A stretch of 30,649 bases of DNA, taken from positions 1 through 30,649 of the forward strand of contig CANDHX010000001.1 in NCBI GenBank assembly GCA_947384645.1, read 5' to 3'. The translations under genes were made by a program, and so were the position numbers. This stretch comes from an uncultured Mycoplasmatota bacterium (GTDB lineage Bacteria; Bacillota_I; Bacilli_A; RF39; UBA660). Below are positions 1-30,649 of the stretch, in pieces. The stretch's first letter is position 1; every line of letters begins with the position of its first letter. The notes beneath the pieces are model-generated. The model did not search any database, was not told the DNA's origin, and was given only the letters and a program-made list of their open reading frames with translations.

Positions 1-47
1 GAGATTCCGGATTGTGACTGGAGTTCAGACGTGTGCTCTTCCGATCT
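1..47. other. Illumina TruSeq P7-side adapter remnant (artefact)
   Basis: GAGAT (1-5), 8-nt index position TCCGGATT (6-13), then an exact GTGACTGGAGTTCAGACGTGTGCTCTTCCGATCT (14-47). Confidence 0.98.
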
Positions 48-474
48 TGTGCATCCCGACACCTATCGCCATCAAAAGTCCAGCCTTAATATCCAAGGCA
101 GCGACACTATATATGCCTATACCTTCTATGACGTTGTGAATAACTAAAGCTAGAGAACTTATAAGCCCTATATGTTTTAGATGTCTATCATGGGTTTTAA
201 CTTCTGCATCGTGGTCGTGATGAGGTATCAATATATCTATTAGCTTTAACATGATAATGCCGATGAATATAAATATGTACATAAAATATGTACCTTTTTC
301 ATTCAATAGTTCTAAAACCTCCGGTACTATGTCGAACGCTAAAAGCAGCAACATCACACTAAAAGACAAACCGATGCTAAATTCGATTAAACCCTTTTTC
401 TTCTTTTCAAAAATTGCTAGAACTGCTCCTATTAAAAAGAAAAGTCCTGCAATAAGTGTTACTAATAATGCCAT
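48..474 (-). CDS. ZIP-family (ZupT-like) divalent metal transporter, 3'-truncated at contig end
   Basis: Hydrophobic helices, GVMLxxxxxDxxPE-like segment (SVMLLLLAFDIVPE), His-rich loop HHDHD..HDRH, HNVIEG and MHK motifs. The ORF-track tail (IGRAHV-stop) is translated adapter. Confidence 0.88.
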
Positions 475-475
475 T

Positions 476-1006
476 TTAAACCTTCTTTACTGTTAAATTA
501 CCATATGTATTTACATCGCCCTTTGTACTATAAAGATATAAAACATATTTATGTATATCTTTTAACAAAATGCTCATTCTATGTATTTCTAAACCTTTAT
601 AACTGTTTTCTAAATTGCCGTTTTTAATCGGTCTATAAGTATTGGATATTTGATCGAAATACAACAGTTGCCAAAGTACGTCTTTACCACTTATCTTTTT
701 TGGCAAATCGAGCGAATCGAAATTGATAGAATAGTGCAATAAATCGTCACTTCCAGAAAAATATTTTACTAGGAATTCTAATTTAGTTCCTTTAGTAAAA
801 TCTCCGTCACTAATTCCTTTTATATTATTAAAATTATGAGTTCCCAAAAGCTCTATATCTACTCTGTTTTCTAACCTAGTAAGATACTCTCCTCTTTGAT
901 TAGTTCTGCTTATATGCTTAAAATATAGGCCTCCTATCAAAATAGGAACTGCTAAAGCTACGATGACTGCTGACAAGAAATACCTTCTTTTATTCATCAT
1001 TTTCAC
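476..1006 (-). CDS. Hypothetical membrane-anchored or secreted protein (176 aa)
   Basis: Basic N-terminus followed by one hydrophobic helix (FLSAVIVALAVPILIGGLYF). Co-oriented with neighbours. No family recognised. Confidence 0.7.
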   Translation of the reverse strand: MKMMNKRRYFLSAVIVALAVPILIGGLYFKHISRTNQRGEYLTRLENRVDIELLGTHNFNNIKGISDGDFTKGTKLEFLVKYFSGSDDLLHYSINFDSLDLPKKISGKDVLWQLLYFDQISNTYRPIKNGNLENSYKGLEIHRMSILLKDIHKYVLYLYSTKGDVNTYGNLTVKKV

Positions 1007-1044
1007 CTAATGCTAATTTTACTATATTTTATATTATTATGCAA

Positions 1045-2061
1045 TTAGTCTTTTTTGTCGAAAATGTATTCTTGACTTTTAGCGTTTAAACTGAAATCGC
1101 TAAAGAGTCCTTTTTTATATAATGGATTTGCTGCTGCTGCTATCATAGTAGCGTTATCTGTACAATATTTTATCGGAGGAATGGACAAGTGTACTCCCAA
1201 TTCGTCGCACATTTTCTTCAATTCTTCACGCAAATACCCGTTTGCACTAACCCCTCCAGCTACTATTAACCTTTTTAAATCGTATCGCTCTAAAGCACTT
1301 CTAGTTTTTCTAACTAACTCTCCCACCGCAACTTCTTGAAACGATGCAGCTAAGTCGTATTTGTCGATTTCCTTTCCCCTTTGGCTTTCGTTATGAACTA
1401 AATTTATGATAAAGCTTTTAAGTCCACTATAAGAAAAGTCTAAACTGTCGTCATCCATAGGTTTTGGTAAATTATAACTAGCTTTTCCTTCCTTCGCATA
1501 CTTTTCAACATTAGGTCCTCCGGGATATTTTAAACCCAATATCCTAGCTACTTTATCATAGCATTCTCCTATTGCATCGTCTTTAGTAGAACCGATTACT
1601 TCAAAATCGTAGTCATCTCTCATGAGAACTAATTCGGTATGACCTCCGCTCACAACTAGCCCCAAAGTTGGAAATTCGATTTTTTCGACGAGATTATTTG
1701 CGTATATATGACCTGCAATATGGTTAACCCCGATTAGAGGTTTGTTATATATTAAAGATAGAGTTTTAGCGAACTCTAAGCCTACTAAAAGGCAACCCAT
1801 AAGCCCTGGAGCATACGTGACTGCAATAGCATCTATCATATCCCAAGTAATTTTAGACTTGGCTAAGACGTCATCTAACACCAAAGTGATTGCTTCTGTA
1901 TGCATACGACTCGCAATCTCGGGGACTACTCCACCGAATTCGGCATGGGTATCCATTTGGGTTCTTATACATGTATAAATATTTTCTCTTCCATTCTTAA
2001 CAATCGCAATACTCGTCTCATCACAACTAGACTCAATTCCTAAAATATAAACATCCTTCAT
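1045..2061 (-). CDS. tsaD: tRNA N6-threonylcarbamoyladenosine transferase TsaD
   Basis: LGIESSCDETS, GGVVPEIASRMH, HIAGH, VSGGHT, DDAIGECYDKVAR, YPGGP, FSYSGLK, GGVSAN and CTDNATMIA motifs. Confidence 0.98.
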   Translation of the reverse strand: MKDVYILGIESSCDETSIAIVKNGRENIYTCIRTQMDTHAEFGGVVPEIASRMHTEAITLVLDDVLAKSKITWDMIDAIAVTYAPGLMGCLLVGLEFAKTLSLIYNKPLIGVNHIAGHIYANNLVEKIEFPTLGLVVSGGHTELVLMRDDYDFEVIGSTKDDAIGECYDKVARILGLKYPGGPNVEKYAKEGKASYNLPKPMDDDSLDFSYSGLKSFIINLVHNESQRGKEIDKYDLAASFQEVAVGELVRKTRSALERYDLKRLIVAGGVSANGYLREELKKMCDELGVHLSIPPIKYCTDNATMIAAAANPLYKKGLFSDFSLNAKSQEYIFDKKD

Positions 2062-2465
2062 ATATTACACTTCTTTTCCATTGCTAAAGCATCTTCGCCG
2101 TCACTATAGTAATTTTTGATAGGTCTCAATTTGATAAACCCGTTTTTTTGATAAAAACTTATTGCTTCTTCATTTGAAACACGAACTTCCAATATAATTT
2201 TTTGAACATCCAAATCTCTACTGAGATAATCGATAAATTCTGAACCTATACCTAAATTTCTATATCTCTCATCGACTACTATATAAAGAATTTCCGCTGT
2301 TTCATAAATCTTTGTATACTGCATAAACCCTATCACTTTGTCTTCTTTTGTATAAACTAAAACGTTTTCTAGTTCGCTTCTCGCCTTTACATCGTAAGAG
2401 GACTTTAAACTCTTACCCAAGGCGTTTACAAATAAAGCATGCTCATTCTTATATTCTTCTATCAT
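2058..2465 (-). CDS. rimI: RimI-like GNAT N-acetyltransferase
   Basis: VDERYRNLGIG acetyl-CoA loop, LEVRVSNEEAISFYQKNGF, R..YY.DGEDA.AM. Lies between tsaB and tsaD with 4-nt overlaps. Confidence 0.92.
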   Translation of the reverse strand: MIEEYKNEHALFVNALGKSLKSSYDVKARSELENVLVYTKEDKVIGFMQYTKIYETAEILYIVVDERYRNLGIGSEFIDYLSRDLDVQKIILEVRVSNEEAISFYQKNGFIKLRPIKNYYSDGEDALAMEKKCNI

Positions 2466-3025
2466 TTTAAAGCATCAATCTCCTTTATATAAATAGGATT
2501 AACTAAATGGACATCGACGGGTTCACAGTCCTCCAGATATGAAACGATTTTTTTTAAATCTATTTCCTTTTTGCTTAACTCCGTTAGATTATTTTCTAAT
2601 TTATATTTTTCAAATTCACTGCGTTTTTGATAAAAATAGTCCTTATATTGCCCGTCTTTTTTTAAAGCACTATAAACGCCTTTGGAGTCTTCTACAGTTA
2701 CTAAGTCGAAATCTAGACTACTACTAATACCGTACGCTTCTAGAGAAGTTATCGTTTTGATTTTTATATCGAGACAATATGCGATAGTCTTAGCAACTGT
2801 TACACCCATTCTAACACCTGTGAAACTTCCCGGTCCAATGACGACGATGATTAGGTCGATATCCCTAATATCAAGCTCGCTAGAGTTTAAAACTCTTTCC
2901 AATGTCGAAACTAAAACCTCGCTGTGACTTCTATTACTTAAAACTTTCTCTTGATATATTCTATCGCCCTTAAGAACTTCGATAGTAACCCTTTCGCTAT
3001 GCGTATCTATGAATAACACATTCAT
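2462..3025 (-). CDS. tsaB: t6A biosynthesis protein TsaB
   Basis: LFIDT, HSE, GPGSFTGVRMGVTVAKTIA, C-terminal NPIYIK. RBS AGGAGG. Confidence 0.96.
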   Translation of the reverse strand: MNVLFIDTHSERVTIEVLKGDRIYQEKVLSNRSHSEVLVSTLERVLNSSELDIRDIDLIIVVIGPGSFTGVRMGVTVAKTIAYCLDIKIKTITSLEAYGISSSLDFDLVTVEDSKGVYSALKKDGQYKDYFYQKRSEFEKYKLENNLTELSKKEIDLKKIVSYLEDCEPVDVHLVNPIYIKEIDALK

Positions 3026-3094
3026 ATTTGACTCCTCCTAAACACGAGTATTATAGCACTTTTTTTTATAAAAAAAAATAGAAGCTCCAAGCTC

Positions 3095-3556
3095 CTATAA
3101 AACAGCACTCAACAAATCTTCATAAACTTGTCCAGAAGGAATAAGCGTTAAAACCCTAGTTTCTTCATCTATCACTTTAAACTTTATTTCTAATCTCTCC
3201 TCTGGCAAAGAGCCTTTTATTATATCTGACCACTCGATAATGGTCACACCACCTTTGCTGAAGTAATCAACTAAACTTGCTCCATTATCCTCACTATCTT
3301 CTAATCTATAGACATCCATATGATATAGAGGCATCTCTCCATTCATATATTCCTTTACTAAATTAAAAGTTGGACTAGTAACCGTTTCATCAATTCCTAA
3401 ACTGCTAGCAAAACCTTTTACAAAAACAGTCTTTCCGCTCCCTAGTTCCCCCTTTAGGCAGATAACCATATTGGGAAACTTTTCAGACTCTATATTTTGA
3501 GCAAGCTCCATTGTATCTTCTTCAGAATGGCTTGTAAATTTATATTCATTTTCCAT
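3095..3556 (-). CDS. tsaE: t6A biosynthesis ATPase TsaE
   Basis: GELGSGKT Walker A, VTSPTFNLV, LYHMDVYRL, IIEW. Confidence 0.97.
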   Translation of the reverse strand: MENEYKFTSHSEEDTMELAQNIESEKFPNMVICLKGELGSGKTVFVKGFASSLGIDETVTSPTFNLVKEYMNGEMPLYHMDVYRLEDSEDNGASLVDYFSKGGVTIIEWSDIIKGSLPEERLEIKFKVIDEETRVLTLIPSGQVYEDLLSAVL

Positions 3557-3649
3557 ATCATATCACCAAAATAATTATATAAAAATTTTCATATATAGGT
3601 CAACCTATTTTAATATTAATTTTGTAAAATTTATATCAAAAGTTTGATA

Positions 3650-3753
3650 AGTAAAAAGACGACACTAAGTTCGCCCCTTTACTCTTGACCTCATTGGTCC
3701 TAAACATACCTACTTAAAAATTAAAGTAGGTAGTAGTCATACATTACGACTAC
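3650..3753 (-). ncRNA. Run of four adjacent hairpins downstream of hsp20 (structured 3' UTR, sRNA or terminator)
   Basis: Inverted repeats at 3733-3753, 3707-3732, 3687-3699 and 3650-3683. The last forms 13 bp only on the minus strand, using G-U pairs. Confidence 0.4.
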
Positions 3754-3786
3754 ATTATTATTATGAATAGTTTTTGAATAAATATA

Positions 3787-4194
3787 CTATTTTTCTTTAA
3801 TTTCTATTTGTTTTTTGGTAGGCTTTTCTTCTACTTTAGGAACAGTAATTTTTAATATACCCTTTTTGAATTCTGCATCGATGCAGTCTGTATCTATATC
3901 GCCTACATAAAATGAACGACTGAATGACCCATAACGTCTTTCACGACGGATATAATTTTTACTTTTATCTTCATCCTCACTAGTTTTAGTAGCTGAAATA
4001 GTAAGATATCCGTTGTCACACTCTAAAGATATATCGTCTTTATCGTAGCCTGGAACGTCTAGTTCGATGTGATAATCTCCACCTTTTTCATAAACGTCGC
4101 ATTTCATTTGGTCCTTTAAGGCAGGTTCAAAGAAATCGTCAAAGAAATCATCTCCTAAATAGAATTTTCTTGGTATTAAATTCATATTTTTCAT
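3787..4194 (-). CDS. hsp20: Hsp20/alpha-crystallin small heat-shock protein
   Basis: MKCDVYE, ELDVPGYDKDDI, YIRRERRYGSFSRSF, AEFKKGILKITVPK. Confidence 0.96.
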   Translation of the reverse strand: MKNMNLIPRKFYLGDDFFDDFFEPALKDQMKCDVYEKGGDYHIELDVPGYDKDDISLECDNGYLTISATKTSEDEDKSKNYIRRERRYGSFSRSFYVGDIDTDCIDAEFKKGILKITVPKVEEKPTKKQIEIKEK

Positions 4195-4209
4195 CGCCTT
4201 TCTGATATA

Positions 4210-4251
4210 ATATTACCACCATAATTAGCACTTGTCAATACTAAGTGCTAA
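4210..4251 (-). promoter_or_regulatory. CIRCE (HrcA operator) overlapping the sigma-A promoter of hsp20
   Basis: TTAGCACTT-N9-AAGTGCTAA at 4225-4251 (consensus TTAGCACTC-N9-GAGTGCTAA). Minus-strand TTGACA (4238-4233), 17 nt, TAATAT (4215-4210). Confidence 0.9.
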
Positions 4252-4338
4252 TTAATTGTATAATATGTTCGTTTTTATTATGCCAAATTAAATTTAATTC
4301 ATACAAAAAGTTGTCATAAAACTAGCTCTAGAACAACT

Positions 4339-4932
4339 TTACTCTCTAATTATCCTAATAGATTCGATAATTGGCTGATTTTCTTTTAAAACGAACCCGC
4401 TTTCTGTATCTACTACAGGCGTCTCTGCTAGCTCGTCGACTATTTCCATGCCCTCCGTTACGTGACCAAAAGCAGCATAATCGCCATTTAAATGTGGACT
4501 ATCTTCGTGCACGATGAAGAATTGGCTAGAAGCACTATTTGGGTTTTTTGCCCTTGCCATAGAAATAACTCCTCGTTCGTGTTTTATCGAATTGGGTCTT
4601 CCATTGCTTTGAAATTCTCCGATTATCTTGTCATCTGCTCCTCCACTCCCGTCGCCCATAGGGTCGCCACCTTGTATCATGAAACCTTTAATAATTCTAT
4701 GAAAAGTCAATCCGTCATAGAATTTTTCATCTGCTAATTTTACAAAATTGGTTACAGTTATAGGTGCAACATCTGCATCTAATTCCAACTTTATAACCCC
4801 TTTATCTTTAATAGTTATCTCAGCATTTATTTTCCCTTTCAATTTGTCATCTTCCTTCTTGCATGAACAGAGTAAAAATAGAGTTCCAATTACTAATAAA
4901 CATATTAAAATATTTTTTTTCATATACACCAT
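4339..4932 (-). CDS. Cyclophilin-type peptidyl-prolyl isomerase with lipoprotein-like signal peptide (likely start 4923)
   Basis: APITVTNF, FYDGLTFHRIIKGFMIQGGDP, GVISMAR, SASSQFFI, HLNGDYAAFG. N-terminal MKK, hydrophobic stretch, LLCSC. Confidence 0.95.
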   Translation of the reverse strand: MVYMKKNILICLLVIGTLFLLCSCKKEDDKLKGKINAEITIKDKGVIKLELDADVAPITVTNFVKLADEKFYDGLTFHRIIKGFMIQGGDPMGDGSGGADDKIIGEFQSNGRPNSIKHERGVISMARAKNPNSASSQFFIVHEDSPHLNGDYAAFGHVTEGMEIVDELAETPVVDTESGFVLKENQPIIESIRIIRE

Positions 4933-4937
4933 TCTTT

Positions 4938-5684
4938 CTAATTTTGATTTTTATTGTCGACTTCTCTTGCTTTGATGTTTGCATCTAATAGAGTATCATA
5001 TGTTCCGGCATCGAACCAAAAAGCATCGCTGTTCAAAGGAATTCCTCTAAACCTATTTAATTCGATATATTGGCTAAAGACATCTGCCATTTCGTATTCT
5101 CCACGAGAAGACTTTTTTACATTGGGAAGCTTTAATACGACATCGCTTGGAAAAAACGTAATCCCCGTGACGACTAGATTGGTTTTAGGATTTTCTGGTT
5201 TTTCTTCTATTGAAGTAATAAAGCCTTCTTTGTCTATATCGATTACTCCAAATCTTCTAGCATCTTCTCTTTCACAAACGGCAATCGAAGCATAACCATT
5301 ACTTAGATTTAACTTTCCTTCTTGGATTAATTTCTCTAATCCTTCTCCTAAAAAAACGTTATCTGAATACAGTAATAAACTGTCGTGTCCCAAGATGAAC
5401 TCTTCGCTTACCTTAAAGGCGTCGACCGTCCCAAGTGCTTCTTTTTGTAAACCATAACAAATTTTAAGTCCAAATTCACTACCATCCCCTAACTGTTTTT
5501 TTATGTACTCCTCTGTATCCTTAGAAACGATTACCATTACTTCTTCGACATTTGCTAATTTCATTATATCTATAGAATAATAAATCATCGGTCTATCATA
5601 AATCGGTAACATGATTTTAGGTATCACAGTCGTTAGGGGCTTTAATCTTGTACCTTTTCCTGCCGCTAGTATTACACCACGCAT
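4938..5684 (-). CDS. rmlA: Glucose-1-phosphate thymidylyltransferase (short RmlA/RfbA type)
   Basis: GVILAAGKGTRLKPLT, PKIMLPIYDRPMIYY, EEKPENPK, SSRGEYE, WFDAGT. Confidence 0.88.
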   Translation of the reverse strand: MRGVILAAGKGTRLKPLTTVIPKIMLPIYDRPMIYYSIDIMKLANVEEVMVIVSKDTEEYIKKQLGDGSEFGLKICYGLQKEALGTVDAFKVSEEFILGHDSLLLYSDNVFLGEGLEKLIQEGKLNLSNGYASIAVCEREDARRFGVIDIDKEGFITSIEEKPENPKTNLVVTGITFFPSDVVLKLPNVKKSSRGEYEMADVFSQYIELNRFRGIPLNSDAFWFDAGTYDTLLDANIKAREVDNKNQN

Positions 5685-6958
5685 TACTTCTCATCCTTTT
5701 CTATCAAATCGATTATCACCTGAGCTTTATGTGCCCAATCGTTTTCTTTTGCTTCCTTATCTAAAAGCTCGATGTATTTCTTATCATTTTTTTTCTTCAA
5801 GGCTAAATCTAAACACTTCATAAACTCATCGTGGTCATGCCCAATCATGACACTCTTATATTGTCTACACTCTTCTAAATCGGTTATGACGATTGGCTTA
5901 TGTAATGCCATATATTCGAATATCTTAACTGGACTAGTCGACTTAGTAATATTGTTTAACAAAAACGGTATGGTCATGATATCGCATTTACGAGCATAAT
6001 TTTTTAAAACAGTATAATCTCTAGTTCCCAAAAAATATACGTTATTCAAGTTCTCTATCCCGCTTTCTTCAAACGAAGCGTCGTACTTTATTCCAAAGAG
6101 TACGATACTGTATTTATTAGAGTCAGCAATTTTCTTTATGAGTTCATAATCGCACCACATCGCTAGAGAACCGTAATAACAAATGATAGGTTTTTTCTTA
6201 TCGAGTATCTCTTGAAACTCACTTTCGAATTCATAATCTTCATCATAAGTTTTAAAGAAATCGTAATCGACACCGTTCGACGATAACACTAAGTTTTTAC
6301 GACCTCTTCTTTTTACGACGATATCTTCGAGCGTCTTTGCTGTAACCACCATATACACATCGTCGTGTGTCAAAACGTACTCGTATTTATCGGTTATGTT
6401 TTTAGGCAAAAACTTAGTACCTGCTAGTTCAGGAGATAAATCGTCTACGTATTCATATATAAATTTGAAACCTTTATCGATATAATTCTCGATGTCTTTT
6501 ATAGTAAGCTTCCAATCGGTCGAATAGAGTTGAATATACTTCGGAATATCGACTTCGCTCAACACATCCATCAATATTTTATTCAACTTGATATTGTTAA
6601 AATTGAATAAATATACATTGTCTTTTTTCTTTTTAAAAATCTTTACCTTATCGGTCATCGTCGTAACTTCATAAAATACTAGACATCCATTCTTTGCTAG
6701 ATTATTAGCTATGTGTTGGGGTCTTTGAAATAAAGCCACATTATATCCAAAGCTACTTCTCCAAAGTACTATCCTTTTAGCTTTTGAAGATTCGATAATA
6801 TCTTTGAGCTCTTTTTTATATTTCTTTTTTAAAATCATCGTCTTAAAACTGATTTTATCGAAATAATTAGCAACTATATATTTATAAAGTTTTTTCATAA
6901 AACCGATAAAACCGTGTTTCTGATAAACTGTAATGAGTTTGTTTATTTTTTCTTTCAT
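5684..6958 (-). CDS. GT-B glycosyltransferase (TuaH-like, GT4 type)
   Basis: FQRPQHIA, NGVDYDFF, YYGSL, C-terminal PVKIFEYMALHKPIV. Confidence 0.85.
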   Translation of the reverse strand: MKEKINKLITVYQKHGFIGFMKKLYKYIVANYFDKISFKTMILKKKYKKELKDIIESSKAKRIVLWRSSFGYNVALFQRPQHIANNLAKNGCLVFYEVTTMTDKVKIFKKKKDNVYLFNFNNIKLNKILMDVLSEVDIPKYIQLYSTDWKLTIKDIENYIDKGFKFIYEYVDDLSPELAGTKFLPKNITDKYEYVLTHDDVYMVVTAKTLEDIVVKRRGRKNLVLSSNGVDYDFFKTYDEDYEFESEFQEILDKKKPIICYYGSLAMWCDYELIKKIADSNKYSIVLFGIKYDASFEESGIENLNNVYFLGTRDYTVLKNYARKCDIMTIPFLLNNITKSTSPVKIFEYMALHKPIVITDLEECRQYKSVMIGHDHDEFMKCLDLALKKKNDKKYIELLDKEAKENDWAHKAQVIIDLIEKDEK

Positions 6959-6976
6959 CTATTTACCTAACTTTCC

Positions 6977-7005
6977 CATATTAAGCATATCATTGAAAGC
7001 TTCAT
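6977..7005 (-). promoter_or_regulatory. Sigma-A promoter for the GT-rmlA-cyclophilin unit
   Basis: Minus strand TTGAAA, 17 nt, TATGCT, with TG at the extended -10 position. Confidence 0.5.
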
Positions 7006-7233
7006 TTTTCAAGAAGAACCAATTATACTTTTAAGCTCTCTTGTGTTATTGATTTATTTACTTCGAGCTTTTTTTAAATATATAGTTTTTTTCCTTTTTC
7101 TATTTTTGATATAATGGTACCAAATTCTACTTATAAGACGTTATATCTTACCTTTTTAAATTAAGTTTTATTGGGTCAAAAAAAATTAATTCAAAAAACT
7201 CGTTTGTCCAAATTTTCCTTTTAAATAGACGGT

Positions 7234-7262
7234 TTGACAAACTTTTAGGGTTGTGTTTTAAT
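7234..7262 (+). promoter_or_regulatory. Sigma-A promoter for the small peptide gene
   Basis: TTGACA (7234-7239), 17 nt, TTTAAT (7257-7262), preceded by extended -10 TG (7254-7255). Confidence 0.7.
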
Positions 7263-7379
7263 AGATAACCGAACATGCTGAATCGTGGTTTGTTTGTTCT
7301 CCATTTTTCTTCACAAAAATTATTCACAGGTGGTTTTGGTGTTAAGAGTTAGCTCAAGAAAAAGGAGGTTATGTAAAAT

Positions 7380-7457
7380 ATGCAAAAGACCAATCGTCAT
7401 TTAATCATATTTTTATATATCACTTTAGGGATTATCATCTATCTTTTGATAAAATAA
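7380..7457 (+). CDS. 25-aa hydrophobic peptide MQKTNRHLIIFLYITLGIIIYLLIK, candidate type I toxin (absent from ORF track)
   Basis: AGGAGG at 7363-7368, own promoter, single TM-like helix flanked by basic residues, stop followed by a GC hairpin (7473-7510). Confidence 0.65.
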   Translation: MQKTNRHLIIFLYITLGIIIYLLIK

Positions 7458-7467
7458 TTACTTAAAG

Positions 7468-7510
7468 AAAAAACACAGCCTTCGATATCTGTGAAGAGTA
7501 TCGGCTGTGT
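7468..7510. terminator. Intrinsic terminator hairpin between the convergent transcripts
   Basis: ACACAGCC (7473-7480) and GGCTGTGT (7503-7510) with an inner GATA/TATC stem. The U-tract is on the minus strand; plus-strand use is less certain. Confidence 0.65.
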
Positions 7511-7552
7511 ATCAACACCTGGAGATACACACTAGCTCTAGCGTGTTCCTCT
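7468..7552 (-). ncRNA. ~85-nt small RNA convergent with the peptide gene (candidate antitoxin)
   Basis: Minus-strand TTGAAA (7587-7582), 17 nt, TATAAT (7564-7559). 5' hairpin ACACGCTA-GAGC-TAGTGTGT. 3' hairpin ACACAGCC...GGCTGTGT followed by a U-run. No ORF. Confidence 0.65.
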
Positions 7553-7750
7553 AATATGATTATAATATTTATTATAAATTATTTCAATACTATTTGTTTC
7601 TCGAATTCCTAAATTTAGATAAATGTATTTAATCCAGTAAACATATTATATTTATTTAATAGACCCGCTTATATATTTCTAAGACCTAATATCAAATTTT
7701 GCGAGAATTCCAAATCAATTTTAAACATAATCTAAAATTTTTCCAAGACT

Positions 7751-8176
7751 TCAGTTTTCTTTTTTTATAAAGACTAAAAATTTGCTTATTATATAATTTA
7801 ATACCAATATTACGAACTGGGACACTATCTTCATCAGTTTATCGTTAAAGTGTAGTACAGTCACAGATAAAAACATCAATCCCATTTCTAATACCAAAGT
7901 TAAAATTCTAGCCCCGTAGAATTTTAAAGCCTCTTCCAATACTTTGGAATTCTTACTTTTAAAAACAAAAATTCGATTTGTAAAAAAGGCAAAAGTTACA
8001 GATAAAATCCAAGAAATGATAGTTGCAAGCTGCAATAAAAAAGCATTATCTGGATTAAAAACCGTTAATACACATAAGTAATAGCTTCCAAGACTTACTA
8101 AGGTTGTACATCCGCCGACTATTATATAGTTTATTATCTCTTCATATTTTTTATATAATTCTTTTAATTTCTTCAA
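7751..8176 (-). CDS. GtrA-family protein (lipid-linked sugar translocase-like)
   Basis: EIINYIIVGGCTTLV, FAFFTNRIFVFKS, KIVSQFVILVLNYIISKFLVF. TTG start with AGGAG RBS. Confidence 0.92.
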   Translation of the reverse strand: MKKLKELYKKYEEIINYIIVGGCTTLVSLGSYYLCVLTVFNPDNAFLLQLATIISWILSVTFAFFTNRIFVFKSKNSKVLEEALKFYGARILTLVLEMGLMFLSVTVLHFNDKLMKIVSQFVILVLNYIISKFLVFIKKEN

Positions 8177-8298
8177 AAATACTCACTCCTACAAAACCAA
8201 TTATATAACATTTCCCCATTTAAAAAAAGAAAATTTGTTAAAATAGTCGTTATTAATTTTAAAGAAAAAAAGAAACAAAAAAGTTTCCAAAGTTTTAT

Positions 8299-8727
8299 TT
8301 ACCACCTATAGACGTCATCGACGAGATTTTCAGGTATATCGAAAAGCCTATTAGTTCTAGCGATATCGATTCTTGTTGCAATACTTATAATCGCAAAAAA
8401 AGACAGTTTCTCTGCATTGGGTAATTTTGTAAATATTTCGTTCCACACATCTTCATCTCTAATTACATCTAAGTATTTTATTCCTTTATAACTCAAAGAT
8501 TTAAGTTTATTATCTTTAAAAATTTCTCCGTCATCATATTGTTGTTTATCCGCAAATAAGACACAACGGTCTCTTTGTAAACAAGTAATGGCTTCTAAAA
8601 AATCTTCTAAAGGATAATTAAGCTTTTTTTGCATATCGCCAACTGTCATATATTCGTTATATGGAATTTTCTCTATCTCTAATAAAATATCTCTACAACA
8701 CTTGCTGTTTGCTATCATACATAACAC
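8299..8727 (-). CDS. DUF2513/YjcQ-like winged-helix protein
   Basis: RDILLEIE at the N-terminus and LSYKGIKYLDVIRDEDVW, resembling the DUF2513 pattern LTWxGHxFLDxIRDxxVW. Own TGTTATAAT promoter and AGAAAGG RBS. Confidence 0.6.
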   Translation of the reverse strand: MLCMIANSKCCRDILLEIEKIPYNEYMTVGDMQKKLNYPLEDFLEAITCLQRDRCVLFADKQQYDDGEIFKDNKLKSLSYKGIKYLDVIRDEDVWNEIFTKLPNAEKLSFFAIISIATRIDIARTNRLFDIPENLVDDVYRW

Positions 8728-8781
8728 TTCCTTTCTATAGTATTATAACAAAAATTTTATTTAAAAAAAAAAGGAAAAGTA

Positions 8782-9891
8782 TTAAAGCTCTCCAAATTTT
8801 TCTATTATTGCATCGACTATTCTTTCGCTTGCATGGCCGTCTCCATATGGGTTAGATGCTTTACTCATCTTATCGTATTCATCTTTACTAGTTAAAAGTT
8901 TTTTAGTTTCTTCATATATGGTATTTTCATCTGTCCCCACTAGTTTCAAGGTACCTGCATCTATTCCTTCTGGACGCTCTGTTGTATTTCTCAAAACGAG
9001 CACTGGCTTCCCTAAACTAGGAGCTTCTTCTTGTATACCGCCGCTATCCGTGAGTATTAGATAAGCTTTATTTTGAAAATTGTGAAAGTCGAACACTTCC
9101 AATGGCTCGATGAGTTTTACTCTATCACTAGCTCCAAAAACTTCGTTAGCAACTTCTCTTACCTTAGGATTTAGATGTATTGGATATATTACTTTGACGT
9201 CGCTAAATTCGTCGACAATTCTTTTAATACCTTTAAAAATATGCCTCATCGGTTCTCCTAAATTTTCTCTTCTATGAGCAGTTAAAAGTATCATCTTCTC
9301 ATTTTCTTTTATCCATTCTAACTCCTTATGAGTATAGTCGTCCTTTACAGTAGTACCCATAGCGTCGATTACTGTATTTCCTGTAATAAAAATTTTCTCT
9401 TTATCGATATTTTCTTTTAAAAGATTATCTTTACTGAGTTCGGTTGGAGCAAAATACATATCGGTTAAACAGTCGACCATTTGCCTATTCATCTCTTCTG
9501 GATACGGAGAATACTTATCGTAAGTTCTAAGTCCAGCTTCGACGTGACCGATTGCAGTTTGGTTATAAAAAGCAGCTAAGGCTCCAGCAAACGTAGTCGT
9601 CGTATCACCATGAACTAAGACGATATCTGGTTCTTCTTTTTTGATAACTTCTTCTAGACCTTGTAAAGCTCTCGTCGTAACTTCTCCCAAAGTTTGACCT
9701 TGCTTCATGATATTCAAATCATAATCCGGTTCGATATCGAAAGTCTCCAAGACTTGGTCTAACATTTCCCTATGTTGAGCAGTAACACACACGATGCTTT
9801 TTATTTCTTTTCTTTTTTCTAACTCTTTGACGAGAGGAGCCATCTTGATAGCCTCTGGTCTCGTTCCAAATACGCTCATTACTTTAATCAT
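8782..9891 (-). CDS. wecB: UDP-N-acetylglucosamine 2-epimerase (non-hydrolysing)
   Basis: FGTRPEAIKMAP, TAQHREMLDQV, VHGDTTT, HVEAGLRT, PYPEEMNR, TAHRREN, TDSGGIQEEAPSLGKP, TERPEG, NPYGDG. Confidence 0.98.
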   Translation of the reverse strand: MIKVMSVFGTRPEAIKMAPLVKELEKRKEIKSIVCVTAQHREMLDQVLETFDIEPDYDLNIMKQGQTLGEVTTRALQGLEEVIKKEEPDIVLVHGDTTTTFAGALAAFYNQTAIGHVEAGLRTYDKYSPYPEEMNRQMVDCLTDMYFAPTELSKDNLLKENIDKEKIFITGNTVIDAMGTTVKDDYTHKELEWIKENEKMILLTAHRRENLGEPMRHIFKGIKRIVDEFSDVKVIYPIHLNPKVREVANEVFGASDRVKLIEPLEVFDFHNFQNKAYLILTDSGGIQEEAPSLGKPVLVLRNTTERPEGIDAGTLKLVGTDENTIYEETKKLLTSKDEYDKMSKASNPYGDGHASERIVDAIIEKFGEL

Positions 9892-9932
9892 AAATTACCT
9901 CTTTCTTATAACAAAATGTTTCTCAAAATAAA

Positions 9933-10913
9933 TCATCTACTAACTTTTAAATTTTTTCCATTATCCTTATTAAAAACGAATAGCTTTATTAAAATGAAAG
10001 TAACTGGCACAGCAATTGTTGCCGATACTAAATAGGAAATAAATTTAGAATAATTTAGTATATTTAAAAAAACAACAACACTGAAAATCTGTATTAAAAA
10101 ATTGGGAATATTATTAACAACATATTTAAAATAACTTTTAAAACTCAATTTTTTTCTAAAATTTAAAACCGAATTCAAAATATATGCAATCGTTAGACTA
10201 GTAACAAATCCAAAGACATAAGAAACAATTGGGTTACTAAAAACTGTATTATATAGATACGCTAAAGCTACACCATTGAACACATTTATCAATCCAATAA
10301 AAACAAAAACGATAAAATCTCTGGATATAAATATCCTAACTAACCTTTTTAGTAAAGACTCTTTATATTCTTGCCATGGAATTAAGCGTTCACCTTTAAC
10401 TATAAATGCATTCTTAGATATTTCCTTAAGAGGCATATCGGATAAAGAATCGCTATAAAAGTTTTCAATTTTTCCTCTAGAGTTAAAACGAATGACTTTT
10501 TCCTTTCCATGGCAGTTTTTTCCTACTAATTCACCTGTTTTAGTATTTACTTTTGTCGCAATTAAAGCTATATTCAATTTTTTACAAATAGGCGACAGCA
10601 AAAATTCTGGAGAAGCACTAATAATTATGTCATTCTCACTTTTAACCTCTAAATACCAATCTTTTATTTTACACTCATTCAAAGACCAAAATTTATTGAC
10701 CATATCTTCTAAATTATCAAAATATTTAATAAAAGCAAAAAAACAAGACTTCATATACTCTTTTTCTTTTATTTTTAGAAGATACAGTACTATAGAGATT
10801 AAAAATCTTGGTAAGACTTTTATACACCTCTTATTTTCATTAAAACAAAACTTAAAAAAGTCGATACTGGAATCTCCATCATATATAGTTCCATCAAAAT
10901 CATAAACATTCAT
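9933..10913 (-). CDS. HAD-family phosphatase fused to a C-terminal GtrA domain
   Basis: YDFDGTIY (DxDGT), IISASPEF, FYSDSLSD. Then four TM helices starting FIVFVFIGLINVF with YILNSVLNF. Confidence 0.85.
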   Translation of the reverse strand: MNVYDFDGTIYDGDSSIDFFKFCFNENKRCIKVLPRFLISIVLYLLKIKEKEYMKSCFFAFIKYFDNLEDMVNKFWSLNECKIKDWYLEVKSENDIIISASPEFLLSPICKKLNIALIATKVNTKTGELVGKNCHGKEKVIRFNSRGKIENFYSDSLSDMPLKEISKNAFIVKGERLIPWQEYKESLLKRLVRIFISRDFIVFVFIGLINVFNGVALAYLYNTVFSNPIVSYVFGFVTSLTIAYILNSVLNFRKKLSFKSYFKYVVNNIPNFLIQIFSVVVFLNILNYSKFISYLVSATIAVPVTFILIKLFVFNKDNGKNLKVSR

Positions 10914-11758
10914 TAGAACACCTCTAACAGCAAAAGCATACTAATTCCATAAATAGTTGCTAAAGCTAATAAAGTTTTATCATTATAAAGAACAGTAGTA
11001 GGATCTCCCTCGTCATAACCTTCAATTATTAAAGAATATCTCATAAATATGATTATCACTAGGGGAATTGTAAAATAGAAATACTTTGCTTCTTGCTCAA
11101 TAGCCCAAAGCGAATAAAATACAAGTGTCAAAGATAAAGTAACATACTGAAATTTATCCAAAAAATCTTTATTATACTGTAAAAGTACTTTTCTACTATT
11201 TTTACTTGTTTGATATTCTTTTTTACGCTTTCCAAGTCCAAAAAAGAAAGATGCACTAACCATAGTTAAAAATAGCCAATTAGATACTCCAACAGAACTT
11301 AATGCAGCACCATAATAGACTCTGATTACAAATCCTGAAGCCAAAAGTGCAACATCTAAAATAGCGACGTTCTTTAATTTGAAACTATATGCTATATTTA
11401 CCATCATATAAGCTAACAAGAATAATAAAGCATCGTTTATAAATTTTAAATTTGTAAAGAAGTTTAAGACAAGCGATAAAACCAATAATACTATCGAGAT
11501 ACCAATAGCTGACTTTCTACTTATCTCGCCACTTGCTAAAGGCCTTTTTCTTTTAGTTGGATGCATCTTATCTTTTTCGATATCTCTTATATCATTTACT
11601 ATATATATAAAGGATGCCATAAACGAAAAAGCTAAAAAACCCAATCCATTAGCAACCAGATTACTATAAGATAAAGATTTAGAAAAAAGAATAGGAATAA
11701 AGATGAGAATATTTTTAATCCAATGCTTTACACGTAACAACTTTAAATATTTTTTCAT
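10913..11758 (-). CDS. UbiA-family polyprenyl-phosphate phosphoribosyltransferase (DPPR synthase-like)
   Basis: LLRVKHWIKN, YIVNDIRDIEKDKMHPTKRKRPLASG, AYSFKLK, LGKRKKE, GDPT. These match the mycobacterial UbiA/DPPR-synthase subfamily pattern. Confidence 0.9.
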   Translation of the reverse strand: MKKYLKLLRVKHWIKNILIFIPILFSKSLSYSNLVANGLGFLAFSFMASFIYIVNDIRDIEKDKMHPTKRKRPLASGEISRKSAIGISIVLLVLSLVLNFFTNLKFINDALLFLLAYMMVNIAYSFKLKNVAILDVALLASGFVIRVYYGAALSSVGVSNWLFLTMVSASFFFGLGKRKKEYQTSKNSRKVLLQYNKDFLDKFQYVTLSLTLVFYSLWAIEQEAKYFYFTIPLVIIIFMRYSLIIEGYDEGDPTTVLYNDKTLLALATIYGISMLLLLEVF

Positions 11759-11761
11759 AAT

Positions 11762-13477
11762 TTACTCTTCCTTATTTTCCAAATCAACACATACTTTACC
11801 ATTCATTAAATATAGTATGTCATCTTTTTCACAAATGTCTTCCACAATTTCTACATTAGAAAATTTATCGATTACATTAAATAGTGCACCAGGCAATTCT
11901 TTGCTCGATACTTTAATGGTTTGTTCATCTTTTAAAACTCTTTGAACTTCGTCAATTTCTTTAGAACCTTGGAGCATTCCATAACCAATGGATTCATATA
12001 CACTATTAAATATTATATAAAAGTTGATTAGCAAGGCCAATACAATAAATTTACTGATATTTTTTGGTAAATCACCATTCATACCATTTAATAAAAACAA
12101 TACTATAAATGGTATGAGATATAATTGAGGTAAATATCTAGCCCACCAGCTCTCTTTTAGGATTAAAATTATAAATAACGTTGCAAATAAAGGCAAGAAA
12201 GCAATTATAGTTTTTTCATCAAATTTTCTCTTTTTAAATAAAAAGTACACTATGCCGAGACAGCTTGTAATAAGTATGCCGCCAAACAAGACTCCATATC
12301 CAGCAATTCTTGTATCGGGCATAGAAAATTGAGTAATCTCTCTACTTCTAAAAGTAAATGGTATTTTCAATTTATAACTTTTATTTCCTGTATTGCTCTC
12401 ATTAGTCGTTTCAGATAAATTAGAAACCAAAAATCTTTTAATTCTATTCATCTCTATAAGTCCAGTTGGAGTATTTGTATCCATTATGTCCACCGCATCG
12501 CTACCATATAAAGGATAAAAAGGATTACCATGGTCTAAAAAATTTTTGGGATAAGTAGATACTCCTATGATACCTATTCCAACAAATAAAGAAAGAACAG
12601 CAGTTATCGTCAACCATTTAAAATTTTCTAACCTTTGTTTCTTATTTATCAAAAAATAGAGATAAAAAACAAAAGAATAGATACCAGCATACGCAAATCC
12701 AGTAAACTTTATATTTATTAAGATACACAATGTCATAAAATATAATATAAAGTTTTGCGATTTTTCTATTGAATTACTCTTTTTTGACATAATGAATAGA
12801 GAAATGAGCATCACTATTAAGAAATTTCCTAAAATGCCGTCGTTATAAAAGGTACCAAACTGGCATAGAATAACCGGATTCAAAGCTATTAAAAAGGCTA
12901 ATATATAATTCAAATACTTGCTTTTAAAATTTAATATTGCTAATACAAAAGCAAAAGTAGATATTATTAATAATAAGGTAATACTCTTCCCACATTCAAT
13001 ATTTCCAGTTATATTATATACATTAGCAGCATAAGTCCAGGTCGCCTTTCCATAGTGGTCATTCCAAATACCAGCTGCATCGCTTACTTGAACACTACTC
13101 TCTTCATTAAAGTCTTCGATACTTTGATAAATAGGGTTCCAGCCTTTACTCATTTGTCCAATTGCAATTTTGTGATATAGATTTCCATCGCATGAATTGT
13201 CAAGAATTTTTCCTGAAACATAAAAACTTCCCCCGATAAATAATAACAATAATAGAGAAACGATTGCTATCTCTTTTTTACTATACCGATGTCTATAATA
13301 AATATAACTCCAGCAACCTAAAGATAACAGAAAGGCTATAATAAAATTCCACTCAGATATAGAAATCTTTATAATCCATAAAAAACTAGTTACAAAGATA
13401 TTAAAGAAAATGAAACTTATTAACATAAAAGCAAAATCATAAATTATATTCTTTTTCATAATTAACCTCAATTCCAC
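11762..13477 (-). CDS. Polytopic membrane protein, putative GT-C glycosyltransferase
   Basis: About 12-13 TM segments. First loop DGNLYH, plus YNDG, HGNPFYP, DTRIAGYG and WWARYLPQ. Adjacent to UbiA and HAD-GtrA. Confidence 0.65.
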   Translation of the reverse strand: MELRLIMKKNIIYDFAFMLISFIFFNIFVTSFLWIIKISISEWNFIIAFLLSLGCWSYIYYRHRYSKKEIAIVSLLLLLFIGGSFYVSGKILDNSCDGNLYHKIAIGQMSKGWNPIYQSIEDFNEESSVQVSDAAGIWNDHYGKATWTYAANVYNITGNIECGKSITLLLIISTFAFVLAILNFKSKYLNYILAFLIALNPVILCQFGTFYNDGILGNFLIVMLISLFIMSKKSNSIEKSQNFILYFMTLCILINIKFTGFAYAGIYSFVFYLYFLINKKQRLENFKWLTITAVLSLFVGIGIIGVSTYPKNFLDHGNPFYPLYGSDAVDIMDTNTPTGLIEMNRIKRFLVSNLSETTNESNTGNKSYKLKIPFTFRSREITQFSMPDTRIAGYGVLFGGILITSCLGIVYFLFKKRKFDEKTIIAFLPLFATLFIILILKESWWARYLPQLYLIPFIVLFLLNGMNGDLPKNISKFIVLALLINFYIIFNSVYESIGYGMLQGSKEIDEVQRVLKDEQTIKVSSKELPGALFNVIDKFSNVEIVEDICEKDDILYLMNGKVCVDLENKEE

Positions 13478-15237
13478 CTAACAGGTTCACTTTCTGGAGC
13501 AATCACATCCACTTCATATTTAGGTCTATCGATATACATTTCTTGAGTATGACCATTATAATAATCTATAATCCTTTTTAAAGAATTTTCTTTAGAATAA
13601 AAATCCAAATAATCATCCATTATATCCATATCGATTTCGCTTAATCCGTCGGCACTATAGAAGTCTAAAGAAAAATTATAGACCGGCATAGTATATGGAA
13701 ACTTATTAAAAATTTTATCATCACTACAAAAGCTAATTCGCCGTCCAGTTGCATATGCTAATAAAATATTTCTATATTTATTTATTATGCTGTCATCCTG
13801 GAAAGATATAATTCTTGCAAAATGAGAATAGGTTTGATATTCCATTCCAAATACCTTATTTGGATAATAGATAAAATTAGAATAATTATTTTTTAATTCG
13901 AGCAATTTTTCATTCTCGATTTCATCCAAGAGAACAAATACGATGTCATTATTATTAGCAAGTATATTTTTGATATTCGTTATATCGATTGTAAAAGAAT
14001 TTATATGCGTTCCAAAAATAGGTTTTTTTATAGGTACCAAATCATCTTGATAAAAGCTGTGAGCAAACATATTGCGAGCTCTATATGCTTCACGAGGAAT
14101 CTCTACTCCTCTAAAAGTTTTAACAACTTCTTTATCTAATTTGTTATTTACTAATGTATAAAAAGTGTCGTCTACTTTTACATATACGTCTTCTTTAACT
14201 GAACACCCTGTAAAAACTATATTCTTTTTTGTTTTGGTATCTGCCGTCTTAATTACATCGACTGGCAGTCTATTTAAATAGTGGAAGATTTCTTCATCGA
14301 CACTTTTATCGACGATTACACTACATTTTTGCTGACACCATTTTATCCTCTCTTGTTCATAATTTTTAAGATTTTCCAAACGGGATTGATGCATCTTAGC
14401 TTTCTTTGTTTCAAGCTCGTGACTCATAGAATTGTCGTGAACCCTATAGTAATAGTAAGGCTCCATATTTCTAATATGTGTTAAAGAACCCGTCTTTTCC
14501 AGTCTTAACCAAAAATCATAATCTTCTGCTCCGATGATGTCATCGCCATAGATACCCATTAAAACATCGCTATTTTCTTTTCGATATAAAAAGCTTGCAT
14601 TAATATAATTATCTGTCCCTATGCTAAGTGGCTTTTCTGTTCTGGATAACCTGATAATGCGTGGCTTCTTAATATCCCTTTCGACATCTCTACATGGACC
14701 ATAAAACGATTTACCTTTGGCATCGATAAGTGAAACATCACCGTACACTAAGGCTGCTTTGGGATTTTCTAATAGCTTTTCGACTAATTTTTCGATCATG
14801 ATTGGCTTCATAACGTTATCTGCAGATGTCCAAGTTATAAAATCACCAGTAGCAAGAGCGTGGAGATGTGTCAAAGCTCTTGGCAATTTTTGATTAGATT
14901 GGGTATATATTTTGACGTTTTCTAAATTTTTATACGGCTCCAACTTTTCCAATAAGTTATCCTTTGATCCGTCGTCTAAAATGATTAATTCTATATTCTT
15001 ATAAGTTTGATTAAGTATCGAATCGACTGCTTGGATAGCAACTTCTGCGTGATTATAAATGGGAAGCAAAATGGACACTTTTGGACCTTCTATAAAAACT
15101 TTATTGCTTTTTTTATATCCGTCTGGAATAAAACGCTTGCTCGAAAACTTTAAATCGACTGTCCTTTTGATATGTCTTTTTAACTTTTCCTTTTTTTCTT
15201 CATTTGACAAAGCTAAAAATCTTTTTAACTTACTCAT
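13468..15237 (-). CDS. GT2 glycosyltransferase with uncharacterised C-terminal region
   Basis: VSILLPIYN, ILDDGSKD, GDFITWTSADN, AEDYDFWLRL, YRVHDNSMS. Confidence 0.9.
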   Translation of the reverse strand: MSKLKRFLALSNEEKKEKLKRHIKRTVDLKFSSKRFIPDGYKKSNKVFIEGPKVSILLPIYNHAEVAIQAVDSILNQTYKNIELIILDDGSKDNLLEKLEPYKNLENVKIYTQSNQKLPRALTHLHALATGDFITWTSADNVMKPIMIEKLVEKLLENPKAALVYGDVSLIDAKGKSFYGPCRDVERDIKKPRIIRLSRTEKPLSIGTDNYINASFLYRKENSDVLMGIYGDDIIGAEDYDFWLRLEKTGSLTHIRNMEPYYYYRVHDNSMSHELETKKAKMHQSRLENLKNYEQERIKWCQQKCSVIVDKSVDEEIFHYLNRLPVDVIKTADTKTKKNIVFTGCSVKEDVYVKVDDTFYTLVNNKLDKEVVKTFRGVEIPREAYRARNMFAHSFYQDDLVPIKKPIFGTHINSFTIDITNIKNILANNNDIVFVLLDEIENEKLLELKNNYSNFIYYPNKVFGMEYQTYSHFARIISFQDDSIINKYRNILLAYATGRRISFCSDDKIFNKFPYTMPVYNFSLDFYSADGLSEIDMDIMDDYLDFYSKENSLKRIIDYYNGHTQEMYIDRPKYEVDVIAPESEPVRWN

Positions 15238-15248
15238 CTCAATTCAAC

Positions 15249-17360
15249 TCATTTCTCTTTAAAATACTTCTTTTTTATGAATACATCTACTTTAAATTTT
15301 TTTCCTACTTTCACTAAAGACCTCCACCACCAATGCTTCCACAATCTTTGTCTCATGTTGTTTTTAAAACTTTCATAATCGATAGCATTATTATAGTATT
15401 CTTTTGAACTTTCATTAAATAAAACTAGATATCTAACTGCAAACTCCTCACTATATAAAGCTTTTAATTTAGACCCCGTACTGATGTAATGACTAATGTT
15501 TTCGTTTATAGTTTCATATAATTGCTTTTTTCCAAAATTTTTAATTACATAGTTTCGGCATTTATCATCTTTAGTATACTTTTCTTTATTGTCGATTATA
15601 TTTAAAATAGATTTTGTATAAGCAGCTACTTCTTCATCGTCATAGTCGAAATTATATAAATCGGTTGCTATATTTTGATAAGGTTTAACTGTTGCCCCTA
15701 CGTCATCAGTGACAACTTCACCTTGCCCACCGACCAAAGCAGAGACTACTGGCACATTCATAGCTAATGACTCATAAGTCGTTAAAGTTATGCCTTCTGA
15801 TAAAGAACATATCACAGTTACGTCCGCCATTTTATAGTACTCTTCTATACTGCTTTTCATAGGTATCAAACGCACATTATTACCTAAGTCTAATTTATTA
15901 ATCCAAGATCTAATGTCTTCTTCAGCTAGACCTCCACCGACCATTAAAAGGACGATATCACTTCTTTTAGCTAGTATTCTTTTCAATACGTGAAGCAAAA
16001 AGATAGGTCTTTTCTCATAAGAAAATCTACTTGGAAAAAGCAAAACTTTTTTATTTTTACAAAACTCTAAAGTATCGTCATCTTGGATGTTTACTTTACT
16101 CGGATTGTATTTATCGGTATCGACACCTATATATAGAGTTTCGACGTTCTCCACTTGTCTATTCATTTTTTCAAACATCAAGTTTTTAAGATGTGCATTA
16201 CATGTAAAAGTTTTTTCTAAAATGTCTTGAACACAGACTGAATCTTTCGGAAATCCTCCATTTCTCCAAGCAAAATCCTCGGCGTGTAAATAATCTATAA
16301 AAGGAATTTTAGGGAACATATACTTTAACCAAGGCAATACGTGATAACCGTATAAACTGCTCAATTGAAATACTAACTTGACGTTTTTAGTTACGATTAA
16401 ATCGTGAATAAAATCTGCCCAATAAGTCCTATCTAAAAAGCTCGTCAAATCGTAAAAAGCCTCCACTACCTGTTCCATTCTTTGTCTAGCCTCATATGGA
16501 CAAACTTCAGTACTTATCAAATATATCTTATAGCCTCTTCTTTTTAAATCCTCGAATATATTTAAATTAAAAGCATCCGCTCCACCAATCTTTGCCCAAG
16601 GAACCATACATAAAATAGTTTTCTCATCGTTTTCTTCGCTTAAAGAAAACTTAATTCGTTTAGGACCGGAGTCGTGATTATATGAAGAAGTCATTGGAAA
16701 ATTGATATAGTTTCCTTGAACTTTAATTTTATTTTGAACTACTTCTTGTTGCCAAACTCCATAAAAATTTAAATGAACATACTTTAACTTATTAAAGTTA
16801 CTAATGCTTGTAATACCCGGTATGACATCTATTATAAGCTCTTTTTTAACACAAAAAGTACTAGCACAAAAACTTATGAGCTTTCTTCTTAGAGATAATA
16901 AGGAAGAATTGTATTCTCGTCTTTCATTTATAGATAGTACATTGGTATAAATTATATCGACATCTCTTACAACTATAGAAGTATAAAATGCATCGAGTAA
17001 AGTTCTATCGAGAAATGTTTTCATATCTATTGGAATCGCCCAAGTTGTCTCAATTATTTTTTTCAAAGCCTCGATTTTAGAGTTTTCCCTACTAATACTC
17101 TTAATCACTATTCTCTTTTCTTTTTTGAAGTTTTTATCAAAAAATTCATTGATATCTTTGACGATTTTTTCATCACAAAAAATTAGCCAAATAAAACTTT
17201 TAAAAGTCTGATTTAAAACGCTATTTATCGTTCTATTATCTATATCGTTTAAAGAAGAGATAAAAGTATAAAAGGTAAAAAAAGGTTTTTCACAAGAAGA
17301 ACTTTTTTCTAGTAACTCTTTTCCTGGTATCTCTTTATAATCTATAAATTCTCTATTCAT
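15249..17360 (-). CDS. Two-domain glycosyltransferase (degenerate GT-A-like N-terminus, GT4 C-terminus)
   Basis: PWAKIGGAD, YIGVDTDKYNP, RFSYEKRP, SEGITLTTYESLAMNVPVVSALVGGQGEVV. Confidence 0.85.
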   Translation of the reverse strand: MNREFIDYKEIPGKELLEKSSSCEKPFFTFYTFISSLNDIDNRTINSVLNQTFKSFIWLIFCDEKIVKDINEFFDKNFKKEKRIVIKSISRENSKIEALKKIIETTWAIPIDMKTFLDRTLLDAFYTSIVVRDVDIIYTNVLSINERREYNSSLLSLRRKLISFCASTFCVKKELIIDVIPGITSISNFNKLKYVHLNFYGVWQQEVVQNKIKVQGNYINFPMTSSYNHDSGPKRIKFSLSEENDEKTILCMVPWAKIGGADAFNLNIFEDLKRRGYKIYLISTEVCPYEARQRMEQVVEAFYDLTSFLDRTYWADFIHDLIVTKNVKLVFQLSSLYGYHVLPWLKYMFPKIPFIDYLHAEDFAWRNGGFPKDSVCVQDILEKTFTCNAHLKNLMFEKMNRQVENVETLYIGVDTDKYNPSKVNIQDDDTLEFCKNKKVLLFPSRFSYEKRPIFLLHVLKRILAKRSDIVLLMVGGGLAEEDIRSWINKLDLGNNVRLIPMKSSIEEYYKMADVTVICSLSEGITLTTYESLAMNVPVVSALVGGQGEVVTDDVGATVKPYQNIATDLYNFDYDDEEVAAYTKSILNIIDNKEKYTKDDKCRNYVIKNFGKKQLYETINENISHYISTGSKLKALYSEEFAVRYLVLFNESSKEYYNNAIDYESFKNNMRQRLWKHWWWRSLVKVGKKFKVDVFIKKKYFKEK

Positions 17361-17363
17361 ATG

Positions 17364-18140
17364 TTACTCCTGTTTATCTATTATTGATTTGTAATACTCA
17401 TCACACACTTCTTTTTTACCAACTTTTAAAACTTTACCCTTTTCTAACCATATGACTTTACTGCATAACTTTTTAATCGATTCTAACGAATGAGAAACAT
17501 ATAAAACAGTCGTTCCTCCATTGATCATTTGCATCATTTTTTCTTCGCTCTTTGCTTGGAATGCTAAATCTCCTACTGATAAAATTTCGTCGACTATTAA
17601 AATTTCTGGTTCTACGATCGTAGCAATCGAAAATGCAAGTCGTGCAACCATACCAGACGAAAAATTTTGAACGGGAACATCTAAGAACTCCCTTAACTCT
17701 GAAAATTCGACGATTTCATCGAATTTAGAATCGATAAATTCCTTTGTATATCCCATTACAGCGCCGTTTAAGTAGATGTTTTCTCTAGCTGTTAATTGTG
17801 GATCGAACCCCGCTCCAAGCTCTATCATTGGACATATGTTGCCATAGGCAAAAACACGTCCTTTAGTAGGCTTCATAACTCCGGCGACTACTTTTAACAG
17901 AGTCGACTTACCCGCTCCGTTGGAACCGATTAAACCGACGACTTCGCCTTTATCAATCGTAAAGTCGACCCCCGATAAAGCCCAAAATTCGTTTTTCTTT
18001 TTTTCTTCCTTATGCTTTTTTCTCATTTTTGCATTAAACAGATTTACAAAGCCCTGTTTCAAAGAAAAACCTTTATCAATCCCTAAATTAAATCGCATAG
18101 AGACGTCTTTAATTTCTATCATTTTTTCTCGTTTTTCCAT
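17364..18140 (-). CDS. wzt: Polysaccharide/teichoic-acid ABC exporter ATPase (Wzt/TagH)
   Basis: FWAL, GSNGAGKSTLLK, LTAREN, FSSGMVARLAFS, ILIVDEILSVGD, VSHS. No C-terminal carbohydrate-binding domain. Confidence 0.95.
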   Translation of the reverse strand: MEKREKMIEIKDVSMRFNLGIDKGFSLKQGFVNLFNAKMRKKHKEEKKKNEFWALSGVDFTIDKGEVVGLIGSNGAGKSTLLKVVAGVMKPTKGRVFAYGNICPMIELGAGFDPQLTARENIYLNGAVMGYTKEFIDSKFDEIVEFSELREFLDVPVQNFSSGMVARLAFSIATIVEPEILIVDEILSVGDLAFQAKSEEKMMQMINGGTTVLYVSHSLESIKKLCSKVIWLEKGKVLKVGKKEVCDEYYKSIIDKQE

Positions 18141-18148
18141 AAGCCCTC

Positions 18149-18946
18149 CTATACATAGTAAATGAACTTATCTTGGTTCTTTTTGAAAATAGCTGCACCT
18201 ATTACTAAGAAACCAAATCCACAAATGAACGAATATATCCAAACATTAAGTCCCGGAGCTTGGTGATACAAGATGATATCTCTTGCAAACTTTATAAACC
18301 AATACAATGGATTTAATTTGAAAATAACTTGTAATTTTGGAGAAATAGCAAGCGTTGCAAAGTCGTACATGATAGGTGTTAAATACGTCCATAAAGTAAG
18401 TACTACACCATAAATATAGAACATATCTCGTAAGAAAACAGAAACAGTAGCTAAGATAAAACCGAAGCCCAACGTAAACATGAATAGACATAAAAATGCG
18501 TAAGGCAACAACAAATGATATATGTTAATTCCCGTACCAGTTATGAATATCAAAGCATAAAGAGGTATCAGAGTTAATAAAAAGTTGATACCAACGAAAA
18601 GACACTTAGAAAGTGGAAAAATATATTTTGGCATATAGACCTTATTTATAAGGCTAAAATTTGCAACTACACTGCTCATCGCTAAGTTGGATGCCTCACT
18701 AAAATAGTTAAACATGACGAGTCCACTCATGAGATATACTAAATAGTTAACTCCTGGCGTTCTCATATTAAACATGTTTGTAAAAACTAATGCCATGACA
18801 GACATGGTCAAAATTGGATATAAAAGGCTCCATACGATACCTAAAACGCTTCTTTTATATTTAACTTTAAAATCTCTCGATACTAGTTGAGCTAATAAAA
18901 ATTTATATTTATGAATACTGTACTTTATATTGTTTATTACATTCAT
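18149..18946 (-). CDS. wzm: Polysaccharide ABC exporter permease (Wzm/TagG); start taken at ATG 18946
   Basis: LVSRDFKVKYKRSVLGIVWSLLYP, YLTPIMY, LNPL. AAGGTGG RBS before 18946. The ORF-track extension to 19000 overlaps a TTGCTA-17-TATAAT promoter. Confidence 0.93.
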   Translation of the reverse strand: MNVINNIKYSIHKYKFLLAQLVSRDFKVKYKRSVLGIVWSLLYPILTMSVMALVFTNMFNMRTPGVNYLVYLMSGLVMFNYFSEASNLAMSSVVANFSLINKVYMPKYIFPLSKCLFVGINFLLTLIPLYALIFITGTGINIYHLLLPYAFLCLFMFTLGFGFILATVSVFLRDMFYIYGVVLTLWTYLTPIMYDFATLAISPKLQVIFKLNPLYWFIKFARDIILYHQAPGLNVWIYSFICGFGFLVIGAAIFKKNQDKFIYYV

Positions 18947-19183
18947 AATTCTTAGCCACCTTCTAAAAAGTATTATACTATAAACCCCCACATCTAGCAA
19001 ACACTATCTATTAAAAAGTAAAATTTTTTTGCCAAATTTCCCCAATAGAATAGGCGATTTGACGAGCGATACGACTTGTGTTTTAATAAAAAATAGAAAC
19101 ATACAAATTTAGTCGTGCCAATCAAACTTTGGAGAACACTTTTTTTAAATATTTTACAAGTTCAAATGAATAGTTTTTGTGTT

Positions 19184-20635
19184 TTATACTCCGGAAGCCT
19201 TTGTTCTATTTGATATTCCTACTACAAATGAAATAGGTGTAATCGTCGCCATAAAATTTAAAATGTTTCCAGACATATATGCACACAACATAAACAAACA
19301 GAGAATTGCTATCAAAAATACATTCTCTAAAGATTTATCCTTAAAAAATTTATTGCAAAGTATAAATATAGAAAAAGGATAAAATAGTAAAGAGATAATT
19401 GCCCCTAAAACGCCGAAAGCATAGAATTGTAATACGAAGTCTTTTTCTAAATTCCCAAGAGCTTGTATTCTAGAATTACCTATTCCAAATATGTTGTTAG
19501 TCCACCGCCCGTCGATGTTTTTAACTCTTTTAGTTAGTTCCAATTCGACTTTTCGATAATCGAAATATTCTCCATTTAACTGTCTATCTTTAATATCAGT
19601 CCAAAATTGTATATCGTATTCAATAGGATAATATAAATCTAAAAATTGTCTACCGATGTAATTTTTATCTATAGACTCATATACCTCTTTTATTTCATCT
19701 TTAGATACGTATTCGCCCGTTTCTCGACTGACATTTTCATCTATTTTTTCACTAACTGTATCTTTAACATCCGACTTCATCGTAGATAGTCGGTTTGAAT
19801 TAGGCGAAATCGGTAGTAAGAATATCCACCCCAAAATAACTACTAAAAATATAATAGATTTGTTTAAAAATCTCTTTTTGTTTAAAATAGAATATACCAC
19901 AAAAACTGCAAAAAGACTAAATAATACCAAAAGACCACCTAAAGAAGATACTCTAGTTCCAAGCATTAAAGATGCTAAAGATATCATCAATATAAAAACT
20001 ATTCCGCCTTTTTCATCTATAATAACTTGATATATAGCTAATACTAAAAACATTATTAAAAGGGCAGCCACTTGATTTGAATAAGAAAAAAAGCCTTTAG
20101 TAGCACTTTCTAAAACCGAAAGTTCTTTATTCCACATGAATATACTAGTACGGGTTATCTCATTCGTATAAGAAGAAAGAGAATACCCTATTAGATTAAA
20201 GAACACTATACTTCCAGCGACTAATAAAATCCAAAAATTCACTACTCTAAAAATCTCTTTCTTCGATAAATTTTGATACTTTAATACGAAGAGAATCGAA
20301 AATGGCATCGAAAGCTTTAACAAAGTCATCGCTTCGCTAAAAGCATTATAATTTAAATTATTAGGTACCAATGTATAAAAACTTTTAGAATGCATGATAT
20401 TCAATACTAAGTAGACTAACATCGCTAAATAATAGCACAACAAAAATTTAAAATCTTTTCTAGAATCTTTATAAAAAATTACAGTCAATAAAACGAATAA
20501 TAAAATACACAAAACTCGCACCACGGTAGTAAAATGACTATATAGATATATAATGTCGAATACTGGTGATATAGCAAAAAAAACAAGTATAGCTATTTTA
20601 AAAATTTTATCTTTATCAATTTCTTTTTTCTTCAT
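19184..20635 (-). CDS. O-antigen ligase/polymerase-like (Wzy_C) membrane protein; start taken at ATG 20635
   Basis: About 12 TM helices, GFFSYSN, LGTRV, large extracellular loop, IFGIG and LEKDFVLQFYAFGVLG. The ORF-track extension to 20662 covers TGGTACAAT. Confidence 0.75.
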   Translation of the reverse strand: MKKKEIDKDKIFKIAILVFFAISPVFDIIYLYSHFTTVVRVLCILLFVLLTVIFYKDSRKDFKFLLCYYLAMLVYLVLNIMHSKSFYTLVPNNLNYNAFSEAMTLLKLSMPFSILFVLKYQNLSKKEIFRVVNFWILLVAGSIVFFNLIGYSLSSYTNEITRTSIFMWNKELSVLESATKGFFSYSNQVAALLIMFLVLAIYQVIIDEKGGIVFILMISLASLMLGTRVSSLGGLLVLFSLFAVFVVYSILNKKRFLNKSIIFLVVILGWIFLLPISPNSNRLSTMKSDVKDTVSEKIDENVSRETGEYVSKDEIKEVYESIDKNYIGRQFLDLYYPIEYDIQFWTDIKDRQLNGEYFDYRKVELELTKRVKNIDGRWTNNIFGIGNSRIQALGNLEKDFVLQFYAFGVLGAIISLLFYPFSIFILCNKFFKDKSLENVFLIAILCLFMLCAYMSGNILNFMATITPISFVVGISNRTKASGV

Positions 20636-20679
20636 ACATTTATTGTACCAAATTTCTAACAAAAAGTCTTTAAAATTGA

Positions 20680-20870
20680 AAGAGCAAAAGAAAAATTTAC
20701 AAGCAATTTTCCTCTCTTACCTCACGGTAAGAGTTTTCTGCTTCATAGACCCTGTATCCAGACTTCTCCGCAAGACTATATCCGGTCGTCGCAACCGAAC
20801 TTTTATTGCTTTTATATTTTCTTCTATACTAAGTTCTCTTCTACGTACTTGTTTATACAAGGAATTGCAA
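20680..20870 (-). ncRNA. Unidentified GC-rich structured RNA (three hairpins closed by a stem)
   Basis: Stems at 20781-20799, 20745-20779 and 20714-20733 (CTCTTACC-GTGA-GGTAAGAG, GNRA loop), closed by AAGCAAT/ATTGCTT (20811-20805 with 20707-20701). TATAAT at 20882-20877. Confidence 0.5.
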
Positions 20871-20974
20871 TGTTTCATTATAACGAATGATTGTAAATTT
20901 CAAGCTTTTTCCTTGTAAATAAAAAAATTGCATAAAAATAGAAGAATTTAATCCTCTATCAAAATATGCGTTAT

Positions 20975-21044
20975 AAAAGAAAAATAGGGTTCCATCAATA
21001 TAGACAGTACCCATGCAAAAGTGTAAAACACTTTTTCTTTGCAT
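20975..21044 (-). ncRNA. ~70-nt RNA directly downstream of abiF (candidate AbiF antitoxin RNA)
   Basis: TTGACA (21077-21072), 17 nt, TAATAT (21054-21049). Hairpin ATGC-AAAGA-AAAAGTGT-TTT-ACACTTTT-GCAT, then GGGT..TGTC-TATATT-GATG..ACCC and a U-tract. Confidence 0.65.
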
Positions 21045-21099
21045 AACCATATTACCACATAATAATGATCATGTCAAACTATTTTACTCAATATTTACA

Positions 21100-22083
21100 C
21101 TATAATGTTTTGATTATTTTATCAAAATAGGCATATATTGATTTTAATAGTTCATTATTATTATAGTATTCTTTATGTAAAATTATTCGGTCATAAAACA
21201 AATCATTTATATCATTTGTAACATTTATTTTGACACCTATACTTGTTACAATTTCATTAAACATATAAAGAGCATAAGTTATTTGTCTTATTCTTGAATT
21301 GCTTAATTTATTATCTCTGGTTTCTTTCCCTATTCCACAATTATTTAAATAATTAACTATTTTATAATCAGGTGCAAAATTATTATCTTTTTTATCAAGA
21401 TCACATAAAACACATGAATTATGAGCAACGGCATTTCTTAATTTTACAACTTCTCTTAGAATAAAAACATTTTTAATTTCATTTTTTAATTCATGTTCTT
21501 TAGCAAAAAATTCATAAAAATTAACTAATTCACCAAATGTTATTATTTCTAGAAATTCCCATATAGGTATATTTTCTATTTTTGTATCACCATCTAAATC
21601 ATATTTTGCAAATATTTTTTTATAATATTCACTTGTTACTTTATTTCGAATACTTTTATGAACCTTTTTAGGAAATTTTTCATCATTAAAATCTTTTTCT
21701 AAATACATATTTACAATTTTATAACCATCTTCTTTATCTATGTTCTCTATTAAATTTAAAATTCTTATTTTTAAATAATGCTCAATATCAATAATCATTT
21801 TAAATAAAACTAATCTTGATCTGTGATCAATTATAGCTAAATCTTTTAAATAAGCAAAGTCTAAGTCTATAAATTTATCAACAAACTCTCCACCAATAAA
21901 ATATCTTTCAAAATTATGTTTATATGCTGTTACATTATAATAATTATTGTTATATCTTAAATACTTTTCTGCTTCCAATTCGGGCATTATTTCAAATTTG
22001 ATATTTTTTTCTTTTAAGTATGGAACCATTTCTGATATTTTCATAATTGGTCTAGATATTCCATTTTTAATTTTTTTATCCAT
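21100..22083 (-). CDS. abiF: Abi_2 (AbiD/AbiF) family HEPN ribonuclease; start taken at ATG 22083
   Basis: NNYYNVTAYK, DLAIIDHRSR..LF..I..IEH.LK, IPIWEFLEIITFGEL, and an intact HEPN R-x4-H (LRNAVAHN). AGGAAGTGA RBS before 22083. Very AT-rich. Confidence 0.88.
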   Translation of the reverse strand: MDKKIKNGISRPIMKISEMVPYLKEKNIKFEIMPELEAEKYLRYNNNYYNVTAYKHNFERYFIGGEFVDKFIDLDFAYLKDLAIIDHRSRLVLFKMIIDIEHYLKIRILNLIENIDKEDGYKIVNMYLEKDFNDEKFPKKVHKSIRNKVTSEYYKKIFAKYDLDGDTKIENIPIWEFLEIITFGELVNFYEFFAKEHELKNEIKNVFILREVVKLRNAVAHNSCVLCDLDKKDNNFAPDYKIVNYLNNCGIGKETRDNKLSNSRIRQITYALYMFNEIVTSIGVKINVTNDINDLFYDRIILHKEYYNNNELLKSIYAYFDKIIKTL

Positions 22084-22161
22084 TCTATCACTTCCTAACT
22101 GCTGCAATTGTTGTACCAAAAATTATTATCTCTATCTACACCAATCAAAAAATACTCGAAA

Positions 22162-22803
22162 TTAACGAGTATCATCATCTACAAAATCGGAATTTGGATA
22201 AATTTTCTCCATTACTTCATCAGTATATATATAATCTAAATGCTTTTCAAATTTTGTCTTAGGATAGATTTTTTCCTTCCTCTTTTTTCTTCTAATACTA
22301 GCTGCCAATGATATAAAACAATCGAGAGCCATAAATACACTAGCTAGAATTGTTATAAATCTATGCTCTATAAAAAAAGGTAGCACTTCTTCCACCATCG
22401 GAACAAACACACTAAACCAAAACATCGTTAAAAATCCCCACATCATAGAATACACCAGATTGATTCGCCCATTAAGATTGAATTTAAATTTTTTGTAATC
22501 CCAAGAAACCGTACCAGTATATTTTTCTTGATAATAAGAACACAAGTACTCTATAACTGAAGATACAACTACGCCCACTAAAAATATTCTGCCCATGTTT
22601 TGTTTTGAAAGCGAATTTACACAAAAGCATAAAAGGGCTGCAACACATCCATATAAAGGATTAAAAGGACCGAATATTACGCCTTTTCTCGATTCGATTT
22701 TTTTATGTTTCATAAAGCACCATAAAGTCTCAACGACTACGCCCATGAAACTGCCCATCATGAACATCCAAAAATAATAATTATACTCTGTCACACCAAT
22801 CAC
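22162..22803 (-). CDS. Putative ABC-permease-like membrane protein (CmpB/DUF1113-like)
   Basis: GSFMGVVVET, GPFNPLYG, EY, WDYKKFKFNLNGRI, WG. Confidence 0.8.
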   Translation of the reverse strand: MIGVTEYNYYFWMFMMGSFMGVVVETLWCFMKHKKIESRKGVIFGPFNPLYGCVAALLCFCVNSLSKQNMGRIFLVGVVVSSVIEYLCSYYQEKYTGTVSWDYKKFKFNLNGRINLVYSMMWGFLTMFWFSVFVPMVEEVLPFFIEHRFITILASVFMALDCFISLAASIRRKKRKEKIYPKTKFEKHLDYIYTDEVMEKIYPNSDFVDDDTR

Positions 22804-22894
22804 TCACTTATACTGTATGATATCATTTTTGAAATGTATAATCAAGACGTCCAAAAAATTAAAAATCGATATTTTTTTCTTATCCAACAAAATT

Positions 22895-23764
22895 TTAAAT
22901 TTTATCTACTAACTTTTTTATTTCTTCTGGAATAGCACTTTCGAATTTTAGAATTTCACCATTTCTTGGGTCCTTCAAATGAAGCGAAGATGCGTGCAAA
23001 CAAAGTCTATTTATAGGATTAGTTCTTGCTCCATATTTTTTGTCTCCTATTATAGGATGACCCTTTTCACTCATATGAACTCTTATTTGATTTCTTCTTC
23101 CCGTATCTATTAAAACCATTAAATAAGTCATGTTGTTATTAAATTTAACTACCCTATAATGAGTAATTGCCAAAAGTCCTATTTCCTTATTTTTGGTCGA
23201 ATGAACTATTTGAAAATGGTTCATAGTGAGATAAGATTTGATAGAACCGTTCTTTTTTATATTCCCTTCTACGATAGCTACATATTCCCTTTTTAAAACC
23301 AAATTGTTCCACTCGCTTTGTAAAAGTTCTTTTATTTTTAAGTTTTTGGCAAATAACAAAACACCACTAGTACCCTGATCTAAACGATGCACGACAAAAA
23401 GCCTTGCATTTTTATTATCTTTTTTTATATAATCCGATACCATTCTAAAAGCCGTCTCTTCTTTCTCTTTTTTATTAGAAATGGATAAAAGACCTGCAGG
23501 CTTATTAATTGCAATCAAGTCTTCATCTTCATATATTATCTCTAAATCGTATATAGGAAGTGTCCTTTTGGAAAAATATACTTTAACTATAGAACCTTTT
23601 TTAAGTACGTGACTACCATTAGTTTCTACACAATCATCTACTAATATCATTTTATATTTTAAAATGCTTTTTGCCTTTTTTCTAGAAACGCCACTCAAAT
23701 ATTCTATTAAGAAATCGATTAACTTAATTTCTTTTTTTACTTCCAAAATTAAACTTTTTTCCAT
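22895..23764 (-). CDS. RluA-family pseudouridine synthase with N-terminal S4-like domain
   Basis: IIYEDEDLIAINKPAGLLS, VHRLDQGTSG (catalytic Asp), TGRRNQIRVH, HPIIGDKKYG, LCLHA. Confidence 0.95.
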   Translation of the reverse strand: MEKSLILEVKKEIKLIDFLIEYLSGVSRKKAKSILKYKMILVDDCVETNGSHVLKKGSIVKVYFSKRTLPIYDLEIIYEDEDLIAINKPAGLLSISNKKEKEETAFRMVSDYIKKDNKNARLFVVHRLDQGTSGVLLFAKNLKIKELLQSEWNNLVLKREYVAIVEGNIKKNGSIKSYLTMNHFQIVHSTKNKEIGLLAITHYRVVKFNNNMTYLMVLIDTGRRNQIRVHMSEKGHPIIGDKKYGARTNPINRLCLHASSLHLKDPRNGEILKFESAIPEEIKKLVDKI

Positions 23765-23788
23765 ATATTGGTCACCTTCTCAATAAAC

Positions 23789-23814
23789 TGTGGATAACTT
23801 AAAGCTTTTCCACA
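23789..23814. promoter_or_regulatory. Inverted pair of DnaA boxes in the RluA gene leader
   Basis: TGTGGATAA (23789-23797, perfect TTATCCACA on minus) and TTTTCCACA (23806-23814). They lie between a TTGGCA-17-TATAAT promoter (23859-23831) and the ATG. Confidence 0.6.
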
Positions 23815-23837
23815 GATAAAACGCAACTTTATTATAA

Positions 23838-23866
23838 AGAAAAAATAGCTTTATGCCAAGCTATTT
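23838..23866 (-). terminator. Intrinsic terminator after the LytTR gene
   Basis: AAATAGCTT-6nt-AAGCTATTT (23843-23866) followed by a U-run on the minus strand. Confidence 0.7.
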
Positions 23867-24603
23867 CAACTATTCGAATACTCTTTCAATTTTTGAGCAA
23901 GAATAGACTTATTTTGTCTTGATACCAAATTGACTGTCATGCCATTTTTAAAAACTACTATATTACATTTTCTGTCATAAGAACTGACATTGTACAAATT
24001 TATTATGCAACTTCTATGAGCTTTAAAAAATCTCGGATCTTTAGATAGCAATTTTTCTATCGCTTTAACAGTTATATAATGTAAATAAGAATCGTCTTTT
24101 GTATATATCGTGACGGAGTCATCCCTCAAGTTTTTCTTAATAAAATAGATATCTCTATATGGAATTCTATATACTTCGTCAAAAACTGAAAAAGTATATA
24201 CAGAATGTCTTGTTATTATCTTATGAGCATTTTTTAAACATTTAAGCATATTCTCAACGAAATCTTTATTAGCTTCTAAGATATCTAAAAACAAAACATT
24301 TTGTATATCGTCGATTACCGAAGCTCTATATCTTTTGGTGACCAAAATAATCGGACTGGTAAAATCTCCTTCTTCTCTAATCTTGCGAGCTAAATCGAGA
24401 GGATTAGGACCAACAACATCGACATTAATAATATAAATTCTGGCTCCCTCGATGTGTTTCATCTTTTCACTTATTGCAAAATTATATTTTTCAAATTCAA
24501 TTATTTTGTAATATTCAGTAGTTGTATATAAAAACTTTTTGATTATCTTGTTGTATAAATTGCGCAAACAAACATCGTCGTCATAAATTATAAAACTTAC
24601 CAT
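23866..24603 (-). CDS. LytTR-family response regulator with atypical receiver domain
   Basis: FIIYDDD, LDLARKIRE, SPIILVT. LytTR domain IPYRDIYFI and FFKAHRSCIINL. Confidence 0.88.
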   Translation of the reverse strand: MVSFIIYDDDVCLRNLYNKIIKKFLYTTTEYYKIIEFEKYNFAISEKMKHIEGARIYIINVDVVGPNPLDLARKIREEGDFTSPIILVTKRYRASVIDDIQNVLFLDILEANKDFVENMLKCLKNAHKIITRHSVYTFSVFDEVYRIPYRDIYFIKKNLRDDSVTIYTKDDSYLHYITVKAIEKLLSKDPRFFKAHRSCIINLYNVSSYDRKCNIVVFKNGMTVNLVSRQNKSILAQKLKEYSNS

Positions 24604-24769
24604 AAAAACACATTCCTTCTATTCTTTTTTTTGTTCGAAAATTTGGGCCGAACGTTATGAGTTTATCATTTTTGATTTTTCAAGAAAATAAAAATTAACA
24701 AATATTACTATCGAAATCGGGTAGCAGAAATTCAAAAAAACGACAAAAAGTTTTGCCGCTTTCCAATTC

Positions 24770-25423
24770 TTATTTACTTTGCTCAGATTTTACCTTCTCT
24801 CTAATGTAAAACATCTTTTCGATGAAATTGACATAAATTATCAAATATAGTCCTGCTAATAAAAATCCGCCTAACACGTCGCTTGCATAGTGTACTCCTA
24901 AGTAAATTCTACTTATACCGATAGATAATATAAGAAGACTTAAAGAAACGATAGAAACAATTTTTAAAGTTTTATTTTTACACCTCTTATAAATTAAATA
25001 TATCAAATACCCATAAAACGCCATAGAAGATGCCGAATGTCCACTAGGAAAACTAAATCCCGTTTCTTCTATCAATCTGAATCCTACTGGTCTATCTCTT
25101 CTTACAATCATTTTTAACAAAAAATTTAATAAACTTATTACTCCTAGATTAAAAGGAATCGATATAGCAAAAATTTTGTCTTTTAAAACTAGTACTAAAA
25201 GGACAGCTATTCCGAGCAAAGATACCCCTTCTCCTAAAAAAGTCACAGCTTTCATAACGCTTGTCATATTGCTACTCTTTGGAAGAAGTTGATAGACAAA
25301 ATTGTCGAAAGCACTAGTTTTTTCTAATAGGACTAAAGTTGTCATAGAGAAAAAAGCAATTGCTAATAATATAGCTGCTATAAATACAAATTTTTTATTT
25401 CTATCTTTCATAATTATCACCAA
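24770..25423 (-). CDS. PAP2-family phosphatase (possible undecaprenyl-pyrophosphate phosphatase)
   Basis: KMIVRRDRP, FSFPSGHS, SRIYLGVHYASDVLGG. Confidence 0.93.
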   Translation of the reverse strand: MVIIMKDRNKKFVFIAAILLAIAFFSMTTLVLLEKTSAFDNFVYQLLPKSSNMTSVMKAVTFLGEGVSLLGIAVLLVLVLKDKIFAISIPFNLGVISLLNFLLKMIVRRDRPVGFRLIEETGFSFPSGHSASSMAFYGYLIYLIYKRCKNKTLKIVSIVSLSLLILSIGISRIYLGVHYASDVLGGFLLAGLYLIIYVNFIEKMFYIREKVKSEQSK

Positions 25424-25477
25424 TTAATTATATCACTTATTAGTAATTCTAACACAAAAAAATAAAATGTTTCCACT

Positions 25478-27220
25478 TTACTTTTTGATTTCAGTTTCGT
25501 ATAACTTTTTATATGTTGGACATTTCTTTATGAGCTCCCTATGCGTACCTTCCGCTTCTATCTTACCTTCGTTTAAAAATAAAATTCTATCCGCTCCAAC
25601 TATAGTAGATAATCTGTGAGCAATAATTAAAATCGTATACTCGGATTTCATATTTTCTATAGCCTTTTGTATCTTGTTTTGAGTCTCGTTATCTAATGCA
25701 CTAGTAGCCTCATCAAATAAAATAATTTCTGTCTTTTGTACGAGTGCTCGAGCTATAGCAAGTCTTTGTTTTTGACCGCCAGAGAGATTTACCCCGCCTT
25801 CCCCGATAATGGTATCATACTTTTCGGGTAGACTTTCGATATACTCATCTAGACAGGCGAGCCTACAGGCTTCAATCATCTCGTCATCAGTTAAATCGTT
25901 TTTCACGAGTTTCAGATTTTCTTTAATGGAAAGATTAAATATATATGGATCTTGACTAATAATAGTAATATTTCCTCTTATAGTTTCTCTATCTAACTTA
26001 GTGATATCTATTCCATCTATCGTGATTTTACCACTATTAGGTTCATACATTTTGCACAAAAGATTAAATATGGTAGTTTTTCCTGCTCCACTTTTTCCAA
26101 CAAAGGCAACCGTTTCATTGGCTTTTACCTTGAAATTAATACCCTTTAAAACAGCTTTATCATGATAAGAAAATTTGACGTTCTTGAATTCAAAATCTCC
26201 GTTTACTTTTTCGATGCTCAAAGAACCAAAAGACTCTTTTGGAAATTCTTCACTATTGAGAATATCGAAAATTCTCTTCGAAGAAAGATTATAATATTTG
26301 ACGTATTCCAAAAGTCTACCGAGAGATAAAGCTATCGAATCGAGCCCCTTAGAATAATTGACTATTATGAGAGCTACACTAATAGAAAGTTTCGCTTTAT
26401 AAAGTAAGCATATCAACAACAAATAAAGTAATAAATCGAAAATATCTCTACACGAATTTATGAGCATATTGCAACCAGAATTTACCTTTTGCATTTTATA
26501 ACGCTGCTTATTTAAATCGGTTATTTTATTAGAAAGCTCTACCATAAAACTCTTTTCAGCATTAAGCATCTTTATATCTCTTAGTCCTCTTACTAGTTCT
26601 CCCACAAACCCGGTTACTTTTTCTTGCTTCTCCCTAGTTACTTTATCGTTTTCATTTAGAATTTTTACTCTATAAGAATTTACAAAATATAGAACTATTG
26701 TACTAAATATCAAATAGATAAAAACGATTTTGTTTAAAAAAAAGACGGCTACAAAAATTCCTATATCGCTCAAAATTTCTGATAAAAATGAATTTAAAGC
26801 TGAGAATACATCGGCTATTTGGGATGTATCGTTAGTAAGTCTTTGAATGAATACACCCGAGCTATTCTTATCAATTGTCGAATTAGTGAGCTTTAATATA
26901 TTTCTTCCCAAATCTATTTGTATCTGAGTAAACGACTCTCTATATATAATCATCGAATACACGTGCCAGAAATAACTCAAAATATTTCTAAATATTTCTA
27001 TAAAAAATATTAATAATACAGTTAATAACAATTGGATAAGTTCATTATTCGTTAAATAGATTATAGTTTTTGCATAGATTAAAGGAACAATAATACTTAC
27101 TACTATAGTTAAAACATTGCATATAAAATATTTAATCAATTTATTTTTATTGCCTTCTAAATACTTCCAAGACTTTTTGATATTATTTAAAAATTCCATA
27201 AATTTACTCTCCAAATACAC
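25478..27220 (-). CDS. ABC exporter, fused TMD-NBD (likely start 27199)
   Basis: GKSGAGKTT, ISQDPYIF, LSGGQKQRLAIARA, ILFDEATSALD, IAHRLST. Six-TM N-terminal half. Confidence 0.95.
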   Translation of the reverse strand: MYLESKFMEFLNNIKKSWKYLEGNKNKLIKYFICNVLTIVVSIIVPLIYAKTIIYLTNNELIQLLLTVLLIFFIEIFRNILSYFWHVYSMIIYRESFTQIQIDLGRNILKLTNSTIDKNSSGVFIQRLTNDTSQIADVFSALNSFLSEILSDIGIFVAVFFLNKIVFIYLIFSTIVLYFVNSYRVKILNENDKVTREKQEKVTGFVGELVRGLRDIKMLNAEKSFMVELSNKITDLNKQRYKMQKVNSGCNMLINSCRDIFDLLLYLLLICLLYKAKLSISVALIIVNYSKGLDSIALSLGRLLEYVKYYNLSSKRIFDILNSEEFPKESFGSLSIEKVNGDFEFKNVKFSYHDKAVLKGINFKVKANETVAFVGKSGAGKTTIFNLLCKMYEPNSGKITIDGIDITKLDRETIRGNITIISQDPYIFNLSIKENLKLVKNDLTDDEMIEACRLACLDEYIESLPEKYDTIIGEGGVNLSGGQKQRLAIARALVQKTEIILFDEATSALDNETQNKIQKAIENMKSEYTILIIAHRLSTIVGADRILFLNEGKIEAEGTHRELIKKCPTYKKLYETEIKK

Positions 27221-27265
27221 GAAAATATTATCATATGTACAAGTTTATAGCAAGAAAAAAACGAA

Positions 27266-28651
27266 CTACTTTTCGTTTTCGTTCATCATCATTTTATAGT
27301 ATTTCCAAGCTAATACTTTAAAGGCCATTTTATCGATTTGCTCGCTGTTTAAGGTTCCGTCGCTAATAGCATTTTTTATCTCGTTAAAACTTGTTTTATA
27401 GTCAGTAGTTATAATCAAATCGTTTCCAGCTTTTACAGCTTTTATAGTAGTATTATCGATGTTATTGAGTGCTCCCATAGCAATATCATCGGTTATTATA
27501 ACTCCACTAAATTTTAAATCGCTACGCAATAATTCGTGCACCTTGCTCGATAGTGAAGCTGGATTATTGTTATCTATACTAGTTACTACGTTATGACTGA
27601 CTAAGACTGCTTCTGCTCCTGCTTCGATACCTTTTTTAAATGGAGGTATATCGTTATTCATCAAGTCGTCATAACTTCTCGTATCAGTTGCACCTCCAAG
27701 GTGAGTATCGGCATTGCTTCCATATCCCGGAAAATGTTTTAATGTATAAGATACTCCTGTGCCTTTACTAGCACTAATGACGCTTTTTGCATAATTAGAT
27801 GTGACTTCCGTATTCTGTTTCAAAGTTCTATCGTACATATAATCAGTAGACTTACTAGCTACATCGACAACTGGCGCCAAGTTTAGATTTAATCCTAAAT
27901 TGCTGAGAATTCTACTTTTTTCTTTAGTATCTTTTTCGATTTCAGCAAGACCGCCTAAATCGTATAACTCGCTCGAAGCTTTAAATTTAGAAGGAACAAG
28001 CAAATTATTAGAACTTACTCTTACTACTTTTCCTCCTTCTTCATCGACTGCTGTAAGCAAAGGTATTTTTGAAGACTCTTGTGCACTTCCTATCATTTTC
28101 TTAACTTCCGATTCACTTTTATCTTTAAAGTCTTTTTCAAAAAATACAAATCCTCCCAAATTATATTTCTTTATATCTTCTAACGAATTAGAATCGGGAT
28201 ATCTTGCTAGTAAAACTTGACCGATTTTCTCGCCTAAGGTCATCGTCTTGAGTTTGGCATAAGCTTGTTTATAAAACGCACTAAATATTCCATTATCTAG
28301 CCACCCAGTCGGAATGCCTTCATCGGTTGTACTTTGGGCTATTACGTCATAACTTATCACTTGACAATCTTCTATGGCATAATTCTTATCTACTATTCCA
28401 GTATATGTCATAGATATATTATCTCCAACGTTAAAACTAGTATCATCGGTTTTGCAGGTATAGACGTGTTCTTCATCGTCTTTTATCTTTACAGTTCCAT
28501 TTGAGTACTGCATTACGGTTCCCACTAGTTCTTTTGTTTTAATATCTCCGTCATAGTCGTTCTCTTTTAAAACGCTTATAATTGTAACAGCTCCAATACA
28601 AAGACATAGACAAATTATTATTCCAATAGTAACCAAATTTTTTTTATTCAT
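27266..28651 (-). CDS. nagZ: Membrane-anchored GH3 beta-N-acetylhexosaminidase (NagZ-like)
   Basis: MTLGEKIGQ, AVDEEGGKVVRV, NLNLAPVVDV, KHFPGYG...DTH (His/Asp loop), IITDD nucleophile. N-terminal TM helix plus a ~100-aa extra domain. Confidence 0.85.
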   Translation of the reverse strand: MNKKNLVTIGIIICLCLCIGAVTIISVLKENDYDGDIKTKELVGTVMQYSNGTVKIKDDEEHVYTCKTDDTSFNVGDNISMTYTGIVDKNYAIEDCQVISYDVIAQSTTDEGIPTGWLDNGIFSAFYKQAYAKLKTMTLGEKIGQVLLARYPDSNSLEDIKKYNLGGFVFFEKDFKDKSESEVKKMIGSAQESSKIPLLTAVDEEGGKVVRVSSNNLLVPSKFKASSELYDLGGLAEIEKDTKEKSRILSNLGLNLNLAPVVDVASKSTDYMYDRTLKQNTEVTSNYAKSVISASKGTGVSYTLKHFPGYGSNADTHLGGATDTRSYDDLMNNDIPPFKKGIEAGAEAVLVSHNVVTSIDNNNPASLSSKVHELLRSDLKFSGVIITDDIAMGALNNIDNTTIKAVKAGNDLIITTDYKTSFNEIKNAISDGTLNSEQIDKMAFKVLAWKYYKMMMNENEK

Positions 28652-28716
28652 AAAATTATCACCGTCAATAAATTATATTTTTTTTACTATAAAATAATAC
28701 TAAATTTTAATGACTT

Positions 28717-29679
28717 TTAAAAGCCCCTATTTTTAAATAGTTTTTCAAAATCGTCACTTCCCAATATTTTGTTTGTTCCTACATTGGTTAAAAGATTTTT
28801 TAGGCACTCTAACATCTCTATTTTATTATAACCATTCTCATAAAGTCCAAATACTCCTTCTAACAAAACTTTGAAATCATCTCTCTTTGCTCCTTGACCC
28901 AATAAATCGAGGAATTTGGAAGAAATTAAAGGTACTCCATCGCTCGTTTTTAAATTTATAGTTTTCTCAATAGTGGAAAGTATTTTTTTAATGTATTCAT
29001 ATATATCCCCATAAACAGAAACCATTCTCATTACGTGCAAAGGATATATCTGTTCTAAGAAAAAACTTGCAATCTCTCCAATATATTTTATTAAACATAA
29101 AAGCTGTATTTTGGAATTATCTTTTTTGATGACATACTTTTTTCCATTTAAGACTAGATATATATAATCAGCACTTCCCTCATAATATGTTAAAACTTGT
29201 ATGCTGCTAGAAATCCTCATAATATCTTTTAAACTTAAGTTTTTTAATATGTCGCAAAACATATTGCCTTGAACCAAAATGCCTCTCGTATTATATAATT
29301 CATTTCTTTTAAAACACACTTCTAAAAGAGCTTCCTGCTTACATTTTACGATGTCTAATATTTGGCAATCCAAATCGACTAAGACATAAAGATTTTTTGT
29401 AGGAGCCAATAGAGCCAGTATTTCTCCATAAATATAAAAATCGTAATTGTTTATACCGAATTTTTGGCATACCCTTTTAAAGTTGATATCCTCTGGATAA
29501 AAATGTGCACTTCCTATTAAAGTGTAACTTCTATCGAACAGCAAAAACAAATCGTTTACTTCATCATAAACATAAACGGCATTTTTTATACAAATTGAAT
29601 TTTTATGATTTAAAGAAAGTCTTTTACAGCTTTCTATAAAGGCTTCATCATTTCTTACATATTCGATATCCATAGCCAT
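28717..29679 (-). CDS. Hypothetical protein (320 aa)
   Basis: Long ORF with GAGGG RBS. No recognisable motif. Confidence 0.75.
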   Translation of the reverse strand: MAMDIEYVRNDEAFIESCKRLSLNHKNSICIKNAVYVYDEVNDLFLLFDRSYTLIGSAHFYPEDINFKRVCQKFGINNYDFYIYGEILALLAPTKNLYVLVDLDCQILDIVKCKQEALLEVCFKRNELYNTRGILVQGNMFCDILKNLSLKDIMRISSSIQVLTYYEGSADYIYLVLNGKKYVIKKDNSKIQLLCLIKYIGEIASFFLEQIYPLHVMRMVSVYGDIYEYIKKILSTIEKTINLKTSDGVPLISSKFLDLLGQGAKRDDFKVLLEGVFGLYENGYNKIEMLECLKNLLTNVGTNKILGSDDFEKLFKNRGF

Positions 29680-29945
29680 CCCTCATATGAGAAGCTATTC
29701 TATTATATTTAATTATCTAAGTCAAATAAAATTTAAAATTGTCGTTAAGTTGGTATATGTTTTTTTTATAAAGTACCATATCTACCACAAGTAGCTATAC
29801 ATATTATAGATATATTACTACTATATATTCATAAACAAAATGTACGCTTACTAAAGTCAAAGGCTGTTTATCAAAGAAAGGAGAAATGAAAAAAAATTAA
29901 ATAAATATTGCATCATTTTAAATACAATTAAGGAGGTAAATTAAA

Positions 29946-30628
29946 ATGAAAATTAAATCAGTAAAAATCATTGCTTTTCTCTTACTCGTAATAATTCCAA
30001 CGAACACTTTTGCTTTAAAAAGCATCAGTTTAGATAGAGAATTGACAGAAAAGGAATATCAGAATTTAACCAAAATCGGCCTGGACGATGAAACCATAAG
30101 TAACCTAGACCTTAAAGCGATAAACGAATATAAAGATGTCGAAACAGATGAACAAGTAACAGTTACTAAGTATTTTAAAGAAATAGAAGTCATGCCATTC
30201 TCTTTAAACCGAGAATCTAATTATGTGAATGTAGAAATTTCAGAACAGGAATACAATAGCTCTGAGTCTGAAATCGAAACTTTTGGAACTACCCATGAAA
30301 CAAATTATAAAAAATTGGAAATTAAATTATCTAAATCGGTCAATGACCCTTTAAGAATAGTGACATCCTCTCTAACGTGGAAAAAGCTTCCTAGTACAAA
30401 GAGTTATGACGTGTACGCATTTTTTGCTATATCTGGCATCATTAAAGTTCCAACTGCAACTCAAACGATGAGCGAATTAGTTGGAGACTCTAATAACAAC
30501 TGTACCTATACTCTCAATAAAAATAACGTAACTAATTATAGCAATACAAACTCTAACTGGAATAACTATGTCTATGGTCCTTCCATCTTGGGTTCTGGAA
30601 TTTCTATGCAATTAAATACTTCAACTAC
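29946..30628 (+). CDS. Secreted protein, 3'-truncated (absent from ORF track)
   Basis: AGGAGGT at 29931-29937, then ATG 29946. Translated by hand it is open to the adapter: MKIKSVKIIAFLLLVIIPTNTFA (signal peptide), acidic region, then LTWKKLPSTKSYDV. Confidence 0.85.
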
Positions 30629-30649
30629 AGATCGGAAGAGCGTCGTGTA
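30629..30649. other. Illumina TruSeq adapter remnant (artefact)
   Basis: Exact AGATCGGAAGAGCGTCGTGTA. Confidence 0.98.

Follow-up and report, generated by a model that had tools for sequence, protein, structure and literature searches.

The 350 bases examined here, which lie within a window of 30,649 nucleotides (the whole stretch of DNA that was analysed), are one copy of a repeated two-gene module in which the gene for a 25-residue membrane peptide faces the gene for an antisense small RNA (sRNA). Based upon its sequence, which displays all the hallmarks of a type I toxin-antitoxin system, this module probably represents a new type I toxin-antitoxin-like family that pairs a peptide gene with a gene for an antisense RNA. 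Its architecture is conserved in many copies, three of its RNA helices covary and its reading frame carries a coding signature; together with an asymmetry in the way that copies decay, these features support the assignment as a type I toxin-antitoxin-like locus that had been made in a preliminary description of the DNA. That description was partly confirmed as a whole: every element that it listed is present where it had been placed, and the contacts that it proposed between the 5' portions of the two RNAs did not hold up. In the searches reported below, the family is found in one genus of uncultured gut Bacilli only and belongs to no described family.

The module occupies an intergenic gap that separates two minus-strand genes (Table 1). 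The preliminary description had set it inside a glycan gene cluster, and this placement is that description's own; the link is incidental, because the neighbors of other copies are ordinary genes, which for eight of these copies include ftsW/rodA, rlmN, the gene for ribosomal protein S12 (rpsL), a class-V aminotransferase gene and ABC transporter genes. The assembly that contains the window comprises 1.19 Mb in 155 contigs and is 83% complete. Its lineage consists of uncultured, small-genome (about 1.4 Mb) Bacilli of the mouse gut.

Table 1. Features of the module and its surroundings (positions within the window).
Feature	Position	Strand	Details
424-aa ORF	5684-6958	minus	flanks the intergenic gap
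Intergenic gap	6959-7750		separates two minus-strand genes
Conserved element TGyC-N-TTTTCCTTTTAnATAGrCr	7204..7233	+	abuts the toxin promoter upstream; conserved in alignments
Toxin promoter	7234..7262	+	-35 TTGACA 7234-7239, 17-nt spacer, -10 TTTAAT 7257-7262
Toxin promoter -16 TGTG	7252-7255	+	precedes the -10
Toxin transcription start	near 7269	+	predicted; inferred site
5' hairpin of toxin mRNA	7270..7296	+	from predicted folds; 3' part is X, about 7282-7295
Anti-SD segment CUCCAUUUUUCUU	7299..7311	+	pairs with 7356-7367 in the minimum-free-energy fold; covaries across modules
Leader motif ACAGGUGGUUUUGG	7326..7339	+	genus consensus UCAGGGGnGUUUUGG
SD region	7356..7368	+	GGAGG 7364-7368; 3' strand of the sequestering helix 7356-7367
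25-aa hydrophobic peptide ORF MQKTNRHLIIFLYITLGIIIYLLIK	7380..7457 incl. stop codon	+	predicted toxin
X'	7471..7486	+	3' strand of the fold-back, comprising the A-run and the 3' hairpin's 5' arm; under the sRNA 3' arm and U-tail
Shared 3' hairpin	7473..7510	both	sRNA intrinsic terminator; U-run 7472-7465 on the minus strand
Predicted antitoxin sRNA, about 85-88 nt	7552 to about 7465	-	two hairpins and a linker
sRNA promoter	7559..7587	-	TTGAAA 7587-7582, 17-nt spacer, TATAAT 7564-7559; 11/12 positions
141-aa ORF	7751-8176	minus	flanks the intergenic gap
Decayed second copy	19020..19165	+	profile (nhmmer) and R3 matches; no ORF left

It is evident that the module is a chromosomal, multi-copy element of its genome. 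A DNA search of the assembly recovered a 92%-identical copy on another contig, along with several contigs having paired matches to both ends of the query, and a profile built from the initial copies found nine full-length and five partial copies. The genome thus carries about one locus per 100 kb, an unusual density. The nine full copies all retain both promoters with their 17-nt spacers, the helix involving the Shine-Dalgarno (SD) sequence, the leader block and the shared hairpin; the stretch at the ORF position is open and preceded by an SD in six of them and damaged in three. One of the partial copies is the remnant elsewhere in the window, where a toxin promoter and the beginning of the 5' hairpin run directly into the sRNA gene's distal part and -35.

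The preliminary description had proposed searching Bacilli genomes for relatives, and homologous modules were indeed found, although within one genus only. A covariance model of the sRNA (R1) matched 10 of the 18 species genomes of the genus, with 3-18 matches in each, and R3, a sequence model built on the toxin promoter together with the 5' leader, matched 15 of the 18. R1 yielded no match under strict filters in 150 other genera of the family, nor did a broader model (R2) in 40 genera, and when 185,579 species genomes were scanned with a pattern, the only matches to be confirmed were in MAGs of the same genus. The titles of these MAGs read "uncultured Bacilli bacterium" (one of them from the mouse gut catalogue), "uncultured bacterium" and "uncultured Muribaculaceae", the last of which is probably a mislabel. 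The model did not confirm further pattern matches, which came from Prevotella, Acutalibacteraceae, Eubacteriales and a Bacillus MAG and were discarded. Searches of plasmids and phages produced no matches, and a mobile element was rejected given this result, the lack of terminal inverted repeats and the fact that the homology stops at the promoters. The sequencing runs holding the region, among those listed, are mouse-gut DNA metagenomes in which it has a low share; none is an RNA run.

The 25-aa peptide of the preliminary description is present, and both the position of its ORF and its hydrophobic character are kept in about 40 modules. Nearly every sRNA gene has opposite to it an ORF of 22-32 aa with an SD, the stop codon of which lies 0-17 nt from the sRNA 3' end. 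The peptides share a layout of a polar N-terminus, 14-19 hydrophobic residues that stop 1-3 residues before the C-terminus, and a short, usually basic end; they are thus small and hydrophobic, like type I toxins in general. Their sequences differ widely (e.g. MKKETFYRTLVFMLLLVILSLIICR, MVKLLNKMFNTIVVLILIIIILLISR and MRDKLKTVLGLILALAVLVLVCEGD). The major type in the genome is MSNNYKLYLIIYLLLFIVLILSIKI, the window copy and its sister copy form a second type, and a subfamily beginning MK[IL]xIDFDGL is common to three species. When 24 pairs of ORFs of the same length were compared, synonymous changes made up 90 of 222 codon differences in the ORF frame, versus 46 of 218 and 37 of 220 in the two alternative frames, these counts, like the covariation statistics below, being drawn from related, non-independent copies. 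Searches of Pfam and NCBIfam with 11 peptides, at E-values up to 10, returned only weak chance matches far below the curated cut-offs and no homology to any proven toxin. A new family, lacking the Fst signature, had been suggested previously and is probable; there was no match in Pfam, NCBIfam or Rfam.

The plus-strand promoter reported earlier (TTGACA, a 17-nt spacer with TG, and TTTAAT) was recovered, and its -35 TTG, -16 TRTG and -10 TnnnnT columns are invariant among 27 aligned modules. Its -10 lacks the usual A at position 2, which is why a promoter scanner missed it. The conserved element immediately upstream takes the form, in some relatives, of a true hairpin with a T-run that abuts the -35, and is possibly an insulating terminator or an operator. 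Downstream of the predicted start, the leader measures about 111 nt, close to the earlier estimate of about 110 nt, and includes a block, TGGTTTTGG, that is invariant in the copies of this genome; the leader motif with consensus UCAGGGGnGUUUUGG occurs in most modules of other species. The proposed occlusion of the SD was supported as well, since CTCCATTTTTCTT pairs with AAGAAAAAGGAG in the minimum-free-energy fold and the helix covaries. The predicted fold of the toxin mRNA, this helix included, has z = -3.5, with a mean probability of about 0.13 that the SD is unpaired. In the minimum-free-energy folds of the leaders of almost all modules, the partner of the SD is a segment with CUCC that lies some 25-35 nt from the predicted start. 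The flanks of the helix vary between modules, yet remain complementary: the anti-SD:SD duplex has -12.2 kcal/mol for cognate partners versus -7.6 for partners swapped between genomes (p = 1e-12).

A further helix, which was absent from the preliminary description, would join the two ends of the toxin mRNA. The segment X (mRNA +9..+32, directly 5' of the anti-SD) is complementary to the 3' UTR, where its partner X' is the same stretch that the sRNA covers. Pairing between X and X' is possible in all 28 distinct modules, with 2-5 types of base pair at each position of the helix and an energy of -14.7 kcal/mol for cognate versus -9.2 for swapped partners (p = 2e-11). When the transcripts are cut after the 5' arm of the 3' hairpin, the minimum-free-energy structure contains a 5'-3' helix of 7-17 bp in 28/28 modules, whereas with the complete hairpin in the full transcript the local hairpin is favored over the fold-back in 24/28. 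The SD is predicted to be paired in both of these states.

On the opposite strand, the preliminary description had noted a TTGAAA-17-TATAAT promoter and an ORF-less RNA of about 85 nt. The promoter is kept in paralogues and orthologues; all nine full copies of the genome carry TTGnAA-17-TATAAT, as do orthologues. The predicted RNA is conserved and covarying, and across modules it is 85-93 nt long and forms two hairpins, of which the 5' one (7551-7522 in the window copy) ends in CUCC and is followed by the linker and the terminator hairpin. The window copy folds with -29.1 kcal/mol (z = -3.1), and no shuffled sequence folds as well. Compensatory changes are seen in 19-22 of the 27 pairs of its helices, and the covariation score of 0.24-0.27 compares with 0.13-0.16 in shuffles (0/500 reach the observed value) and at most 0.12 in slid controls. 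These values were obtained with a manual structure and a covariance-model alignment, as RNAalifold applied to the raw MAFFT alignment gave no structure. An Rfam scan of positions 6800-7900 at E-values up to 10 returned noise only. No copy has a U-tract on the plus-strand side of the 3' hairpin. Given that the sRNA gene has its own promoter and terminator, is convergent to the peptide gene and overlaps the toxin 3' UTR by at least 40 nt, it possesses, at the level of sequence, the complementarity expected generically of a type I antitoxin.

The antisense overlap at the toxin 3' UTR, which includes the 3' strand of the fold-back (X'), is the sole extended complementarity between the two RNAs. 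The first ~35 nt of the sRNA are instead a locus-specific, same-sense copy of the mRNA 5' hairpin and anti-SD: alignments of the 5' segments score 23.8 for cognate same-sense pairs versus 14.2 for non-cognate and 12.0 for antisense pairs, and 645 of 744 aligned bases are identical. As the two 5' ends are same-sense rather than complementary, there is no pairing of the DRa/DRb type, and the repeat-mediated contact modeled on par in the preliminary description had to be abandoned. Cognate pairing of leader-to-sRNA direct repeats was no better than non-cognate pairing, and a generic duplex search between the mRNA 5' half and the sRNA 5' half gave nothing better than shuffles. A similar fate met the contact suggested between the apical loop CUAGAGCUAG of the sRNA and UUAGCUCAAG (7349-7358) in the leader. 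It consists of 8 Watson-Crick pairs, one G-U pair and one mismatch, is at chance level (13% of shuffled leaders match or beat it) and is unconserved; the 92%-identical sister copy has two uncompensated changes and pairs at 7/10 positions, and the target segment is absent from other subfamilies.

Several lesser relations between the RNAs were also encountered. The pairing of the sRNA with the SD region is -13.9 for cognate and swapped partners alike, and its UUCUCC can pair with any SD of the family; the sRNA CU box may act on the SD, which these values neither support nor exclude. The 5' arm of the sRNA terminator against mRNA X gives -12.1 against -9.6 (p = 9e-4), a modest general trend that extends to 11 perfect bp in copy C82, and the sRNA 5' domain against X' gives -12.8 against -11.0, likewise a modest trend. 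Between the mRNA and sRNA 5' domains, 41 transitions preserve pairing and 11 disrupt it; such an asymmetry would be consistent with a longer 5'-3' duplex if the transcript read through, but composition could explain it too, and it was left out of the argument.

The manner in which copies decay provides a separate line of evidence. At least seven sRNA genes with intact promoters lie opposite a dead or absent toxin ORF, namely C24, C74, C45a and C20 in the genome of the window and G003:C19, G006:C15 and G006:C9 in relatives. Among full-length copies, the SD and start codon are gone from C24, a premature stop interrupts the toxin of C74 and C38 has a mutated toxin SD, the sRNA promoter being kept in each; C45a and C20 are sRNA-only loci that likewise keep this promoter. 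In the relatives, the ORF of G003:C19 is deleted, the SD of G006:C9 is mutated and G006:C15 is an orphan sRNA. The reverse situation, an intact toxin ORF without an sRNA, was not seen in a check that began from the sRNA-independent leader model R3 and covered all strong R3 matches lacking a listed sRNA. Four of these have a diverged sRNA and an intact peptide ORF, three are cut by contig ends and one has lost both partners, with a frameshifted toxin and no sRNA; another strong match was discarded as an unrelated lgt promoter. This asymmetry is indirect evidence, from copies that are non-independent, and is what one would expect of a peptide that does harm when the RNA is missing.

Other explanations of the module deserve consideration. 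Its peptide might be a non-toxic small membrane protein, such as a modulator of a membrane complex, placed under antisense and structural control for regulatory rather than addictive ends. Many membrane peptides of 20-30 aa are harmless regulators, and the copies sit among housekeeping genes and off recognizable mobile elements. A small regulatory protein, however, normally has one gene copy, a conserved sequence and a link to a partner operon, whereas here there are 5-20 scattered copies per genome, the fast-diverging peptides have only their hydrophobic character in common, translation is locked in two ways, and the toxin ORFs decay with the sRNA kept, never the reverse; a non-toxic regulator is therefore unlikely.

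Less likely still is a non-coding repeat, be it a structured RNA/promoter cassette or a miniature mobile element, with a short ORF that has no role and goes untranslated. Although a multi-copy element of about 375 bp, with many copies at contig ends, three hairpins with related stems and an SD that is predicted to be paired almost always, does have the appearance of one, about 40 modules from 10 species retain the ORF together with its SD and length despite nucleotide differences, the ORF frame has about twice the frequency of synonymous changes seen in the other frames, and different species share subfamily peptide motifs, for example MK[IL]xIDFDGL. Terminal inverted repeats are also missing, and homology ends at the two promoters. 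As for the idea that promoter-like hexamers, a hairpin and a short ORF merely happen to lie together in AT-rich intergenic DNA, promoter-like 9/12 matches are as common in shuffles of the region (8 found, 7.0 expected), but the conservation of every element, with covariation, in paralogues and orthologues has already refuted it, and its probability is negligible.

For the type I-like reading, we infer the transcript ends, the toxicity of the peptide and its repression by the sRNA from the sequence, and a working model can be outlined. The promoter, of the sigma-A type with a -16 TRTG, would drive a toxin mRNA of about 225-250 nt encoding a hydrophobic, single-helix peptide of 25 aa that is predicted to be membrane-active. 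Two intramolecular helices would hold this mRNA untranslatable: in the first lock, the anti-SD (+30..+42) would pair with the SD, and in the second, X (+9..+32) would pair with X' as an alternative to the local 3' hairpin. Translation would presumably require processing or unfolding of the 5' lock. Meanwhile, the strong convergent promoter would yield the ORF-less sRNA of 85-93 nt, the terminator half of which complements the toxin 3' UTR, including X', without a mismatch, and the 5' half of which copies X and the anti-SD lock of the mRNA in the same sense and ends in UUCUCC. Because the loops are complementary, the sRNA would dock on the toxin 3' hairpin, and a duplex of at least 40 bp could then form and lead to double-strand-specific cleavage and mRNA decay, as for RatA and SR4; the sRNA CU box might additionally be offered to the SD. 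These docking and decay steps are modeled by analogy with bsrG/SR4 (PMC3834814) and with hok, tisB, dinQ and zorO (PMC5668327).

Because the sRNA covers the 3' strand of the fold-back and also carries a same-sense copy of the 5' lock, it could conceivably serve as a spare lock in trans, which would re-sequester the SD and 3' UTR of mRNAs with the 5' lock processed away or toggle the switch between 3' hairpin and fold-back, although we regard this role as doubtful. We know of no type I system in which the antitoxin mimics the cis-inhibitory element of the toxin mRNA. If the module is confirmed, an antitoxin 5' half that copies rather than complements the toxin leader would constitute a testable new regulatory idea. 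More generally, natural variation among about 40 modules has provided covariation-backed models of both the toxin mRNA and the antitoxin RNA; for most families, comparable structural models have taken years of bench work. The 25-aa genes and sRNAs of the module are invisible to standard annotation pipelines.

Among known systems, the par locus of the Enterococcus faecalis plasmid pAD1 (RNA I/Fst and RNA II) bears several obvious parallels to the module. The par/Fst family is characterized by convergent promoters with a shared bidirectional intrinsic terminator, DRa/DRb complementarity over the start codon and SD, and an SD-sequestering helix, and Fst/Ldr peptides by a transmembrane helix with P/D/S/T-xxx-G(C), a conserved Trp and a highly charged C-terminal tail (PMC7472228). 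Like par, the module has convergent promoters at the ends of a locus of about 350-400 bp, two RNAs that meet at one shared hairpin through complementary terminator stem-loops, an intramolecular helix that sequesters the SD, and a small single-helix (in the module, putative) toxin in Firmicutes. However, its 5' segments are same-sense rather than complementary in the manner of DRa/DRb, its hairpin has a U-run on the sRNA side only, and its sRNA is about 88 nt versus about 40-65 nt for the par RNA. The peptides also have no charged C-terminal tail, no Trp at the conserved position and no P/D/S/T-xxx-G(C) motif as in Fst, and none of the 11 searched at E-values up to 10 matched the Fst family PF13955 or an NCBIfam entry. 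Judged by sequence alone, the module qualifies as a type I system in the generic sense and departs from Fst/par in two defining features, DR complementarity and toxin signature.

A second set of parallels concerns control of the toxin mRNA. In type I systems, the primary toxin transcript is typically translationally inert and controlled at two layers (PMC5668327), and the module would share with hok/sok, tisB, dinQ and zorO an inert mRNA governed by cis structure as well as antisense RNA (PMC5668327). As in hok, the activity of which requires mRNA processing (PMC5668327), the mRNA 3' end would pair with the 5' end, here through the covarying X:X' helix; this is an analogy only, without homology, as these systems come from Gram-negative bacteria and are unrelated in sequence to the module. 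Moreover, Sok, IstR-1, AgrB and OrzO act on the 5' part of their mRNAs, whereas the antisense RNA of the module covers the 3' partner of the fold-back, and unlike hok-type locks the fold-back leaves SD accessibility unchanged in predicted folds.

The module further resembles bsrG/SR4, txpA/RatA, bsrE/SR5 and yonT/SR6 of Bacillus subtilis, in which the cis-encoded antitoxin overlaps the 3' end of the toxin mRNA. Searches of Rfam, Pfam and NCBIfam revealed no homology to a toxin or RNA of the TxpA/BsrG type, and by these comparisons the module is without homology to the B. subtilis or the enterobacterial families. The B. subtilis toxins have 38-59 aa and are mostly encoded in prophages or prophage-like elements, whereas the module peptides have 22-32 aa and are encoded among core genes, and the B. 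subtilis overlap reaches into the coding region, whereas that of the module is confined to the 3' UTR, barring read-through of the mRNA. SR4 makes its first contact via the terminator loop and both promotes decay and tightens the SD-sequestering helix (PMC3834814). By analogy, the B. subtilis 3'-overlap systems are probably the closest match to the way in which the module works.

Immediately preceding the toxin promoter, the modules (each a predicted toxin-peptide gene paired with a convergent predicted antisense sRNA gene) share a conserved element of about 30 nt with the consensus AATGCCAnnTTTTCCTTTTAGATAGGGCAT. The copies of G004, a genome of the same genus, instead carry at this position a hairpin with a perfect GC stem, the T-run of which extends into the -35 sequence. 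The element could function as either an insulating terminator or an operator. Further downstream, the leader motif UCAGGGGnGUUUUGG is strongly conserved in nearly all modules and in every species, being located 27–72 nt upstream of the start codon. No covarying partner was found for this motif, and one may ask whether it is a processing site, a standby site or a decoy SD.

The second peptide type comprises the module studied here and its sister copy on another contig of the same genome. Both have a minimal ATG-TAA "start-stop" downstream of the SD and ahead of the real start codon, and in both the SD-to-start spacing of the predicted 25-aa ORF is 11 nt, whereas it is 7 nt in the major subfamily.

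Coordinates of module features, arrays and atypical copies
Feature	Location	Placement	Other occurrences
Conserved element, ~30 nt	window 7204-7233	immediately upstream of toxin -35	other modules, same position (columns 1-30 of module alignment A4)
Leader motif UCAGGGGnGUUUUGG	window 7326-7339	between anti-SD and SD	L057, L074, L079, L080 (individual sequences) and other leaders
ATG-TAA start-stop	window 7371-7376	between SD and start codon	sister copy
Decayed second copy	window 19020-19165	different intergenic gap	
Tandem arrays	L014 810-1570 (G003:C1); G003:C27 16632-17376; G014:C3 34192-36229 and 46296-46812		
Copy L043 with chimeric ORF	G000:C32 10201-10663		

The window also contains a second, decayed module copy, which belongs to the same gene cluster. 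Here, the toxin promoter, followed only by the beginning of the 5' hairpin, is joined to the distal sRNA region together with its -35 sequence, and the ORF is absent. This fusion apparently resulted from a deletion that ran between the similar segments ATTTAGTCGTG. Some modules of the relatives are arranged in tandem, with two to four per array. The entire leader of one G003 copy has been deleted, along with both the anti-SD:SD helix and the 5'-3' fold-back helix of the predicted toxin mRNA, and the start codon there follows almost directly after the toxin promoter; the sRNA of this copy is intact. A separate copy, L043, is preserved from the promoter through the leader to about codon 10, after which it runs into unrelated sequence to yield a chimeric ORF of 48 aa antisense to a neighbouring gene, and it lacks the sRNA. 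Either L043 is a dead copy that has undergone rearrangement, or the assembly is wrong here because of a repeat.

Several module-bearing MAGs are titled "uncultured Muribaculaceae bacterium" and others "uncultured Bacilli bacterium" (the sequences concerned being L087, L092-L095, L097, L098, L102, L104, L106, L107 and L109). Those with Muribaculaceae titles carry the genus-specific module and match our genomes of the same genus; their labels look wrong.
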